From the NCBI GenBank assembly GCA_965223905.1, contig CBDCXV010000001.1, positions 736,001-800,000 of the forward strand: DNA of 64,000 nt, in the 5' to 3' direction. This document shows, one piece after another, positions 1 through 64,000 of the stretch. The notes beneath the pieces were generated by a model. The model did no database searches. It had not been told where the DNA came from and was given only the letters and a program-made list of their open reading frames with translations. This stretch comes from Candidatus Latescibacterota bacterium (lineage in GTDB: Bacteria; Latescibacterota; UBA2968; UBA8231). The stretch's first letter is position 1. Each line of letters begins with the position of its first letter. A program made the position numbers and the translations under genes.

Positions 1-1653
1 GAGTTCAAACCGGAGGTGTTCGAGGAGGACAAGCAGAAGCTGGTCGCCTATTACCGCAGCGAGGGGTACCAGCAGGCGCATATCCTGCGGGACAGCGTCT
101 ATTACGACGACAGCCGCAAGAACCTGTTCATCGACCTCGAAGTGGAGGAGGGGGAGAAGTACCGGGTCGGAGCCATCACCTGGAACGGCAACGAGCTCCT
201 CGACCAGGCCGAGCTCAGCGGCCACCTCGGCCTGGACGAGGGGGATATCTTCAGCATGCCCTCACCTCAGCTCGCCTACAATGTCAAGAACGCCTACTTC
301 GAGAAGGGCTACCTCGATACCGAGGTCATACCGACCGAGATCACCCGCAACGACAGCATCGACGTGCATTTCCAGATCTACGAAGGAGAGCCGTTCAAGG
401 TTCGCCGCATCGACATCAAGGGAAACGTCAGAACGCGCGAGAAGGTGCTGCGGCGGGAGATACAGCTGCGCCCGGGAGCGGTCTACAAGCAGAGCGCCAT
501 GCAGGAGAGCCAGCGGCGCCTTTACATGCTGGGGTACTTCAAGGATGTCCAGATCCGCGATCAGGTCAGCCCGATCGAAGGGGACCGGACCATCGACCTC
601 ACCTTCGCAGTGGAGGAGCAGCGCACCGGGGCCGCCTCGATGGGTGCCGGGTACAGCGGCCGCGACAAGCTGGTCGGAACCCTAGGGCTGCAGATCCCGA
701 ATTTTCGCGGCAAGGGTCAGAACCTCGATTTCAGCTGGGAGTTCGGGTACCGGCGCGAGCAGTTCCTCGTCGGCTTCACCGAGCCGTGGTTGTTCGATAC
801 TCCCACCAGCTTCTCGTTCCGGGTGTACACCCTGAAGCAGCAGTATTACAACTACTTCACTTCCAAGCGCAACTCCGTCAGCCTGCGGGTCGGCAGGCGC
901 CTCGAGCGTCCGTCGAATTCCTCGGTCAGCTTCGGGTACCAGCTCAGGGACCAGAAGTACACCAACTTCGAGGATTCCTTCGACGAAACCCAGCGCAGCT
1001 CTGGCCACTACGCGCCGCAGACGACGAGCAGCTTCGAGCTGAGCTTCCGGCGCGACACCCGCGACTTCCCGCAGTTTCCGACCTCGGGAAGCGTCCTCAG
1101 CTACACCCCGGAGGTCGCTTCCTCCTGGATCACCGGCGACGTCGATTTCCACCGCCACGAGATGGCCTGGAACTACTACCGGCCGCACTGGTGGAAGTTC
1201 GTCATCTCCCTCGAGTCGAAGCTCGCCGTCGTCGACGGCTTCTCCGACTGGGACGACGACAACCTGTCGTTCCACGACCTCTTCACCCCGGGTGGGGTCG
1301 ACTTGTGGGACGGCCAGGTGCGCGGCTATCGCGACGCCTCTCTCGGCCCCCGGGAGAACGGCACCCCCCTCGGCGGGCGGTCGATGTTGATCCTCAACCT
1401 CGAGTACCGGTTCCCGATAACGGAGCGCCAGATCGTCGGCCTGCTGTTCGCTGATGCCGGCAACGCCTGGTCGACTGTCCCCGCCCTCAACCCCACCGAC
1501 CTGAAACGCTCCATCGGTCTCGGGTTCCGGGTCATGACACCGATGCTCGGAATGATCGGTTTCGACTTCGCCTACGGTTTCGACCGCCGCAGCGTCGACG
1601 GTGAGAGACCGGGCCTGCAGACGCACTTCCAGTTCGGTCCCAGGTTCTTTTAA
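1..1653 (+). CDS. bamA: Outer-membrane protein assembly factor BamA (5'-truncated by window edge)
   Basis: POTRA repeats (GNVRTREKVLRRE, LYMLGYFKDV), beta-barrel with VRGY motif, C-terminal FQFGPRFF; followed by skp. Confidence 0.95.
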   Translation, partial: EFKPEVFEEDKQKLVAYYRSEGYQQAHILRDSVYYDDSRKNLFIDLEVEEGEKYRVGAITWNGNELLDQAELSGHLGLDEGDIFSMPSPQLAYNVKNAYFEKGYLDTEVIPTEITRNDSIDVHFQIYEGEPFKVRRIDIKGNVRTREKVLRREIQLRPGAVYKQSAMQESQRRLYMLGYFKDVQIRDQVSPIEGDRTIDLTFAVEEQRTGAASMGAGYSGRDKLVGTLGLQIPNFRGKGQNLDFSWEFGYRREQFLVGFTEPWLFDTPTSFSFRVYTLKQQYYNYFTSKRNSVSLRVGRRLERPSNSSVSFGYQLRDQKYTNFEDSFDETQRSSGHYAPQTTSSFELSFRRDTRDFPQFPTSGSVLSYTPEVASSWITGDVDFHRHEMAWNYYRPHWWKFVISLESKLAVVDGFSDWDDDNLSFHDLFTPGGVDLWDGQVRGYRDASLGPRENGTPLGGRSMLILNLEYRFPITERQIVGLLFADAGNAWSTVPALNPTDLKRSIGLGFRVMTPMLGMIGFDFAYGFDRRSVDGERPGLQTHFQFGPRFF

Positions 1654-1670
1654 CAGCTCGAGAGGAGAGC

Positions 1671-2219
1671 ATGAACAAGCTCGCGGTCCCATTTCTGGCG
1701 CTGACGGTCCTGTGCGCCGCGGCAGCCGGCGCCGCCCAGAACATCGGTTACATCGACTCGGAAATCCTGCGCGAGAAAATGCCGGAGTTCAAGGACATGC
1801 AGAGGCAGCTCGATCGCCTGAGGCAGCAGTACGAGCAGGAAGCGATGGACAAGCAGAGCAAGCTGCTGAAGCTGCAGGAGGACTTTCGCAAGCAGGAGCT
1901 GCTGATGAGCGACGCCCGCAAGGCGGAGATGCAGTTGCAGTTCGACGAGAGCACGATGGAGCTTCAGCAGTTCACACAGGGCAAATTCGGCCCCGACGGC
2001 GAGCTGTTCCGCAAGAATGTCGAGCTGGCCGACCCGATCTTCGAAATGGTCAACACCGCAATAGCGGAGATCGCCAAGGAGGAGGGCTTCGACTTCATTT
2101 TCGACGCCGCCACCAGCGGAGCCATCGTATACGCCGATCCGGAGCGCTACAACCTGACGGACAAGCTGCTCGAAAGGCTCCAGGAACAGCGCGAGGAAAA
2201 GGAGAAGGGGAAGCAGTGA
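1671..2219 (+). CDS. skp: Periplasmic chaperone Skp/OmpH
   Basis: Signal peptide, IGYIDSE N-terminus, coiled coil, IAKEEGFDFIFD motif; RBS GAGGAG; synteny with bamA. Confidence 0.93.
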   Translation: MNKLAVPFLALTVLCAAAAGAAQNIGYIDSEILREKMPEFKDMQRQLDRLRQQYEQEAMDKQSKLLKLQEDFRKQELLMSDARKAEMQLQFDESTMELQQFTQGKFGPDGELFRKNVELADPIFEMVNTAIAEIAKEEGFDFIFDAATSGAIVYADPERYNLTDKLLERLQEQREEKEKGKQ

Positions 2220-2671
2220 CGCCGCAGGAGGACCACGGCGGCCTCGATCTCGCAGCGATAAAGGAGCTCCTTCCCCACCGTTACCCCTTTCTGCTGGTAG
2301 ACCGGGTACTGGAATGCGAGCCGGGCAGCCGCCTCGTCGGGATCAAGAACGTCACCGCCGGGGAGTCCTTCTTCCAGGGGCACTTTCCCGAGTTCCCCGT
2401 CATGCCCGGCGTCCTGGTGATCGAGTCCCTGGCGCAGGCGGGAACCGTGATGATGCTGCAGGACGCCTCCGACCGGGGCATCCCCTTTCTCGCCGGCCTC
2501 GACAAGGTCAGGTTTCGCCGGCCGGTGGTGCCGGGGGACCAGCTTCGGCTCGAACTCGAGGTGCTGCAGAAACGCCCCGGCTCCTGCCGCCTGGCGGGCA
2601 AGGCATTCGTCGGGGAAGAGCTGGCGGCCCAGGCGGAGATCTTCGCCGTGCTGAAGCCGGCCGAATCGTAG
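2216..2671 (+). CDS. fabZ: 3-hydroxyacyl-ACP dehydratase FabZ
   Basis: LPHRYPFLLVDRV, FFQGHFPEFPVMPGVLVIESLAQ motifs; GTG start overlaps skp stop (GTGA). Confidence 0.96.
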   Translation: MTPQEDHGGLDLAAIKELLPHRYPFLLVDRVLECEPGSRLVGIKNVTAGESFFQGHFPEFPVMPGVLVIESLAQAGTVMMLQDASDRGIPFLAGLDKVRFRRPVVPGDQLRLELEVLQKRPGSCRLAGKAFVGEELAAQAEIFAVLKPAES

Positions 2672-2710
2672 CTGCCGCCTATTCCTGCGGTCTCCTTCAG
2701 GGGCGAATCG

Positions 2711-2739
2711 TTGCGGCCGGGTGCATGCCGGCCTATGCT
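2711..2739 (+). promoter_or_regulatory. Putative sigma70 promoter for pyrB leader
   Basis: TTGCGG-N17-TATGCT. Confidence 0.5.
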
Positions 2740-2799
2740 ATCGTAATCATGCTCCTCCGCCCACCGGATCAGGATCGCCAGCGCTCCACGGTTCCGCAG

Positions 2800-2827
2800 A
2801 CAGACCTTTCGCAGGTCTGTTTTTTTT
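2800..2827 (+). terminator. Intrinsic terminator / attenuator upstream of pyrB
   Basis: Perfect stem ACAGACCT / AGGTCTGT with TTCGC loop followed by a T-tract. Confidence 0.8.
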
Positions 2828-2894
2828 GTGTCCGCACAGCAACAGGGGGGCCGGGGACCGGCCCTGCTTTGCGGCTGAGGCCGCCGCTGCCGGG

Positions 2895-3821
2895 ATGCCC
2901 AGACTGAACCACGTCATCGAAGCCCAGCAGTTCGACCGCGAGCTAATGGGGGAGATCTTCTCCATCGCTCGCGAGATGGAAGACGTCGTTCAGCACTACG
3001 GGTCGAACATTCTGACCCGGCGCGTCATGGCCACGCTGTTCTACGAGCCGAGTACGCGCACGCGGCTCTCGTTCGAGTCGGCGATGCGGCGCCTGGGTGG
3101 CGAGGTCCTGACTACCGAGTCCGCCCAGCAGTTCTCCTCCGCGGCCAAGGGTGAAACCCTCGAGGACACGATCCGGATCGTCGCGGGGTATGCCGACGTC
3201 ATCGTGCTGCGCCATTTCGAAAGCGGGGCGAGCAGGCGCGCTGCCGGGGTCTCGCCGGTTCCCATACTGAACGCCGGGGACGGCGCCGGTCAGCATCCGA
3301 CGCAGGCCCTCCTCGACCTGTACACCATCGACCGCGAGCTCGGCAGGATGGACGGACTAGCGGTGGCGATGGTGGGGGATCTCGCCAACGGGCGCACGGT
3401 GCGCTCTCTCTGCTACCTGCTGGCCAAGTTCGACTCGCCGAGGATCTGGTTCGTCGCTCCCCCGGTCGTCCGCATGGGGGACGACATCAAGAGCTACCTG
3501 ACCCGGCACAACGTCGCTTTCGAGGAGGCGGAGGACCTCGCCGCGGTGGCCGCAGAGGTCGATGTCATCTACCAGACCAGGATACAGCGGGAGCGCTTCG
3601 GCGACCGCATCGGGGACTACGAGCAGGCGCACGGGCAGTACGTCATCGACACCTCCATACTCGCGTGCATGAAAAAGGAAGCCATCGTCATGCACCCGCT
3701 GCCCCGGGTGGATGAAATCACCCCTGAGGTCGATGCCGACCCCAGGGCGGCCTATTTCCGCCAGGCGCACAACGGCCTCTACGTGCGCATGGCCTTGCTG
3801 CGCATGGTGCTGTCGGATTGA
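2895..3821 (+). CDS. pyrB: Aspartate carbamoyltransferase catalytic subunit
   Basis: FYEPSTRTRLSFE, KGETLEDT, NAGDGAGQHPTQALLD, MHPLPR motifs. Confidence 0.97.
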   Translation: MPRLNHVIEAQQFDRELMGEIFSIAREMEDVVQHYGSNILTRRVMATLFYEPSTRTRLSFESAMRRLGGEVLTTESAQQFSSAAKGETLEDTIRIVAGYADVIVLRHFESGASRRAAGVSPVPILNAGDGAGQHPTQALLDLYTIDRELGRMDGLAVAMVGDLANGRTVRSLCYLLAKFDSPRIWFVAPPVVRMGDDIKSYLTRHNVAFEEAEDLAAVAAEVDVIYQTRIQRERFGDRIGDYEQAHGQYVIDTSILACMKKEAIVMHPLPRVDEITPEVDADPRAAYFRQAHNGLYVRMALLRMVLSD

Positions 3822-3901
3822 GTCGGACCGGCGGCTTGACCGTTGGATGCGCGCCGTTATATTCGGCCCCTTCGTCCGCAGATCAACCGGGAGAGCAGTC
3901 A

Positions 3902-4015
3902 ATGTCGTCGAGCAAGGGCAGAGAGAGAGAGAAAGAGCTGAGGCGCCGCCGCAAACGCCGGGAGGAGCGTATCAAGAACCGGATAAGGGAGGAAAAGGCG
4001 GCAAGCAGGAAATAG
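3902..4015 (+). CDS. Small highly basic protein (37 aa, MSSSKGREREKELRRRRKRREERIKNRIREEKAASRK), possibly DUF6800-like
   Basis: Promoter-like TTGACC-N16-TATATT (3836-3863), RBS GGGAGAG, ATG, downstream terminator-like hairpin. Confidence 0.7.
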   Translation: MSSSKGREREKELRRRRKRREERIKNRIREEKAASRK

Positions 4016-4063
4016 TCACAAGGCCGCGGAGAACCACATCGGTCCATCGCGGCGCGATATTTC

Positions 4064-4105
4064 AAGAGAGCGGACAGAGACCAACTGTCGGCTCTCTTTC
4101 TGTTT
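4064..4105 (+). terminator. Probable intrinsic terminator after the small basic gene
   Basis: AAGAGAGCGGACAG ... CTGTCGGCTCTCTT stem (1 mismatch) followed by TCTGTTT. Confidence 0.6.
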
Positions 4106-4137
4106 GCAGTGAACCGTTCGTCCGCATCGGGGAGGCC

Positions 4138-5106
4138 ATGACTCTCAGAGTAGCGGTAGCCGGGGCAACCGGCATCGGGAAGCACCACGCCAAGTGGTAC
4201 CATCGCTGGGGATGCGACGTCGTGGGGTTTCTCGGCAGCTCGGAGGAAAGCTGTTCGCGAACGGAAGCCGCCCTGCGCGAGATCTTCCCCTTTGCCGGGC
4301 GCGGCTACACGAGTCTGGCGGCCCTGCTCGATTCCGAAGAGCCGGATCTCGTCGATGTCTGCACTCCGAACGCAATGCACTTCGAACATGTCTCCGCAGC
4401 CCTCGACGCCGGCTGCCACGTCCTCTGCGAGAAGCCGTTGGTTTGGGACGACTCCCCGGAGACCCTGCTGTTGCGCGCCCGCGGGCTCCTGCAGCATGCC
4501 CGGGCGGCCAACCGGGTGTTCGCCGTCTGCACCCAGTACGCCTCCGCGCTGCCGCGCTACGAGGAGCTGTACCGGGCCGAGCGCGGGAAGCCGCCGGCCG
4601 CGTCGCGGTTTTTCGCCGAGATGGAGACCGTGGCCCGCGGCCGGGAACGGGACACCGGGGAGATCTGGATCGACATGGGGCCGCATCCGATCAGCATGCT
4701 TCTCGCGTGGCATCCCCACGGCGAGGTGGTTCCCGGCACCCTGCGGACTTTTTTCCGGGACCGCGAGGCCAGGGCGGAGTTCGAGTTCACCACGGCGTCC
4801 GGCACCTGCCTGGTCGACATCGCGGTTCGCGACCGCGTCGAGGGCCCTCCGGTTCGCCGTTTCGGGGTTGACGGGTATATCCTGGGGTGCACGGGTCGGG
4901 CGGACGAAGCCGGTGTCTACCGCTCCGTGCTGTCGAGCGGCCTTCGCGAGACCGTCGGAGAGGATTTCATGTCCCTGCTTATCGGGAACGTGTGCGATGT
5001 AGTCCGCGGCTCGGCCGCTCGGCTGATCGTTTCCGGCGAGCTGGGACTGCGCAACCTCGAGCTGCAACTGCAGGTGCTGCAGTCGGCCGGCTGCGCCGCC
5101 GGCTGA
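4138..5106 (+). CDS. Gfo/Idh/MocA family oxidoreductase
   Basis: N-terminal VAVAGATGIG Rossmann motif, VDVCTPNAMH, HVLCEKP; RBS GGAGG. Confidence 0.9.
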   Translation: MTLRVAVAGATGIGKHHAKWYHRWGCDVVGFLGSSEESCSRTEAALREIFPFAGRGYTSLAALLDSEEPDLVDVCTPNAMHFEHVSAALDAGCHVLCEKPLVWDDSPETLLLRARGLLQHARAANRVFAVCTQYASALPRYEELYRAERGKPPAASRFFAEMETVARGRERDTGEIWIDMGPHPISMLLAWHPHGEVVPGTLRTFFRDREARAEFEFTTASGTCLVDIAVRDRVEGPPVRRFGVDGYILGCTGRADEAGVYRSVLSSGLRETVGEDFMSLLIGNVCDVVRGSAARLIVSGELGLRNLELQLQVLQSAGCAAG

Positions 5107-5116
5107 TCGGGAGGAG

Positions 5117-6847
5117 ATGGACCGCAGCGTTGCGGGGTGGCTGACGGTCATCCTTGCCGTGGGCTTCTGCCTGCGTCTGCTGGGAATCGATTTCGGTCTG
5201 CCCAACCCCAACTGCCGGCCGGACGAAGGGGTGCTGGTCAAAAAGGCGCTGGCCGTTGCCGGCGGCGATCTCAATCCCCACTTCTTTCACTACCCCAGCT
5301 TTCACATCTACACCCTGGCGGCCCTGTTCGGCGCCTGCTTCGCGGGGGGCTGGCTCGCCGGCCTCTTTTCCACGCCGCAGGATTTCCTTCTGCAGTATTT
5401 CCTCGACCCCTCCAGCCTGTACCTGGCCGGCCGCGTGTTCGGGGCGCTCCTGGGCACGGCCTCCGTGTACCTCGTGTACCTTGTCGGCAGACAGGCTGGC
5501 GGCGTTCGGGCCGGGCTCACGAGCGCCGCCTTCCTGTCGGTCGCCTTTCTGCACGTGCGGGATTCGCATTACCTCACGGTCGATGTTCCGGCCACCTTCT
5601 ACATTCTCCTCGCCGCGGTCCTGCTGCTGCGGTTTCTGCAAACGGGGGGAGCAGGGTGGCTGGCGACTTCGGCCCTTTTTTCCGGGATCGCGGTTTCGAC
5701 GAAGTACAACGCCGCGATCATCATTGCGGCGTTCGCGGGCTTTCTCTGCGCCAGGGCGCTGGCCCACCGCAGGTCCGGTCAACAGCCCGGCGACCGTTCC
5801 GGCCCTCCGGTCTCGTTTCGGCACGTCGCCGTTTTCGCGGCCCTGACAGCCGCTGCCGCGGCGCTGGGCACTCCGTACGCCCTCCTCGATTTCAACAGCT
5901 TTGCAGCCGACGTCATGGCGGAGAGGCAGCACTTCGCCTCCGGTCACGGGCTCGACCTCGGCCGCGGCTGGACCTACCACGCGGCGACCACGCTGCCGGC
6001 TGCTCTCGGGTGGCCCCTGTACGTCGCGGCTCTCGCAGGCTGTGTCGCGCTCTTTCGGGCCGGAGGGGCGCCCGCCATGCTCGTAGTGGCGGCCGTCTTC
6101 TACTACGCCGTGGCCGGCGCCGGAAAGACCGTGTTCTTCCGTTACATGCTGCCGCTGGTGCCGTTCCTGTGCGTGGCCGCCGCCTGTGGCATGGAACGGC
6201 TTTTTGCCGCCGTGCGCATGCCCGCACTCTGGAGAACCGCAGTCCTCCTCCTCCTCGCGGCGCCGTCGCTGTACGCCTCGGTCTGGCTGGGTATCCTGCT
6301 GCAGCGGACGGACACCCGCCTGCTCGCTGCCGAATGGATCGAGACCCATGTGCCTGCCGGCAGCAGGATCGCCCTGGTGGGAAGCGACTTCGGCTACCCG
6401 CGCCTGCATCCCGGCAGGGAGTGGCTGCGGCAGCAGCACGAGGACCTCCGCGGCGCCGGGCTGGCGGCGAAGTCACTGGCTCTGCAACTGCAGTACGGGT
6501 CGAACCCTCCCAATCCGAGCTACCACCTGCTCTCCGTTCTTCCCGATGATCCGCTTTCGCTGAGAAACCGGCTGGTCGATGTCTCTCCCGCGCAGCTGCT
6601 CGATTCGGAGGTGAATTGGGTCGTGACGCAGCGCCACCCGCTGCCGATTTCCCAGGTCGATCCGGAATTCGCCGAGCAGTTGCGGCGGCACGGGGAGGCA
6701 GTAGCGCATTTCACCTCCATGCGGGACAGCTCCCGAACGGCATTCGAAAGGACGGACGCGTTTTTCGTTCCCTACGCGGGGTTCGACCAGGTCGACCGCC
6801 CCGGACCGGAGCTGACCATCTACAAGCTGGGCCCGGCGGCCGATTGA
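5117..6847 (+). CDS. Membrane glycosyltransferase, GT-C fold (ArnT/PMT, GT39/GT83-like)
   Basis: RPDE motif after first TM, LNPHFFHYPS, SHYLTVDVP, STKYNA, RYMLPLVPFL; multiple TM helices. Confidence 0.85.
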   Translation: MDRSVAGWLTVILAVGFCLRLLGIDFGLPNPNCRPDEGVLVKKALAVAGGDLNPHFFHYPSFHIYTLAALFGACFAGGWLAGLFSTPQDFLLQYFLDPSSLYLAGRVFGALLGTASVYLVYLVGRQAGGVRAGLTSAAFLSVAFLHVRDSHYLTVDVPATFYILLAAVLLLRFLQTGGAGWLATSALFSGIAVSTKYNAAIIIAAFAGFLCARALAHRRSGQQPGDRSGPPVSFRHVAVFAALTAAAAALGTPYALLDFNSFAADVMAERQHFASGHGLDLGRGWTYHAATTLPAALGWPLYVAALAGCVALFRAGGAPAMLVVAAVFYYAVAGAGKTVFFRYMLPLVPFLCVAAACGMERLFAAVRMPALWRTAVLLLLAAPSLYASVWLGILLQRTDTRLLAAEWIETHVPAGSRIALVGSDFGYPRLHPGREWLRQQHEDLRGAGLAAKSLALQLQYGSNPPNPSYHLLSVLPDDPLSLRNRLVDVSPAQLLDSEVNWVVTQRHPLPISQVDPEFAEQLRRHGEAVAHFTSMRDSSRTAFERTDAFFVPYAGFDQVDRPGPELTIYKLGPAAD

Positions 6848-6967
6848 ACGGCGCCGGGAAACGAGCCGGCGCTCTTGGTTTTTCGTGAACTCAATCCCCT
6901 TCTGCGCGATGGAGTACCACCTGCCGGCAGGTTGTTTCGGGGGAAGTCGGGGCGCAAATTCCCGGGT

Positions 6968-7807
6968 ATGAGCGATCGCTCTGAAACGAGCTGGATTCCC
7001 GCGATACCCGACGTCGATTCGGTGTTCGCACAGTACCCCGATCCGTTGCGCGCCCTGTCGGAAGCGGAGATTCCCGCCATCCTGCTGCCCCGGGTTTATC
7101 CCCGGGAGGAGTGCGACGGTCTGATCGGGCGATTCGTCGAGCGCAACCTGATGAAGGACCCGGACGATTTCCGGCCGGGGGACCGGACGCGCATCGACAT
7201 CGGCACCAGCCTCGGCACCAGGGGCAACGACCGCGAAGGGTTCCTCGCCAGCTCCGCGGCCACCCACGAGCTGTTCTCCACCCTGTTCGACGGCTTCGAT
7301 AACCCGGTACAGCTGATTTACGACTACCTGCAACGGCTCGGCCGCGGCAAGAAGGTGATGACTGCCCGGGAGCCGGACGGGAGGCGCTACGGGCCGGCGA
7401 TCTTCCGCATTCATTACGAATCGCACAGCTACAAACCCCACATCGATCACGTCACCCTGCGTGAAAAGCGGTTCGACTACGCCGTTACCCGCTTCGAGCA
7501 CCAGTTCGCCGGCGTGCTCTGCCTGCAGAATGCGACGCGCGCTGCGCAAACCACTCAGGCGCTGCTGCACCGCTGCCTATGGAGCGAGGAGGTGCAGCCG
7601 CACATCGAGCAGGGAACCTTCCCCGAGTACGCCGCCGCCCACCGGGTGCAGAACTACCGGGTCGATCTCGGTGCGGGAGACCTGTACTTCTTCAACACCC
7701 GCTGCATCCACGAGGTCCCGCACGTGGTCGGCAGCGACCCGCGCATCGTCCTCGCCGTGTTCATCGGCTACTCCCCGGACGATCCCGAGATCTTCGTCTG
7801 GTCCTAG
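6968..7807 (+). CDS. 2OG-Fe(II) dioxygenase-like protein
   Basis: HxD (PHIDH) ... GDLYFFN ... IHEV ... R motif pattern; start uncertain. Confidence 0.75.
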   Translation: MSDRSETSWIPAIPDVDSVFAQYPDPLRALSEAEIPAILLPRVYPREECDGLIGRFVERNLMKDPDDFRPGDRTRIDIGTSLGTRGNDREGFLASSAATHELFSTLFDGFDNPVQLIYDYLQRLGRGKKVMTAREPDGRRYGPAIFRIHYESHSYKPHIDHVTLREKRFDYAVTRFEHQFAGVLCLQNATRAAQTTQALLHRCLWSEEVQPHIEQGTFPEYAAAHRVQNYRVDLGAGDLYFFNTRCIHEVPHVVGSDPRIVLAVFIGYSPDDPEIFVWS

Positions 7808-8058
7808 CCCAACGGGGCCAATCCCGGCGCCCCGGCGGCGGAAGTCCGGCATGCCATTTCTGGGACAGAACGCCCGTCGTTGTCTTCTAAGCCCCATAAA
7901 AAACAGCAGCTTGCGGTGCCCTTCCCGGCAACCCTCGGTAACGCCGCGACGGTTGCCGGGTGCGGAGAGGCTGCCTATCTTTGGTGACTCTCGAACGCTT
8001 GGCCGCGGGCAGATAGCCTTGGTGCGAGCGCTCCACACATGACGGAGAACAGGTTCCG

Positions 8059-8469
8059 ATGCCCAATTTCAGCGTCGAAATTCATAACGACGAGCATTTC
8101 GAGAAGGCACTGCGGCGCTTTACGGTCAAGACCAAGAAGTGCGGCCTGATGCGCGATCTGAAGCGCAAACGGTACTACACCAAACCGTCGGTGCAGAAGA
8201 AGATCGATCGCCAGAAGAGCATCAGGAGGCAGAAGAAGGCCGAAAGGTTGGCTGAGCTGGCAGCCGCCGGGATCGACCGCCGCAGCATGCGGGGCGGCCG
8301 GGGCGGCCGGGGAAGAGGCCGCGGCGGTTATGGCAGTGGCGGCGGCGGCGGCGGTTATGGCAGTGGCGGCGGCGGCGGCGGTTATGGCAGTGGCGGCGGC
8401 GGCGGCGGTTATGGCAGTGGCGGCGGCGGCGGCGGTTATGGCAGTGGCGGCGGCGGCGGCGGTCGTTAG
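8059..8469 (+). CDS. rpsU: 30S ribosomal protein bS21 with Gly/Tyr-rich C-terminal extension
   Basis: FEKALRRF...K.G...LKRKRYYTKPSVQKK bS21 signature; RBS GGAGA. Confidence 0.9.
   Translation: MPNFSVEIHNDEHFEKALRRFTVKTKKCGLMRDLKRKRYYTKPSVQKKIDRQKSIRRQKKAERLAELAAAGIDRRSMRGGRGGRGRGRGGYGSGGGGGGYGSGGGGGGYGSGGGGGGYGSGGGGGGYGSGGGGGGR
8326..8460 (+). repeat. Exact 27-bp tandem repeat x5 (GGTTATGGCAGTGGCGGCGGCGGCGGC) encoding GYGSGGGGG
   Basis: Units start at 8326, 8353, 8380, 8407, 8434. Confidence 0.97.
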
Positions 8470-9581
8470 GCCGGCTCACCGCTGATCAGGGACATCAACT
8501 CCACCCCGATAAACCGGTCCCGCCAGCCGCGCAGCAGCGCGTGCCGTTCTCCAGTCGCCTGCTCCCCGTCCCTGACCAGCGCCCTTACTTCCGAGCGCGT
8601 CGCCACCAGCGCATGATCGATCCCCTTGTCGGCGCTCCGCTGTTCCAGCAGCTCGATCGCCGCCTTGCTGCGCGCGGCGAAGGTTTTTTCGTAACGCGAC
8701 CGCGAATGCCCGCAGGGCAGTTCTTCCTCCGGAATCTCCAGTCCCACCTTCACTGCGTCGACAACGGCTGTTCCGTAGCGGCGCAGGCGTTTGTCCCTGA
8801 ACCGCAACAGTTCCTCGGTGCCGGCCGGCTTGCACTGCGCCAGCAGTAGCAGCATCCGGTCGGACATCACCCATCCTCGCGGCCGGTTGACGGCCCGCGC
8901 CTCGCACTCCCTCCAGGCAGTCAGCTCCCGCAGGATCGCCAGCTCTCGGCGCGTCAGCCGCCCCCGCCCCTTGATCCGCTCGAACTGACCGCGGGGCTCG
9001 CGTTCCTCGTAAAGGCTCTCGTCGTCGAGGGCCGCCATATCCTCGCCCATCCAGCTCTCGACGCCGCGCTCCCGCGCCCGGCGCAGGAGCTCCCGGTGCG
9101 CCGCGTGCAGAAAACGCACATCGTCGAGGGCGTAGCCGATCTGGGTTTCGCTCAGCGGTCGGCGCAGCCAGTCGGTCCGCGTCTCGGTCTTGTGCAGGTC
9201 GACCTCGACCAGCTCGACGAGCAGGTCGCGCAGTGAGATCGTCGAGGAGAGGCCGGCGAAACCCGCGGCGATGCGGGTGTCGAAGATGTTGCGCGGCGAC
9301 ACGCCGCCGGCGCGCCTGAGTATCGACAGGTCCTGGACGGCGTCGTGCAGGATTTTCGTGACCTTCGCCTCCTCCAGCAGCTGGCCGAGGACAGCGAGGT
9401 CGACGGCGGTGGCGTCGATCAGGTGAAGGTCGCTGTCCGAAAGGGCGAGTTGAACGATTCCGAGGTAGGGGTAGTAGGTGCGTTCCCAGACCAGCTCGGT
9501 GTCGAGCGCGACCAAGGGTTGCCTCCCGGCACGATCGACGAGTGCCGCCAGCTCCGCTTGCGAATCGATGAGCGCTGACAA
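8466..9581 (-). CDS. rnd: Ribonuclease D (DEDDy exonuclease + HRDC)
   Basis: ALDTE, KILHDAVQDL, IFDTRIAA, TDWLRRPLSETQIGYALDDV, HRDC domain, GWR near C-terminus; TTG start. Confidence 0.92.
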   Translation of the reverse strand: MSALIDSQAELAALVDRAGRQPLVALDTELVWERTYYPYLGIVQLALSDSDLHLIDATAVDLAVLGQLLEEAKVTKILHDAVQDLSILRRAGGVSPRNIFDTRIAAGFAGLSSTISLRDLLVELVEVDLHKTETRTDWLRRPLSETQIGYALDDVRFLHAAHRELLRRARERGVESWMGEDMAALDDESLYEEREPRGQFERIKGRGRLTRRELAILRELTAWRECEARAVNRPRGWVMSDRMLLLLAQCKPAGTEELLRFRDKRLRRYGTAVVDAVKVGLEIPEEELPCGHSRSRYEKTFAARSKAAIELLEQRSADKGIDHALVATRSEVRALVRDGEQATGERHALLRGWRDRFIGVELMSLISGEPA

Positions 9582-9594
9582 CGCGAGGGGGCGG

Positions 9595-10437
9595 CTAGTT
9601 CGCTGTTTCCCGAAGCCGTCCCGCGTCGTCGAGCTCGGGACGGTTGAGGCGCCTGTGGTAGGGGGGCTCGAGAATCGCCCGCTGTTCCGGTGTCATTCCC
9701 TCCAGCATCTGCTCGGGCCAGGGCATGTACCCCGTCGCGTAGGCGAGGTTGGCGGGGGTGTAGCGGTACAAAAGGGAGCGGCGTTCGCGCTCGGAGCGCC
9801 AAGGCAGGGTGCCGTGGGTCACCGCCTCGGTGAAGATGACGGCGTCGCCGGCGCGGCAGGTGATCGGGCGCACGATCTCCCGCCGACGGTGCCACAGCTT
9901 GATCGGCCGCGGGCAGGCGAAGTTGGCCTTGTGACTGCCGGGGATGAGGCAGAGTCCGCCGTCCCCTTCCTCGACGTCCGACAGCTGCCAGGCAACGACC
10001 GTCAGACCGTTGTGCATCTGCCCGTCGCGGTAGACGTAGTACTGATTGGGGTCGAAGTGCGGGCCGGAGGAACCGTGCAGGCTGTGCCCCTCGGCTCCCT
10101 TGCGCATGGTGATGAGGCCGGGGCTGTGATCCATGCGGAACCCGGGACCGACGATCTGGTTGAGATAAGGCACGATGCGAGGGTGGGACAGCATGTGGCG
10201 AAACACGTTGCGCCAGGGTTCCTCCCAGCCCAGCATGCCGCCGAGATCGCCGCGGCCCGTCGTTCCCTGGAGGCTCGTCGATTCACCCGACAGCGACAGG
10301 TCCTCGAGGCGGATGTTGACGGCGTCCGCGTGGTGGTCGATCGCGGCGTTGGCGGCGGCTACTTCGGCAGCGGTCAGCACCTGCTCCACTACGAGGTAGC
10401 CGTTGAGGTCGAACAGGTACAGCTCTTCTTCGTTCAC
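9595..10437 (-). CDS. Phytanoyl-CoA dioxygenase (PhyH) family protein
   Basis: YLFDLNGYLVV, LH, DGGLCLIPGSHK, AGDAVIFTEAVTHG, RRSLLYRY; GTG start inferred. Confidence 0.88.
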   Translation of the reverse strand: MNEEELYLFDLNGYLVVEQVLTAAEVAAANAAIDHHADAVNIRLEDLSLSGESTSLQGTTGRGDLGGMLGWEEPWRNVFRHMLSHPRIVPYLNQIVGPGFRMDHSPGLITMRKGAEGHSLHGSSGPHFDPNQYYVYRDGQMHNGLTVVAWQLSDVEEGDGGLCLIPGSHKANFACPRPIKLWHRRREIVRPITCRAGDAVIFTEAVTHGTLPWRSERERRSLLYRYTPANLAYATGYMPWPEQMLEGMTPEQRAILEPPYHRRLNRPELDDAGRLRETAN

Positions 10438-10541
10438 GGCGGCTCGGCTCCCGACCGACAAGATATCCCCCTGCCCTTCAGGCGGCCAGGGGAACCAGGC
10501 TGCCTTCCAGCCGTCGGATGAGGATTACGGAGGATGCTTCC

Positions 10542-11171
10542 ATGACATGGATCTTCGCTGTCGCAGCCGCCGCCGGCATGGGCGCCGCGGGCTACTGGAT
10601 CGGGAGACATCACCAGGAGGACGAAGCGGTTATCCCGCCCACGCCGGAGATCCGGGAAAGGCTGGAGAAGGAGATCCGGGAAGCGCTGGATAAAGCCTGG
10701 GAGAGTCGCGATGTCATTGTGCAGATGCTGCGGCTGGACTTTCCCGAGCTGCCGGACTTCCCGCTTTCCGAAGACCAGGTGACGGAGGTGCGCGGCAAGA
10801 TAAACGCCGCCGCGGAGATCGCGTCGCGAATGGAAACACCCCGGGGTCCTCGGAAAACGGGAATCCTGCCCATGGAAGACCTGACCGGCGGACGGGTTCA
10901 CCCGTTTCTGGAATGGCTCAACAGCCAGGGCTGCGTCGCCGGCGCCCGCGTCCCCATGGCCAGCGCCGAAGGCCGGACCGCGTACGGTATGCTCACCTCC
11001 AACCCGGGGAAGGTGCCGGTCAATTACAACCTGAGGGTCAGGGATGCCGCAGGCGAAATCAGGCTGCACCCCGGCATCGCCTACCTCGAGATCGATATTC
11101 CGCCGAAACTGCTGCCGGCGCAGGAATCGCCGGCGGAGGTGAGGAAGCTCCTAGTGGAGGATCCGGAATGA
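10542..11171 (+). CDS. Hypothetical protein with N-terminal membrane anchor
   Basis: RBS GGAGG, hydrophobic N-terminus, GC3-biased codons; no family recognised. Confidence 0.7.
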   Translation: MTWIFAVAAAAGMGAAGYWIGRHHQEDEAVIPPTPEIRERLEKEIREALDKAWESRDVIVQMLRLDFPELPDFPLSEDQVTEVRGKINAAAEIASRMETPRGPRKTGILPMEDLTGGRVHPFLEWLNSQGCVAGARVPMASAEGRTAYGMLTSNPGKVPVNYNLRVRDAAGEIRLHPGIAYLEIDIPPKLLPAQESPAEVRKLLVEDPE

Positions 11172-11183
11172 CCCCGGGGCCGC

Positions 11184-11552
11184 TCAGCCTTCCAGGGAGC
11201 GGAAGGGCGCCTTGTTGACGAACTCCTCGACGGCCTTGCCCCCTACCAGGTGCTCGGTGATGATGCGCTCGAGTTTCTCCACGGTCATGCCGTAGTACCA
11301 CACCCCTTCCGGATAGACCACGACCGTGGGGCCGCGCTCGCAGACGCGCAGGCAGTCCGCCTTGGTGCGGTGGATTCCCCCCTTGCGCGGGTCGCCGAGG
11401 CCGAGCTCCCGCAGCCGCGTCTTGAGGTAGTCCCAGCACTTGGCGCCGGTGTCGTCGGAGTGGCACTTCGGCTTGGTCGGGGTCGCGCACAGGAAAATGT
11501 GGTGCTTGATCTCGACCGGCTCGACTTCGGTTAGTTGGGTAGGCTCGCTCAT
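11184..11552 (-). CDS. Thioredoxin-like (2Fe-2S) ferredoxin
   Basis: HIFLC...C...[20 protein letters not shown]...IITEHLVGG signature. Confidence 0.92.
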
Positions 11553-11588
11553 TCGGTCCTTCCGTTTCCGTCAGTTATCAACGGGCTG

Positions 11589-12944
11589 TTATGGTTTCCA
11601 TTCTTCATGCAGGGGGCGGTGCGTGAACCTTCGCCCCTTGCCCTCGTAGTCGTCGACGATCTGCCCGTTTCCTTCGAGGATGTACTTGTAGGAGGTCAGT
11701 CCCTCCAGCCCTACCGGGCCGCGGCTGTGCAGCCGCCCGGTGCTGATCCCCACCTCGGCACCCAGGCCGTACCGGAAGCCGTCCGCGAAGCGGGTGGAGG
11801 CGTTGCGGCAGACGGAGGCGGAGTCGACGCTGCGCAGGAACTGGCTTGCCGCTTCGTCGTCCTCGGTGACGATGGCGTCGGTGTGGTGGCTGCCGTATTC
11901 GTTGATGTGATCGATCGCCTCGCGCGCCGAATCGACGACTTTCACCGACAGCACCAGGTCGAGGTACTCCGTCGACCAGTCCGCCTCGGTGGCCGGGGTG
12001 ACCGCTCCATCGCCCCCGGCGAGCTCCAGGGTGCGGGCGTCGCCGCGAATCGACACGCCTCTCCCGGTCAGCTCGGAGACCGTGCGCGCGAAGAAGCGCC
12101 CGGCAATGCCGGCGTGAACGAGAAGGGTCTCGACGGCGTTGCAGACGGCGACGTACTGGGTTTTCGCGTCGACCGTTATCCGCACCGCCTTGTCGAGATC
12201 CGCCTCCTTGTCGACGTAGACGTGGCAGATTCCGTCGGCGTGCCCCATGACCGGGATGTTGGTGTTGTTCATGATGTGCTGCACGAACTCGTTGCTGCCG
12301 CGAGGCACGATCAGGTCGATCGACTCCTCCTGGTCGAGCAGCACCGAGACGTCCTCACGGGTCTCCATCAGGGTGATCCAGCCCTCGGGAATGCCGGCGC
12401 GGCGGGTGGCGCGGGCGATGCACTGCGCCAGGGCGGCGTTGGTTTCGGCCGCTTCCCGCCCCCCCTTGAGAAGCACGGCGTTGCCCGACTTCAGGCAGAG
12501 CGAGGCGATCTGCACCAGCGCGTCCGGCCGCGACTCGAAGATCACCCCGAGGACGCCGATCGGCACGGTGACCCGGTACAGGCGCAGCCCCTCGTCCAGC
12601 TCGCGGGCGCTCTGAGTCGCCCCGAGCGGATCCTCCTGCGCGAGCACGCTGCGCACCATCTCCACGGTGGCGTCGAACTTGCCGCCGACCAGGTCGAGCC
12701 GCTTGAGCAGGGGTTCCTCCAGCTTCCCGCGGGCGACCAGCGCCGCCCCGTTCTCCAGGTCGGCGGCATTGGCGGCCAGGATCTGCTCTTTCTCGGCGAG
12801 CATCTGCCCGGCGATGGCGGCGATGGCGGCGTCCCGGGTGGAGGCCGCGGTCACGGCCAGGGCGCGTGCTGCAAGGCGCGCCGCGCGTGCGCGCCCGGCG
12901 ACGTCGCCGCCGAGCACGTCGACAGCTGCGGGTGCCGCGGTCAC
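11589..12944 (-). CDS. proA: Gamma-glutamyl phosphate reductase
   Basis: PIGVLGVIFESRP, KSGNAVLLKGGRE, IVPRG, CNAVETLLVH, FADGFRYGLGAEVGIST; GTG start overlaps htpG stop. Confidence 0.96.
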   Translation of the reverse strand: MTAAPAAVDVLGGDVAGRARAARLAARALAVTAASTRDAAIAAIAGQMLAEKEQILAANAADLENGAALVARGKLEEPLLKRLDLVGGKFDATVEMVRSVLAQEDPLGATQSARELDEGLRLYRVTVPIGVLGVIFESRPDALVQIASLCLKSGNAVLLKGGREAAETNAALAQCIARATRRAGIPEGWITLMETREDVSVLLDQEESIDLIVPRGSNEFVQHIMNNTNIPVMGHADGICHVYVDKEADLDKAVRITVDAKTQYVAVCNAVETLLVHAGIAGRFFARTVSELTGRGVSIRGDARTLELAGGDGAVTPATEADWSTEYLDLVLSVKVVDSAREAIDHINEYGSHHTDAIVTEDDEAASQFLRSVDSASVCRNASTRFADGFRYGLGAEVGISTGRLHSRGPVGLEGLTSYKYILEGNGQIVDDYEGKGRRFTHRPLHEEWKP

Positions 12945-14881
12945 GGCGACTCCTCCTTCAGGACCGACCCGGTCGCCAGGGTCATCATCTTCTGAATCGT
13001 CCCCACCACCCGTTGCGGGTCCTCGACGGTGCCCTCGGCGATCAGCACGTAGTCCACCAGGAAAGAGGCCCATTCCCGCAGCTCATCCGACTCCCGATGC
13101 TTCAGCAGCATCTCCCCCAGGTTGGCGATCGCCGGGTGGCGCGGGTTGATCTCGAGTACCCGCTTGGAGGGGGAGAAGCTGTCGTCGGCCATCTGCATCA
13201 TCCGCTCCATCGTCTGGCTCATCCCGCCCCTGGGGGTGACCAGCACGCAGGGGCTGTCGGTCAGGCGCTGCGACTCCTTGACGTCGCCGACGCGGTTCCC
13301 CAGCTCCTTCTTGAGGAAGCTGACCAGCTCGATGGTCCGCTCCCTGTTCTCCTCCACCCCTTCGAGCTTCACCTCTTCGGACAGCTCGAGATCTTCGGCG
13401 TCGACCGCTTGGAACTTTTTACCGTCGAACTCCTGCAGCGAGCCGACCACCCACTCGTCGACCGGGTCGGTCATGTACACGACCTCGAGGTCGCGCTTGC
13501 GGAAAGCCTCCAGCAGCGGGCTCTGCTCCACCGCCTCGCGGCTCTCGCCGCTCAGGTAGTAGATCACCTCCTGGTCGGAGGCCATGCGGTCGACGTAGTC
13601 CTGCAGGGAGATCAGGCCCTCCCCTTTGTCGTCGCCGTCGCCGTCGGCGAGCTTCTGCGAGAAGCTGCTGTAGTAACGCGCCAGCCTGGCGATCTGCTCC
13701 TTGTTCTCGAAGTCGCGGGCGACGCCCTCCTTCAGCACCATGCCGCAGGAGTTCCAGAACGCGAGGTAATCCTCCGGCTTGTTCTTCGCCATGTTCTCGA
13801 GCAGCGCCAGTATGCGGCGCACCAGCGTCTGCCGGATCCGGGCGACGACGGGATTGTTCTGCAGCGACTCGCGGGCGACGTTGAGAGGCAGGTCGTCGCA
13901 GTCGACGACGCCGCGGACGAAGCGCAGGTACAGGGGCAGCAGGTCGTTGCAGTCGTCCTGGATGAACACGCGCCGTACGTGCAGGTTGACGGAGACCTTC
14001 GGCTCCGGCGCGAACAGCATCTCGAGCGGCGACTGCCTGGGGATGTAGAGGATGGCGTAGAACTGGATCGGTACGTCGACGGCGACGTGCTCCCAGGTGA
14101 TCGGCTCCTGGTGGTCGCCGGTCAGGTGGGTGTAGAACTCCTTGTACTGCTCGTCGGTGATCTCGCTGCGCCCCCGCGCCCACAGGGCCGAGGCCTCGTT
14201 CGCCTGCTTGCCGGCGACCTTGATCGGGTAGGCGACGAAGTCGGAGTGCTTGTGGATGACCGCCTCGAGCCGGTGGGCGTCGAGGTACTCCTCGCAGTCG
14301 CCGCGCACGTACACCTTGATTTCGGTGCCGCGGTCCTTCTTGTCCCCCGTGGTGGCGATGGTGTAGCTGCCGCTTCCGGTCGATTCCCAGATCACCGCCT
14401 CCGCTTCCGGATCGGCCGAGCGGGTGGTCACCACCACCCGCTCCGCAACCATGAAGACCGAGTAGAAGCCGACGCCGAACTGGCCGATCAGCTGCAGCTT
14501 GTCCTTGTCGTCATCGCTTTCTCCCAGTTCCCTGATGAACTCCGCGGAACCGGAGCGGGCGATGGTGCCGAGGTTGGCGGCGACCTCGTCACGGATCATG
14601 CCGATGCCGGTATCCCTTATCGTCAGGGTCCTGGCGCCGGCGTCGACCGACAGCTCGATCTCCAACTCGGCGTCGGCGTCGACGACGGTGCGGTCGGTCA
14701 GCGAGCGAAAGCGGATCTTGTCGAGAGCGTCGGAAGCGTTGGAGATCAGCTCCCTGAGGAACACGTCCTTGTCGGTGTACAGGGAGTGGATGAGGATGCG
14801 GAGGACCTGCTGCACCTCGGTCTCGAACGGGCGCTCCTCGACGTTGGCGTCCTGCGCCGATACAGTGCTGTTCTCGGACAT
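12941..14881 (-). CDS. htpG: Molecular chaperone HtpG (Hsp90)
   Basis: SLYTDKDVFLRELISNASDA, DTGIGM, NLGTIARSG, IGQFGVGFYS, DLPLNVARE. Confidence 0.98.
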   Translation of the reverse strand: MSENSTVSAQDANVEERPFETEVQQVLRILIHSLYTDKDVFLRELISNASDALDKIRFRSLTDRTVVDADAELEIELSVDAGARTLTIRDTGIGMIRDEVAANLGTIARSGSAEFIRELGESDDDKDKLQLIGQFGVGFYSVFMVAERVVVTTRSADPEAEAVIWESTGSGSYTIATTGDKKDRGTEIKVYVRGDCEEYLDAHRLEAVIHKHSDFVAYPIKVAGKQANEASALWARGRSEITDEQYKEFYTHLTGDHQEPITWEHVAVDVPIQFYAILYIPRQSPLEMLFAPEPKVSVNLHVRRVFIQDDCNDLLPLYLRFVRGVVDCDDLPLNVARESLQNNPVVARIRQTLVRRILALLENMAKNKPEDYLAFWNSCGMVLKEGVARDFENKEQIARLARYYSSFSQKLADGDGDDKGEGLISLQDYVDRMASDQEVIYYLSGESREAVEQSPLLEAFRKRDLEVVYMTDPVDEWVVGSLQEFDGKKFQAVDAEDLELSEEVKLEGVEENRERTIELVSFLKKELGNRVGDVKESQRLTDSPCVLVTPRGGMSQTMERMMQMADDSFSPSKRVLEINPRHPAIANLGEMLLKHRESDELREWASFLVDYVLIAEGTVEDPQRVVGTIQKMMTLATGSVLKEESP

Positions 14882-15127
14882 TCTTCGATTCGGCTCCGTG
14901 AAGCTGTTGAGCGGGTATTCAGGTTGGCGGTTCGTGGCCCGGCAAAGAGGAAAAATGTACGAAACGGCGGCCTCTCCGCAAATGCCGAACTGCTGTATCT
15001 CCTTGATCTGCTCGCAGTTAGCGCCGCAGAGAAGCCGGGCTGGGGATCGGCGCCGGGGCCCACGCGGTCACCTGCGTCGAGGACCTCGAGGAGGTTCCAC
15101 CGGACCTTTGCAGGAAGGTTGCCCGAC

Positions 15128-15901
15128 TCAGGGGAACCCGCCAAGACCCAGCTTCAAGGCCGCGGCCCGCGACAGCAGTCCGATCGCCCCGCCGAAGAGG
15201 TTGCCCCAGACTATCAGCCAGCCCAGGTGCTCGCGGATCACCTCCTCCATCATCCTCTTCACCGTCTCCGGGCTGAGCTCCTCGAGCTTGGTGCGCAGCA
15301 GCTCGTCGACCCGGGCCCGCAGCGCCGGGATGTCGATGCCGCCGCCGATCATCTTCCGCAACTGCGGCTCGATGTCGGCCAGCAGACCGGTGGTGAACTG
15401 GATGACGATGGTGCGCAGGATGTCGTTGCCCACCATCCTGATCATCATGCCGAACGGCCCCTCCTTGAGCTTGTCGATTTCGCGGTCGATCGCCTCCCGC
15501 GCTTCCTCCGACTCGGCGAACTCGGCGAACCGGGCCGCGAGATCCGGAGCGGCTCCCAGGCCTCCGCCCTGCTCGCTGAAGAACCGGCGCAGGTACTCCT
15601 CGTCGAAGAAGTGCGCCATTATCAGGTCCTTGATGGCGGCGCGGATTTCGCGGAAGCGGCTGGGAATGACTCCCGACCCCCACAGCAGGGGCACCTTGTC
15701 GAAGAGCATCTTGACGGCCAGCCAGTTGGTGATGCCGCCGGCGAACCCGAACAGCCCCGCCGCCAGGATCCAGGGTCCGAGCGCGGTCCAGGCGGAGGCC
15801 CCGGCCCCCGCCGCGGCGTCGCTGCTGGCGACGACCCCGGCGACCAGCAGGGCAAACGATGCGAGGTTGCTTGCCCGCCCTTTCTCGATGCCTATCCTCA
15901 T
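15128..15901 (-). CDS. DUF445 family membrane protein
   Basis: GFAGGITNWLAVKMLF, GSGVIP, EHLGWLIVWGNLFGGAIG; ATG overlaps ddl stop. Confidence 0.85.
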   Translation of the reverse strand: MRIGIEKGRASNLASFALLVAGVVASSDAAAGAGASAWTALGPWILAAGLFGFAGGITNWLAVKMLFDKVPLLWGSGVIPSRFREIRAAIKDLIMAHFFDEEYLRRFFSEQGGGLGAAPDLAARFAEFAESEEAREAIDREIDKLKEGPFGMMIRMVGNDILRTIVIQFTTGLLADIEPQLRKMIGGGIDIPALRARVDELLRTKLEELSPETVKRMMEEVIREHLGWLIVWGNLFGGAIGLLSRAAALKLGLGGFP

Positions 15902-16998
15902 CGCAGGGTGGTCGTGTTCCGCCGGTCCCCGTGGCGCTCCAGGGCCAGCTCGATCAGCCGGTCGATCAGCTCGGAGTAGCCGATGCCGCTCGCCTCCCAG
16001 AGCTTGGGATACATGCTGATCTCCGTAAAACCTGGCAGGGTGTTGATTTCGTTGACCAGCACCGTTTCCTCGGGGCCGGAAACAAAGAAGTCGACTCTCG
16101 CCAGGCCGGAAGCGTCGATCGCCAGGAAAGCCCGCCGCGCCACCTCGCGCACCCGCGCCTCGGTCTCCGGTCCGAGATCGGCCGGGATGATCAGCTCGGA
16201 GCTGTCGTCGATGTACTTGGCCTCGTAGTCGTAGAACTCGTTGCCCGGAACGACCTCGCCGATCGCGGAGATCACCGGGTCCTCGTAACCGAGCACGGAG
16301 CACTCGACCTCGCGGCAGTTCTCGATTCCCGCCTCGATGAGGATCTTGCGGTCGTAGCGGGCCGCTTCCTCCATCGCCGGGGCGAACCCGGCGCCGTCGT
16401 GGACCTTCGATATGCCGACGCTCGATCCCATGTTCGCCGGCTTTACGAACACGGGCCAGGACAACTCCCGCTCGACCTCCTCCTGGACCTCCTGCGGCTG
16501 CGAGCGCCAGCGGCTGCGCAACACGGAGACGTACTCCCCTTGCGGCAGTCCCTCGGCCCGGAACACCCGCTTCATCATCTCCTTGTCCAGGCCGACCGCG
16601 GAACCGAGCACCCCGGAGCCGACATAGGCGATGCCGGCCAGCTCCAGCAGGCCTTGCACGGTGCCGTCCTCGCCGTAGGGGCCGTGCAGAATCGGGAAGA
16701 TGACGTCGACCGGGCCTGCGGATCCGAAGCCGGCCTGGTTGCGCATCATCAGCTCTCCGCCGTCGTGGTGGTCGAGGACGAGCGGGGCCAGGCCGGTCCG
16801 GTTCACCGCTCCTTCCTCCAGCACCTTGACGGCGTCTCCGGCGGCGAGCCAGCGCCCGTCCCGGTCGATGCCGATCATCGTCACGTCGTACTTGCCGCGG
16901 TCCAGCGCCTCGAGAACCGAGCGGGCCGAGCGCACCGACACCTCGTGCTCTGCCGAGCGTCCCCCGAACAGGATTCCGACGCGGATTTTGTCGCCCAA
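15898..16998 (-). CDS. ddl: D-alanine--D-alanine ligase
   Basis: LFGGRSAEHEVS, LHGPYGEDGTVQG, FVKPANMGSSVGI, FYDYEAKY, NEINTLPGFT; TTG start with RBS GAAGGAAAGG. Confidence 0.97.
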   Translation of the reverse strand: MGDKIRVGILFGGRSAEHEVSVRSARSVLEALDRGKYDVTMIGIDRDGRWLAAGDAVKVLEEGAVNRTGLAPLVLDHHDGGELMMRNQAGFGSAGPVDVIFPILHGPYGEDGTVQGLLELAGIAYVGSGVLGSAVGLDKEMMKRVFRAEGLPQGEYVSVLRSRWRSQPQEVQEEVERELSWPVFVKPANMGSSVGISKVHDGAGFAPAMEEAARYDRKILIEAGIENCREVECSVLGYEDPVISAIGEVVPGNEFYDYEAKYIDDSSELIIPADLGPETEARVREVARRAFLAIDASGLARVDFFVSGPEETVLVNEINTLPGFTEISMYPKLWEASGIGYSELIDRLIELALERHGDRRNTTTLR

Positions 16999-17134
16999 CG
17001 GTAGCTTCCTTTCCTTCTTTCGACCGGGTCTGACACAGGTGCCCGGGCGCTTTTCCAAATATAGGGGAACGGTGTTTTTCCCTGCCGCCGCCGACCGGAC
17101 CGCGGCGGTTTCCAGCCGGAGGTTTGTCACCCCC

Positions 17135-17584
17135 ATGGCCGAGTGCCTGTTCTGCGATATTGTCGGCGGCCGGCTCGATGCCGAGATCGTCTACGAGGAC
17201 GAGGCCGCCGTCGCCTTCCTCGACCACCGGCCCCTGTTCCCGGGCCACGTGCTGGTGTCGCCGCGCCAACACTGCGAGACGCTTCCCGACCTGCCGGCGA
17301 TGCGCCTCGCCCCCCTCTTCGCCGCGGTGCAGCTGCTGGCGCGCGCCGTGGAACGCGGCCTCGACGCCGGCGGCAGCTTCGTGGCGATCAACAACAGGGT
17401 CAGCCAGAGCGTGCCCCACCTGCACGTGCACGTAGTGCCCCGTACCCGTGGAGACGGCCTGCGCGGCTTCTTCTGGCCGCGCCGTCCCTACGAGGATGAC
17501 GAACACGCCGCGGCCGTGGCCGCGCGCCTGCGGGCCGCCGTTGCCGAGCTGCAGGCGGATACCGAAAGGGAAGGGGGAGGATGA
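17135..17584 (+). CDS. HIT family hydrolase
   Basis: CLFCDI, PGHVLV, QSVPHLHVHVVPR histidine triad. Confidence 0.93.
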   Translation: MAECLFCDIVGGRLDAEIVYEDEAAVAFLDHRPLFPGHVLVSPRQHCETLPDLPAMRLAPLFAAVQLLARAVERGLDAGGSFVAINNRVSQSVPHLHVHVVPRTRGDGLRGFFWPRRPYEDDEHAAAVAARLRAAVAELQADTEREGGG

Positions 17585-18378
17585 TCCGCTACAGCTACAT
17601 GATCGTCGATCCGGTTTCGGCGTTTGCCGATGAAGAGCTTCGCCGGCTCTTCGACTTCTTGCGAGCCTGCGGCTACGAAGGGGTCGAGCTCAACTACTCC
17701 AGGGAGCTGGGGGCCACGCTCGACCGCGTCCGCAGACATGCCGGGGAATCAGGCCTCGAGATCCCGTCGATCCTGACCGGCAGGGGGTACGGGGAGGGGT
17801 TCTGCCTGTGCCATCCCGAAGCAGCGGTCCGCGCCGCCGCGGTCGCCTACCTGGTCGAGCTGCTCGATGTCGCCGTCGAGTGCGGCTCGATCCTGGTGAT
17901 CGGCCTGCTCCAGGGGCTGCGCAGCGACGAGCCCGACGCGGAAGTCGCTCAGGTCCGCATCGCCGGCTGCCTGCGGGAGGTCGCCGACGCGGCCGAGGAG
18001 AAGGGGGTCGAGCTGGTCATCGAGCCGATCAACCACCTTCAGGTCGGCTTCAACAACTCGGTCGCCGAGGTCCGCGCCCTCGCCTCCGGGGTCGCCTCGC
18101 CGGCGCTCGGTCCGATGGTCGACACGATCCACATGAACATCGAGGACCCCTCCCTGACGCAGCCGATCCGCGACTGCGGCCCCGACCTCAGGCACGTCCA
18201 TCTCTGCGAGAGCAACGGGGGGCTGTTCGGAAGCGGCAACATCGACTTCGGGCCGGTCCTGAAGGCGCTCGACGAGATCGGTTACGGCCGCTTCGCCTCG
18301 GTCAAGGTCTACCGCAACGCCACCCACCGGGAGGCGGCGCGAACCAGCATCGACCACCTCCGCCGGCTCCGCGACTGA
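17581..18378 (+). CDS. Sugar phosphate isomerase/epimerase (xylose-isomerase-like TIM barrel, ketose 3-epimerase-like)
   Basis: IEPIN, DTIHMNIED, HVHLCESN, GSGNIDF motifs. Confidence 0.87.
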   Translation: MIRYSYMIVDPVSAFADEELRRLFDFLRACGYEGVELNYSRELGATLDRVRRHAGESGLEIPSILTGRGYGEGFCLCHPEAAVRAAAVAYLVELLDVAVECGSILVIGLLQGLRSDEPDAEVAQVRIAGCLREVADAAEEKGVELVIEPINHLQVGFNNSVAEVRALASGVASPALGPMVDTIHMNIEDPSLTQPIRDCGPDLRHVHLCESNGGLFGSGNIDFGPVLKALDEIGYGRFASVKVYRNATHREAARTSIDHLRRLRD

Positions 18379-18569
18379 GCCCGGTGGAGCCGCCGCGGCA
18401 GTTGGTGTGAGCCGTCCGAATCGGTTACTGTTGTGCCTGCCTTAAGGGGCCGGTTGCTCCGCCACAGCAGCCGGCCGCGGGAGCGGCGACGGCTCGCAAG
18501 CCGCCCGGTTTCGTCCGGCTCCGGCCGGCAGCCCAACCACGGAACTCGGAATAACCAGGAGTAAGCAGA

Positions 18570-19649
18570 ATGGCCCGGGATTGGCTCCTTTTCGTCGGCA
18601 CCTACACCCACGACACCGACAGCAAGGGGATCTACACCTACCGCTTCGACGAGGAGAGCGGCGCCGTCGAGGCCACCGGCGAGGTCGCCGAGGTGGCCAA
18701 TCCCTCTTTCCTGGCGCTCGACCCGGAGTACCGCTGCCTCTACGCGATCGCCGAAGTCAGCGAGTTCGAGGGCACCCCCGGCGGCGGGGCTCTCGCCTAT
18801 TCCATCGACCCCGCCTCCGGCGCCCTGACCCCGATCAACCACCAGTCCACCGTCGGCCCCGGCCCCTGCCACCTCGTCGTCGAGGCCAGCGGCCGCTACG
18901 TGCTCGCCGCCAACTACGGGGGCGGCAGCGTGGCGATGCTCCCGGTACGGGAGGACGGCGGTCTCGGCCCGGCCAGCGACTTCGTGCAGCACGAGGGCTC
19001 CAGCATCGACCCGGACCGGCAGCAGGAGCCGCACGCGCACTCGATCTTCAACGACCCGGGCAACGCCCACGCGTACGTCCCCGACCTCGGCATCGACAAG
19101 GTGCTCGTCTACGATCTCGACCTCGACGCCGGACGCCTGGTCCCCGGCGGCCACCACGGCGCCGTCCCCCCGGGGTCCGGGCCCCGGCATTTCGACTTCC
19201 ACCCCAACGGCAGGTTCGCCTACGCGATCAACGAGCTGTCGAACACCGTCACCGTCTACGACTACGATGCCGGCAGCGGCCGTATCGACGCGATCGAGAC
19301 GGTATCGACCCTGCCCCGGGACTTCGCCGGCACCAGCTACACCGCGGACATGCACGTCACCGCGTCCGGCCGCTTTCTCTACGGCTCCAACCGCGGCCAC
19401 GACAGTCTGGCCATGTTCGCCATCGACCAGGATAGCGGCCGGCTCGAGTTCATCGGAACCGAGCCGACCCAGGGCTCCAACCCGCGCAACTTCGCCATCG
19501 ACCCGACCGACCGCTTCGTCCTGGCCGCCAACCACTACGGCGACAACATCGTCACCTTCCGCATCGACCAGGAGTCGGGAAGGCTCGATCCGACCGGGGA
19601 TCCGGCCTATGCCCCGACCCCCGTCTGCCTGAAATTCATGCCGGTGTAG
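18570..19649 (+). CDS. pgl: 6-phosphogluconolactonase-family beta-propeller lactonase
   Basis: FVGTYT, NPSFLA, ANYGGGSV, PHAHS, PDLGID, GPRHF, SNRGHDS, NPRNF. Confidence 0.9.
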   Translation: MARDWLLFVGTYTHDTDSKGIYTYRFDEESGAVEATGEVAEVANPSFLALDPEYRCLYAIAEVSEFEGTPGGGALAYSIDPASGALTPINHQSTVGPGPCHLVVEASGRYVLAANYGGGSVAMLPVREDGGLGPASDFVQHEGSSIDPDRQQEPHAHSIFNDPGNAHAYVPDLGIDKVLVYDLDLDAGRLVPGGHHGAVPPGSGPRHFDFHPNGRFAYAINELSNTVTVYDYDAGSGRIDAIETVSTLPRDFAGTSYTADMHVTASGRFLYGSNRGHDSLAMFAIDQDSGRLEFIGTEPTQGSNPRNFAIDPTDRFVLAANHYGDNIVTFRIDQESGRLDPTGDPAYAPTPVCLKFMPV

Positions 19650-19674
19650 ACGACCCCGCTACAGGAGGCCGACC

Positions 19675-19998
19675 ATGGCACCCACCTATGACGAGTTGCA
19701 CGCCATGACCGTGGCGCAGTTGCGCAAGGTCGCCGACGACATCGAGGACGAGCGCCTGCAGGGCCACAACACCATGCACCAGGAGCCGTTGCTGAAGGCC
19801 CTGTGCGAGGTTCTCGGAATCGAGGCCCACGTCCATCACGAGGTCGTCGGCATCGACAAGACCGCCATCAAGAGGCAGATCAGGGCGCTCAAGGTCGAGC
19901 GGGACGCCGCCATGCAGGCCAGGGACAAGAAGAAGCTGAAGGAAGTGCGCAAGAAGATTCATCGACTCAAGCACAGGATTCACAAGGCCACCGTCTGA
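19675..19998 (+). CDS. Conserved hypothetical protein: Rho-N-like helix-extension-helix plus basic coiled coil
   Basis: LHAMTVAQLRKVA motif; Lys-rich C-terminal helix; RBS AGGAGG. Confidence 0.75.
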   Translation: MAPTYDELHAMTVAQLRKVADDIEDERLQGHNTMHQEPLLKALCEVLGIEAHVHHEVVGIDKTAIKRQIRALKVERDAAMQARDKKKLKEVRKKIHRLKHRIHKATV

Positions 19999-20033
19999 TC
20001 CGCCGCAAGCGGACGTATCGAGGAGAGCGACCT

Positions 20034-20819
20034 ATCAGACCGAACAAGCTCCGCCAGCTGCTCAACGAGGACAAACCTACCCTCGGCACCCACATCCACT
20101 CGACCTGGCCGTCGATCGTCGAGGCGGTCGGCCACGCCGGTCATTACGACTACGTCGAATTCGTCGCCGAGTACGGCCCCTTCGATCTCTACGCCTTCGA
20201 CGATCTCGCCCGCGCCGCCGAGCTCCACGGCCTCGACAGCATGGTCAAGGTCGACCAGGAGCCGCGTGGATTCATCGCCCAGCGAGCCATCGGCTCCGGG
20301 TTCGGATCGGTGCTGTTCGCCGACTGCCAGAACACCGACGACATCAGGGAGTGCGTGAAGATCGCGCGCCCCGACACCCCGGAGGACAAGGGCAGCTACG
20401 GGGTCGCCACCCGGCGCTTCTCCTACATGGGGTACGGCGGCGGCCCCGAATACGTCGAGGCGCTGCGGCAGATCGTCGTCGTCATCATGATCGAGAAGGC
20501 CGGCACCGTCGCCAACCTCGAGGAGGCGCTCTCCGTGGAAGGGGTCGACATGATCCAGTGGGGCGGCGGGGACTACTCGATGAGCGTCGGCAAGGCGGGG
20601 GAGCGGGGCTCGCCGGAGATCATGGCGACCGAGAAGAGGGTGTTCGAGACCGCGCTGCAGATGGGGGTGCCGCCGCGCGCCGAGGTCAACAGCATCGACG
20701 ACGCCAGGTACTACCTCGACATGGGCGTCAAGCACTTCTGCATCGGCACCGACATCGCCATCCTCCACGACTGGTGGACGAAGAACGGCGACGACTTCCG
20801 CAAGGCCATCGGAAGCTGA
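20034..20819 (+). CDS. HpcH/HpaI aldolase family protein (apparent ATC start)
   Basis: RPNKLRQLL, DYVEFVAEY, IMIEK, GVDMIQWGGGDYSMS, IGTD; RBS GAGGAG immediately upstream of ATC. Confidence 0.85.
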   Translation: MRPNKLRQLLNEDKPTLGTHIHSTWPSIVEAVGHAGHYDYVEFVAEYGPFDLYAFDDLARAAELHGLDSMVKVDQEPRGFIAQRAIGSGFGSVLFADCQNTDDIRECVKIARPDTPEDKGSYGVATRRFSYMGYGGGPEYVEALRQIVVVIMIEKAGTVANLEEALSVEGVDMIQWGGGDYSMSVGKAGERGSPEIMATEKRVFETALQMGVPPRAEVNSIDDARYYLDMGVKHFCIGTDIAILHDWWTKNGDDFRKAIGS

Positions 20820-20835
20820 GCATCGTTTCAACGCA

Positions 20836-20866
20836 CCGGGGCGGCTTCTGAAGGGGGCCGCCCCGG
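20836..20866. terminator. Hairpin between convergent genes (possible bidirectional terminator)
   Basis: CCGGGGCGGC ... GCCGCCCCGG 10-bp perfect stem; no clear U-tract. Confidence 0.45.
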
Positions 20867-20926
20867 ACTCCGGGAACCTTCCACCGCCCCCCCCGGTCCA
20901 AGCAGCACTCCCGCCTCATCCCCTTC

Positions 20927-21598
20927 TCAGTCCAGCAGCTCGATCCTCTCCGAGGCGCCGTCTCTCAGCACGCAGAGCAGCAACTCCCCCGAGCCGACCA
21001 CGATTTCCACCGGGTCGGAGACCACCTCGTTCGAGATGCCGCCGCGTTCCCCGGGAACCAGGTCCTCCCCCTGCAGCGGCCACTTCAGCCCGGAGGTCGA
21101 GACTAGATTGGCCGGGCCGTCGAGCGGGCACAGCGAAATTTTCTGGCCCGCGCGCGCCCGGAAACGGATGCGCGATCCGACCCTGCGCAGCTCGCAGTAG
21201 TCGTCGACGAAACGCAGTTCCATCTTTTCTCCATACCGCTTGAGCAGACTGAGGTTCCAGAGCGTGTGATCGGTGCGGCGGCCGGTGAACCCGAGCAGCG
21301 CCGCGGACTTCACGCCCAGGGCCCGGGCATGCTCGAGCACCTTCTGCAGATCCGTGGTCTCCTGCTCGGCGACGGCGATCACCCGCCCTACCGGGAGCGC
21401 CGCACGCGCTGCAGGGCTGACCGAATCGAGGTCCCCCACCAGGAAATCCGGCTCGAAGCCGGCCTTCAAAACGGCGTCGGCGCCGCTGTCGGCGCACAGC
21501 AGCCGCGGCCGCGGCCGCCTGTCCATCTCCGCCTCGAGCAGCGCCCGGGAAGGGGGCTCGCCCCCTCCGACGATGACGGCGTGGGCTGCCTCAGGCAT
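20927..21598 (-). CDS. thiN: Thiamine diphosphokinase
   Basis: CADSGAD, PDFLVGDLDS, QETTDLQK, GRRTDHTLWN, GLKWPL, GISN motifs. Confidence 0.92.
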   Translation of the reverse strand: MPEAAHAVIVGGGEPPSRALLEAEMDRRPRPRLLCADSGADAVLKAGFEPDFLVGDLDSVSPAARAALPVGRVIAVAEQETTDLQKVLEHARALGVKSAALLGFTGRRTDHTLWNLSLLKRYGEKMELRFVDDYCELRRVGSRIRFRARAGQKISLCPLDGPANLVSTSGLKWPLQGEDLVPGERGGISNEVVSDPVEIVVGSGELLLCVLRDGASERIELLD

Positions 21599-21834
21599 GG
21601 GGTTTCCCGCCAAGCGGGGGAAAGCACCGGTCCCGTCTCTGGACCCCGGGGTACCAGCGCCGGGGGATCCCGGCGTGGATCCGCGGCCTGCCGTTCTTCG
21701 CAACGGCCGCCCGGGGGCTTGCGGTCCGTCTGGAGGGGAGCTGCCGAAGCTGCCTCTCGTCGTGGGACGTATCCCACCGCTGCCGGCTGGCCGCGGGCCG
21801 GCTGGCGTCGTGACGACGGCAGAATCCCTTCGAT

Positions 21835-24204
21835 TTATTGGAGGACACTCGTCTTCAGGGTGACACCGAACTGCATCGGGTCGCCGTAGCTGAGGTAGAG
21901 GGTGTCTTCGTAGTCGGGCGGCTCCAGCCCGAAATAGAAGCCGCGCACCGCGTAGCGCTGATCGAGGAGATTGCGTCCCCACAGGGAGAGGCTCCAGGAT
22001 CCCGACGCGTACTCGAGGCTGCCGTTTAGGAGCTGGTACGGCTCCGACTTCTGCTCGTGGCTGTCGGAAAAGAAGAACTCGCTCATAGCCGACAGCTCGA
22101 GCCGTCCCCTAAGGCCGGAGCGGTGGCGGTAGTCGCCGCCGAGGCGCCAGGTCCGCGCCGGGGCATGGGCCGCGGCCCGGTCGCCCAGCGTCACCTCCCC
22201 GTCTTCGGTCGGGAAGGTGTACTCGTCGACGTGGGTGCCGAGCAGGCCCAGGGAGCCGCTCAGCCGCAGCGACGGCGTCACCCGGAGGCTGTGCTCCAGC
22301 TCGAGGCCGCTGTTGCGCCCGGAGACGGCGTTGGCGGTGAAGTAGAAGAAGCTGTTGGGGTCTCCCGGATCCTGCTGGCTCGACAGCTCGACCTGCTGGT
22401 CGGACCGCAGGGCGTGGAAGAAGGTCAGGGCCGTGGTCGCGCGCGTTCCCGAGGCGCGGTACCCCAGCTCCCAGTTGAGCAGGTACTCCGGATCGAAGGG
22501 GCGGCTGGAGGGGGCCAGCCGCGGGTGCTGGTTGACCCCGCCGGCGCGGAACCCCCGCGAGACCGCGGCGTACAGGTTGCGGTTCGGCGCCAGGGTGTAC
22601 GTCAGCGCCAGCTTGCCCCCGGGCAGCCACTGGGTGACCTCGAACTCCACCTGCTCGGCACCGGAGTTGGTGGTCCCCTCGTACGAGGTGGCGTTGCGGT
22701 CGACGCGGGCGTTGAGCGCCAGCCCCCAACCGCGGGAAAGCTCGCCGCCGTACTGGCCGTAGAAGGCGAGGTCGGCGATGTCGAAACGGCTCTGCAGGTC
22801 GGTGGCGTCGCCGCCGAACAGGTAGCCGCCGGCATCGTCGTTCTCCCGCAGGGACTTCAGGTAGGCGCCGGCGACGAGGTCGCCGCTTCCGTCGCGGTCC
22901 TCCTTCAGCAGCCTGACCTCCTGCGTGAAGGTGGTGCGGTCCCGGAGGTTGCGGTCGAAGAAGTCGTAGCTCCATCCCTGCTCGTCCGGGTCGAAGCCGT
23001 ACGGCTCCTGCTTCCAGAACTCGTCGTTGCCCCAGTCGCCGTCGTAGCTGTGCTCGACCTCGGTCCGCCCATATGAGGTGATCGAAACCAGCTCGGTGCC
23101 GGCCGCCGGCAACGGCAGCCTGCCGCGCAGGGAAAGGGCGCTGGTCGTCTGGCTGTCCCTGCCGGGATTGTCGGAGTAGGTGACCAGGTCTTCGTTGTTG
23201 TCGGGCACCCAGACGTCGTAGCCGTTGTCGAGGTCGGCGCGAAAAACCGTGGCGACCAGGGCCGCCCCGGCGTCGTTCTCGTAGCGGAGCTTCGCCCGCG
23301 CCAGGGTTTCCCGGCGGCGGTTCGAATCGTCGATTCCAAGGTGCCGGTTCTCCCGGAAGCCGTTGGACCGTCCCCAGCTGCCCGTGATCCGCAGGGCCAG
23401 CTCCTCCCCGGCCGGGACGTTGAAGGTCGGGGAGATGCGCAGCAGGCCGTCGCCGCCGGCCGTGACGGCTCCCCCCAGGCTCCTGGACCGGGTGGGATCG
23501 GCCGACCTCAGGCTGATCAGCCCGGCCATCGCGTTCGGCCCGAAGATCGTCGACTGGGGCCCCTTGAAGACCTCGGCCTGATCGAGGTCGTGCAGCATCC
23601 CGGCCATGCCGAGGCCGCTCAGGTCGACGTCGTCCATCACGAAGCCGACCGAAAAGCTGGGCGGCCCTTCCCCGGCGTAGTGGCTGCGCTCGCCCATGCC
23701 GCGAATCTGGAAATAGCGGGGCCGCGATGTTCCGCCGGCCCAGTTGAGATTGGGAACGGCGGCAATCAGCTCTTGCAGGTGAGCCCCGCCGGTGGCCTCC
23801 ATGCGGGCCCGGTCGAGTACCGTCACCGCGGAGGAAACCTCGCCGAGCGCCTGTTCCGTGAGCCCACCCGTGACGACCGTTTCCGGTACCGGCAGGGCCA
23901 CCGGGAGCAGCCGTACGGTGATCGGACCCGGGGCTCCCGGCAGCGCGCGAACGACCGCGGGCTCGTACCCGACGTGGCTGACCGCAGCCGAGTCCCCCGC
24001 TGCCAGCCGCAGCTCGAAGCGGCCGTCTGCGTCCGTGGTGACGGCGAGATCTCTGGTGGTGAGGTTGGCGCCCGCGAGGGGCTCGCCGGTCGCCGCGTCT
24101 ACGACCGTGCCGCGCACGGTGTCCGGCGCAGCGTCAGCAGTGGCCGCGGCGATCAGGAGGGCGACCAGGGCCGGAAGGGCGCGGAACAGACTCGGGTTGC
24201 GCAT
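21835..24204 (-). CDS. TonB-dependent receptor, probable thiamine transporter (carboxypeptidase-regulatory-like N-domain + plug + barrel)
   Basis: Signal peptide, VPNLNWAGGTSRPRYFQIRG, EVFKGPQSTIFG, barrel end; TPP riboswitch upstream and thiN downstream. Confidence 0.9.
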   Translation of the reverse strand: MRNPSLFRALPALVALLIAAATADAAPDTVRGTVVDAATGEPLAGANLTTRDLAVTTDADGRFELRLAAGDSAAVSHVGYEPAVVRALPGAPGPITVRLLPVALPVPETVVTGGLTEQALGEVSSAVTVLDRARMEATGGAHLQELIAAVPNLNWAGGTSRPRYFQIRGMGERSHYAGEGPPSFSVGFVMDDVDLSGLGMAGMLHDLDQAEVFKGPQSTIFGPNAMAGLISLRSADPTRSRSLGGAVTAGGDGLLRISPTFNVPAGEELALRITGSWGRSNGFRENRHLGIDDSNRRRETLARAKLRYENDAGAALVATVFRADLDNGYDVWVPDNNEDLVTYSDNPGRDSQTTSALSLRGRLPLPAAGTELVSITSYGRTEVEHSYDGDWGNDEFWKQEPYGFDPDEQGWSYDFFDRNLRDRTTFTQEVRLLKEDRDGSGDLVAGAYLKSLRENDDAGGYLFGGDATDLQSRFDIADLAFYGQYGGELSRGWGLALNARVDRNATSYEGTTNSGAEQVEFEVTQWLPGGKLALTYTLAPNRNLYAAVSRGFRAGGVNQHPRLAPSSRPFDPEYLLNWELGYRASGTRATTALTFFHALRSDQQVELSSQQDPGDPNSFFYFTANAVSGRNSGLELEHSLRVTPSLRLSGSLGLLGTHVDEYTFPTEDGEVTLGDRAAAHAPARTWRLGGDYRHRSGLRGRLELSAMSEFFFSDSHEQKSEPYQLLNGSLEYASGSWSLSLWGRNLLDQRYAVRGFYFGLEPPDYEDTLYLSYGDPMQFGVTLKTSVLQ

Positions 24205-24258
24205 AAGAAAAGCCGCTTTCTCCAGGTACGGGGAAAACGGCCATTTTCGGGCGCTCTT

Positions 24259-24340
24259 CCGCTTTCCCTACGCTGGCATGATCCAGGTCAGGTTCGAAGG
24301 GTTTCTGATCTCAGGCCGGATGACCGGCCACCCCCAACGG
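24259..24340 (-). ncRNA. TPP riboswitch (THI element)
   Basis: Minus strand GGGGGTG...CTGAGA...ACCC...AACCTGACCTGGATCATGCCAGCGTAGGGAA matches TPP aptamer consensus. Confidence 0.95.
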
Positions 24341-24439
24341 ATGTTGTCTCCAAGGTAGGGGACCGGGCAGCAGGAGGCAACGGGCGGTATCTTCGAGCAG
24401 AGAGGATAATGAAGATCACCCCAGCAGAGAGAAATACCG

Positions 24440-25210
24440 ATGCTCCTTGCAGATCGAGTTCGCCATCGTCACCGGCGGCGGCCGGGGGATCGGCCGCCGC
24501 ATCGCAACACGGTTCGCCCGTGAAGGAGCCGCCATCGTCGTCGCCGAGATCGACGGCGACACCGGTCCGTCGACCCGTCAGCTGATCGAGGACGAGGGCG
24601 GACGGGCACTTTTCGTGCGCACCGATGTGTCCTCCGCCGACTCGGTGGCGGGACTCGTCGAAGCCGGCGGCAGCGAGTTCGGCCGTATCGACGTGCTGGT
24701 CAACAACGGCGCCGCTACCGGTCACCGGGGCGGGTTCCTCGACGTGGACCTGGCCACCTGGAACCGGATCACCGCGGTGAATCACACCGGACTGTTCCTC
24801 ACCTGCCAGGCGGTGGCCCGCGCCATGGCCGAGGGTGGAGGCGGCAGCATCGTCAACATCTCGTCCGTGAACGGCGTCATCCCCAGAGGCGGAACTTCAC
24901 CTACGGCGCCACCAAGGCTTCCATGCTGAACCTGACGCGCGGGATGGCGGTAGAGCTGACCCACCTCGGCATCCGGGTGAACGCGATCTGCCCGGGATCG
25001 ATCCAGTCTCACCTGCCTCCGGACGAGGAACCGGCGCCGGTGGCCATGGCCCTGATGGGCCGCAACGGACGCCCGGAAGAGATCGCCAGCGTGGCCGCCT
25101 TCCTGGCTTCCGACGAGTCCAGCTACATGACCGGCCAAGTCCTGGTCGTCGACGGCGGCGCCCTGGTCAACAGCTACAACATCTACCAGGAGCCGCGGTT
25201 GGACGCCTGA
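24440..25210 (+). pseudogene. SDR family oxidoreductase interrupted by two single-base frameshifts (pseudogene or sequencing error)
   Basis: MLLADRV|AIVTGGGRGIG (+1 near 24459); VNISSVNG then YGATK in another frame (-1 in CCCC 24881-24884); GIRVNAICPG, YMTGQVLVVDGG. Confidence 0.82.
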
Positions 25211-25384
25211 AGCGGCCGTTGAAGGCCATGCGCCAGGTTCTGGGACCGGAGACCACGGCCTCGCGGTCCGTGTCGGTCCTGCCGCCGAGGCAAGCGGCCA
25301 GCGACGGCAGTCGAGTTCGGGGCCCGGCGTCAGGCCCTCCCATTCGAGGAAGCCGGCCGTCGGCCGAGGGTCGGCGGCGGCACC

Positions 25385-27101
25385 TCACTCCGTAGTTCCG
25401 ATGGCGCGGCGCGCCCGCTGGGTCATCTCCTCCGGGCTCCACTTCGGCTCGCGCACCAGCCGGACGTCGACGGCGCCCACCTCGCGAAGGCGGGCCCGGA
25501 TCGCCTTCTCCGCCTCGTCGGCGAACCACCCGAACCACGTCTCCCGGCCGGCGTATGGCATGACGAAGTCGAGACGGATGTCGTTGCCGTGTATGGAGAC
25601 GCCGCGCACGACACCGATGTCGACGAAACTCAGCTGCTTGGCGCCCCAGGGCGAGCCGCGCACGTACAGTTCGAATTCGTTCGTAGCCCGCAGGGCGTCC
25701 ATGACGTTCGCCACGCTCACGACCTTGGGCAGCGGCGTCGCCTCGGCCTGCTCGAGCGGCTGCAGGAGCCGCTCCTGGTGTCCCACGAGGTCGGCGAAGC
25801 CTTTGTGAGGGCCCCCCTCCTCGAACCGGTGCAGCACGTAGGCGTTGCGTTCGTGGACGCGGTCTCCGGCACGCATCGCCGCGTGAAGCACGGGGTACCG
25901 GACCCAGATGCCGCGGCCGCCGATGCTCACCGTCGCCGGCTGGTCCCAATCGGGGTTCGTGTTCTCGAAGGCCAGGTGGACGCTGCCGAACCCCTCCCCC
26001 GTTGCCCGGCTGAAGTAGGTCATCCACCGCGGATCCTGGTTCCCCCACCCCCGCGGCCCAAACCGATGTCGCCGTCGGGACCATCCAGGCCATCTCCGCA
26101 GGTCGCCGCCGAGGACGAACTCGTCGTTGCGGCAGTCGCGGAAGCGCGCGTCTTCAAGGACCTCGAGCGTCGACTCCATGACGAAGTAGGGCTGGCCGGC
26201 CCAGAAGGTGTAGATCACGCTGGCGCTGACCTTGTGCGGGCGTCCGACCTCGGGTCCCAGCGACAGGATCGGGTGTCCCCGGCGCCGCACCCGTACGCAG
26301 ATCGGTCCGCGGACGACGCCGTAGTCGAACAGCGGCGGACCGTCCCAGCTCGTGAGACGGTAGCGGCCGACGCGTTCGTCGCTCCAGTCGGGGCCCCAGT
26401 GGATCGTACCCTCCACCCCGTGGCCGCCCGCCATCGGCGGCCCGGCACCGACGAAAGCGGCCTGCCCGCCTTTCGGAACAGGCTCTTCAGGTTGCCGTTG
26501 CTGGGCGCCAGCTGCGCGCGGAAGTAGCGGTTGTCGACCGACAGCCCGTACCCGTCCCCGGTCGCCGACAGATCCGTGTCGTACGCAGGCGCCGCTGCCG
26601 CGGCGTTGCCGTACAGGACGAGATAGGTCTGGTCGCCCCGGGCGGGCACGTTGGCGAGGAAGAACAGCCGGGCACGCCGCACGCCATCCTCCGGGACGAC
26701 GCAGCAGATCTGGCTGGGCACCTCGACGGGACCCTCCTGGCCGAGGCGGGCGACCCGCACCTCGCGGGCGGGGTCGGCGACCTGGTCGTCGTGGACGACG
26801 ACCTCCACCTCGACGGGCTCGGCCCGCCGCGGCCGCTCGGAGGTGTTCGTCAGTTTCAGGCGCTTGACGAAGGTCCAGGCTCCAGCCCAGGACTCGGCAA
26901 CCGCCGGCAGGTCGGCCACGTGATCCCAGTCGTGGACCGGCAGGCGGAGCGGGGCTCAGCCGCAGGGGCGGGAACCTGGGCCAACGCCCTGCCAAGCATC
27001 AGGCCGAGGGCTGAAAGGATCAGCCAGTTCAGGCGGACCCAGCCTCGTTGCGGGGTGCAGGACGCCCCCCGAACACGGGTAGCGGTATTCGACGCGATCA
27101 T
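25385..27101 (-). pseudogene. Secreted hypothetical protein with C-terminal DUF59/PaaD-like (FeS_assembly_P) domain, multiple frameshifts
   Basis: Pieces in ORFs 26856-27101, 26215-26919 and 25385-26995 join by single-base indels in homopolymers (~26951, ~26475, 26060-26100); C-term VMDALR...SFVDIGVV...PKWSPEEMTQRARRAIG. Confidence 0.65.
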
Positions 27102-27122
27102 CCGGTTCTCAGGACGCTCCTC

Positions 27123-28589
27123 TCAGGGACGGTTCGCCGACCGGTAGTTGAGCAGCGCCGCGCGGCGCTGTCCCGGGCCGGTCCACGGCAGCGCGCCGTG
27201 GGTCTGGGCTGCGCCCATGAACAGCACCACGTCCCCGGCGCTGCAGGTCAGGTGACGGACCAGCCCCAGATCGTCCGTGCACAGCTCGACGCCCCGCGGC
27301 AGGGGGTAACGGGCCTTGTGGCTGCCGGGCACGTACACGAACCCGCCCTCCCCTCGCCCACATCGCCGAGCTGCCAGGCGACGTTGACGGACTCGCACTG
27401 GGTGCGCCCGTTCTGGAAAGCGTAATGGTTGCGGCTGCGGGCCGGCTCGCCGCCGCCGTGCAGGTACAGCCCCGATGAACCCGGTTCGTAGCACATGGCT
27501 CGCGCCGGGCCGAGGCGGAAACCACTGCCCATCATCCAGTTCAGCCGCTGCACGACTGCGGGATGGGCGATCATGGCGCGGAAGGGCTCACAGTGGGGGG
27601 GCGGCAGCTCGAACAGGCCGGACAGCGAGGCCAGGGGAGTTCCCGTCAGCCGCTGCGATTCCCGGTGAGGCGCCCCACCCTGATGCACGCGGTCGGCGCA
27701 GGCATCGAGGGCCTCGTTCGCCTCCCGCAGCCACGCCGGGTCCATCACTCCGGGCAGCATCAGGTGACCGCACAGGTCCCAGTGGTAGAACTCGGCCTCG
27801 TCGATGCCGGAGTCGGGGTTGCGGCCGTAGATCGTGGGGTGGAAAGGGCCGTCCATTTCGTCGTGGCTGCAGGCCCGCCCGTCGGAGCGCACCGTCGGCG
27901 CCGGCCCGCCCGTCGAGGGGGTCGCGATGGCCCTGGCGCTGGGAGGCAGATCCCGCACCCAGGCAGGGGGCGGCTGCTCGTCCGGCTGCGGCAGGCTGCG
28001 CCGCGCCTCGGCGGCGACGAAGCGGCAGGCAAGCAGGGGCCTGGCCTCTCCGCGCCAGGGGCGCATCCCGTGCAGCGTCGAGGCGGCGCACAGCAGCAGG
28101 TCCCCGGCGGCGAGTGCCGGCTGTACCCACAGACCCATGTCGCGGCTGCCGTCGCGCACGCCTGCGGGAGTCTCGACGTTGCTCCTGTGGCTGGCCGCCA
28201 CGAGGTGGAAGCCCCCGGCTTTCCCGGGCACGTCGGACAGGGCCCAGACGGCGAGCAGCCCCTGGCACAGCTGCACGTCGTTCTGCTGCAGGTAGCCGCG
28301 GGCCCAGTGCTGCGGCTCGTTGCCGCCCTGAACCGCCGACGGGAACCCCGCGGCCGGCGCCTCCAGGGGCTGCGCCGGCTGATCGAGGAAGGCCTCGTCG
28401 CCGCAGAGCTCGTGTACGTAGGCGGCCAGCACGGGACGCTCGTCGAGTTCCGGCCAGTCGAGGGAGGCGGCCTGCGCCCCGGCCTCCTGGAGGCGCTCGC
28501 GACAGGCGGCGGCCTCATCGGGGAACAGGGCTCCCTTCACGACCAGGTACCCGGCCACGTCCAGCCTGGTAGTGCTCTTCGAGCTTCAT
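27123..28589 (-). pseudogene. Tandem double-domain PhyH-family dioxygenase, two frameshifts
   Basis: MKLEEHYQ|LDVAGYLVV (+1 near 28565); GGFHLVAASH...AGDLLL...HG; second domain YHWDLCGHL...LHGG...|GGFVYVPGSHK (-1 near 27350)...AGDVVLF...THG. Confidence 0.78.
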
Positions 28590-28885
28590 CGCAGGCGTTG
28601 CTGGATGCGGCCGACGTCGTCGGTCGTCCAGGTGATGTCGAGGCATCGGCATCCGGCCTGCAGGCTGTGCAGGCGATGCTGCCGATACAGCGAGATGATT
28701 TTGCGCGTGACTTCGGCCTGTGTTTCACTGTACCAGGGTTATTGGAGAAGAGAAAGCCTGCACCCTGTTTTTCCGGGAGTTGCCACAAGGAACGGCCGTG
28801 AGGATCAGCAGCTTGTGCCGGCCTCGGTTCCTCCGAAGATCGGGGATATCGGCCGGGCAACCAATCCCTCACGAGGAGAACGTGA

Positions 28886-30061
28886 ATGAAGATCACCGAC
28901 GTGCGCACCCTCTGCCTCAGCCGCAGGCACGAACCCGACCTGATCTGGTTCAGCAGCGAGTTCCGTGTCTTCAAGGCGGATTGCCCGGTCGTCGTCATCG
29001 ACACCGACGGCGGCATCCAGGGTATCAGCGAACCGTCTACCTACGGTTATCCGCCGGCCCTGAGGGAGCGCGCCGAGGCGCTGAAATACAAGCTGATCGG
29101 CGAGGACCCGGAGGATCCGGCGCTGGTGCCTGAGAACACCGGACACCGCCTGGGGGACATATACAACGCCGGCATCGAGCTGGCGCTCTGGGACATCCGC
29201 GGCAGGATCGCCGGCAAGCGGGTGGCCGACCTCATCCTCGACGAGCTGCCCGGCTCGCCGCCGCAGCCGCGCGAACGCCTGCGGCTCTACGCCTCGGCCG
29301 GAGTCCAGTACGACTGGGACGACAACCCGGAGTCGGTAATCGACGAGGCCGTCTCCCTCGCCGACCGCGGCTACACCGCCTACAAGATGCGGCTGGGCAC
29401 GGCGTGGAGCTGGTCCGGGGTGACGGTCGAGCGCTTTCTCGAGCTCGCCCAGGCGGTCACCGACGCGGTCGGCAGCCGCATGGAGCTGATGCTGGAGGGG
29501 AACTCCCGCCTCGACGAGGAGCAGGCGCTGCAGACAGGGCGCTGGCTCGACGAGCGCGGGTGGACCTGGTTCGAGGAGCCGCTGCCCAAGGAGGAGGTCG
29601 ACGGGTACGCGCGCCTGAACCGGGCGCTCTCGATCCCGATCACCGGAGGGGAATCGAACAGCCGGCTCGCCGACTTCGAGCCCTTCTTCCAGAAGGGGGC
29701 CTATGCAAAGGGGCAACTCGACGTCGGGGTCTGCACCCTCAGGGAGGCCTTGCGCATCTGCCGCAGGGGTGGCGAATACGGAATCCCCGTCTTCACCCAG
29801 AACTGGCACAACGGCTTGCTGACGGTGGCCAACGCCCACCTGCTCGCCGCCCTTCCCGGGGAGCACGTGCTCGAGCAGTTCGTCGGGCAGGGTCCGCTGC
29901 AGTGGGGGATCATCGAGGAGGATCCGGTTGCCGGCGGATGGTTCACTCTGCCGTCGGGCCCGGGTTGGGGCGTGGAGCTGGCCGGGGACCTCGAGGCGAA
30001 GTTCCCGTGGATTCCCGGCCGCTGGGGAGAGCATGAAGAGCGCCCGGCGAGTCGGGGCTGA
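28886..30061 (+). CDS. Mandelate racemase/muconate lactonizing enzyme family (enolase superfamily)
   Basis: MKITDV, AGIELALWDIRG, GYTAYKMR, WFEEP, PITGGE, PSGPGWGVE. Confidence 0.92.
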   Translation: MKITDVRTLCLSRRHEPDLIWFSSEFRVFKADCPVVVIDTDGGIQGISEPSTYGYPPALRERAEALKYKLIGEDPEDPALVPENTGHRLGDIYNAGIELALWDIRGRIAGKRVADLILDELPGSPPQPRERLRLYASAGVQYDWDDNPESVIDEAVSLADRGYTAYKMRLGTAWSWSGVTVERFLELAQAVTDAVGSRMELMLEGNSRLDEEQALQTGRWLDERGWTWFEEPLPKEEVDGYARLNRALSIPITGGESNSRLADFEPFFQKGAYAKGQLDVGVCTLREALRICRRGGEYGIPVFTQNWHNGLLTVANAHLLAALPGEHVLEQFVGQGPLQWGIIEEDPVAGGWFTLPSGPGWGVELAGDLEAKFPWIPGRWGEHEERPASRG

Positions 30062-30248
30062 AGCAGAAATGCCAGGGACTCCGGGGTTGCGCCGGAAATG
30101 GGGGGCAGCCACTGGTTCCGGTTTTTCCGTCAGCTTGCGGGTCCCGCGCAGGCAGCGAAGACCCGGTCGAGGTGGGCGGCTGTCGGGCCGCAGCGGTCCG
30201 ACAATCAAAAAAAATTCGATCCAGAAGCGCTTCCGAAAGGTCCCGATC

Positions 30249-33038
<2,790 letters not shown>

Positions 33039-33185
33039 GACGTTTTGGGGATCGGGAAGGGTAGGCGGGGGTTGCGGACAGCCATTGTGTTCCGTGTGTG
33101 GCTGAGCAGTATTGGTCAACAGAAGAGTCCCCTGTCGCTGGTTCGATCATGCTCACCATCACGTACTTTTATGATAGTCTATCAG

Positions 33186-33857
33186 ATGATGGAAACGACC
33201 GTTGATCTGGAAAAACAGCATGCTCGGGCTCTCGCCTTGGAATACCGAAACCGAGGTTATGAAGTGATCGAAGAGCCATCGCAGGAACAACTGCCGAGTT
33301 TCTTGACGGGCTACCATCCCGACTTGCTGTTGCGTAAAGCAAGTGAAGCTGTTGTTGTCGAGGTGAAATCCCGAGGATCCCTGGCTAAAGAGCCTGAAAT
33401 CAGACAGCTGGCCCGGTTAGTGCGAACGCAACCTGGATGGAGTTTCGAGTTGATGGTGGTAGATAAAGGGGAACAACTCGAAACTCTCGAAGATGCCCAT
33501 CCTTTCACAAGGGAAGACATACTGCGAGGTATCGAAGAAACTGGACGACTGCTTGCATCCGGGTATGCAGAAGCCGCACTGTTGCGAGCATGGTCTGTAG
33601 CGGAGGCAACGGTGAGGCTCCTCGTGGAAGAAGAAGGCTTGGCAGTCGAACGTCCCACTCCTCAATTCATGCTCAAGCAAGCAGTGATGAATGGGGTGAT
33701 TTCACGGGAAGATTTCCGCTTGTTGATTCAAAGCCTCAAACACCGCAACGCACTGGTCCACGGCTTTACACCGTCTGATTTCGACGCAACCCTTGTAAGT
33801 GCGCTCACCGACACGACGAAGCGACTTTTTCAATCAACGTCCCAGGAATCTATCTAG
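33186..33857 (+). CDS. REase_AHJR-like PD-(D/E)xK nuclease with C-terminal HEPN-like region
   Basis: EYRNRGYEV, PDLLLRK...VVVEVK, C-terminal RNALVHG (RX4H); visibly lower GC than flanks. Confidence 0.75.
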   Translation: MMETTVDLEKQHARALALEYRNRGYEVIEEPSQEQLPSFLTGYHPDLLLRKASEAVVVEVKSRGSLAKEPEIRQLARLVRTQPGWSFELMVVDKGEQLETLEDAHPFTREDILRGIEETGRLLASGYAEAALLRAWSVAEATVRLLVEEEGLAVERPTPQFMLKQAVMNGVISREDFRLLIQSLKHRNALVHGFTPSDFDATLVSALTDTTKRLFQSTSQESI

Positions 33858-33947
33858 TTACAATTAACATCAGCGAATCCTAAAATCAGCGAACCTGTCC
33901 AGGTAGCCCGGTCTCGGCTCGTGGCCGCGATCAAGGAAGGCAAAAAG

Positions 33948-34250
33948 ATGACGTCGGAACGAACCCCGGTGGGTCTGGAGATCGAAGCTGCCCTGGAGGA
34001 GGTTCTCTCCCATGTTCGCGGCGAAGTGGATCTGCCGTGCCGCATAGTAGACGATCCCACCGCTGAACGGATTCTCGCGGTGCGGCAGCGAATGAAGTTG
34101 AGTCGAAAGAAATTTGCGGACCGTTTCGGTCTCGATGCGCGTGCCGTGCAGGATTGGGAACAGGGGCGTCGTGTTCCAGACCGCGCCGCCCGAGTTTTGC
34201 TGACCGTCATCGAGCGCGACCCAGAGGCGGTCGTGCGTGCGCTCGCCTGA
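33948..34250 (+). CDS. XRE/Cro-like HTH antitoxin (HigA2/NadS-like), orphan
   Basis: VRQRMKLSRKKFADRFGL...VQDWEQGRRVPDRAARVLLTVIERDPEAV. Confidence 0.87.
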   Translation: MTSERTPVGLEIEAALEEVLSHVRGEVDLPCRIVDDPTAERILAVRQRMKLSRKKFADRFGLDARAVQDWEQGRRVPDRAARVLLTVIERDPEAVVRALA

Positions 34251-34467
34251 GTGATCCGGGTCGCGTAACGAGCGGCCGACGAGCTGAACGAACAGGCTCA
34301 TCAAGGAGTAGCTGGCGGCTGGAAGATGCAGGTGGGTTGGCTCTCGGCCCGGTGAGCAGACCCAGGATCGAGCGGCTTCCATGCCGCCCCGTCCGCCTTC
34401 AGGTCGTCAATCACCAAAAATGCGGCAACTACCCGCTCTGTCCCGGAACCTGCCGCCGGCAGCCGAA

Positions 34468-34558
34468 CAGCGGCCGGCGGCGATCTTCAACGGGTTCCTC
34501 GGCACCTCCGACTTCCTGGGCCGGTACCTGTACGTGCGCCTGACCCAGTTCCGGTAGG
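34468..34558 (+). repeat. Direct repeat copy 2 of TBDR 3' end (15-bp internal deletion)
   Basis: GATCTTCAACGGGTTCCTCGGCACCTCCGA...GGGCCGGTACCTGTACGTGCGCCTGACCCAGTTCCGGTAGG. Confidence 0.9.
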
Positions 34559-34611
34559 GTCCGCTCGCCGCGCAGCACGCCGGATCGCTCTTCAGCGCGT
34601 CGTCTTCCAGA

Positions 34612-35853
34612 TCACCAGAAGGAGGCTTTGATGCGCCCCCAAGTATCCGCTTCAAGTATCTTGCCGGCGCCGCAGTCGCCACCGAGGGGATCGTCGATCC
34701 AGCGCACCATGCGCCAGATGCCGTAGTCACCCTGGCGCAGCTTGAAGGTCATGGTCTGGTCGATGCGGAAGCCCTCGTCATCGCTTATCAGGAGCAGGAT
34801 TTCAACGCGGCCCCGGAAGGCTTCCCAGTCCTCGTCCGGATGCCCGTCCGGGTCCCCCTCGAAGGCATCCGGGTAATCGCTACCGAGCTCCACGCTGCGC
34901 TCCAGAAGCTCGAACTGGAACTCGAAGGTGGGAAAGACATCGAAGATGCCTTTGTGGCCGCCGTCGCGGGTACCGGCGAGGATCTCGAGCTCCTCCTCCC
35001 GGCCGTTGGGAAAGACCAGCTCGCCCACGCAGTTGCTTTCTGTAAACCAGAAATTTCCATCCAACAGGGTTTCGTACAGCGCTCCGTCGCGGCCGTTCAT
35101 GGCCAGGGCGAGGTTCCTCATCAGCTGCTCCGGGCTGGTTGCCGGCGGCGGAGGGTCGCCTCGGCGCTCGACCGTGAAGTCGAGCACTCCCCCCTCCGGG
35201 ATGGAAGTGTCGAACTGCCAATACTCCCTGATACCCTCGCCCGCAATGCGGACGGTATAGCGTCGGTTCTGCGCCGGGCGGGCGACCTGCGCTGATTTGC
35301 CGCTCGGGCCCCTGGCCGCTCTGTCCGAGGCGCCGTCGATCAGGGTCATCTTTCCGGCCGCCGTCATTCCCCCTGACTGCAGGCGGTACAGGTACATCCC
35401 CGCGGAAACCCCCATCCCGTTTTCGCCGCGGCCGTCCCAGGCCGCCGCGTTCTCTCCCGCGGGCCGGTACGAGTCCTCCAGGGTGCGGACCCGGTGTCCG
35501 AGCAGGTTGTAGACCGCCAGGTCCACAAGCGCCGGGGTGGCCAGGCTGTAGGGGATGAGGGTGGTGGAGTTGAAGGGGTTGGGGTAGTTCGGGTAGAGCT
35601 GGAATTGGCCGGGGACCGTCCCCGCCTCCGCCGAGGTGGGAAGCGACAGGACGACGGAGTAGCCGCCGTCCCCGGCCGTCGTATCCCCGAATGCCTCCTG
35701 GGGATTGTCCTCGTCGATGAACTGGATGGAAGCGCCCGCCACGGGCGTTCCCTCGGTGTCCGTCACCCTGCCGGTAACGAAGCCCTCCGCGGAAGCAGGC
35801 GCGCAAAGAAACAGGGCGGCGGGAAGCGCGGAAACGGCGATCAGGCGAAACAT
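34612..35853 (-). CDS. Secreted protein: carboxypeptidase-regulatory-like domain, internal FlgD-Ig/T9SS-CTD-like domain, NTF2-like domain, C-terminal TWGRIKAS motif
   Basis: Signal peptide ending ASA; VTGRVTDTEGTPVAGASI; LYPNYPNPFN...WDG...SAGMYLYRL; ADTWGRIKASFW. Confidence 0.82.
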   Translation of the reverse strand: MFRLIAVSALPAALFLCAPASAEGFVTGRVTDTEGTPVAGASIQFIDEDNPQEAFGDTTAGDGGYSVVLSLPTSAEAGTVPGQFQLYPNYPNPFNSTTLIPYSLATPALVDLAVYNLLGHRVRTLEDSYRPAGENAAAWDGRGENGMGVSAGMYLYRLQSGGMTAAGKMTLIDGASDRAARGPSGKSAQVARPAQNRRYTVRIAGEGIREYWQFDTSIPEGGVLDFTVERRGDPPPPATSPEQLMRNLALAMNGRDGALYETLLDGNFWFTESNCVGELVFPNGREEELEILAGTRDGGHKGIFDVFPTFEFQFELLERSVELGSDYPDAFEGDPDGHPDEDWEAFRGRVEILLLISDDEGFRIDQTMTFKLRQGDYGIWRMVRWIDDPLGGDCGAGKILEADTWGRIKASFW

Positions 35854-35933
35854 TTTTTCGAATGCAGGCGCTAGTTTAGCACTCGATGCGGGAAACGGCT
35901 GCTGCTGGTCCTGGCGGCACCGGGCCGCACCCA

Positions 35934-36947
35934 TCACAAGTCCGCTTCCGGGTCGACGACCTGAACCCACCAGGGAACCCCTCCGGTTTCATACCACCGC
36001 ATCGGCTCGAGGGTTCCCGTGTTCCCGTCGATGCGGTACTGCGCCAGGCGGTCGGCGATCTCTCCCGCGGCGTACAGGAAGCGTCCGTTCGGCTCGATGT
36101 CGAAGGAGCGGGGCGTCTCCGGCGTCGCCGCGTGCCCGCGCGGCGCCAGCTCCCCCGTGGTTTCCGAGATCGCGAAGCAGGCGATGCTGTCGTGGCCCCT
36201 GTTGGCGACATAGAGGAAGCGGCCGCCCGGGTGGATCAGCATGCGGGCGGTGGCGCCGCCGCTGAAACCGGGGGGCAGAGTGGCTGTCGTCCGCAGGGGA
36301 CTCAGGGTGCCGCTGCCTTCGTCGAAGCGGTACTGGGTGACGCTGTTGCCCTGCTCGTTGCCGGCGTAGAGCCAGAGCCCGTCGGGGTGAAAGTGGACGT
36401 GCCGCGGTCCCAGCTCCGCCCCTGCGACCACCTTGGGAGGGTCGTTGACCTCGAGCATGCCGCCGGCGAACCGCAGCTGGAAGATGGCGTTGGCAGGGCA
36501 GGTATGAGGGACGAAGAGGAAGCGGTTCGCCGGATCGAGGGCCAGGCCGTGGGCGTGCAGATCGGTGTCGACGACGCAGGAAGGGGGCTCGCGCGCGGCG
36601 CCGTCCTCGCCGACCGGGTAGACGGTGACCTTGCCCGAGACGTAGTAGGGGGTCAGGAGCCAGCGCCCGCTGCGGTCGGTCAGCAGGTAGCCCGGGTCCT
36701 CGAGATCGGTGTCGATGGTGTGGAGATGGGCGAGCCGGCCGCTGCCGGCGTCGATGCGGAAGCTGAGCAGCCGCCCGTTCGAGCGTATGGCGGCGTAGAG
36801 AACCGGGAGGCGGCAGTGCCGCCCCTGGACGCTCGGCGCCCCGGGGACCGGCTCGTTGCGCAGGTGCTCGAGGTCTCCGGTTTCGCCGTCGACACGATAG
36901 CAGGCGAGCTGTTCCTCCCCCGCCAGGGAGAGGTAGAGAAAGCTCAT
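35934..36947 (-). CDS. Lactonase, 7-bladed beta-propeller (Pgl family paralogue)
   Basis: HAHG, GPRHVHFHP, YVANRGHDSI, TPRSF motifs. Confidence 0.88.
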   Translation of the reverse strand: MSFLYLSLAGEEQLACYRVDGETGDLEHLRNEPVPGAPSVQGRHCRLPVLYAAIRSNGRLLSFRIDAGSGRLAHLHTIDTDLEDPGYLLTDRSGRWLLTPYYVSGKVTVYPVGEDGAAREPPSCVVDTDLHAHGLALDPANRFLFVPHTCPANAIFQLRFAGGMLEVNDPPKVVAGAELGPRHVHFHPDGLWLYAGNEQGNSVTQYRFDEGSGTLSPLRTTATLPPGFSGGATARMLIHPGGRFLYVANRGHDSIACFAISETTGELAPRGHAATPETPRSFDIEPNGRFLYAAGEIADRLAQYRIDGNTGTLEPMRWYETGGVPWWVQVVDPEADL

Positions 36948-36957
36948 CTCAATAGCT

Positions 36958-37764
36958 TCAGCTCCGCCGCGGAGGACGGTGGGGCACCAGCGGCTGCACG
37001 ATATCCCGCCGCTCCGGGGTCAGCCGCCGCAGCAGTTCCGGCGACGGCTCGTACCCGAAGCGGTGGCGGTACATGCCCGGCAGGTAGCGGAACACCAGGG
37101 ACCGGCGCCGTCCCTCGTTGCTGCGCGCCGCCGACCCGTGGATCAGCATGTCGTTGATCAGCAGCGCGTCCCCGGCCTCCAGATGCATTTCAACCGTGCC
37201 TTCGATCTCCTCTCCCGGGACCGGGGTGATGCTGGTTCCCGAGGACTGCTGCGGGTGGCGGAACGCCGACTTGTGGCTTCCGGGTATGAGCACGGTGGCC
37301 CCGTCCCCGGGCCCGATGTCGTCGAGGGCGGCGATCAGGGTCATGTACTGGATGCACCACCTGCCGCCGTCAACGCCGCTGCGCACGCGTCCGTCCCCGA
37401 GCTTCCAGCCCCCCGAGTGCACCCCGATATAACCCCCTTTTCCGCGCAGGTTGAGGAAGCACTCGTGGATGAACGGGCCCCCGGATTCTCCGAGGTAGTG
37501 GCGCACCAGGTCGATCCAGGCCGGGTGGTCGATCAGGCGCTCGAAAGGCTCTCCCGCCTCGATGATGTTCTGCAGGTTGAAGCCGTCGATGCTGCCGTAA
37601 GTGTGGGCTTCCATGTTGCCGAGCCACTCGCCGTTCTCCAGCTCCGGCAGGCCGTCGGCCCAGTCGTTGAGCTCCATCAGGTGATCGGCGTCGAGCGCTT
37701 TCGGCAGGATGCAGTACCCGCGCAGGTCGAAGAAGAACTCCTCCATCGGGGTGGGGGCGGGCAT
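36958..37764 (-). CDS. PhyH-family dioxygenase
   Basis: FFFDLRGY, LIDHP, VHSGG, GDGATVLIPGSHK, AGDALL...HGS, RRSLVFRY; RBS CAGGAG. Confidence 0.88.
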   Translation of the reverse strand: MPAPTPMEEFFFDLRGYCILPKALDADHLMELNDWADGLPELENGEWLGNMEAHTYGSIDGFNLQNIIEAGEPFERLIDHPAWIDLVRHYLGESGGPFIHECFLNLRGKGGYIGVHSGGWKLGDGRVRSGVDGGRWCIQYMTLIAALDDIGPGDGATVLIPGSHKSAFRHPQQSSGTSITPVPGEEIEGTVEMHLEAGDALLINDMLIHGSAARSNEGRRRSLVFRYLPGMYRHRFGYEPSPELLRRLTPERRDIVQPLVPHRPPRRS

Positions 37765-37799
37765 GATTTGGATCTCCTGGGCGGGGGCAGAAAAATCCC

Positions 37800-38249
37800 T
37801 TAAGCGTCTGGCAGCGGGTCCGGCAACGGGTTGCGCACCCTGAGCCCGGGAAAACGGCTGAAGTCGCGGTCGGCCGTCAAGAGGGTCTCGACGCCGTGGT
37901 GGAGGCAGAGAGCCGCCACGCGCGCGTCGTGCACCATGGGCCCAGTGATTCGCCCGGTCTCGATCAAACGATGGAATTTTTCCCAGTAACCGGGCGACTC
38001 CGCCAGCAGCACGAGATTCGGGGTCTCGAGCCAAGCCTTGACCTGATCGAGGGCGATGGCGGTTGGAGTCGGCGGGTCGTATATCCGCGGATGGGTCGCG
38101 ATGGCGAGGAACTCGTGCACACACGGCCAGGGGATCGCCCAGGGAGCTGAAGATGCGGCCAATCTTGCCAGACAATCGCGTGCCTGTGGGTGCCACTGGC
38201 AGTCTTCCCGGTGCGCATACACCAGGAGATTGGTGTCTACGGCGTTCAC
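37800..38249 (-). CDS. vapC: VapC PIN-domain toxin
   Basis: AVDTNLLVYAH, EFL, VHDARVAALC, LLTADRDFSRF. Confidence 0.92.
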   Translation of the reverse strand: MNAVDTNLLVYAHREDCQWHPQARDCLARLAASSAPWAIPWPCVHEFLAIATHPRIYDPPTPTAIALDQVKAWLETPNLVLLAESPGYWEKFHRLIETGRITGPMVHDARVAALCLHHGVETLLTADRDFSRFPGLRVRNPLPDPLPDA

Positions 38250-38491
38250 GCTCCGCGGCTTTCGTAGATCAAGTCCCGGATCCGCTCCCAGGAACCCTCC
38301 CGGATCTCCGGTCTGACCCCGTTGCCCCGGAATGTCACTGAACGCAGCGCAAACCCCGGATTCTGGCTCCGTTTCTCCAGGACGTGGCGCAGTCCCTCTT
38401 CCACGAGGGCGCGGACCGTGGTTTCCTGCTGTGCGGCAAGCAGCTTGGCCTCAGTCAGCAGACTGTCGGCAATATCTATGGTTGTTTTCAT
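38246..38491 (-). CDS. vapB: VapB antitoxin (DUF2191-like RHH)
   Basis: MKTTIDIADSLLTEAK...LVEEGLR; stop overlaps vapC start. Confidence 0.88.
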   Translation of the reverse strand: MKTTIDIADSLLTEAKLLAAQQETTVRALVEEGLRHVLEKRSQNPGFALRSVTFRGNGVRPEIREGSWERIRDLIYESRGA

Positions 38492-38547
38492 GCATACGAC
38501 AATAATTGATAACCCATATCTATGGCAACCACAAATGCGAACCGGGA

Positions 38548-38748
38548 TCAGCGATCCGCCGGCATGGCGTTGACGTCGGCTGCCGCCTCCTCCAGGGCCT
38601 GGCGCGGGCAAAGGGTTCCGGTGAAGGCCTTGTTCACGGCGCTGGCGAGGTGGTTCTGGATCTCCGTGACCGCCGGATGGCCGGGCCACCCCAGGCCCTC
38701 GCGGCCGGCCTCCGCCATCGCCTGATGGTCGATGAAGTCCGACTCCAC
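38548..38748 (-). pseudogene. C-terminal remnant of an ABC sugar-binding (extracellular solute-binding) protein
   Basis: P.HP...EIQ..L..AV..AFTG...PRQALEEAAADVN pattern typical of SBP C-termini; no N-terminal part. Confidence 0.5.
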
Positions 38749-38805
38749 CCCGGGGGCGCAGGCCGCTTTCCCCGCCGGAAAAGGCCGCCCGGAGCCGCGG
38801 CAGCG

Positions 38806-39666
38806 CTACAGTTCCGCGCGGTTCCGCGACCGCGCGTCCCTGACCAGCCTGCCGCTGTGCAGCACCCCGCGCATGCAGCGGTCCCGCCAGTGGGCGGAGG
38901 CGTCGGTCAGTTTCTGGCGGGTGTCGATCTCCGTGATCAGCACCGCGGGCCGGTGCCCCCGCGCCTTGTTGACGATCATGCCTTCGGCGTTGACGACGAA
39001 GCTCGGCCAAGCGTAGCGGCGGGTGCCGTTGTTGGCGCTGACGGCGAAGTAGTTGCTCGCCGCGGCGGCCTGGAGGGTCGCGGGAACGCTGACCTTGTAC
39101 TTCTCGCAGGCTTCCTGCGTCATGCCGGCATTGTGGAAGGAGACCAGCATCAGGTCGACCCCCTTCCGCTTGTACTCGCGGAAGAGCTCGGGATAGCGGA
39201 AATCGTGGCAGATCAGCAGTCCGCAGGTGAGGCCGCGCACCTGGAAGGTGACCAGCGACTCCCCGGGGCTGTAGTGGGCCAGGTCTCCTTCCTTCGCGCT
39301 GCCGCCGGTGCAGAACATCTTGTCGTAGCGGGTGACGAGGCGGCCGCGGCTGTCGATGACGTAAAGGGAGTTGTGCGGCTTGTGGCGGCCCGTCAGGCGA
39401 TGATTGCAGCCGATAACGACCCAGACCCGGTGGTGCCTCGCCGCGGCCATCACCTCCTCCATCGCCGCGGTGATGCGGTCCCAGTCGCCGCGGTCATGGG
39501 AGTCGACCTCGACGCCGAGGTAGCCGGAGAGACAGGCCTCGGAGAAATGCACGAGGTGGGCTCCCCGGGCCCTGGCGGACTCGAGCTGGTTGAGTGCCGA
39601 GCGCAGATTCCGCTGCGGCTGCTTGTGGACGTGGAACTGGCAGGTCGCCAGGACGAGCTTGGCCAA
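38806..39666 (-). CDS. Carbon-nitrogen hydrolase (nitrilase superfamily)
   Basis: FSEACLSGY, YDKM, GLLICHDFRYPE (E-K-C triad); TTG start with RBS AAGGAGG. Confidence 0.9.
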   Translation of the reverse strand: MAKLVLATCQFHVHKQPQRNLRSALNQLESARARGAHLVHFSEACLSGYLGVEVDSHDRGDWDRITAAMEEVMAAARHHRVWVVIGCNHRLTGRHKPHNSLYVIDSRGRLVTRYDKMFCTGGSAKEGDLAHYSPGESLVTFQVRGLTCGLLICHDFRYPELFREYKRKGVDLMLVSFHNAGMTQEACEKYKVSVPATLQAAAASNYFAVSANNGTRRYAWPSFVVNAEGMIVNKARGHRPAVLITEIDTRQKLTDASAHWRDRCMRGVLHSGRLVRDARSRNRAEL

Positions 39667-39918
39667 GAGGGACCTCCTTTGGGTGGTAATCGGGTCAGTG
39701 TCCCGTTCCGGGAATGCCTCGAGATTCATTCTCCGGGGCATCCGGCCTGCTTGCGCTCACTCGTCATGCGGCACCGATACGCCCGACCCCGGAACTGTCA
39801 TGTCATGTGGGGCGCTACATCGACTACGTCGGATCCTGGGGGCCGACGATCCTCGGACATCGGCCGTTCCGGGAGCCTTCGATTTTTCAGGTCATCCCCG
39901 GCATCCCACAACGGAAGC

Positions 39919-41196
39919 TCAGTTGGTTTTCTCGACCTGCGGCGCCTCCGCCGGCCGCAGGTCGACGGCGACGATCTCGGTTTCGTCGCGCACGTAGAGT
40001 ATGCCGTCCGACAGGGAGGGCACCGTCCAGCAGCGCCCCTTCATCAGCGCGGCGTTGGCCTTCTCGACGAAGCCCTCCGGGTTGGCCTCTGCGAGCCCGA
40101 GGTTTCCCTGTTCGCCGAGGAGGATGAGGTGGCCGGCCGCCAGGATCAGGGTGCCCTTGGCGTACCCGCGCGCCTGCCATTGGGTCTGTCCGTCCGCCGC
40201 GTCGATGCACTTCAGTATCGATGTGTCGAACCCGTACAGGTGCCCTTCGTGATAGATGGAGGTGCCGAAGTGGTTCTGCATTTCTCCGCTCCTCCAGACC
40301 TCCTCGATCCCCTCTCCTGCAACGCGCAAGACGGCTCCCTTGTCGCCGGAGGAGATGAAGATCCGGTCCGGCGGGATGAAGAGGGGGGTGGCGGCGCTGA
40401 CGTCATAGCGCGTTTTCCAGGGGAAGCGCCACAGCTCCGTTCCCTTGTCCGGGGACAACCCGACCAGCGCATAGGCGTTGATGAAAGCGACCTGGCGCAT
40501 CCCGTCCACCGAGTAGGAGACCGGCGACGAGTAGCTCATCTTGTCGTCGAGGGCGCTCCAGACCGTTCGCCCCGTTCTCCGCTCGAGGGCGACCGCGGTG
40601 GCCGGTGCGGTGCGGTCGATCACCATGTCGACGAGAAAGCTGCCTTCGGCACCGCCGGCTTCGACCAGCAGCAGCTCCCCTTCGACGAGCGGGGAGGTGC
40701 TGAACCCCCACCTGGGAATCTGGCCGCCGAACTCGGCAACCAGATCCTTTTTCCAGATCACCTCGCCGCTTTCGGTTTTCAGCGCGAACAGCCCGCCCTC
40801 GGCCCCCAGGACGTAGACCGTCTCCCCGTCTACGGTCGGGGTCGAGCGCGGGCCGTCGCCCCCCTGCGTCTCGACGTAGTACTTCCCGGTGCGCACCCGC
40901 CACAGCTCCCGGCCGCTGGCGGCCTCGAGGCAGACGGCGTACTCCCCCAGGGAGTCGGCGTACATCGTGAACAGGAGGCCGCCGGCCACGGAAACCGAGG
41001 AAAACCCGCGGCCCAGAGGGTTCCGCCAGATCACCTCCGGACCTGCGTCGGGCCATTCGAGCAGGAGGTTCTCTTCGCTGGAGGTGCCGTTGCGCATCGG
41101 GCCGAGCCACTGCGGCCACTCGGCCGCGGTCGCGGCGACGGCGCTGATGAGAAGGGCGGCCCAAAGGGCGGGAACCGCTGATTTGCTGGTGAACAA
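39919..41196 (-). CDS. PQQ-binding-like beta-propeller repeat protein (BamB-like), secreted
   Basis: EWPQWLGPMRNG, GFSSVSV, GPRSTPTV, SYSSP, WTVPSLSDGILYVRD. Confidence 0.88.
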   Translation of the reverse strand: MFTSKSAVPALWAALLISAVAATAAEWPQWLGPMRNGTSSEENLLLEWPDAGPEVIWRNPLGRGFSSVSVAGGLLFTMYADSLGEYAVCLEAASGRELWRVRTGKYYVETQGGDGPRSTPTVDGETVYVLGAEGGLFALKTESGEVIWKKDLVAEFGGQIPRWGFSTSPLVEGELLLVEAGGAEGSFLVDMVIDRTAPATAVALERRTGRTVWSALDDKMSYSSPVSYSVDGMRQVAFINAYALVGLSPDKGTELWRFPWKTRYDVSAATPLFIPPDRIFISSGDKGAVLRVAGEGIEEVWRSGEMQNHFGTSIYHEGHLYGFDTSILKCIDAADGQTQWQARGYAKGTLILAAGHLILLGEQGNLGLAEANPEGFVEKANAALMKGRCWTVPSLSDGILYVRDETEIVAVDLRPAEAPQVEKTN

Positions 41197-41333
41197 GGCT
41201 GTTTCTCCGTGTCGGTGGGTTGCCGGGGTTTCGAACCGGGGGCGGCGCCCTTGGGAAACGCCGCACGGGATGGAATATACGGGGATCGGGCTATATATAT
41301 AGAGCAAGGTGGCAGGGAGAAACCCGGCCCTGA

Positions 41334-41560
41334 CAGCCCGTTGCTGAAGTTGCCCTCCAGGCGAGGCCGAGTCATGGCGGCCGAAGACAAGGCGCGCGAC
41401 CGAGTCGAATCGCAGGGATTCGGGAGGGAGCGCAACGCCGTGTTCCGGAAGGCTCTTTCAAGCGTTTCAGGGACCGGCAAAAGCCGTTCCCGACACGGAA
41501 CCCGAAGGGTCCGCGGTTCCCAGGGCCGGCCGCAGCCCGGATGGGGTTTTCAACGGGCTG
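41334..41560. mobile_element. Candidate MITE (227 bp, non-autonomous)
   Basis: 10-bp perfect TIR CAGCCCGTTG / CAACGGGCTG, flanked on both sides by CTGA (41330-41333, 41561-41564); internal hairpins; no coding capacity. Confidence 0.6.
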
Positions 41561-41589
41561 CTGAACCTCACCAGGGAGATCGATACACT

Positions 41590-43833
41590 GTGCGATTGTC
41601 GATGATTCTTCTCCTCGGGTTGCTGCTCCCCGCGGCGTCGCCGGGTGTTGCGGCAACGGCAACGATCTCGGGGCGGGTGGTTGCCGACGGGGGCGAGCCG
41701 CTGGGCGGCGCCAACGTCATCCTCGCGGGCACGCCGTTTCATGCAACCACCGATGAGGCCGGTTCCTTCCTCTTTTCGGGGATGGCTCCCGGCCTCTACA
41801 GGGTCTACGTCTCCCACGTCGGTTTCGCCTCCTCGGAGCAGGCGATCGAGACCGGGGGGGATGGGGCGCAGGGGCTGCTGTTTGCGCTCGTCCCGGCCCC
41901 GGGACGCCTCGACCCGGTCGTAGTCACCGCTTCCCGCGCGCCGGCCACGGTCCTTCGTTCCCCGGTCACGGCCCACGTCCTCGACGTCGGTTCCGGGCCG
42001 GCCGGCATGCAGACGGCATCCGACCTGCTGCGCGCCCTTCCGGGGATCGACCTCTCGGGCGGCGGCGCCCCCGGGCTGGTGGCCGGTCTGAGCCTGCGCG
42101 GCGCCGCGCCTGGCCAGACCCTCGTCCTCCTCGATGGCGTGCGCCTCAACATGGCGGGGGCCACCTCGACCCTGGGCGGGGTCGACCTCAGCCAGATCCC
42201 GGTGGACCGCCTCGACCGCGTCGAGGTGATCAAGGGGCCGGGGTCGGCCCTGTACGGCGCCGACGCCGCCGGCGGGGTAGTGCAGATGTTCAGCCGCGGC
42301 ACCGGCGGCCCGCGCACTCGGATTTCCCTGACCGCCGGCGCCGGGCCGAGGGTGGGTGAGGAGGGGGCGTACGCGACCCAGCGCTACCACGCCTCCCGCG
42401 GCGGCAGGGTGGGCGACTGGGGCTGGAGGGCGGACGGCTCCATGGGGGCCAGCGGCGGGCACCTGGAAAACACCGACGCCCGCACCTGGAACCTCGCCGG
42501 CCAGGGGGTGCGCCACCGCTCCGGCGGCCGCACGACGCTGCGCGGCGAGCTGGGGCGGAGAAGGGGCGGCGCCCCGGGGGCGGAAGGCAAGGGGCAGTTC
42601 GGGGCCTTCGACATCGACGACCGCCAGAACGACGACGTCCTGCGCTTCAGCATCGGCGACTCGCGGCCGCTGCGCCCGGGGATCCAGTTCGACGGCAGCG
42701 CCTCGGGCCAGTGGCAGCGCGTCGAACGCCTCAACCCGATCGTGCAGGCCGGCGAGCTCGTGGGGGATTTCGTCTCCGAGCACCAGCTGTGGGTGCTCGA
42801 GCCGCGGCTGCACGTGACCGGGCGGCATCTGCGCCCCTTCTCCTTCGGGGCCGAGTACCGCCTCGAGCGCCAGCGCGACGACCTGTTCGGAACCGGGAGG
42901 GCCGCCATGCGGGCGCTCTACGCACAGAACCGGTTCGAGATCGGCAGCAACACCCTCGAAGCCGGCGTCCGCCTCGACAACCACTCGCTCTACGGAACCG
43001 AGCTCAACCCCAGGCTCGCGGCGGTCCTTCAGGTGCGGCCCGGCATCTTTCTGCACGCGGCCGCGGGGCGGGCGTTTTCCGCTCCCTCGTTCGACGACCT
43101 GTTCAAGCCGACGGAGCGGTTCGCGCGAGCCATCGGCGGCTTCGCGGGAGAGACGGGCAATCGCGACCTCGAGCCGGAGAAAGTCTGGTCGGCGGACGCC
43201 GGGCTGCGCTGGCAATCGGACCGCGCCCAAGGGGAGGCGACCTTCTACCGGAGTTGGTATCGGGACCTGATTCATCCGGCCGCGGTGCGCCTGCCCGCAG
43301 GAAGCGACGATCTCTTCCTCTCCCTCGACAACCTCGCCGAGGCGGAGATCGCCGGCCTCGAGCTGGTGCAGCGGCTGCGGGCGGGCGGCTCGCAGATCCA
43401 GCTCGCCTGGACGCTTCAGCAGGCATCGGGCCGCGATGCCGACGGAAAGAGCCGCGACCTCGCCGGACGGCTCCGCCGCAAGCTGGGGTGCGACTACGAC
43501 CTGCAGCTGGGGGAAACACCGGGGACCGGCATCTCCTTTCGCGCCGACTGGCAGGAGCGGTATTTCGACGAGGATCTTCTCGAGGAGGAGGAGGGGGCGT
43601 TCGGCGGCGACGATGACGACGGCGAAGAAGGGGAGGAAGCGGGCGCCATCGGCGCTCCGGGGGAGGCTTGGCGCTACCTCGTCCTCGGGGCTGGCGGCCG
43701 TTTCCGGCTGAAGCCGGGGATGGCGCTCCACCTCGACGTCGCCAATCTCGCCGACGCGCGCTACCAGAGCGTGTTCGGCATCCCGCAGCCCGGGCTCGTG
43801 GCAACCGTCGGTCTCAGGCTCGACCTTGAGTAG
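41590..43833 (+). CDS. TonB-dependent receptor (BtuB/CirA-like) with carboxypeptidase-regulatory-like N-domain
   Basis: Signal peptide, VVVTASR, TLVLLDGVRLN, RVEVIKGPGSALYGADAAGGVV, GNRDLEPE; GTG start with RBS GGGAGA. Confidence 0.9.
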   Translation: MRLSMILLLGLLLPAASPGVAATATISGRVVADGGEPLGGANVILAGTPFHATTDEAGSFLFSGMAPGLYRVYVSHVGFASSEQAIETGGDGAQGLLFALVPAPGRLDPVVVTASRAPATVLRSPVTAHVLDVGSGPAGMQTASDLLRALPGIDLSGGGAPGLVAGLSLRGAAPGQTLVLLDGVRLNMAGATSTLGGVDLSQIPVDRLDRVEVIKGPGSALYGADAAGGVVQMFSRGTGGPRTRISLTAGAGPRVGEEGAYATQRYHASRGGRVGDWGWRADGSMGASGGHLENTDARTWNLAGQGVRHRSGGRTTLRGELGRRRGGAPGAEGKGQFGAFDIDDRQNDDVLRFSIGDSRPLRPGIQFDGSASGQWQRVERLNPIVQAGELVGDFVSEHQLWVLEPRLHVTGRHLRPFSFGAEYRLERQRDDLFGTGRAAMRALYAQNRFEIGSNTLEAGVRLDNHSLYGTELNPRLAAVLQVRPGIFLHAAAGRAFSAPSFDDLFKPTERFARAIGGFAGETGNRDLEPEKVWSADAGLRWQSDRAQGEATFYRSWYRDLIHPAAVRLPAGSDDLFLSLDNLAEAEIAGLELVQRLRAGGSQIQLAWTLQQASGRDADGKSRDLAGRLRRKLGCDYDLQLGETPGTGISFRADWQERYFDEDLLEEEEGAFGGDDDDGEEGEEAGAIGAPGEAWRYLVLGAGGRFRLKPGMALHLDVANLADARYQSVFGIPQPGLVATVGLRLDLE

Positions 43834-43904
43834 CCCCCTGCCCGGCGGGTTCACCATTATATTCATCAGCCGCGCAAATCAGCCCGATCGCAGAAAGCAG
43901 GACG

Positions 43905-44942
43905 ATGTCAGAGCAAGAGCAGCTGAAACGCAGGATTCCCTGGCACCGCACCCGCATCGACCGCCGGCTCCTCGCCGAGCTCAACCGCCGCAGCGACCTC
44001 CTCGGGTTCGCCCAGACCCTCGGCTACCTCGCCACCCTGACGGCGACCGGCGCCTTCGCCTGGTGGGTCTCCATCCACTTCGCCTGGTACTGGTTCGCCG
44101 CCGCGGTCTTCCTCCACGGAACCTGCAGCGCCTTCAGTGTCAACGGCTTTCACGAGCTCTGCCACAACTCCGTCTTCCGCACGCGGTCCCTCAACGTCTT
44201 CTTCCTTCACGTGCTCAGCTTCATCGGCTGGCACAACCCGGTGCTGTTCTGGGCCACCCACTCGGAGCACCACAAGTACACCCTCTACCCCCCCGAGGAC
44301 GGCGAGGTGGTGCTGCCGGTCGAGATGACCCTGAAGGGGTACCTGCGCGGCGCCTTCGTCGACTTCTGGGGCTTCTTCCAGAAGATCAGGATGACGTTCC
44401 TGCGCGCCTTTTTCCACAGGCTCAACCCCGGCTGGCACACCGTGCTGTTTCCGCCGGAGAACGTCGAGGATCGCCGCCGCCTGTTTCGCTGGGACCGCGT
44501 CCTCGTCTTCGGGCATGCCGCCATCGCCGCGGCCGCGCTCTGGCTGGGCTGGTGGCAGCTGCTGCCGCTCTTCACCTTCGCCACCTTGGCCGGCCGCTGG
44601 CTGTTCCTGCTGTGCAACAGCAGTCAGCACGTGGGACTCACCGACGAGGTGCCGGACTTCCGCCAGAACTCGCGCACCTTCCACCTCAATCCGGTGGTGC
44701 GCTTCCTCTACTGGCACATGAACTACCACATCGAGCACCACATGTACGCCGCCGTGCCCTGCTACCGGCTGGGCAGGCTGCACCGGGCCATCCGCCACGA
44801 GTTGCCCCACTGCCACAGGGGCCTGGTGCCGATGTGGCGCGAGATCGCCGGGATACTGCAGCGCCAGAAGCGGGAGCCCGGCTTCCAGTTCATCCCCGAG
44901 CTGCCGGAGAATCCCAAGGCCGCCACCGCGGCTGTCACCTGA
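43905..44942 (+). CDS. Membrane fatty-acid desaturase/hydrocarbon oxygenase family (MocD-like)
   Basis: His boxes HELCH, HSEHH, HIEHH. Confidence 0.9.
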   Translation: MSEQEQLKRRIPWHRTRIDRRLLAELNRRSDLLGFAQTLGYLATLTATGAFAWWVSIHFAWYWFAAAVFLHGTCSAFSVNGFHELCHNSVFRTRSLNVFFLHVLSFIGWHNPVLFWATHSEHHKYTLYPPEDGEVVLPVEMTLKGYLRGAFVDFWGFFQKIRMTFLRAFFHRLNPGWHTVLFPPENVEDRRRLFRWDRVLVFGHAAIAAAALWLGWWQLLPLFTFATLAGRWLFLLCNSSQHVGLTDEVPDFRQNSRTFHLNPVVRFLYWHMNYHIEHHMYAAVPCYRLGRLHRAIRHELPHCHRGLVPMWREIAGILQRQKREPGFQFIPELPENPKAATAAVT

Positions 44943-45102
44943 GGGGCTGCACAAGGCTGCGCGCCCGAATCTCCTTCTGCTGACAGAGGGAGATGCCCCG
45001 ACTCAATTCCGTCCACTGCCCCTTCGATGGATTCGCTTATTTTGTTTATTGCGTTTGGGGCCCACGGGGACCATATTGGCGATAAACCATCAGGAGCAAA
45101 CC

Positions 45103-45552
45103 ATGGACACAGTGTTGACAACCGTTCCGCCCTCAAGGGACGAAGTGGAGCTGGCGCGCTCGTCCGGGGAGCGGCTGGCGCCCCTGGCACGTTTGGACCG
45201 TCCCCTGACAATGCGGGTTCGCGGTGCCGAAGAAGAGACCATCGAACTGCCGGCAGGAGCAGTGAAACTCCTGGTGGAAATTCTGGAGGACATGGCCTCT
45301 GGCCGGGCAGTTACGATCGTGCCTCAGAATGCCGAGCTCACCACTCAGCAAGCGGCCGACTTTCTGAATGTTTCTCGACCCTTTCTGATCCGGCTTCTGG
45401 CTGAGAAAAAAATCCCTTTTCGAATGGTGGGTACGCACCGGCGTGTCAGATTGGAGGATGTGCTCAAATACAAGGAAGGCGTCGATGCCGAGCGTCGAAA
45501 AGTGCTGGACCAACTCGCCTCCGATGCGCAGGAACTCGATATGGGATACTGA
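45103..45552 (+). CDS. Excisionase-family HTH protein (antitoxin of HTH-PIN TA pair)
   Basis: ELTTQQAADFLNVSRPFLIRLL...VGTHRRV...QELDMGY; RBS AGGAG. Confidence 0.88.
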   Translation: MDTVLTTVPPSRDEVELARSSGERLAPLARLDRPLTMRVRGAEEETIELPAGAVKLLVEILEDMASGRAVTIVPQNAELTTQQAADFLNVSRPFLIRLLAEKKIPFRMVGTHRRVRLEDVLKYKEGVDAERRKVLDQLASDAQELDMGY

Positions 45553-45555
45553 GCC

Positions 45556-45763
45556 GTGGGTGGGTTCACGGCATTTCTGGATGCTTCCGTCCTCTACTCG
45601 CCAGTTTCACCTGTCGCAACCGGTCTTTCTCAAGTCCGTGAGGACGGTCCGTTTCCGTTTGAAAAGTCCGCCCAAATCAGTTGAGGAGTATCTCGACACG
45701 CTGCGCGAACAGGGTCTACTGGCTACGGCCAGCGAGGTCTCGGCTTTCAGTCAATTCATCTGA
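45556..45763 (+). pseudogene. PIN-domain toxin with large internal deletion
   Basis: N-term GFTAFLDASVLY joined out of frame to C-term RLKSPPKSVEEYLDTLREQGL. Confidence 0.75.
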
Positions 45764-45850
45764 CGGTGGTGCTTCAAGCCGCGGTCTTCTTGGCATGAAA
45801 CCGCTCGGACCTTAGTGCCCAAGTCATGACATGACATGCGGAATTGCTGA

Positions 45851-46855
45851 TCATCCCGGGTCCCCCCAGGTCAGCACGATCCCGAGCGCCTTGTCCCGCT
45901 CTTCGCGCAGCAACCGGTAGGCTTCCTGCGCTTCGCCGTACGGCATGCGGTGGGTGGTCAGGCACTCGACGTCGAGCTCGCCGCGCGCAATCATCCTGAG
46001 GATCTGGCGGCGGTTGTACTGCTGAGTCCAGGGGAAGGCGGGGGTGGCCGTCGTCGGGCACTTCGGTTGGTGGCACCCGACCAGGGTGAGCTCCTTTTCG
46101 TGGAAGCTCATGAAGTCGATCTCGACGGTGCGGTGCCATATAGAGCCGAGCAGCATGATGCGTCCGCCGATGCGCGCCATGTCGAAGGCCCCGGGCAGGA
46201 CCTCCGGGTAGCCGGAAGCCTCGATGATCACGTCGAGGCCGCGGCCGCCGGTGATCGATTCCATCTCCGCCTGCAGGTCGGCGCGCGCCGGATCGAGCAG
46301 GTGGGTCGCCCCTCGTGCCCCGGCGATCTCCAGGCGCTCGGGGACCGGATCGACGGCGGCTAGGAGCTCGCAGCCCGACCTTGCGGCCAGCTGCAGCGCC
46401 AGCTGCCCGACCAGTCCCATGCCGATCACCGCGGCGAACTCCCCCAGCTCGATGTTGGCCTTGCGGACCCCGTGCATGGAGACCGATCCGAGGACGCCGA
46501 AGGTGCCCGCGTCGAAGGAGACCCCGTCCGGCAGCTTCGCCAGCGACTGCGGCGCGGCGCGCACCGTGACGTGGGAGGAATGGGATCCCAGCGACAGAAC
46601 GCGGTCGCCGACCTCGTACTCTTCCACCCCTTCGCCCAGGGCGGCGATCACCCCGGTGTTGGAGTAGCCGGGCTTGAGGTCGTGCGCGCGCCGCTGCTCC
46701 TGGGTCCCCAGCTCGGTGCCGGCGCTGATCAGGGTGCTGACCGTCTCGATCAGCACCTCGCCGGGTCCCGGCCGGAGGATCTCGAACGCCTCGACGGCGA
46801 CGCTGTTGTCGGGGCGGACGACCGCCCTGCGCCCCGTTGCCGGCAGGGGGCTCAT
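45851..46855 (-). CDS. Zinc-binding (MDR) alcohol dehydrogenase family protein
   Basis: STLISAGTE, PGYS, GDRV, VIGMGLVGQ, GLDVIIEASG; ATG overlaps upstream stop. Confidence 0.9.
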   Translation of the reverse strand: MSPLPATGRRAVVRPDNSVAVEAFEILRPGPGEVLIETVSTLISAGTELGTQEQRRAHDLKPGYSNTGVIAALGEGVEEYEVGDRVLSLGSHSSHVTVRAAPQSLAKLPDGVSFDAGTFGVLGSVSMHGVRKANIELGEFAAVIGMGLVGQLALQLAARSGCELLAAVDPVPERLEIAGARGATHLLDPARADLQAEMESITGGRGLDVIIEASGYPEVLPGAFDMARIGGRIMLLGSIWHRTVEIDFMSFHEKELTLVGCHQPKCPTTATPAFPWTQQYNRRQILRMIARGELDVECLTTHRMPYGEAQEAYRLLREERDKALGIVLTWGDPG

Positions 46856-47814
46856 CCGAGCGCCTGGTATGCTTCGTCGAGCCAGACCACCATCTCGGCG
46901 GTGGCGTCGTTGCTGGGGATGTCTTCCGTCCCGGTCATCGCCCACCAGCCGTCGGCGTGCTGCTGCTCGACGATGTGGCCGGCCGCCTTGAGCGCCATGT
47001 CGCGGTACAGGCTCTCCCGGGTCAGGGTCCACAGCACCGCCGCCGCCCACATCACCTTTCCGGAGCGCAGCAACCGGTAGAGGTTGTCGCTCGCGGTTTC
47101 CGCAAAGCGCATGTACTCCCTGGCCAGGGCCAGCCAGCGCCCCTCCCCGGTGGCCTGGTAGAGGCGGGCGAGAAAGCCGCCGGCGATCCCCGGGTGGAAG
47201 AAGTACTGGTCCCCTTCGGCGGCGTTGACGAGGAGGTAGCGGACCGGGTCGGCGGGGTCGACGCAGGTCACCAGCCCGCCCGCGGGGGTCATGACGGTGT
47301 ACAGCTCCTCCGGGTAGTTCGGCTGCTCCTCCATCATCCGCTGCATCCAGTTTCCGACGCCGCGGGCGATATCGAGGCGGCCGGTGTAGAGAGCCGCCTG
47401 ACCGCAGCCGCTGGTAACCCACAGGTCCTGCAGGGTGTGCGGCAGGCGCTCGGCCGGGTCGGAGTAGAAGCCGCCGCTGCGGTCGTGGAATCCCATGAGG
47501 AAGTCCATGCCCTTCTGCGCCAGGTCGAACTGGCCGAGCCTGGCGGCGCCGATGACGACCCAGGTGTTGAAGTAGGCGTAGTAGTAGCCGTCGGTGAATT
47601 CCGTTCTCGGGCCGAAGTCGCCTTCCGCGGTCATGCCGTTGCGGCGCACCCGGTCGAGGAGACGGTTGGCGGCGTGCGTCTCACCGCATGCCTGGAAGGC
47701 CGCCGGCACCTTGTAGTACTCGGCGACGGTGCCGTCGCCGAAGCTGCCGTCTTCGTGCAGGTGCTGCAGCAGGTAGTCGCAGCCTCTGTCCCGGGCCTGG
47801 CGCAGTGCGTTCAT
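46852..47814 (-). CDS. (alpha/alpha)-barrel protein with prenyltransferase/squalene-oxidase-like repeats, function unknown
   Basis: YLLQHLHEDGSF, LYQATGEGRWL, QQHADGWW repeats; RBS GGAG. Confidence 0.7.
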   Translation of the reverse strand: MNALRQARDRGCDYLLQHLHEDGSFGDGTVAEYYKVPAAFQACGETHAANRLLDRVRRNGMTAEGDFGPRTEFTDGYYYAYFNTWVVIGAARLGQFDLAQKGMDFLMGFHDRSGGFYSDPAERLPHTLQDLWVTSGCGQAALYTGRLDIARGVGNWMQRMMEEQPNYPEELYTVMTPAGGLVTCVDPADPVRYLLVNAAEGDQYFFHPGIAGGFLARLYQATGEGRWLALAREYMRFAETASDNLYRLLRSGKVMWAAAVLWTLTRESLYRDMALKAAGHIVEQQHADGWWAMTGTEDIPSNDATAEMVVWLDEAYQALG

Positions 47815-48100
47815 CCGGTGTCAGCTCCTTCCGCAGTCAGCGCCCGGGGGCGGGTTCCGGACAAGGGGTGGGGGTCACGGCGTATGGGCGCCGATGCCGG
47901 AGCCGCCCCGCAAAATGCCGTCGCCGGCAGCTGAAGAGCGGGGCGGCCTGCCTGGGAATGACGTCTCCGGCAACTGGACCTTTTGCGGCGCCCTTCGGGC
48001 ATGGCAAAGCCGTCTTGTGGGCAGGATTGGGGGAACGCTGGTTTTTCACGCCGCCCGCGGGGGAACCGACTGCTCCACCCCGCCGGGAAGCGCGGAGCCT

Positions 48101-49108
48101 CTACACCCCGGCGCTCGCCGGCAGCTCCGGGATGAACTGGTACTCCGGGTCCAAACGCTGCCTCCTCACCGTCGCAATGATCTCGCGGTAGGTCTCGATG
48201 AGGCCGCGCGGGCAGTGGGGCAGGTCGTGGCGGATGAGCTCGTGCAGCTTCCCCAGGTTGTAACACGGCACCGCGGCGTACATGTGGTGCTCTATGTGGT
48301 AGTTCATGTGGTAGTAGAGGAAGCGCGTGAACGGGTTGAGGATGACGGTGCGCGTGCACAGGCGGTAGTCGGGGACGTCGTCCTGCAGCCCGGTGTGCTG
48401 GGTCTGGTTGCACAGGAAGCGCAGCCAGCCGCCGTAGAAGACCCCCAGGGTCGTCAGCACCGGCAGCAGCCAGAGCCCTGTGTAGATCGAGACGCCGGCG
48501 ATGGCGGCGTGTCCGGCGAGCAGCAGACGCGCCCAGTTGCGGAGGCGGAGGTTCTTCTCCCTGTCTTCGCGGGGAAACAGGTGCTCCTCCCACTCCCCTT
48601 CCAGGCGCCCGATGCTGTGCTTCAGGGTCTTCCTGAGGTTGAGGTAGAGCGTCCACGGATCGAAGAAGGTGATGCGCAGGAACTCGAGAGCGGTCAGCTT
48701 TCTCGGCAGCACGACCTCGAGGTCGTCGGGCGGGTGCAGGGTGTACTTGTGGTGGGCGGAGTGGCTTGCCCAGAACAGGACGTGGTTGCGCCACCCCAGG
48801 AAGCTGAACAGGCGCAGGAAGAACCCGTTGAGGAACCTGCTCCTGAAGACGGTGTTGTGGGACAGCTCGTGCGTGGAGTTGAGCAGGAAGACGTAGAAGG
48901 TCCCGTAGGCGAAGAGGACCGGCAGCAGCAGGTACCAGGTTTCCTGCACGGCCCAGGCCAGCGTCCCGGTGGCGGCGATCAGGCCGATGTGGGCCCCGAC
49001 CTGCAGCAGTCCCTTCCAGTCGCTGCGCTGGTTGAGGGCTCTCATGGTCTCGCGGTCGAGCGGAGTCCGGTACCAACCGATCGTCCGGGTTGTAGCTGCC
49101 ACCGTCAT
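48101..49108 (-). CDS. Membrane fatty-acid desaturase family (paralogue of 43905-44942)
   Basis: HELSH, HSAHH, HIEHH boxes; shared segments such as HMNYHIEHHMYAAVPCY. Confidence 0.9.
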   Translation of the reverse strand: MTVAATTRTIGWYRTPLDRETMRALNQRSDWKGLLQVGAHIGLIAATGTLAWAVQETWYLLLPVLFAYGTFYVFLLNSTHELSHNTVFRSRFLNGFFLRLFSFLGWRNHVLFWASHSAHHKYTLHPPDDLEVVLPRKLTALEFLRITFFDPWTLYLNLRKTLKHSIGRLEGEWEEHLFPREDREKNLRLRNWARLLLAGHAAIAGVSIYTGLWLLPVLTTLGVFYGGWLRFLCNQTQHTGLQDDVPDYRLCTRTVILNPFTRFLYYHMNYHIEHHMYAAVPCYNLGKLHELIRHDLPHCPRGLIETYREIIATVRRQRLDPEYQFIPELPASAGV

Positions 49109-49169
49109 GCGCAAAAAGATAATGCGCCCGGGTTCGAGGCACACCCCGGCCCCCCAGTCCGCCGGGAGG

Positions 49170-50249
49170 CTAGTCCACCTCGGGTCCGATCCTCAGGGAA
49201 TGCGTCTTCACCAGGCAGAAGACCTCCTGCCCGGGGGCGAGGCCGAGCTCGGCGACCGCCTCGGGGGTGACCTTGGCGGCCAGGCGCCGGCCGACGTCGA
49301 CGTAGACGAGGCGCGTGGCTCCGACGGCGCTGATCTCGGTCACCGTTCCCCGGAGGGCGTTGCGCACGCTCAACCCCTGCGGCCGGCTGCGGGCGAGAAT
49401 GACGTCGTCGGCGCGCAGACCGACGAAGAGGCGCGTCCCCGGCGGGCGGCCGCAGTGCGGGATGCGCAGCAGCTGCCCGCCGCAGCGGGCAAGGCAGGCG
49501 TCGCCCGTGCCTTCGCCGGGCAGGATCTCCACGGGCAGCACGTTCTCGAAGCCGAACTCGTCGACGAGGCGGAGCACCCGGGGGTCGCAGGCGACGCGGA
49601 AGAAATCGCCGTGGGCGACGACGCGGCCGCCGTCGAGGACGATCACCTGGCCGGTCAGCTCGAGGATCTCCGCGGCGGAATGGCTGACGTAGAGGATGGG
49701 GATGCCGAGGTCGGAGCGCACGTGGCGCAGGTAGGGGATGATGCGGCTCTTCAGTCCCCGGTCGAGCGAGGCCAGCGGCTCGTCCATCAGCAGCAGGCGC
49801 GGCGAGGACAGCAGGGCGCGCCCCAGGGCGACGCGCTGGCGCTCCCCGCCGGACAGGGTGGCCGGGAAGCGGTCGAGGAGGCCGCCGATCTCCAGCAGTT
49901 CGCAGATGCGCTCCGGCTCGAAACGGCGCTCTCCAAAGGGAAGCAGGTCGTAGCCGAAGCGGAGGTTGTCGCCGGCGCTCAGGTGCGGGAACAGCAGGTC
50001 CTCCTGGAAGACGTACCCCAGCCGGCGCGCTTCGGGCGGCCTGTCGATCCCGGCGGCGTCATCGAAGAGTACCTCTCCATCGAGCTCGATGCGGCCCCGG
50101 TCCGGGCGCATCAGTCCGGCGACCATGTTGAGAAGGGAGGTCTTGCCCGCTCCGGAGGGGCCGTAGATGGCGGTCACCGGGTAGCGGCACTCCACCTCGA
50201 CCTCGAGGTCGAACGCGGCCAGCCCGCGGTTAAGGCGCAGGGACAGCAT
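49170..50249 (-). CDS. modC: Molybdate ABC transporter ATP-binding protein
   Basis: GPSGAGKT, LSGGERQRVA, LMDEP, C-terminal TOBE SVRNALRG. Confidence 0.95.
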   Translation of the reverse strand: MLSLRLNRGLAAFDLEVEVECRYPVTAIYGPSGAGKTSLLNMVAGLMRPDRGRIELDGEVLFDDAAGIDRPPEARRLGYVFQEDLLFPHLSAGDNLRFGYDLLPFGERRFEPERICELLEIGGLLDRFPATLSGGERQRVALGRALLSSPRLLLMDEPLASLDRGLKSRIIPYLRHVRSDLGIPILYVSHSAAEILELTGQVIVLDGGRVVAHGDFFRVACDPRVLRLVDEFGFENVLPVEILPGEGTGDACLARCGGQLLRIPHCGRPPGTRLFVGLRADDVILARSRPQGLSVRNALRGTVTEISAVGATRLVYVDVGRRLAAKVTPEAVAELGLAPGQEVFCLVKTHSLRIGPEVD

Positions 50250-50254
50250 CTCTC

Positions 50255-50929
50255 TCACCCTCGCCGGGCGCGCCGCGCCGCCCACTCGCTGGCCAGCAGC
50301 GCCGCCAGCGACACGGCGATGGAGATCCACACCAGCCGCATTGCCCGCCCTTCCCCCCCGGGCTGGTTGAGGTAGGTGTAGATGGCGGACGGGATCGTCC
50401 GCGTCTGTCCGGCGATGTTGGCGGCAAACGTGATGGTCGCCCCGAACTCGCCGAGGCTGCGGGCGAAGGCGAGCAGGGCGCCGACCCACAATCCCGGCGC
50501 CGCCAGGCGCAGGGTGACGGTGAAGAACACCCGCAACGGCCCGGCGCCGAGGGTGCGGGCGACCCCCTCCAGACGCGGCTCGACGTTCTCGATGGCGAGG
50601 CGTACGGCGCGCAGCGCCAGCGGGAAGCCGACCACTGCCGAGGCCAGGGCCGCCCCTTTCCAATCGAACGCCAAGCTCACCCCGGCGGCCTCGAGCAGCG
50701 GCCCGAAGAAGCCGCGGCGGCCGAACAGCAGCAGCAGGAGGTACCCGGTAACCACCGGAGGCAGCACCAGCGGCAGGTGGCAGAGCCCGTCGACGAGCAG
50801 CTTGCCGCGGAAGTCGCGGCGCGCCAGCAGCCACCCGAGGGCGGTGGCCGGGGGCAGGGTCAGGGCGACGCAGGCGAGGGCAACGCGCAGGGACAGCCCC
50901 AGTACCTGCAGTTCCTCCGGTTGGAACAT
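50255..50929 (-). CDS. modB: Molybdate ABC transporter permease
   Basis: LPLVLPPVVTGYLLL, ARTLGA, FARSLGEFGATI. Confidence 0.96.
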   Translation of the reverse strand: MFQPEELQVLGLSLRVALACVALTLPPATALGWLLARRDFRGKLLVDGLCHLPLVLPPVVTGYLLLLLFGRRGFFGPLLEAAGVSLAFDWKGAALASAVVGFPLALRAVRLAIENVEPRLEGVARTLGAGPLRVFFTVTLRLAAPGLWVGALLAFARSLGEFGATITFAANIAGQTRTIPSAIYTYLNQPGGEGRAMRLVWISIAVSLAALLASEWAARRARRG

Positions 50930-50934
50930 CGCCG

Positions 50935-51735
50935 TTACTCGGGGCGGGACGTGACCCGCGGCCGCGGCAGGACGGCAAAGCCGTGGCGCCGGAAGATCCG
51001 GGCCGCGGCCGGGGACAGCATGCGGGCCATGGCGGCGCGCACCTGCGGGGAATCCCTGCCGGCGACGACCGCGGCCGGATAGAGGATCGGCTCGTGCAGG
51101 CTGTCCGGGATCTCCGCGGCGACCTCGACCCGGTCGCTGGCCGCGGCGTCGGTGGTGTAGACGATCCCGGCGGAACAGGCGCCGCGCTCGACGAAGACCA
51201 GGGCCGCGCGCGCGTCCGGGGCCGGTGCCAGCCTGGGCTCGAGCCGCGACCACCAGCCGAGCCCGACGAGCGCCTGCTTCGCGTACATCCCCGCCGGTAC
51301 GTGGTCGGGGTCGCCGAGGGCCAGACGGCCGCTGAAGCTTCCGGGGAAATCGAAATCCCCGGCGATTTCCACAGAGTCGAGGCCGGATCCCGCCGGGGCG
51401 ACGACCGCCAGGCGGTTGGCGAGCAGGTCGACGCGGGTCGCCGTATCGATGCGGCCGCGCTGCTCGAGGAAATCCATCCAGGCGCGATTGGCCGACAGGA
51501 ACAGGTCGGCGGGAGCGCCGGCGTCGATCTGGCGCGCCAGCACGGAGGAAGCGGCGAACGAGAGGCTGACTTCGGTCCCGGCCTCGCCCTCAAAGACTTC
51601 GGCGGCAGCTGCCGTCAGGCTCGCCGCGGCGAAGACGGTGACCTCGGCGGCCGCCGGGGCGAAAGGGGTGATGGCCGCGGCAGCGGCAGCTGCCGCCCAT
51701 CGGCGCAGTGCCGGGACGGGCTGCCGGATGCGCAC
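50935..51735 (-). CDS. modA: Molybdate ABC transporter substrate-binding protein
   Basis: VFAAASL, FAASSVLARQIDAGAPADLFLSA, HVPAGMYA, GIVYTTDA; start uncertain. Confidence 0.93.
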   Translation of the reverse strand: MRIRQPVPALRRWAAAAAAAAITPFAPAAAEVTVFAAASLTAAAAEVFEGEAGTEVSLSFAASSVLARQIDAGAPADLFLSANRAWMDFLEQRGRIDTATRVDLLANRLAVVAPAGSGLDSVEIAGDFDFPGSFSGRLALGDPDHVPAGMYAKQALVGLGWWSRLEPRLAPAPDARAALVFVERGACSAGIVYTTDAAASDRVEVAAEIPDSLHEPILYPAAVVAGRDSPQVRAAMARMLSPAAARIFRRHGFAVLPRPRVTSRPE

Positions 51736-52370
51736 ACTTGTCCCGGATCCGCAGCGGCCGGAGCGGACCCCCAGGTGCGCCCCCTCACCCCGTGGTTGGC
51801 AGGCACCGGAGCACCGGGTCTGCTTGCCGTCGGTGTTCGCAGTATCAAGGAATTCCTCGGGCCTGCAGGGGGCGCTTCCCGGGGCAGGACGGGGATCCGG
51901 AAATTCCCGGTTCCAAGCGGAAAGCCTCGGCGTTTCCGGCATTCCGGGCTTGCTGTAGCCCCTGGGAAGGCGTCTCATGCAGTTTGTCTCAAGAGTTCGC
52001 GGACGGTGCCGGGCTCCGCCCGATCAAGAGTCTGCCAACCCACATTCCGCGGCCGGGTCTTGCCGGTTTCCAGGGGAAACGGGTCGCAGCGTCGGTTGGC
52101 GGCCTGGGTTTGCGAAACCGGGCACGTGGGAAGGTCGCTTTGGAGGCGAGGCCGGGCAATCGGCCTCCGCTGCCCATCCCTTCCGGATGCAGCCCCCAAA
52201 GCAGGCGTCGGCCCTGATCGAGCATTACTCCTTCGCTTGGAGGATGACGGGAAACCCCGCCTGGCTGCTGGCCGCCTGCGCGTCAACCGCGCTTCAGGTG
52301 GTTTCGCCCTGAGGTGGGGACCGGACCGCTGCATGTGCTTCTCGCTGTCCCCGGCCGCGGCGGAGGTGCT

Positions 52371-53264
52371 TCAGGCGGGACGCCGCGAGGACTCCGCCTC
52401 GGCCCGTGCGCGGCGCACCACGTAGAGGTTGCTCGCCAGGATGACGGCCGCCCCTGCCAGGGTCCAGGCGTCGGGGAAGTCGCCGAAACCGATGAAGCCG
52501 ACGACGACCGCCCACATGAACAGGGAATAGACGAACGGCTGCAGCGCCGCGGCCTCGGCGTAGCGCAATGCCTTGATCAGCGAGAAATGGGCGGTGGCGC
52601 TGAGCGCGGCCACCAGCGCCAGCAGGCCCCAGTCGCCCGGAGCCGGCGGCAGCCAGTAGAAGGGGCCCGGCAGGCTGAGAACGATGGCGCCGGCCAGCCC
52701 TGCGTACAGCAGCGACGTCTCCGGCCGGTCGGTGCGGCTGGCGAGGCGGGTGAGCATCTGGTAGACCGCCCACAGCAGGGCGGCCAGCAGCGGGATGGCG
52801 GCCTCGGCGGTCATGGCGCCGGTTCCGGGACGGAGGATCAGCAGCACCCCGGCGAATCCGGCCGCGACCGCGAGCATCCGGTACAGGGAGACGCGCTCCC
52901 GCAGGAGCGGCGCCGACAGCAGGGTGACGATCAGGGGGGAGACCGCGGCCAGGGCGTGCACGTCGGCCAGGGGCAGGTGGATGAAGGCGATCACGAACGT
53001 GGCCTGCTCGGCGACGAGAACGAGGGAGCGGGCGACCTGAACGCCGCGCTGCCGGGAGGCGAGCGCCCTGCGGATCCCCATCCCCCGGGAGGCCAGGGCG
53101 GCGACGACGACGAGCAGCAGGTAGCGGACCCAGAGGATCTGCACGAAGGAGTAGGTCTTCGCCAGGTGCTTGTTGAGCCCGTCCATGACGGCGAAGAGCA
53201 GCATCGCCAGCAGCACGAGGGCGATACCCCGCAGCGCCATCCTCGGTCCGGTTTTCGGCGTCAC
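52371..53264 (-). CDS. DMT/EamA family transporter
   Basis: ~10 TM helices, PLADVHAL...SPL...LLRERV, GFAGVLLILRPG, LQPFVY; start 53264 (GTG) or 53240 (ATG). Confidence 0.88.
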   Translation of the reverse strand: MTPKTGPRMALRGIALVLLAMLLFAVMDGLNKHLAKTYSFVQILWVRYLLLVVVAALASRGMGIRRALASRQRGVQVARSLVLVAEQATFVIAFIHLPLADVHALAAVSPLIVTLLSAPLLRERVSLYRMLAVAAGFAGVLLILRPGTGAMTAEAAIPLLAALLWAVYQMLTRLASRTDRPETSLLYAGLAGAIVLSLPGPFYWLPPAPGDWGLLALVAALSATAHFSLIKALRYAEAAALQPFVYSLFMWAVVVGFIGFGDFPDAWTLAGAAVILASNLYVVRRARAEAESSRRPA

Positions 53265-53603
53265 GGTTTTACACCGCCCTTCAGGCCGGGCCGCCGGCGC
53301 CAACGCAATCCATGGAAAGGCTGCCGCGGTCCCTTCCGTCCGCTGCAAACGGGGGCCGCAGGGATGTCCGGCACCCCGCAGTACCCGTGTGTGGGCGGCC
53401 GTTCTCGTGGACCCTCCGGGCTTCGGCGCCCCGTTCGAGCTGGCGCATCGAGAGCGTACCCCTTTGCCGGATCGCCACCGACCTGCATCCCTCGTCGTGC
53501 CGCGCTTCGCAAGCGACCTGTTGGCGCTTTGCGCAAAGACAGTGCCGGCAGGAGGGAGACGTCGGGAAGCCGCGGGCTCCCCGCCAGCGATGCCTTCCGA
53601 GGC

Positions 53604-54949
53604 TCATCCCCTCTTCCGGCCCGGCGCGGGGTCACTGGCTGCCGCGGTCGGATAGAAGGGCAGGAAGTCGGTGTTCGGTGTGATTCCGGTGACGTCGTCC
53701 CCGCGCCACTCGATACGGTACTCGACGCCGTCGGTCGTTTCCCTGATGGTCCGGGCGGGCAGGTCGTACTGCATTTGAACCGCCGTTCCCGCCTTCGCTT
53801 CGCCGGCGAAGAGGAAGCACCCGGTTCTGTCGAATCGGGCAGGCCGTGCGGGTGGCCATGCATGCCGCCGAAAGCGCCAAGCACTCTTTCGTCCAGGCGC
53901 GCGTGCTCGTCCCGGCCGTCCTCCGCCATCGGCGTCAGCCCGGGTTTTTCCGTGATCTGAGACGGCAGGATGCGGGCGCGCACGATCCGTTCGGCGTCGT
54001 CGAGAAACTCGCCGTACCCGAGCCTGGCCAGCCACAGCGCCAGCTGCGCCGCGTCGCCCGGGGAGGTGGTCTCGCCCCTGGTGTCGAGAGTCCAGTCGTG
54101 CGAGATGAAGCCCGATTCCTTGACGCTGGTCCGCACCGTCTCCCGATAGGTCCTGGCGATGCGTTCGATGTACTGGTGCTGCCTGGTCATGCAGCCGTAG
54201 AGCAGGAGCCCCCGGTAGGTGCCGAACAGCGAGTGCGTGTGCAGGTCCCCGGCTGCCGCTACGCTGCCGTCCGCACGGGTGATGTTGTCGTAGTGGAATT
54301 CCGCAAGGCGCGCGGCCAGCCGCATGGCGCCTGCGCAGCCGCTGACCTCGAAAAACTCGAGAAGGGCTTCGATGAGGCGGCCGTGGCTTTCGGTTCCGGT
54401 GAGCTCGCGGCAGCTCGCCTTTCCCGCTTCGGCCGGGTCGATCTCCACGCCGCCGCGGTGCGCCCGGTCGGCCATGGCCCCGCCATCCCAGGTTCCGTCC
54501 TCGTGGATGTAGCCGTCGAGGGCGGCGACCACGCGCCGGCCCTGCTCGAGCGCCCAGCGGCTGCCGCGGTAGCGGGCGAGGCAGGCGAGGGCGAGCAGGG
54601 ATTCCCGGTGCGAGTGGTCGTCGACCCACCCGGCCACCAGTTTCCAGTGGGACTGCGGCTGTGAGATCAGGAATCCGCAGACCGACAGGGGGTTGTCGAA
54701 CAGGCTCTCGAGGTGGCGGAGCATCACCGCCTCGGCCTCCGCGGGGATGGCGAAGCCGGTGGCGGCCTCGAGCCGCAGCAGGGCGTCCCACCAGCGGCCG
54801 ACGTTGTGCGACGGGTAGCTCATGTTGCAGGCGGCGCGCCCCCCGCGGTCGATTTCGACGTTCCAGAAGGGCATGCCGCCGTGCGCCGGGGAAAGCGTGT
54901 CGACCAGGTTCCGCCCCGCCAACTCCATCGCCTGCCTGAGGGTCAGCAT
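53604..54949 (-). pseudogene. GH127/beta-L-arabinofuranosidase-like (alpha/alpha)6 protein with frameshift and probable internal deletion near 53840
   Basis: HNVGRWWDA, HTHS, GET, FLDDAERIVR; C-terminal YDLP...YRIEWRGDDV continues in another frame. Confidence 0.6.
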
Positions 54950-55172
54950 GCGTCATCTCCTTGAGAACGCGGGGGGCTGCATCCGCTCGGCGCCGCGGTC
55001 GCACCAAGCGTGGTCCGGTCCTGGTCGATCAGCAGCTCGGCGTCGAGGTTGTTGCATGCGTGGGAGTAGCTGGTGTTGATGACGCATGCCTTTCCCCCCT
55101 CTGCTCAACAGGGGTGGCGGCGATATCGTCGTCGCCGGGAATGGCGGAGCCGCCTTTTTCTCAGCCGATCTG

Positions 55173-56111
55173 CTATTGCAATACCGGCAGCAGGTAGGCG
55201 AGGGCGACGCTGACGGCGAGGCCGGCGAATATCTTGGCCAGATCGGAGAGCAGCAGCCGGGACACCTCCTGGCGGCTGCGGTGCTTCTCGTTCCAGGCGA
55301 TGGCGATCTCGCGTCCCGCCAGGAGGCCGACGAAAACCCAGGTGGTGCTCATCGGGAGGTGGCTGACCTCCTTGAACAGGTACAGCACGAGGCCGTAGAT
55401 CAGGTCGACGAACGTCGCCGAGCGGATGTCGGTGGTGTTCGTCTTCGTCAGCACCACCTTCTGGATGGCGCCGCCGTGGGAATAGAAGATGAAGCCGAGC
55501 AGGGCGAGCATGACGGCGATGGAGGCCGCGAGTCCTTCCGCGGACAGGGCCCGCGGCAGGAAGACGTATATATTGACCAGGTCCTGTACCAGCCACTGGG
55601 TCAAGAGGAAGCCGGTCGAGCACCATTGGGCCACGATCCACCAGGAGCTCGTCGGGCCATCCGTCCGGTTGAAGCGGGACTCGAGACTTCGGGTGACCAG
55701 TCTGTAAATGAGAATAGCAGCCACGAAGGCGGTCGCGTACCCCAACAGGGACTTGATCAGCATGCTCGGCAGCGCCTTCGGCGCGAAGAGCGTCAGGGTC
55801 ATGAAGGTGGTGCTGACCGGGATGCCACTACGGGTCAGCAGGAGCAGGGCGAAAGGGGGGACGCAGTAAATCCAGGAGAAGTGGTCCGGCTCCGGGATCG
55901 CCTGGAACCTGCCGTAGGAGACGTCGCCGTGAGCCGTCCACCCGTGCACGAGGACGGCCGTCATGATGCCGCCGGCGAAGAGCCAGAGCACCCACCACCG
56001 GCGATGGGAGTTGGAGCTGAGAAAGGTCCCCAGCGTCTGGATCGCGTCGTTGCCGACGATGGAATACGAACTGAGCAGGAAACCGACGACCATCAGTGGT
56101 TCCAGGGGCAT
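55173..56111 (-). CDS. Membrane protein resembling PiT-type phosphate/sulfate permeases
   Basis: YSIVGNDAIQTLGTF, GIPVSTTF, QDLVN, PMSTTWVFVGLLAGRE repeats resemble the PiT GxND / PVSTT signature. Confidence 0.7.
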   Translation of the reverse strand: MPLEPLMVVGFLLSSYSIVGNDAIQTLGTFLSSNSHRRWWVLWLFAGGIMTAVLVHGWTAHGDVSYGRFQAIPEPDHFSWIYCVPPFALLLLTRSGIPVSTTFMTLTLFAPKALPSMLIKSLLGYATAFVAAILIYRLVTRSLESRFNRTDGPTSSWWIVAQWCSTGFLLTQWLVQDLVNIYVFLPRALSAEGLAASIAVMLALLGFIFYSHGGAIQKVVLTKTNTTDIRSATFVDLIYGLVLYLFKEVSHLPMSTTWVFVGLLAGREIAIAWNEKHRSRQEVSRLLLSDLAKIFAGLAVSVALAYLLPVLQ

Positions 56112-56203
56112 TCTCAATCCCTCCCGGGAGTCTTCGACAACAACTCCGATAAACGGTGTATACGGTGTATTTCGAACGGAGAAAAGATAGCGGGATCAGA
56201 AAA

Positions 56204-56896
56204 ATGGAGACTCATTCCGTACGGCGCCATTTGCGCGTTGAAATCGAGGCCTACGACAGGACCATCCGCGCCTTCATCCCCTCCTACGAGGAGATGCTGG
56301 AGCAGACCGCGGAGGCGGTTGCCGGCGCGAAACCGGGAAGGGTGATCGACCTCGGCGCCGGCACGGGCGCCCTGGCGCAGGCGGTGTTGCGGAGGTGCGA
56401 GGGAGCGAGGGTCCTCCTGATCGACGCCGATCCCGAGATGCTCGCCCAGGCGCGGGAGCGCCTGGCCCAATTCGGGGACCGGGTGCAGTACGCCGAGCGC
56501 CCCTTCCAGGGCCCGCTGTCCCCCTGCGACGTCGCAGTCGCCTCCCTGGCGCTGCACCATGTTCCCACGCTGGCGGAGAAACGGAAGATCTTCGGCGCGA
56601 TTCACGCCGCGCTGCCGCCGGGCGGCGTGTTCGTCAACGCGGATGTGACCATTCCTGCGGGGCGGTCGGCTCGCCGGGCGGAATACGAGACCTGGGCGGC
56701 CCACCTCGTCTCGTGCGGCATCCCCGAGGAGCGCGCCTGGGAACATTTCCGGGAGTGGTCCGGGGAAGACACCTACTTCCCTCTCGAGGAGGAGCTGGCG
56801 GCGCTGGGGGAGGCCGGTTTCGAGGCGGCCTGCCTGTGGCGTGCGGTACCGGTGACGTTGATGAGAGCCGCCAAGCCGGCACAAGTGAGCCGCTGA
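56204..56896 (+). CDS. Class I SAM-dependent methyltransferase (CmoA-like)
   Basis: FIPSYEEML, VIDLGAGTG, SLALHH, LPPGGVFVNAD. Confidence 0.9.
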   Translation: METHSVRRHLRVEIEAYDRTIRAFIPSYEEMLEQTAEAVAGAKPGRVIDLGAGTGALAQAVLRRCEGARVLLIDADPEMLAQARERLAQFGDRVQYAERPFQGPLSPCDVAVASLALHHVPTLAEKRKIFGAIHAALPPGGVFVNADVTIPAGRSARRAEYETWAAHLVSCGIPEERAWEHFREWSGEDTYFPLEEELAALGEAGFEAACLWRAVPVTLMRAAKPAQVSR

Positions 56897-57017
56897 ACAG
56901 GGAGGCCCGGGGCAATTCCGACTTCATCCCGGCCGGTCTCAGGGTCAGCCGGGCGGCAGACCGGTGGCGCATCCATATGGCGGCCTCAACCAGGGCAGAA
57001 CTCGTAAAGCTCAATCC

Positions 57018-58019
57018 CTACGGCCGCGGCAGGACAACGAACCCGACCGAATCGACCGAGGCCGAGCCGAACAGCCCGATCCCCCCTTCCACCTCGAAGA
57101 AGGGCCGCTCGAAGTTTTCGCCGGCCAGCCCCCCGAAGCCGCCCTGCTCCTGCTGGTCGGGGCTGGTGCGGGCGTACTCGAACCAGTTGTAGTCCAGGGC
57201 GAACACCTTTATCAGGGAGCGCCCGGTGAACGCCACGGCGAACCAGGGCCAGCGCACGACCCCGTCCCTGATCGCCAGGGGAGGGGACTGGTTGGCCCGC
57301 AGGTCGTCGATATCCTCGTCGCGAAATTCCTCGATATCCTCGTCGACAATGGTCGGTTCTTCTTCCAGGGCGAAGATCGCCGCCTGGTACGCCTCCACTT
57401 CCACGGTTTCCAGGTAAATCTCGAGCAGGCCCTCCAGGTAGGTGAGCTGATTCTCCGGCGCCGTGAAAACTTCCTCTCCGGCCTCGGCAAAGGACTTGAG
57501 AGTCCGCAGGATCTCCCCGGTTTCCTCGTCGATCAGCACCGCCCTCCGCACCCGCACCCGGCCGGGGGTGGTCGTGCTCGCCCCGACGCTCTTGTCGCCG
57601 ACCTCGACTTCCAACCGGTACTCGGTAAGGGCCTCCACCCGGGGCGCTTCCGGGGGCGGCAGGTAGCGCCCCGGCTCAGCCGGGTCGGAGGCGTACTCGA
57701 AGACCTGGTCCCCCTGGAGGACGCGCACCCGGGCGTCGGTCAACCCCATTGCCTCACGGCTGTAGGTGCTGTGGGTCGGGCGCACCAGGCGTCCGGTCGA
57801 GTCGATGTCGGCCGGGTCGAAGACATAGCTGGAATCGAGGCGGACGGCCTCGGCCAGGGGCAGGGCGCGCCGCACGAACAGCTCGGGCAGGGCCTGGTCG
57901 ACAAGCAGCACCCCGTCGACCACCACCTCGGTTTCCTCTTCCACCGATCCGTAGAGGTCCCAGGGCTGGCGCTCGGAGGCGCAGGCCGTCAGGCACAGGA
58001 GGATGAAAAGGCGGCGCAT
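57018..58019 (-). CDS. DUF4249-like lipoprotein, partner of upstream TBDR
   Basis: Lipobox LTAC, VVVDGVL, YRLEV, C-terminal VEGGIGLFGS. Confidence 0.8.
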   Translation of the reverse strand: MRRLFILLCLTACASERQPWDLYGSVEEETEVVVDGVLLVDQALPELFVRRALPLAEAVRLDSSYVFDPADIDSTGRLVRPTHSTYSREAMGLTDARVRVLQGDQVFEYASDPAEPGRYLPPPEAPRVEALTEYRLEVEVGDKSVGASTTTPGRVRVRRAVLIDEETGEILRTLKSFAEAGEEVFTAPENQLTYLEGLLEIYLETVEVEAYQAAIFALEEEPTIVDEDIEEFRDEDIDDLRANQSPPLAIRDGVVRWPWFAVAFTGRSLIKVFALDYNWFEYARTSPDQQEQGGFGGLAGENFERPFFEVEGGIGLFGSASVDSVGFVVLPRP

Positions 58020-58100
58020 CGTTCCTTTAGCCCGCCTGGGTCGGATTCCATGCGGACGTAGAATGCGGAAAAGGTTGGGAAAGGGGCACATCGGGAGACC

Positions 58101-60560
58101 TCAAATCGCGAAGTTGAAGCCCAGGGTGGGGACGATCGGCAACTGCCTTATCACCTCCGCCCTGGTCTCGGGATTGAGCGCATCGAACTGCACGAACCAC
58201 TCGTTGCGCCGGCTGTAGAGATTGTAGATCTGCAAGTAGAGCTCGGCATCGAGACCCCACAGCCGAAACTCGCGGTTGGCGCTGGCGTCGAGGCGGTGGT
58301 AGGGCAGCAGGCGGGCGCTGTTGCGCCGGGCCGGCAGCACGTAGTCCTGCACCTCCCCGGTGGCCGGCTGGCGCAGGGTATAGCGGGCCGCGGCCGGGGT
58401 GAAGGCCTGCCCGGTGGCGTACACGAGGTTCGAGCCAAGGCGCCATTTTCCCGTCCGGTACGAGACCACGAAAGAGAGGTCGTGGCGGCGGTCGTACTTG
58501 GGGGGGAAGGGGAGGCCGCCGTTCAGCTCCGGGAAGGTCCGCCGCGTCCAGCCGAGGGTATAGCCCACCCAGCCGGTGAGAGCCCCGGTTCGCCGCTGCA
58601 GGAAGAGCTCGACCCCCCCGGCCCAGCCGCTGCCGCCGCTTTTGAACACGTCGTCGGACCGCGTCTCCTCGCTGCCGGCGGCCACGGCGTTGTCCAGGAC
58701 CACGAGATTGGCCAAGTCCGTGTAGTAACCCTCCAGGGAAAGTTGGTATCGGCGCGACGGGTTCCACTCGGTGCCGAGCACACCCTGCCAGGAGCGGCCC
58801 GGCTCGACGCTGCTGTCGAGCGGCACCCAGAAATCCCCGCCGCTGAAGGTCTCGGTGGTGACCAGCTGCAGGTACTGGCGGTACATCCCTCCGGCCGCCT
58901 TGACCCGGAGGTTCTCGGTCAGGGCGCGGCTCAGGGAAAGCCGCGGCGTGAAGTGCAGGCGGTTGCCGAGGCTGAACCAGGTGGCACGCCCCCCGAGCCG
59001 CAGCCTCGTCAAGGGGCCGGCCTGCCACTCGTCCTGGGCGTAGACGGAGACCATCACCGGTGCCTGGCGCAGGTCCGACTGCTCCTGCCGGTCGTCGGAT
59101 TGCTCCTGCCGGTCGTCGGACTGCACCTGGTTGTCGGATTGCTCCTGCCGGTCGTCGGACTGCACCTGGTTGTCGGATTGCTCCGGCTGGTTGTCAGACT
59201 GCTCCTGCTCGTTTTCGGACAGCTCCTGCTCGTTGAAGGACCGGGAATAGCGGAACTCGAACAGGGTGGCCAGGAAACCGAGGGTCAGGGTGTGGTCGCT
59301 GTTGGCGAAGTAGTCGACGTCCCCCTTGAGCGAAAGGTCGCGGATGCTGTTGGAGAAAAGGATCGGGGTGTCGAAGAAGCTGGCCAGGATGACGCTTTCG
59401 TAGGACGATCCCGCGGCCATGAAGTGCCCGAACAGGGCCGGCGAGAAGACCCGCGTCCAGCGCGCCGTCAGGGCGCGGTTGCCCCAGCGCAGGTCGAAGA
59501 AGGTCTCCTGCTCCTCTTCCCCAAAATCCACCCGCAGGTCGTCCTGCCCCCAGTAGGTGCTCGCCGTGAAGGTGTCGTCCCCGCGGCGCTGGTTCACCTT
59601 GCCGTTGAAATCGTAGAAGTAATAGTTCAGCGGGATGTCGAAATCGCCCGCGCGCAGGGCGCTGAAGATGCCGTCGAGGTAGGTGCGGCGGCCGGCCAGC
59701 ATCCACGACCCCTGTCCGACCGGCCCCTCGGTTAGCAGGCGGCTCGAGATCAGGCTGACGCCGCCGTGCGTGCTGGCGCGCTCGCGGTTGCCCTCGCGGT
59801 TGCTGACGTCGAGAACCGACCCCAAGGCACGGCCGTACGCGGCCGGGTACGCCCCCTTGTACAGCTGGACGTCCCTGATGGCGTCCGGATTGAAGGTCGA
59901 GAAGAACCCGAAGAGGTGGGAGGGGTTGTACAAGGGAATGTGGTCGAGCAGGATGGCGGTCTGGTCCGGGCCGCCGCCGCGTATGTACAGGCCGCTGCTG
60001 ACGTCGGAGACGGACTGGATCCCCGGCAGCAGCTGCAGGCTGCGCAGAAGGTCGGCCTCGCCGATGGCCGGCATCCGCTGCAGGGGCTCGACCGGCAGAC
60101 TGAGAAAGCTGCCCTGGGTGGCCTGCTCCAGCTCCATGCGTTCGGCCTCGACCACGGTTTCCTCTTCGAGGGCCAGCGGCCGGGGGACCAGGGACCAGTC
60201 CCGCCGCAGTTCACCCGTCTTCCCGAAACGCAGGGTGTCGCGGCCCGTATCGTAGCCTATGTAGGACACGGATACCGCGTAGGTGCCGGCCGGAATATCC
60301 TTGACGGCGTAGTAGCCGCTGCTGTTGCTCACCGCCCCGAGCCGGACCTCCTCGATCGCGATGGTAGCAAGGGGCAGGGCCTCGCCGTTCTCGGCGTCGG
60401 TCACGAAGCCCCCGAGGGTGGCCGCCTGCGCTTTTGCCGCGGCCAGCAGCAGCAAGGAAGCCAGCAACCGACCAGGATTTCCGGAGCTTCGGGTTCGTAT
60501 TCCCGAGGCGGCGGTTTCCGGGCGGCTGGCCCGGTGTCGTTTCGAAACCGGTTTTCTCAC
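58101..60560 (-). CDS. TonB-dependent receptor (carboxypeptidase-regulatory-like + plug), Bacteroidota-type
   Basis: GEADLLRSLQLLPGI, GLYIRGGGPDQ, YNPSHLFGFFSTFN, YDRRH, PYHRLD, YNLYSRRN; start uncertain. Confidence 0.92.
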   Translation of the reverse strand: MRKPVSKRHRASRPETAASGIRTRSSGNPGRLLASLLLLAAAKAQAATLGGFVTDAENGEALPLATIAIEEVRLGAVSNSSGYYAVKDIPAGTYAVSVSYIGYDTGRDTLRFGKTGELRRDWSLVPRPLALEEETVVEAERMELEQATQGSFLSLPVEPLQRMPAIGEADLLRSLQLLPGIQSVSDVSSGLYIRGGGPDQTAILLDHIPLYNPSHLFGFFSTFNPDAIRDVQLYKGAYPAAYGRALGSVLDVSNREGNRERASTHGGVSLISSRLLTEGPVGQGSWMLAGRRTYLDGIFSALRAGDFDIPLNYYFYDFNGKVNQRRGDDTFTASTYWGQDDLRVDFGEEEQETFFDLRWGNRALTARWTRVFSPALFGHFMAAGSSYESVILASFFDTPILFSNSIRDLSLKGDVDYFANSDHTLTLGFLATLFEFRYSRSFNEQELSENEQEQSDNQPEQSDNQVQSDDRQEQSDNQVQSDDRQEQSDDRQEQSDLRQAPVMVSVYAQDEWQAGPLTRLRLGGRATWFSLGNRLHFTPRLSLSRALTENLRVKAAGGMYRQYLQLVTTETFSGGDFWVPLDSSVEPGRSWQGVLGTEWNPSRRYQLSLEGYYTDLANLVVLDNAVAAGSEETRSDDVFKSGGSGWAGGVELFLQRRTGALTGWVGYTLGWTRRTFPELNGGLPFPPKYDRRHDLSFVVSYRTGKWRLGSNLVYATGQAFTPAAARYTLRQPATGEVQDYVLPARRNSARLLPYHRLDASANREFRLWGLDAELYLQIYNLYSRRNEWFVQFDALNPETRAEVIRQLPIVPTLGFNFAI
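59073..59234 (-). repeat. In-frame tandem 18/21-bp repeats encoding (SDNQVQ / SDDRQEQ)n inside the TBDR
   Basis: Protein ...ELSENEQEQSDNQPEQSDNQVQSDDRQEQSDNQVQSDDRQEQSDDRQEQSDL... Confidence 0.9.
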
Positions 60561-60701
60561 GGTTCATCAAGATACGATACGCCCCCGCGATGTGACGAAG
60601 GCACCACTTGTTGGAGATGGGCCCCCGAAGGGCCGACCTTGTCTGCGATTTGAAGGATCTGTGCAGAGTTCCCGGATCCCCGATGCTCACCCGGTTCTTC
60701 C

Positions 60702-61692
60702 ATGGTGAAACGCCGTTCCGTATTTCTCCTGACAGTGGCGGCCATTTCGGCTGACGCCGTTGCGGTTGCCGCCCACGTAGGCGACCGTCTGTTTCCGATC
60801 CCGTACCTCTCGGAGGAGACCCTTGCCCGCCTCGACCTGGACGACGGCAGCGTGGAAGACTGGCTGGATGCCGTCGGTGAGCCGACCCTGACGCCCCTCG
60901 ACTTCAACCTGTGGTCGGATACGGAGACGACTTCGTACGACCAGCTCGATCCAGCCAACCTCGATTTCCGCATCTGGGTGGGATGGAGCCGGGACGGCCG
61001 GATCCACGTCGCCGGCGAGTTCGCCGACGACGTGTACGTGAACGAATACGACCCACTCGAATTCCCCAACTTTTTTTTCGACGCCCATGACAGCATGAGT
61101 TTTCTGATCGACGGAGATCACACGGGAGGAAAGTATATCTTTCTCAATCCGCCTGATTTGGACGAGTTGATGACGAACAGTCAAGCCCAAGGATACGACG
61201 CTATTGCCCGTGTTCCCGGAGGCCCGATGATCAGTTTGCATTTGACTACAGATGTGATTTTCGATGAGCAAGGCGAGCCGCCGGACTGGATGGTACGTCC
61301 CCCGTTCGCCGGCGGCGGAGGGGGGGGTGTTCGGCGAGAAACCCACTGTCTGGCTGATCGAGTTTTTCGTCACCAGCTTTGACCGCCTGCATCACCTGAG
61401 CCCCCCCGAGGAGAGTGTCGTATCCCGGTTGGCCGAAGGAAGGATCGTCGGGTTTGATGTCCGGGTCCGTGACTACGACATCGAACCCGACGGCCCAATG
61501 GCCTCGTACATGCTGGGTGAACCCAGTTATGAGGGTATCCGCAGACAAGCCAGCAATTGGGCGGACGGCCTGCTGCTCGGCCCCGGCGGGGGGTCGGGCG
61601 ACTCTGCGGTGCAATCCGACTCCTGGGGCCGCATCAAGGCATCCCTGGAAGTAGATCTTCTCAGCGAAGACTCCCATTCCCACAAGGACTGA
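60702..61692 (+). pseudogene. Secreted DOMON/CBM9-like protein with C-terminal SWGRIKAS motif; +1 frameshift in G8 tract (61320-61327)
   Basis: Signal peptide, DDGSVEDW, FRIWVGWS, DGDHTGG; continues GGVFGEKPTVWLIEFFVT...AVQSDSWGRIKASL in a second frame. Confidence 0.7.
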
Positions 61693-61899
61693 GTCACCCG
61701 ACTGGCGGCTTCCCTGCCGCCCTGTCAATATTTCCACAGGGCACCGGGATCTCGTATAGTCCCCGATGGCGAATGGCATCGCGGGGTTTCCGGAGGCTGC
61801 TTCCTCGATCCCCGGGTTTGGACCAGGCAGAATCCTTGCCTGTGGCTTCGCAGTAAACTCTATCAACGGATACCAGTTCCAGTGACAGGAGACTTTGGG

Positions 61900-62752
61900 A
61901 TGCGAAACCTGTGCCGGACCGCCGCGGTGAATACGGCGCTGGTCGCCTCGGTCACGGCTTCTCCGGCCGCCGCGGCCGGCCCCAGCGCCGCGGACTTCAC
62001 CATGCACGTGCCGCTTCTGCTCGAAGCGCCGGCCATCGACGGCGACCTCTCCGAATGGAAGGAGCTGTCCTACACCGACGGCGTCTGGGACATGCAGCGG
62101 CTGCGCTACACTCCCTGGTTCGACGCCCGCATCAACCGGCTCACCGACCACGGGGACGAGCCTTCCTCCGAGGAGGATCTGCGGGCACGCTACTACATCG
62201 CCTGGGACAGGAAGTTTCTCTATCTCGGGGCTGAGGGCCGGGACAACGTCAACGACGTCGACGACCCGGAGCCGGGCAGGAACCGCTGGTGGTGCATGGA
62301 CGCGGTGGCCTGGTACATGGAAGCGCCGCGCGACGAGGCGCCCGAGTCGTTTCAGCCAGGGGGACAACGGTTTCTGCTTCGTCGTCGATCCGCGCAAGCC
62401 GGACTACGGTGCCTGGTGGATGCATGGCACTGCGGATACGACCTACATCCACGAGCCGCTCCCGAAGGCCGCGGTCGATTACGAGGTGCGGCTCGATCCC
62501 CTGGGGCGCGGCCGCGGCGATTTCGTTCTCGAGGCGCGCGTCGACATGGCGGCCACCTTCGGCGTCAGCGATCCCGACTGGCGACCCCCGGAGATTGGCG
62601 ACCTGTACAGCCTGGAGATCGTCCACACCGATCCGGACGGGGGCCGCTACGGCGGGCATTTCGTGCTCTACGGAAACGGCGACGACGACTCGACCTGGGG
62701 CAAGGTCGTCCTGGTGGGCCCGTCCGACCCGGTTGAGCGAAAACCGGAATAG
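61900..62752 (+). pseudogene. Secreted CBM9/DOMON-like sugar-binding protein; +1 frameshift in G5 (62359-62363)
   Basis: APAIDGDLSEW, YIAWDRKFLYLGAEGRDN, then GDNGFCFV...FVLEARV in a second frame. Confidence 0.7.
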
Positions 62753-62881
62753 CCCGGCCCCGACCCATTTCTGCAGGCGCAGAGCGGGGATGAAACCGGG
62801 CCCGGCAAATGCCGGGCGCGAGAGCGGGCGGCCTCTTTGAGCGCACCCCACAGGAAATCAAAAAGCAGCGATGGAGACGGC

Positions 62882-63757
62882 ATGCAGATCGTTCTGAACT
62901 CGAAGTTCTTCTCCGGTCTTTCGGTTCCCGAGCTGGGCGACAAGGCGCTCGAACTGGGATACGACGGCATCGACGTCTGCGTCCGTCCGGGTCACCCGGT
63001 GCACGCCGTAAACGCCGCGGCCGAGCTTCCCGGGGCGGTGGCCGCCTGGGCCCGGCAGGGGCTCTCCTGCCCGCTGGCGACCGCGGCCACGGACTTCATC
63101 GATCCGGCCGCTCCCGGCGCGGAGAGCCTGTACGCGGCCTGCGCCGAGGCCGGCGTGCCGCGGCTGAAGATCGGCTTCTGGCGCTTTGCCCCGGGGGACG
63201 ACTACTGGCGGGCCGTCGATGCGGCGCGCAGGGATCTGGAGGGGTTCGCCAGGCTCAGCGAGAAGCACGGCGTTCAGACCTGCTACCAGGTCCACAGCGG
63301 GGCCTGCATCGGCTCGAACTGCGCCGGGCTGATGCACCTGATCCGGGGGTTCGACCCGCGCCTCGTCGGCGCCTATCCCGACCTCGGCCATCTCGCCCTC
63401 GACGGCGAGGACTGGGGGATGGGGCTGGCGATGGTCCGCGATCACCTCTCGGTCGTCGGGGTCAAGGACGCCATGTACCGCCGCGAGCCGGAGAGAAGGC
63501 CCCCGTGGAACCACTGCTTCGTCAAGGTGGGGGAGGGGTGCGTCGACTGGGACAGATGCCTCGGCATTCTGTGCGGCTTCGGGTTCGACGGGCCGCTGAC
63601 CGTGCATACGGAGTACCGCTTCGACGAGGCGATCATCCGGCAGGTGGGCTGGGCCGAAAGCTCGCCGCCGAACCTGGAGGAATGGGCAAGGGCGGACGCG
63701 GCGTACCTCAGGCGTGCGCTGGCCGCGCTGCGTCCGGCCGCCGCCGGCAAACAGTAA
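62882..63757 (+). CDS. Sugar phosphate isomerase/epimerase (AP-endonuclease-2 TIM barrel)
   Basis: LGYDGIDVCVRPG, YQVHSG, DLGH, GVKD, GEGCVDW, TVHTEY. Confidence 0.87.
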   Translation: MQIVLNSKFFSGLSVPELGDKALELGYDGIDVCVRPGHPVHAVNAAAELPGAVAAWARQGLSCPLATAATDFIDPAAPGAESLYAACAEAGVPRLKIGFWRFAPGDDYWRAVDAARRDLEGFARLSEKHGVQTCYQVHSGACIGSNCAGLMHLIRGFDPRLVGAYPDLGHLALDGEDWGMGLAMVRDHLSVVGVKDAMYRREPERRPPWNHCFVKVGEGCVDWDRCLGILCGFGFDGPLTVHTEYRFDEAIIRQVGWAESSPPNLEEWARADAAYLRRALAALRPAAAGKQ

Positions 63758-63767
63758 TCGAGGTGAC

Positions 63768-64000
63768 ATGCGACTGAACGAACAGCAGCTGCGGCACTTC
63801 CACACCTTCGGATACCTGATCGTCCGCAAGCTCCTTTCCCCCGCGGAGGTCGAGTGGGTCACCGAGGGGTTCGAGTGGTCGATCCGGAACCGCGGCGGCG
63901 GCAGCGGGCACGACGGCAGCCGCCGCACCATGTTCGGCGGCCCGATCGAGCATACCCGGCAGATGTGCACCCTACTCGACCACCCGGGGGTTCTCGGCCT
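63768..64000 (+). CDS. PhyH-family dioxygenase (3'-truncated by window edge)
   Basis: MRLNEQQLRHFHTFGYLIVRKLLSPAEV...LLDHP; RBS GAGG. Confidence 0.8.
   Translation, partial: MRLNEQQLRHFHTFGYLIVRKLLSPAEVEWVTEGFEWSIRNRGGGSGHDGSRRTMFGGPIEHTRQMCTLLDHPGVLG

Follow-up and report, generated by a model that had tools for sequence, protein, structure and literature searches.

A glycine-rich RGG/GYGSG repeat tail on ribosomal protein bS21 of a Candidatus Latescibacterota bacterium: one instance of a fast-changing, family-wide and apparently undescribed type of tail

The window, i.e., the whole stretch of 64,000 nucleotides that was analysed, carries at 8059..8469 on the forward strand the gene rpsU, which encodes ribosomal protein bS21 with a C-terminal extension (136 amino acids followed by a TAG stop, as given by the list of open reading frames (ORFs) and by Pfam and NCBIfam matches). 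The encoded protein begins with MPNFSVEI. It matches the Pfam family PF01165 (Ribosomal_S21) at residues 5-58 with 49.6 bits against a cut-off of 27, a domain that lies at 8071..8232 (+) and includes the KPS motif at residues 42-44, and it matches the NCBIfam equivalog model TIGR00030 with 42.7 bits against a cut-off of 28.95. Apart from Ribosomal_S21, no Pfam domain was found in the protein at E ≤ 1, RRM, cold-shock and Hfq domains being absent. A profile search of the whole 7.92-Mb, 11-contig genome returned PF01165 at one place, namely rpsU; this gene is thus the sole bS21 gene of the organism and, if the organism has bS21, must be its housekeeping copy. The 136-aa protein is without an exact match in a collection of 15 billion proteins.

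Convergent to rpsU lies an RNase D-like gene (3'-5' exonuclease plus HRDC; 8466..9581, −; DNA_pol_A_exo1 with 105.8 bits, HRDC with 45.9 bits), whose TAA stop (8466-8468, −) overlaps the TAG stop of rpsU (8467-8469), leaving an intergenic space of zero, as is also the case in both congeners. This gene pair is flanked by a homologue of WelO5-like carrier-protein-independent halogenases/2OG oxygenases (6875-7807, +; 77.3 bits) and by a PhyH-family dioxygenase (9595-10461, −), and a PMT-type glycosyltransferase is also encoded nearby. None of these four neighbours, i.e., the PMT-type glycosyltransferase, the WelO5-like oxygenase, RNase D and the PhyH oxygenase, suggests a functional link to the bS21 extension. 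The rpsU leader contains at 7975-8017 a short inverted repeat (CTATCT … AGATAG), a candidate promoter or leader structure, which both congeners retain, one of them with a G-U-compatible change; a contig from an RNA library starts at 7996, within this leader.

The N-terminal part of the protein is that of an ordinary bS21. In an AlphaFold2 (AF2) model, run on a 25-sequence alignment, the core helices span residues 14-28, 30-38 and 43-69 with block pLDDT values of up to 95, and both the KPS/T motif (KPS, residues 42-44) and the helix hairpin of bS21 are present. The conserved linker RLAELAAAGIDRRSM (residues 63-77; 8245..8289, +) follows, comprising the end of the long helix and a short helix that is modelled at residues 74-78; this linker is common to the tailed relatives. 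The first-pass annotation had placed the RGG box directly behind a core of ~65 residues. The core is indeed there, but this estimate is slightly short, as the helical linker precedes the box.

The RGG box RGGRGGRGRGRG (residues 78-89; 8290..8325, +) is read from the translation, and its portion RGGRGRGRG is kept in both congeners. RGG/RG motifs, as Thandapani et al. are said to have defined them in 2013, consist of three RGG with short spacers (tri-RGG) or of repeated RG; RGGRGGRGRGRG together with the next G reads RGG-RGG-RGRG-RGG and is, thus, of the tri-RGG kind. The box is followed by GYGSGGGGG five times over (residues 90-134; 8326..8460, +), every copy being encoded by the same 27-bp unit, as is evident from letter identity and from Tandem Repeats Finder (TRF), and the frame closes with a terminal Gly-Arg and the TAG stop (8461..8469, +; TAG at 8467-8469), the latter being shared with both congeners. 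Perfect period-27 identity extends over 8321-8463, corresponding to 5.3 copies, while TRF reports a period of 27 with 5.4 copies, 99% matches and a score of 287. Five identical tandem 27-mers cannot have arisen by chance. That bS21 continues in frame into an RGG box and a GY-repeat tail, as the first-pass annotation had proposed, is borne out by the agreement of ORF list, Pfam, NCBIfam and translation.

The resulting tail of 59 residues contains 43 G, 6 R, 5 Y and 5 S (73% Gly; no Q or N) and constitutes a terminal low-complexity tract on a ribosomal protein. From residue 82 on, the AF2 model has pLDDT values below 50 and no secondary structure, and the tail is accordingly predicted to be intrinsically disordered. 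FUS-like prion-like domains are long S/Y/G/Q-rich tracts with many [G/S]Y[G/S] motifs; with five GYGS motifs in 45 residues and zero Q or N, the repeat array does not belong to this class.

Contigs from four runs were aligned to the rpsU region: three runs from three studies, whose library type is not recorded, and one RNA-library run. Contigs from the three studies reproduce both flanks of the array at 99% or better, and none of the aligned contigs spans 8322-8470, where the repeat is masked; five is the unit count as assembled. An assembly artefact, or a wrong copy number in the present genome, may accordingly be considered. For the tail as such, with five units as a provisional count, we regard this as highly improbable, since the congeners' independent assemblies and many metagenomic contigs carry homologous in-frame tails and the flanks themselves are so faithfully reproduced. 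The rupture of short-read assemblies at the rpsU array is, in any case, a caution for such assemblies and for annotation.

The tract stands alone in its genome, which has a G+C content of 63.8%. Among the stop-to-stop ORFs, 15 reach at least 17 Gly in a 30-residue window, and an RGG/GYG tract is found in bS21 only; two of the other Gly-rich ORFs are lipoprotein-like with Gly/Ser/Asp tracts, and the remainder have the look of repeated elements or of frames that do not code for protein. That several proteins of the genome share the tail as a module was accordingly rejected, with one of the 15 ORFs carrying such a tract. The two lipoprotein-like ORFs, at ~1367028 (−) of contig C11 and ~531325 (+) of contig C10, are paralogues with a signal-peptide-like start (MKKILIVLLAAVAIT…, then Cys) and Gly/Ser/Asp-rich C-terminal tracts. 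Two ORF-like elements are present in multiple copies, one of them reading PGGGG…VTGPPPS…GSTVTLKL (C11 ~59493 (+), C2 ~175607 (−), and C9 ~827066, ~907911 and ~490759 (−)) and the other GTKDPVYPGR… (C2 ~25237, C10 ~576437 and C11 ~2017963 (−)); both are probably repeated DNA in a non-coding frame. As a further observation, the genome contains two full-length recA genes (C9:611408-612181 and C10:1781527-1782300; 437 and 447 bits against PF00154).

An open frame across the array is weak evidence of translation, since GGC-rich repeats leave further frames open as well, and the alternative frames across this array are likewise open in the ORF list. More telling is the comparison within the genus. 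In both congeners, the tail remains in frame up to an identical TAG, the proteins of the genus measuring 97, 136 and 144 aa, and the length differences among the three are all multiples of 3. The post-linker tails comprise 20, 59 and 67 residues and are built from differing units: the 97-aa protein reads RGGRGRGRGGFGSGGGGRRY, and the 144-aa protein has an imperfect 24-bp array of GYGSGSGG units. The metagenomic protein P0001 equals the protein of congener G002 minus exactly 16 aa, i.e., two 8-aa units, and P0001-P0004, whose cores are 96-98% identical, are 104-128 aa long with Gly-rich tails that contain F or Y and end in RGR or RR. On the basis of these sequence comparisons, the bS21 tail is almost certainly translated. 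RNA-library contigs labelled as sponge metagenome cover 7996-8311 with zero differences and continue to 8321, thereby including the core and the greater part of the RGG box; as DNA can occur in such libraries, they hint only weakly at rpsU expression.

The first-pass annotation had interpreted the perfect repeats as a recent, length-variable expansion, and the tails of 20, 59 and 67 residues in the genus, the 16-aa difference between P0001 and the G002 protein, and near-perfect arrays in other genera all agree with this. It had also named a stop right after the core in relatives as an observation that would speak against a translated tail. Such a stop is not found in the genus or in 29 of the 72 family genomes, but many other members of the family do end at or near the core. 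Its two further proposals, that the tail may capture mRNA or drive condensates, are plausible in view of the tail's composition and of the location of the bS21 C-terminal part (PMC7797042).

It may further be asked whether the nucleic acid rather than the peptide is of relevance, with the (GGC)n-rich array serving as a structured 3' end or pause site between the convergent genes and the peptide being incidental. The overlapping stops of rpsU and the RNase D gene leave no room for a terminator, and the RNA of 8285-8500 folds at −116.2 kcal/mol compared with −104.9 ± 3.3 kcal/mol for shuffled sequences (z = −3.4; 0 of 200 as stable). GGC repeats, however, self-pair automatically; congener G001 has the same gene arrangement with the array almost absent, and the arrays of other genera differ in their unit, yet keep the Gly/Arg frame. 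Such a role at the level of DNA or RNA is, therefore, very unlikely.

Bacterial bS21 itself is widespread among the relatives. PF01165 was present in 41 of 41 genomes of a first set of relatives, and the present protein was matched in 160 genomes of a phylum sample of 168 species genomes from 14 families. The closest RecA and bS21 relatives bear mixed source labels, mostly those of Latescibacteria/Latescibacterota MAGs (82-83%), along with one SAR202 MAG (94%) and one Gemmatimonadetes MAG, so that the lineage is probably Latescibacterota-like. A pattern scan of genome contigs gave 596 matching stretches, with two confirmed loci, both distant (37-45% identity; one Chloroflexota and one Gemmatimonadota MAG). 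Among the matches listed in this phylum search, none from outside the organism's own family (f1) reaches beyond query residue 87, and an ORF-level check of three other families of the class found 0 of 16 genomes (18 ORFs) to be tailed, the longest extension having 9 residues and at most one Gly. Within the family, bS21 ORFs were taken from every genome with a match (72 genomes including the present one; 75 loci), and residues after core position 62 were counted as tail. At least 10 Gly are contained in the tails of 29 of the 72 genomes and at least 15 in those of 17, while 43 (about 60%) have fewer than 10.

The tail units in the family are genus-specific. Those of g1 are of the GYGSG(G/S)GGG type. 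In g14, where 21 of 30 genomes have at least 10 Gly, GGRG[A/T/P/V] pentapeptides occur two to eight times, along with fourfold GGRNA, fourfold RGGAGE and one GAGAGA run. A Lys/Arg-rich linker followed by GGFG-type repeats is typical of g2, g12, g15 and g17; the tails are short in g9 and g16; a basic end of 18 residues (…DRRGRKRR) is common to g6, g8 and g18; and g3, g4, g7 and g11 stop four residues past the core. Common to the tailed relatives are periodically placed Arg or aromatic residues and a basic C-terminus (RR, GR or PR). At the DNA level, 31 loci have detectable tandem arrays in the tail (period at least 9 bp), several of them perfect or nearly so, e.g., 15 bp × 4.9 at 100% in G144, 30 bp × 2.1 at 100% in G141, and 15 bp × 7.8 at 96% in G138. 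Because 43 of the 72 genomes have fewer than 10 Gly and four genera end at the core, the tail is evidently dispensable over evolutionary time. Three family members have two bS21 genes, namely G139 (L063, L105), G118 (L101, L102) and G021 (L028, L038); the two copies of G139 differ, RGGAGE repeats forming the tail of one and a short Lys/Arg stretch that of the other, so that its ribosomes may be heterogeneous.

Gly-rich tails are also found on bS21 proteins of other descent. Among 209 fetched proteins, 185 have a bS21 core, and a rule for Gly tails flagged 59, of which P0029, P0099, P0107 and P0142 are not truly Gly-rich. Outside the phylum, Gly-rich (GGFGG/GGYGG) tails occur on clearly different cores and linkers in the P0043/44/55/56/58/70/87/103/113/174/176 group, in P0045/P0074 and in P0079. 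As these cores and linkers are unrelated to those of the present lineage, the tails are probably of independent origin. Since the 209 proteins were gathered with a tailed query, they illustrate recurrence, not prevalence.

For the interpretation of the tail, the mode of translation initiation in the organism is of relevance. A GGAG at 8044..8047 (+), 11 nt upstream of the rpsU ATG, is by its sequence a possible, though weak, Shine-Dalgarno (SD) motif; located at −15, it falls on the shoulder of the genome-wide peak, and it is not kept in congener G001. In a set of 2720 crude ORFs, the frequency of SD-type tetramers is highest at −13 to −10, with 0.061-0.096 per ORF and position versus ~0.012 further upstream, and GGAGG/AGGAG is contained in 13.2% of upstream windows versus 3.7% at internal control codons. 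Given this peak and this upstream enrichment, the organism uses SD-anti-SD pairing. Its single 16S gene ends in …GGAUCACCUCCUUUCU with the canonical CCUCC anti-SD. Sequestration of the anti-SD as in Bacteroidetes was considered for the present bS21 and appears unlikely, given the position of the SD peak and the canonical CCUCC kept by the 16S rRNA.

We consider the rpsU tail to be a real and probably functional extension, and our preferred reading, to which we assign a probability of about one half, is that of an RNA-contacting arm at the mRNA exit, evolved by slippage on an otherwise normal core. On the 30S platform, the core would occupy its place at the 16S rRNA 3' end, and the 59-residue, presumably disordered extension would follow it; as rpsU is single, every bS21-containing ribosome should carry the tail. 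Replication slippage of GGC-rich short units would have given rise to the tail and would continue to change it. As extrapolated from the structures of other species, a positively charged Gly/aromatic arm would, thus, be tethered beside the mRNA exit and the anti-SD, where it may touch mRNA leaders or the SD-anti-SD helix weakly and without specificity and help to capture or hold either of them during initiation, its exact length and unit being only loosely constrained.

This reading appears to us the most likely one because the C-terminal part of bS21 is located at the 16S 3' tail and because RGG and Gly-aromatic tracts bind RNA, and it is from these parallels that we infer the step from a translated, disordered tail to an RNA arm aiding initiation. 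In the 70S ribosome of F. johnsoniae, the C-terminal part of bS21 contacts the 16S rRNA 3' tail, with Tyr54 stacking on A1534 (PMC7797042). According to a study of prokaryotic low-complexity regions, RGG/RG and YGG motifs confer RNA binding of degenerate specificity, and bacterial RNA-binding proteins are enriched in Arg-rich regions of this kind (PMC6821194). Against an arm, it has to be noted that unit sequence and length are poorly kept even within the genus, as would be expected under weak constraint.

As the main rival explanation, slippage at a solvent-facing C-terminus of bS21 might yield a near-neutral by-product, translated at little cost but devoid of a specific function. Within the genus, the type of unit and its copy number turn over very fast, the five units are perfectly identical and must therefore be very recent in origin, and slippage-prone GGC-rich DNA in a genome of 64% G+C offers the raw material; in line with this, GGC is given as the commonest Gly codon in prokaryotic low-complexity regions, with slippage as a proposed driver (PMC6821194). 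On the level of the family, the 43 of 72 genomes with fewer than 10 Gly and the several tail-less genera point in the same direction. However, the composition is not that of random Gly, an Arg or aromatic residue every 5-9 residues and a basic end being kept across genera despite differing DNA units, and similar tails recur on unrelated bS21 lineages. Slippage alone, moreover, does not scatter tails over the genome, bS21 being the only real ORF with such a tract, and bS21 is abundant, so that a useless addition of 59 aa would be costly. A functionless by-product is a possibility to be taken seriously, albeit one that we rate well below even odds.

Other RNA-binding proteins were surveyed in 76 genomes of the family. 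Hfq (PF17209) was found in none of them, while 5 of 14 control genomes gave a match in the same search. Of the 76, 58 encode RRM_1 proteins, including genomes of the tailed genera g1 and g14; these proteins are absent from the short-tailed g9 and most of g16. A trade-off with the tail standing in for Hfq or for a free, Gly-rich RRM protein was rejected, RRM_1 occurring in 58 of 76 genomes without complementarity and Hfq in 0 of 76; this lack of complementarity with RRM or Hfq removes one possible functional rationale.

The family's lack of Hfq (0 of 76) might be thought to favour a different role, in which RGG and [G/S]Y[G/S] motifs act as stickers that make every 30S subunit multivalent and drive ribosomes to condense with one another or with mRNA, e.g., for hibernation, storage or localised translation. 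The five GYGS motifs do adjoin a box of the tri-RGG type, the tail is predicted to be disordered by AF2, and it would be displayed on an abundant, surface-exposed particle. With 59 aa, 73% Gly, only 5 Tyr and no Q/N, it is short, however, and most tailed relatives (g14) have no aromatics in their repeats, so that we judge condensate formation to be quite improbable. Returning to the RNA-contacting arm, a bolder version combines both roles and is unlikely, too: in a lineage devoid of Hfq, the ribosome itself would carry an RNA-chaperone or sticker module, whose tail beside the anti-SD would turn each 30S subunit into a multivalent RNA binder of low specificity, recruit or remodel leaders and reversibly cluster ribosomes and mRNA, as a slippage-tuned "translation-initiation rheostat" that would have originated independently on bS21 in other phyla.

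No account of a bS21/S21 tail of the Gly-rich or RGG kind was found in a search of open-access papers and bioRxiv, supplements not included. The rpsU tail represents one instance of a fast-changing, family-wide type of Arg/Gly(/aromatic) tail that is apparently undescribed. Its interest is moderate and derives from the position of the tail on the ribosome and from the natural allelic series within the family. The selection of mRNA leaders takes place at the 3' end of 16S rRNA, which is also the site of bS21, and a disordered arm fixed there to each small subunit would offer a simple natural means of changing mRNA capture. As an allelic series, the family ranges from no tail over short basic tails to GGRGx, GGFG and GYGSG repeats of two to eight units, and it can be used to test the action of low-complexity RNA-binding tails in bacteria. 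Furthermore, tandem repeats appear to have evolved at the bS21 C-terminus independently in unrelated lineages, which marks this site as a hotspot of such evolution. Should the tail be merely tolerated, rpsU would still be a clean example of the fast turnover of a coding microsatellite in a gene of the essential machinery.

Compared with known systems, the protein is closest to canonical bS21 (PF01165, TIGR00030), with which it has in common the core, the KPS motif, the helical hairpin and the single gene; in bS21, it is the C-terminal part that touches the 16S 3' tail. A survey of bS21 takes the stretch past the KPS/T motif to be a short peptide (<40 residues; PMC7797042), whereas it comprises 92 residues in the present protein, 59 of which form the RGG/Gly-Tyr low-complexity tract. 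The bS21 of Bacteroidetes sequesters the anti-SD with its C-terminal part (PMC7797042), in contrast to the SD-using genome described here.

Low-complexity tracts at the termini of bacterial ribosomal proteins are common as such, with 822 counted in the set of one study; according to its main text, in which "S21" does not appear, they are mainly Ala/Glu/Lys-rich and affect S16, L3, L10, L19, L21 and others (PMC6821194). The bS21 tail, composed of Gly/Arg/Tyr, differs from these described regions. The domains of eukaryotic FUS/hnRNP proteins share its motif vocabulary, i.e., an RGG box beside GYGS repeats, but the bS21 tail is far shorter, 73% Gly, free of Gln/Asn and bacterial.

A bacterial RNA-binding core with a Gly-rich, variable tail is likewise known from Hfq of Acinetobacter, where the repeats are also Gly-aromatic, and of Burkholderia. 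In A. baumannii, the number of GGFGGQ repeats in Hfq affects RNA interaction and fitness (PMC11617691), and the Gly-rich tail of Burkholderia Hfq2 is more variable than the core (PMC7074383). In contrast to the bS21 tail, which ends basic, these Hfq tails have an acidic tip, no RGG box and an Sm core in front of them. Finally, glycine-rich RNA-binding proteins (plant GRPs, CIRBP, cyanobacterial Rbp) likewise combine a small RNA-binding core with a disordered RGG/Gly-aromatic tail, and the RRM proteins P0046-P0052 were retrieved in the sequence search through the tail alone. The likeness is limited to the tail, as the core is ribosomal instead of an RRM or cold-shock domain, and the tail is not carried by a free chaperone but is tethered to the 30S subunit.

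Follow-up and report, generated by a model that had tools for sequence, protein, structure and literature searches.

About 131 reading frames in the 7.9-Mb genome of a Candidatus Latescibacterota bacterium (a SWARIK variant included) end in a tail of about 17 residues, the W-tail, with the consensus (D/P)-T-A-V-E-x-x-[ST]-W-[GA]-x-[IVL]-K-x-x-[LFY]-x(1-3)-stop and a T-A-V-E box to stop distance of ~17-20 residues. It is portable and strictly C-terminal, its carriers being signal-peptide proteins with many unrelated folds, and the W, G and K of the tail are strictly conserved across phyla. On sequence grounds it may well be, though we hold this tentatively, a sorting tag for Sec-exported proteins and a minimal relative, or a replacement, of the T9SS type-A CTD. 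That it looks tied to T9SS instead of constituting a separate system is because of a shared sequence box, the position of a lysine, a swap of tail for CTD between paralogues, and co-occurrence with PorU. The first-pass annotation of one 64,000-nucleotide stretch of this genome (the window) had seen the motif on two proteins and likened it to the LPxTG, PEP-CTERM and T9SS CTD sorting tags; a portable C-terminal tag it is, but one that, we infer, is T9SS-linked and not a system apart.

Both of the protein ends in the window are as had been described, the phenomenon being much larger. The two proteins are indeed unrelated, one having an NTF2-like fold and the other a CBM9-like beta-sandwich, and the codon differences listed between their tails (GGG/GGC, AAA/AAG, GCC/GCA) are exact; conservation is at the protein level. 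The features of gene 1 are:

34612..35853, minus strand: gene 1, an exported multidomain protein ending in a W-tail, 413 aa from the Met at 35853
35785..35853, minus strand: signal peptide MFRLIAVSALPAALFLCAPASAE, read by eye
35650..35778, minus strand: CarboxypepD_reg-like domain (PF13620, E 3e-6, 27.9 bits, below the Pfam cut-off of 32.3)
35356..35586, minus strand: internal T9SS type-A CTD-like / FlgD_ig domain, YPNYPNPFN... (TIGR04183 30 bits, cut-off 23; PF13860 28 bits, cut-off 27)
34678..35133, minus strand: NTF2-like domain (AlphaFold2 pLDDT 91; Foldseek matches to NTF2-like/SnoaL-like chains)
34648..34677, minus strand: variable low-complexity linker from domain to tail (pLDDT ~60)
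34615..34647, minus strand: W-tail core D-T-W-G-R-I-K-A-S-F-W, the T-A-V-E box being degenerate (I-L-E-A)

The frame of gene 1 is open up to 35970, with its closest homologues P0001 and P0002 (414 aa) beginning at the equivalent Met, and the protein ends ...GKILEADTWGRIKASFW-stop. Its CTD-like domain is internal, away from the C-terminus, with a P-T-S-A-E box ~19 aa upstream, and no other tail ORF of the genome contains an xPNPF motif. The NTF2-like domain is that of a widely distributed family of lipoproteins ~230 aa long (C-[GS]-NPFAP ... DDPLxGDCG), in 48 members of which the tail W is invariant and the K is kept in at least 90%. That the motif follows a linker, as had been noted, holds for this family, the linker varying from ~8 to 30 residues.

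Gene 2 had been taken as a single protein at 60702-61692. The motif is where it was placed (AVQSDSWGRIKAS at 61606-61644), but the gene is not one open frame, being split by a frameshift:

60702..61382, plus strand: N-terminal piece of gene 2, signal peptide and first part of the CBM9-like beta-sandwich of a 62-member paralogue family
61319..61328, plus strand: G homopolymer, the frame shift site
61264..61692, plus strand: C-terminal piece, W-tail and a 17-residue extension, part of gene 2 only downstream of the frameshift
61603..61647, plus strand: W-tail S-A-V-Q-S-D-S-W-G-R-I-K-A-S-L

The protein ends ...GDSAVQSDSWGRIKASLEVDLLSEDSHSHKD-stop. Since an intact 317-aa paralogue reads ...PPFARGGGGVFGENP... 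through the homopolymer site, the frameshift probably reflects either an indel introduced in assembly or a break of recent date. The tail is present in 105 of the 120 best homologues of the C-terminal piece, and the CBM9-like fold of the family comes from an AlphaFold2 model made on a paralogue.

How far beyond these two genes does the tail extend? Scanning all stop-to-stop frames of at least 60 aa in the genome (68,173 frames) gave 94 matches to [ST]WGx[IVLM]K, 93 of which are no more than 35 aa from the stop, where 25% of all positions lie, and 71 no more than 10 aa from it. The reversed motif, as a control, matched 4 times in the same frames, once near a stop. The tail is thus matched far beyond chance. 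Elsewhere the position is as strict, with the stop following within 10 aa in 111 of 112 matches from other species. Three genome matches (an ATPase, a glycosyltransferase and one doubtful frame) are false positives and were left out of the tail counts. Where a C-terminal extension follows the tail it is of 2-32 residues, the longer ones being polar.

Confinement to one homologous family can be put aside, the ~131 ORFs forming 41 BLAST clusters, of which the largest has 62 members. Assignments among the carriers, mutually unrelated, include CBM9_1, FGE-sulfatase, propellers (LVIVD, PD40, BNR/Sortilin, Kelch), Temptin_C and NTF2-like, so that at least 8 unrelated folds bear the tail, behind variable linkers. 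The signal peptides attributed to the two window proteins prove general: by a heuristic, 73 of 92 tail ORFs with at least 200 aa have an N-terminus like a signal peptide, vs 320 of 1500 background ORFs. Carriers are small, with a median length of 312 aa vs 738 aa for CTD proteins. Characterised domain models do not cover the tail either, and none of the three findings that the annotation had named as refuting was made. No Pfam or NCBIfam family extended over the tail region in 5 plus 18 whole proteins or matched 15 isolated 45-aa tails at E up to 10, the curated NCBIfam sorting-signal models included, and literature searches by motif string and topic, judged from search listings and abstracts, yielded no description of it.

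The tripartite sorting signals, LPXTG/sortase, PEP-CTERM/exosortase and GlyGly-CTERM/rhombosortase, consist of a signature motif, then a hydrophobic transmembrane helix, then a basic cluster. The W-tail resembles them: a short conserved motif stands at the very end of exported proteins from many families, there are tens to hundreds of copies per genome, and the spread is lineage-restricted. However, it has neither a hydrophobic transmembrane segment nor a basic cluster after the motif, just 2-7 residues following the lysine in 98 of 131 tails.

The comparison with the type-A CTD is closer. This domain (TIGR04183 / PF18962 Por_Secre_tail, with its FlgD_ig-like PF13860 form) is read by SprA/PorV and cut by the PorU sortase. 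Like the W-tail it is C-terminal on Sec-exported proteins of many folds, in the same genomes, and tolerates C-terminal extensions. The tail opens with the same T-A-V box that is found ~19 residues upstream of type-A sorting domains: of 60 CTDs of the genome, 14 have T-A-[VI] at 16-20 aa upstream of NYPNPF, vs ~1 expected by a rough estimate, and the box is present in 46 of 64 CTD proteins from homologue searches, many of them orthologues, with a peak at 19 aa. TA[VI]-gap-[YF]PNPF was present in 62/62 genomes of the host's family, with 0-1 for backward controls. At the other end, K or R occupies position -6 in 69 of 92 CTDs, and the tail lysine is 4-5 residues from the stop in 66 of 131 cases in the host genome and 83 of 111 elsewhere, although the residues flanking it differ between tails and CTDs. 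The likeness is limited to a box of 3-4 residues and one lysine position, too little to establish homology. The differences are plain. A type-A CTD has ~100 residues in an Ig-like sandwich, which is impossible for a tail of ~17; the tail lacks the NYPNPF, WDG and GxY motifs; and it matches none of TIGR04183, PF18962 and PF13860 over cut-off.

Tail and CTD are nonetheless exchangeable between close paralogues. P0241 (385 aa), which ends in a W-tail, and P0247 (487 aa), both from one genome, share 68% identity across 374 aa; they align through ...T-(E)-T-A-V, after which P0241 continues into its W-tail and P0247 into a type-A CTD. Among the 120 homologues listed, 63 have CTD Pfam domains and the tail is in P0241 alone; of the 131 tail ORFs of the host genome, 18 have a paralogue there that carries a CTD. 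A recent truncation or gene conversion as the source of a tail was rejected: no remnant of a CTD follows the swapped gene, and its tail is not similar to other tails at the DNA level.

In HBP35 of Porphyromonas gingivalis the signal for targeting was reportedly traced to the final 22 residues of the CTD; strand beta7 of the CTD contains a conserved lysine, and the C-terminus could be extended with function kept (PMC11285876), which matches the extensions after the tail. Like the W-tail, the minimal HBP35 signal is short and C-terminal; it has a conserved lysine in its terminal strand and reportedly carries targeting information. The 22-residue stretch, however, is naturally part of a folded CTD, and the W-tail would be the whole natural signal. 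The same paper also gives the folded Ig-like CTD architecture and a motif of loop beta3-beta4 as essential in P. gingivalis (PMC11285876), and a 17-residue tail can supply neither.

If these likenesses are taken at face value, the tag would consist of the T-A-V-(E) box, which precedes type-A CTDs too in these lineages, and of a second part, [ST]-W-G-x-[IVL]-K-x-x-[FYL], whose invariant lysine ~5 residues from the C-terminus would correspond to the conserved lysine of the last CTD strand. After Sec export the tail would be read by the T9SS sorting and attachment apparatus, putatively the PorU sortase with PorV, PorZ and PorQ, and/or the SprA translocon, and the protein would then be handed over to the outer membrane, retained there or processed there. 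Small single-domain proteins (median ~310 aa) would in this way use a 17-residue label in place of a ~100-residue domain. That T9SS parts read the tail, where the proteins finally reside and whether the tail is removed are matters we infer. The stronger proposal, that the natural 17-residue T-A-V-E-x-x-[ST]-W-G-x-I-K-x-x-[FY]-x-x suffices by itself as a T9SS signal (a 'mini-CTD'), is conceivable from the sequences, if somewhat unlikely.

The taxonomic range bears on this. The annotation's mention of such tails in Latescibacterota-type genomes was sound: the tail is in 62/62 sampled genomes of the host's family, in six other families of the phylum, and in genomes labelled Eisenbacteria and Gemmatimonadota. 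By family, tails occur in f1, f5-f9 and f11, as single matches near chance in f10 and f12, and not in f2-f4. Canonical PorU is in f1 and f5-f13, and the 53 genomes of f2-f4 gave sub-cutoff PorU matches or none. No tail without canonical PorU was encountered among the sampled genomes, and wherever PorU and SprA were looked for in tail-bearing genomes under other labels, both were present. The host genome (G000) has SprA, a PorV-like gene adjoining PorU, and PorU itself at 617 bits. However, PorU is at most necessary, because PorU-positive f13 (4 genomes) has no tails and f10 (10 genomes) 0-1, and within the class the PorU contrast, f1 vs f2-f4, may be a single evolutionary event. Other T9SS genes do not discriminate. 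SprA and PorV-like genes are present in tail-less families too, SprA being in 41/41 relatives, and PorV-like copy number (3-27 in f2-f4 vs 1-7 in f1) is no guide either, such genes being commoner in tail-less f2 and f4, with f3 overlapping f1. CBM9-like homologues did not turn up in tail-less families, though a single query against 5 genomes shows little.

Does the tail have a reader of its own? The annotation knew of no assigned machinery, and no dedicated reader gene was found near tail genes in the host genome or near 26 tail genes in five distant genomes; the T9SS links nevertheless narrow the field. The neighbours are T9SS cargo, barrel-like proteins, lipoproteins and regulators, with no protease or transpeptidase among them. 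The CBM9-like tail genes head operons of 1-3 T9SS cargo genes, and 21 of 52 members of a family with F5/8-type-C plus CHU_C domains lie no more than 2 genes from a tail gene. Tail genes of distant families are accompanied by ~1000-aa barrel-like proteins ending ...YVGF and ~250-aa lipoproteins.

An independent sorting or anchoring signal with its own putative reader (protease, transpeptidase or receptor), the CTD likeness then reflecting a shared linker convention, is in our view unlikely. The strictness with which W, G and K are kept speaks for a specific protein as reader, and such independence would suit the T9SS core genes of tail-less sister families, the tail-less but PorU-positive f13 and the failure of T9SS models to match; against it, no candidate gene recurs beside tail genes, the tail keeps company with canonical PorU wherever sampled, and the swap falls exactly at the shared box. 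The neighbourhoods would fit a docking peptide, by which small binding proteins would ride along with, or assemble onto, surface complexes through strand addition to same-operon T9SS cargo or to a large outer-membrane barrel. The cargo operons of the CBM9-like genes, the F5/8-type-C plus CHU_C neighbours and the barrel-like and lipoprotein partners in distant families are in its favour, as is a sequence pattern that suits an amphipathic strand better than a helix: the strand moment of the tail is modestly raised (0.527 vs 0.347 in shuffles). Yet conserved neighbours of this kind are lacking for most of the 41 tail clusters, just 4 of 32 barrel-family genes are near tail genes, and a single invariant tail would have to fit many different partners, all of which renders docking improbable.

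The amphipathic helix that had been proposed for the tail was rejected, its helical hydrophobic moment (0.348) being no higher than that of shuffles (0.363). AlphaFold2 does place a short helix over WGRIKASL in two unrelated carriers, and this, with the aromatic and basic residues present, is what would commend a machinery-free membrane-interface anchor, held by Trp, Ile and Phe side chains and by Lys and Arg charges. But that moment, the mere ~9 residues to be used, and the invariant W, G, K and T-A-V-E box, which generic anchors do not keep across phyla, make such an anchor very unlikely. In the NTF2-like carrier the tail is modelled at pLDDT ~86-94, which could mean packing on its own domain, and one might then regard it as no signal at all but a structural cap, a degradation tag or an inert remnant of lost CTDs. 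Little credence attaches to this last group of readings: the tail is unpacked in the CBM9-like carrier (pLDDT ~43) and is borne by those many folds behind linkers of variable length, with ~130 copies per genome and conservation across phyla through synonymous codon changes, and the swapped gene yielded neither a CTD remnant nor a DNA-level match to other tails.

With ~2% of the host genome's genes carrying the tag, and likewise many genes in several uncultured phyla, there is a large blind spot in predicting the destinations of exported proteins, because neither Pfam nor NCBIfam recognises it. What is new is the T-A-V box shared with CTDs, the tail/CTD exchange in a 68%-identical paralogue, the lysine position and the PorU co-occurrence, which together render the question testable. 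A minimal T9SS signal, if the tail is one, would reveal where in the ~100-residue sorting domain the information resides, a live T9SS question, and would provide a very short tag for surface display or secretion. Were the mini-CTD proposal true, cargo recognition and PorU-type processing would be independent of the Ig-like fold, and in whole phyla (Latescibacterota, Eisenbacteria and relatives) the tail would bring hundreds of small proteins to the surface.

The NTF2-like lipoprotein family to which gene 1 contributes a domain tracks the tail inside the class, being in 23 of 24 f1 genomes and 0 of 16 in f2-f4. It was considered as a reader and rejected, since it is barely found in the four tail-bearing genomes outside f1 that were examined: G042 gave a match that was weak and partial (E 6.5e-5), and G044, G045 and G046 gave no match. 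From these distributions we conclude that it is a probable tail-bearing substrate, not a reader. As to known models in the host genome, 125 of the 144 TIGR04183 matches listed (E up to 0.01) are over cut-off, and one tail carrier is related to the 'choice-of-anchor B' domain (TIGR04312, 77.8 bits vs a cut-off of 100).

Two genes of the window end in a short C-terminal tag, hereafter the tail, with the core [ST]-W-[GA]-x-[IVL]-K.

34612..35853, minus strand: gene 1, exported protein of 413 aa, C-terminal end ...GKILEADTWGRIKASFW
60702..61382 and 61264..61692, plus strand: gene 2, in two frames, C-terminal end ...SAVQSDSWGRIKASLEVDLLSEDSHSHKD

The product of gene 1 begins with a signal peptide, followed by a weak CarboxypepD_reg match, an internal domain (T9SS-CTD-like/FlgD_ig) resembling the type IX secretion system (T9SS) C-terminal sorting domain (CTD), an NTF2-like domain as the last one (AlphaFold2 pLDDT 91; Foldseek against PDB) and the tail. 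The frame break of gene 2 lies inside a G run at ~61319-61328, and an intact paralogue has none at the equivalent place. The codon differences between the two tails cited in the first-pass annotation were checked and are correct, and the W motif that it saw in both proteins is shared beyond chance. Among the 68,173 stop-to-stop frames of at least 60 aa in the whole genome to which the window belongs (G000; 7.92 Mb, 11 contigs), [ST]WGx[IVLM]K has 94 matches, with a stop no more than 35 aa away in 93 and no more than 10 aa away in 71, only 25% of positions being so near a stop; the reversed motif has four matches, one of them near a stop. Profile searching revealed a SWARIK variant, and a wider expression qualified 134 frames, three of which were dropped as false, leaving 131 tail frames.

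Their consensus, preceded by a G/D/S/P/E-rich stretch, is (D/P)-(T/S)-A-V-E-x-x-(S/T)-W-(G/A)-R-I-K-A-S-(L/F)-x-x-stop. A [ST]x[VIL] box precedes the S/T by six residues in 100 of the 131, and 4-5 residues follow the lysine in 66 (2-7 in 98), the remaining tails continuing in a polar extension at most 32 residues long. The tag is real, portable and strictly C-terminal, is carried on exported proteins and extends across phyla.

That it is a feature of one protein family is ruled out by the bodies of 127 tail frames, which fall into 41 BLAST clusters with unrelated Pfam matches and folds. The largest, with gene 2 among its 62 members, is modelled as a beta-sandwich (AlphaFold2); the next have 10, 6, 6, 4, 2, 2 and 2 members, gene 1 and a lipoprotein paralogue forming one of the pairs, and 33 are singletons. 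Pfam matches among 18 representatives comprise CBM9_1, FGE-sulfatase, PD40, LVIVD, BNR/Sortilin-Vps10, Kelch and Temptin_C, with 10 of the 18 lacking any match at E <=0.01. Frames shorter than 200 aa (39/131) are mostly taken to be frameshift fragments, as in gene 2. At the one break inspected, that of gene 2, there is a G homopolymer. Indels in homopolymers are probably numerous in this assembly, which would fragment its gene calls. For the 92 tail frames of at least 200 aa, the proposal that carriers are signal-peptide proteins is borne out: a strict home-made rule finds a signal peptide in 58, versus 222 of 1500 background frames, and a relaxed rule in 73 versus 320 of 1500, several of the tail frames missed having an obvious signal peptide by eye or being N-terminally truncated.

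How widely is the tail distributed? With the motif [ST]A[VI]xxx[ST]W[GA]xhK expressed as a DNA pattern, all 24 other genomes sampled from the window's own family (f1) have 5-97 matches each, whereas 16 genomes of three sister families of the class have 0-1, as do backward controls. In 140 genomes of the phylum (completeness >=85%), searched with this and a second, T-A-V-independent pattern, [ST]WGxIKxx[FY], f1 is positive in 62/62 and 61/62 genomes respectively. Among other families of the phylum (f5-f13), tails are present in f5, f6, f7, f8, f9 and f11; the single match in f12 (TWGTIKALY) and the 0-1 per genome in f10 are at or near chance level, and neither pattern finds tails in the four f13 genomes. 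The sister families f2, f3 and f4 (53 genomes) have 0-2 matches, mostly out of frame. Scanning for TAVExx[ST]WGxIK, with each species represented by one genome, gave at least 112 loci, those listed being labelled, as deposited, Latescibacterota, Gemmatimonadota/-etes, Eisenbacteria, Handelsmanbacteria (one such record falls in f1) or plain 'bacterium'. A stop lies within 10 residues downstream at 111 of the 112 listed, the remaining one running into masked sequence. Among the 111 listed from other species, the third residue after the lysine is F/Y/L/M/I in 102 and the distance from lysine to stop is 4-5 in 83.

The tag is absent from the catalogues searched, Pfam and NCBIfam: no model covers the tail in whole proteins, and when 15 tails of 45 aa were searched on their own, at E up to 10, the sole match was a spurious one to MurE, from a single member. 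The LVIVD carrier shows a relationship to the 'choice-of-anchor B' domain, scoring below cut-off. Literature searches, at the level of listings and abstracts, found no published description of the tail.

The same genome is rich in type-A CTDs (125 of 144 listed TIGR04183 matches exceed the cut-off). Their frames are longer (median 738 aa for 92 of xPNPF type versus 312 aa for tail frames of at least 200 aa), and none in G000 ends in both tail and CTD. In one case tail and CTD are swapped. P0241 (385 aa), the LVIVD tail protein, shares 68% identity over 374 aa with its G000 paralogue P0247 (487 aa), and 62-70% with a further two dozen proteins of ~430-540 aa, of which all except P0263 and P0264 (i.e. 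22) have the CTD-like models PF18962 and/or PF13860. The P0241/P0247 alignment continues through ...T-(E)-T-A-V and then splits, P0241 having K-P-A-S-W-G-R-V-K-T-L-F-R-D-R-N-stop and the paralogue a CTD. There is no CTD remnant downstream of the P0241 gene, nor does its tail DNA resemble any other tail; 18 of the 131 tail frames have CTD-bearing paralogues.

The box at which the two diverge is shared more widely. T-A-[VI], often P-T-A-V-x-E, stands 16-20 residues upstream of NYPNPF, ahead of where TIGR04183 and PF13860 matches start, in 14 of 60 G000 CTDs (some 20 of the 60 being one paralogous subfamily with different upstream sequence) and in 46 of 64 CTD proteins from three homologue searches, many of which are LVIVD orthologues and hence non-independent; unrelated CTD proteins show it also. 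A combined DNA pattern for box plus CTD has 4-47 copies in each of the 62 f1 genomes and also occurs in f6, f7, f8, f9, f10 and f11, with 0-1 in f2-f4. Furthermore, G000 type-A CTDs end T-R-K-L-[TL]-L-L-[RK], the residue at -6 being K or R in 69/92, and the invariant lysine of the tail lies equally far from the end.

The sortase PorU exceeds the cut-off in 85 of the 140 phylum-sample genomes, being full-length (best E 1e-116 to 1e-226) in f1, except for a partial match (8e-72) in one fragmented genome, and throughout f5-f13. Matches in the 53 f2-f4 genomes (E 1e-48 to 1e-83) extend over the initial two thirds of the model, in frames of ~1900 aa, and three genomes have none. PorU is over cut-off in 5/5 tail-bearing genomes tested, four with other labels, and the translocon SprA is in 5/5 of an overlapping set; no tail-bearing genome without canonical PorU was found. 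Since PorU also occurs without clear tails, in f13 and f10, the relationship is one-way.

The swap, shared box, lysine position, PorU pattern and literature tie the tail to T9SS, and the reading that we find likeliest, though we hold it tentatively, is a minimal signal linked to that system. According to PMC11285876, mapping placed the targeting signal of the T9SS cargo HBP35 in the last 22 residues, and a conserved lysine lies on CTD strand beta7; the same paper has the folded Ig-like architecture and beta3-beta4 loop as essential, which argues against sufficiency of a 17-residue signal. The main rivals are that the tail serves an independent sorting system, which is rather unlikely, and that it is a docking peptide, which we regard as more doubtful still.

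No reader of the tail was found through the conserved lipoprotein, SprA, PorV-like gene counts or neighbours in G000 and five distant genomes. The NTF2-like lipoprotein family occurs as a single copy, with 55-80% identity, in 23/24 f1 genomes and in none of 16 sister genomes; the W of its tails is invariant and the K is kept by at least 90% of members; with at most one weak partial match in four tail-bearing genomes outside f1 it was rejected as reader and is a conserved substrate. To this very conserved ~230-aa family (P0010-P0088; 55-70% identity across many metagenomes), with (G/S)-NPFAP after the lipobox Cys and an invariant DDPLxGDCG before the linker, belongs the NTF2-like domain of gene 1 (34678-35133, minus strand). 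SprA is present everywhere, tail-less families too, and so is not tail-specific; PorV-like gene number is no correlate, being higher in tail-less f2 and f4 (8-27 per genome) and overlapping f1 in f3 (3-24). The sister families (G025-G040, G071-G107) have SprA and a ~1900-aa protein containing a PorU-like N-terminal region, with no canonical PorU, and 10-32 first-look candidates per genome in the PorU search versus 30-247 in f1; T9SS may operate in another way there.

Neighbours enriched near G000 tail genes are T9SS cargo: 21 of 52 members of an F5/8-type-C plus CHU_C family lie within two genes of one. A CBM9-like W-tail gene followed by 1-3 same-strand cargo genes (630-1120 aa; F5/8 type C and a CHU_C-type tail in the one protein scanned) recurs as an operon, and the types of tail-gene neighbour that recur in five distant genomes are regulators, lipoproteins of ~250 aa and proteins of ~1000 aa with a ...YVGF end.

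C10:1836983-1842200, C11:527405-539350, C11:1702919-1707800, C11:1738698-1746700 and others (G000 contigs): CBM9-like/cargo operon
L137 (G050), L143 (G051), L148 (G064), and G000 C11:915067-919119: barrel-like/lipoprotein/CBM9 module

The second arrangement, found across distant families, joins a ~1000-aa protein, a ~250-aa lipoprotein and a CBM9-like W-tail protein. The first has an OMP-like ...YVGF end and Asp-rich calcium-type repeats, neither of the first two has a Pfam match, and the module may form a complex for uptake or binding at the outer membrane.

As to shape, AlphaFold2 places a helix over W...L in both carriers modelled, with high confidence in the NTF2-like one (pLDDT ~86-94, ~60 in the preceding linker) and low in the CBM9-like one (~43). 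The amphipathic helix proposed at first pass finds no support in the moments: over nine residues from the S/T the helical hydrophobic moment is 0.348 versus 0.363 ± 0.17 for shuffles, the strand moment being 0.527 versus 0.347 ± 0.19, a value reached by 19% of single shuffles. On these figures, a strand that joins the sheet of a partner is no less likely than a helix.

Directly after gene 2 is a second CBM9-like secreted gene (61882-62752, plus strand), likewise in two frames (61882..62736 and 62420..62752), which ends ...DDDSTWGKVVLVGPSDPVERKPE and lacks the W-tail, its 'TWGK' probably being the last domain strand and not the tag. Just downstream of gene 1 on the opposite strand is a small HTH ORF (33921-34250, plus strand), XRE/antitoxin-like by eye. 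Directly upstream of gene 2 lies a TonB-dependent-receptor-like gene (58101-60560, minus strand; 819 aa) with, by eye, a carboxypeptidase-regulatory-like N-terminal part; QSDNQ/QSDDRQEQSD repeats form an unusual low-complexity insert in its barrel region.
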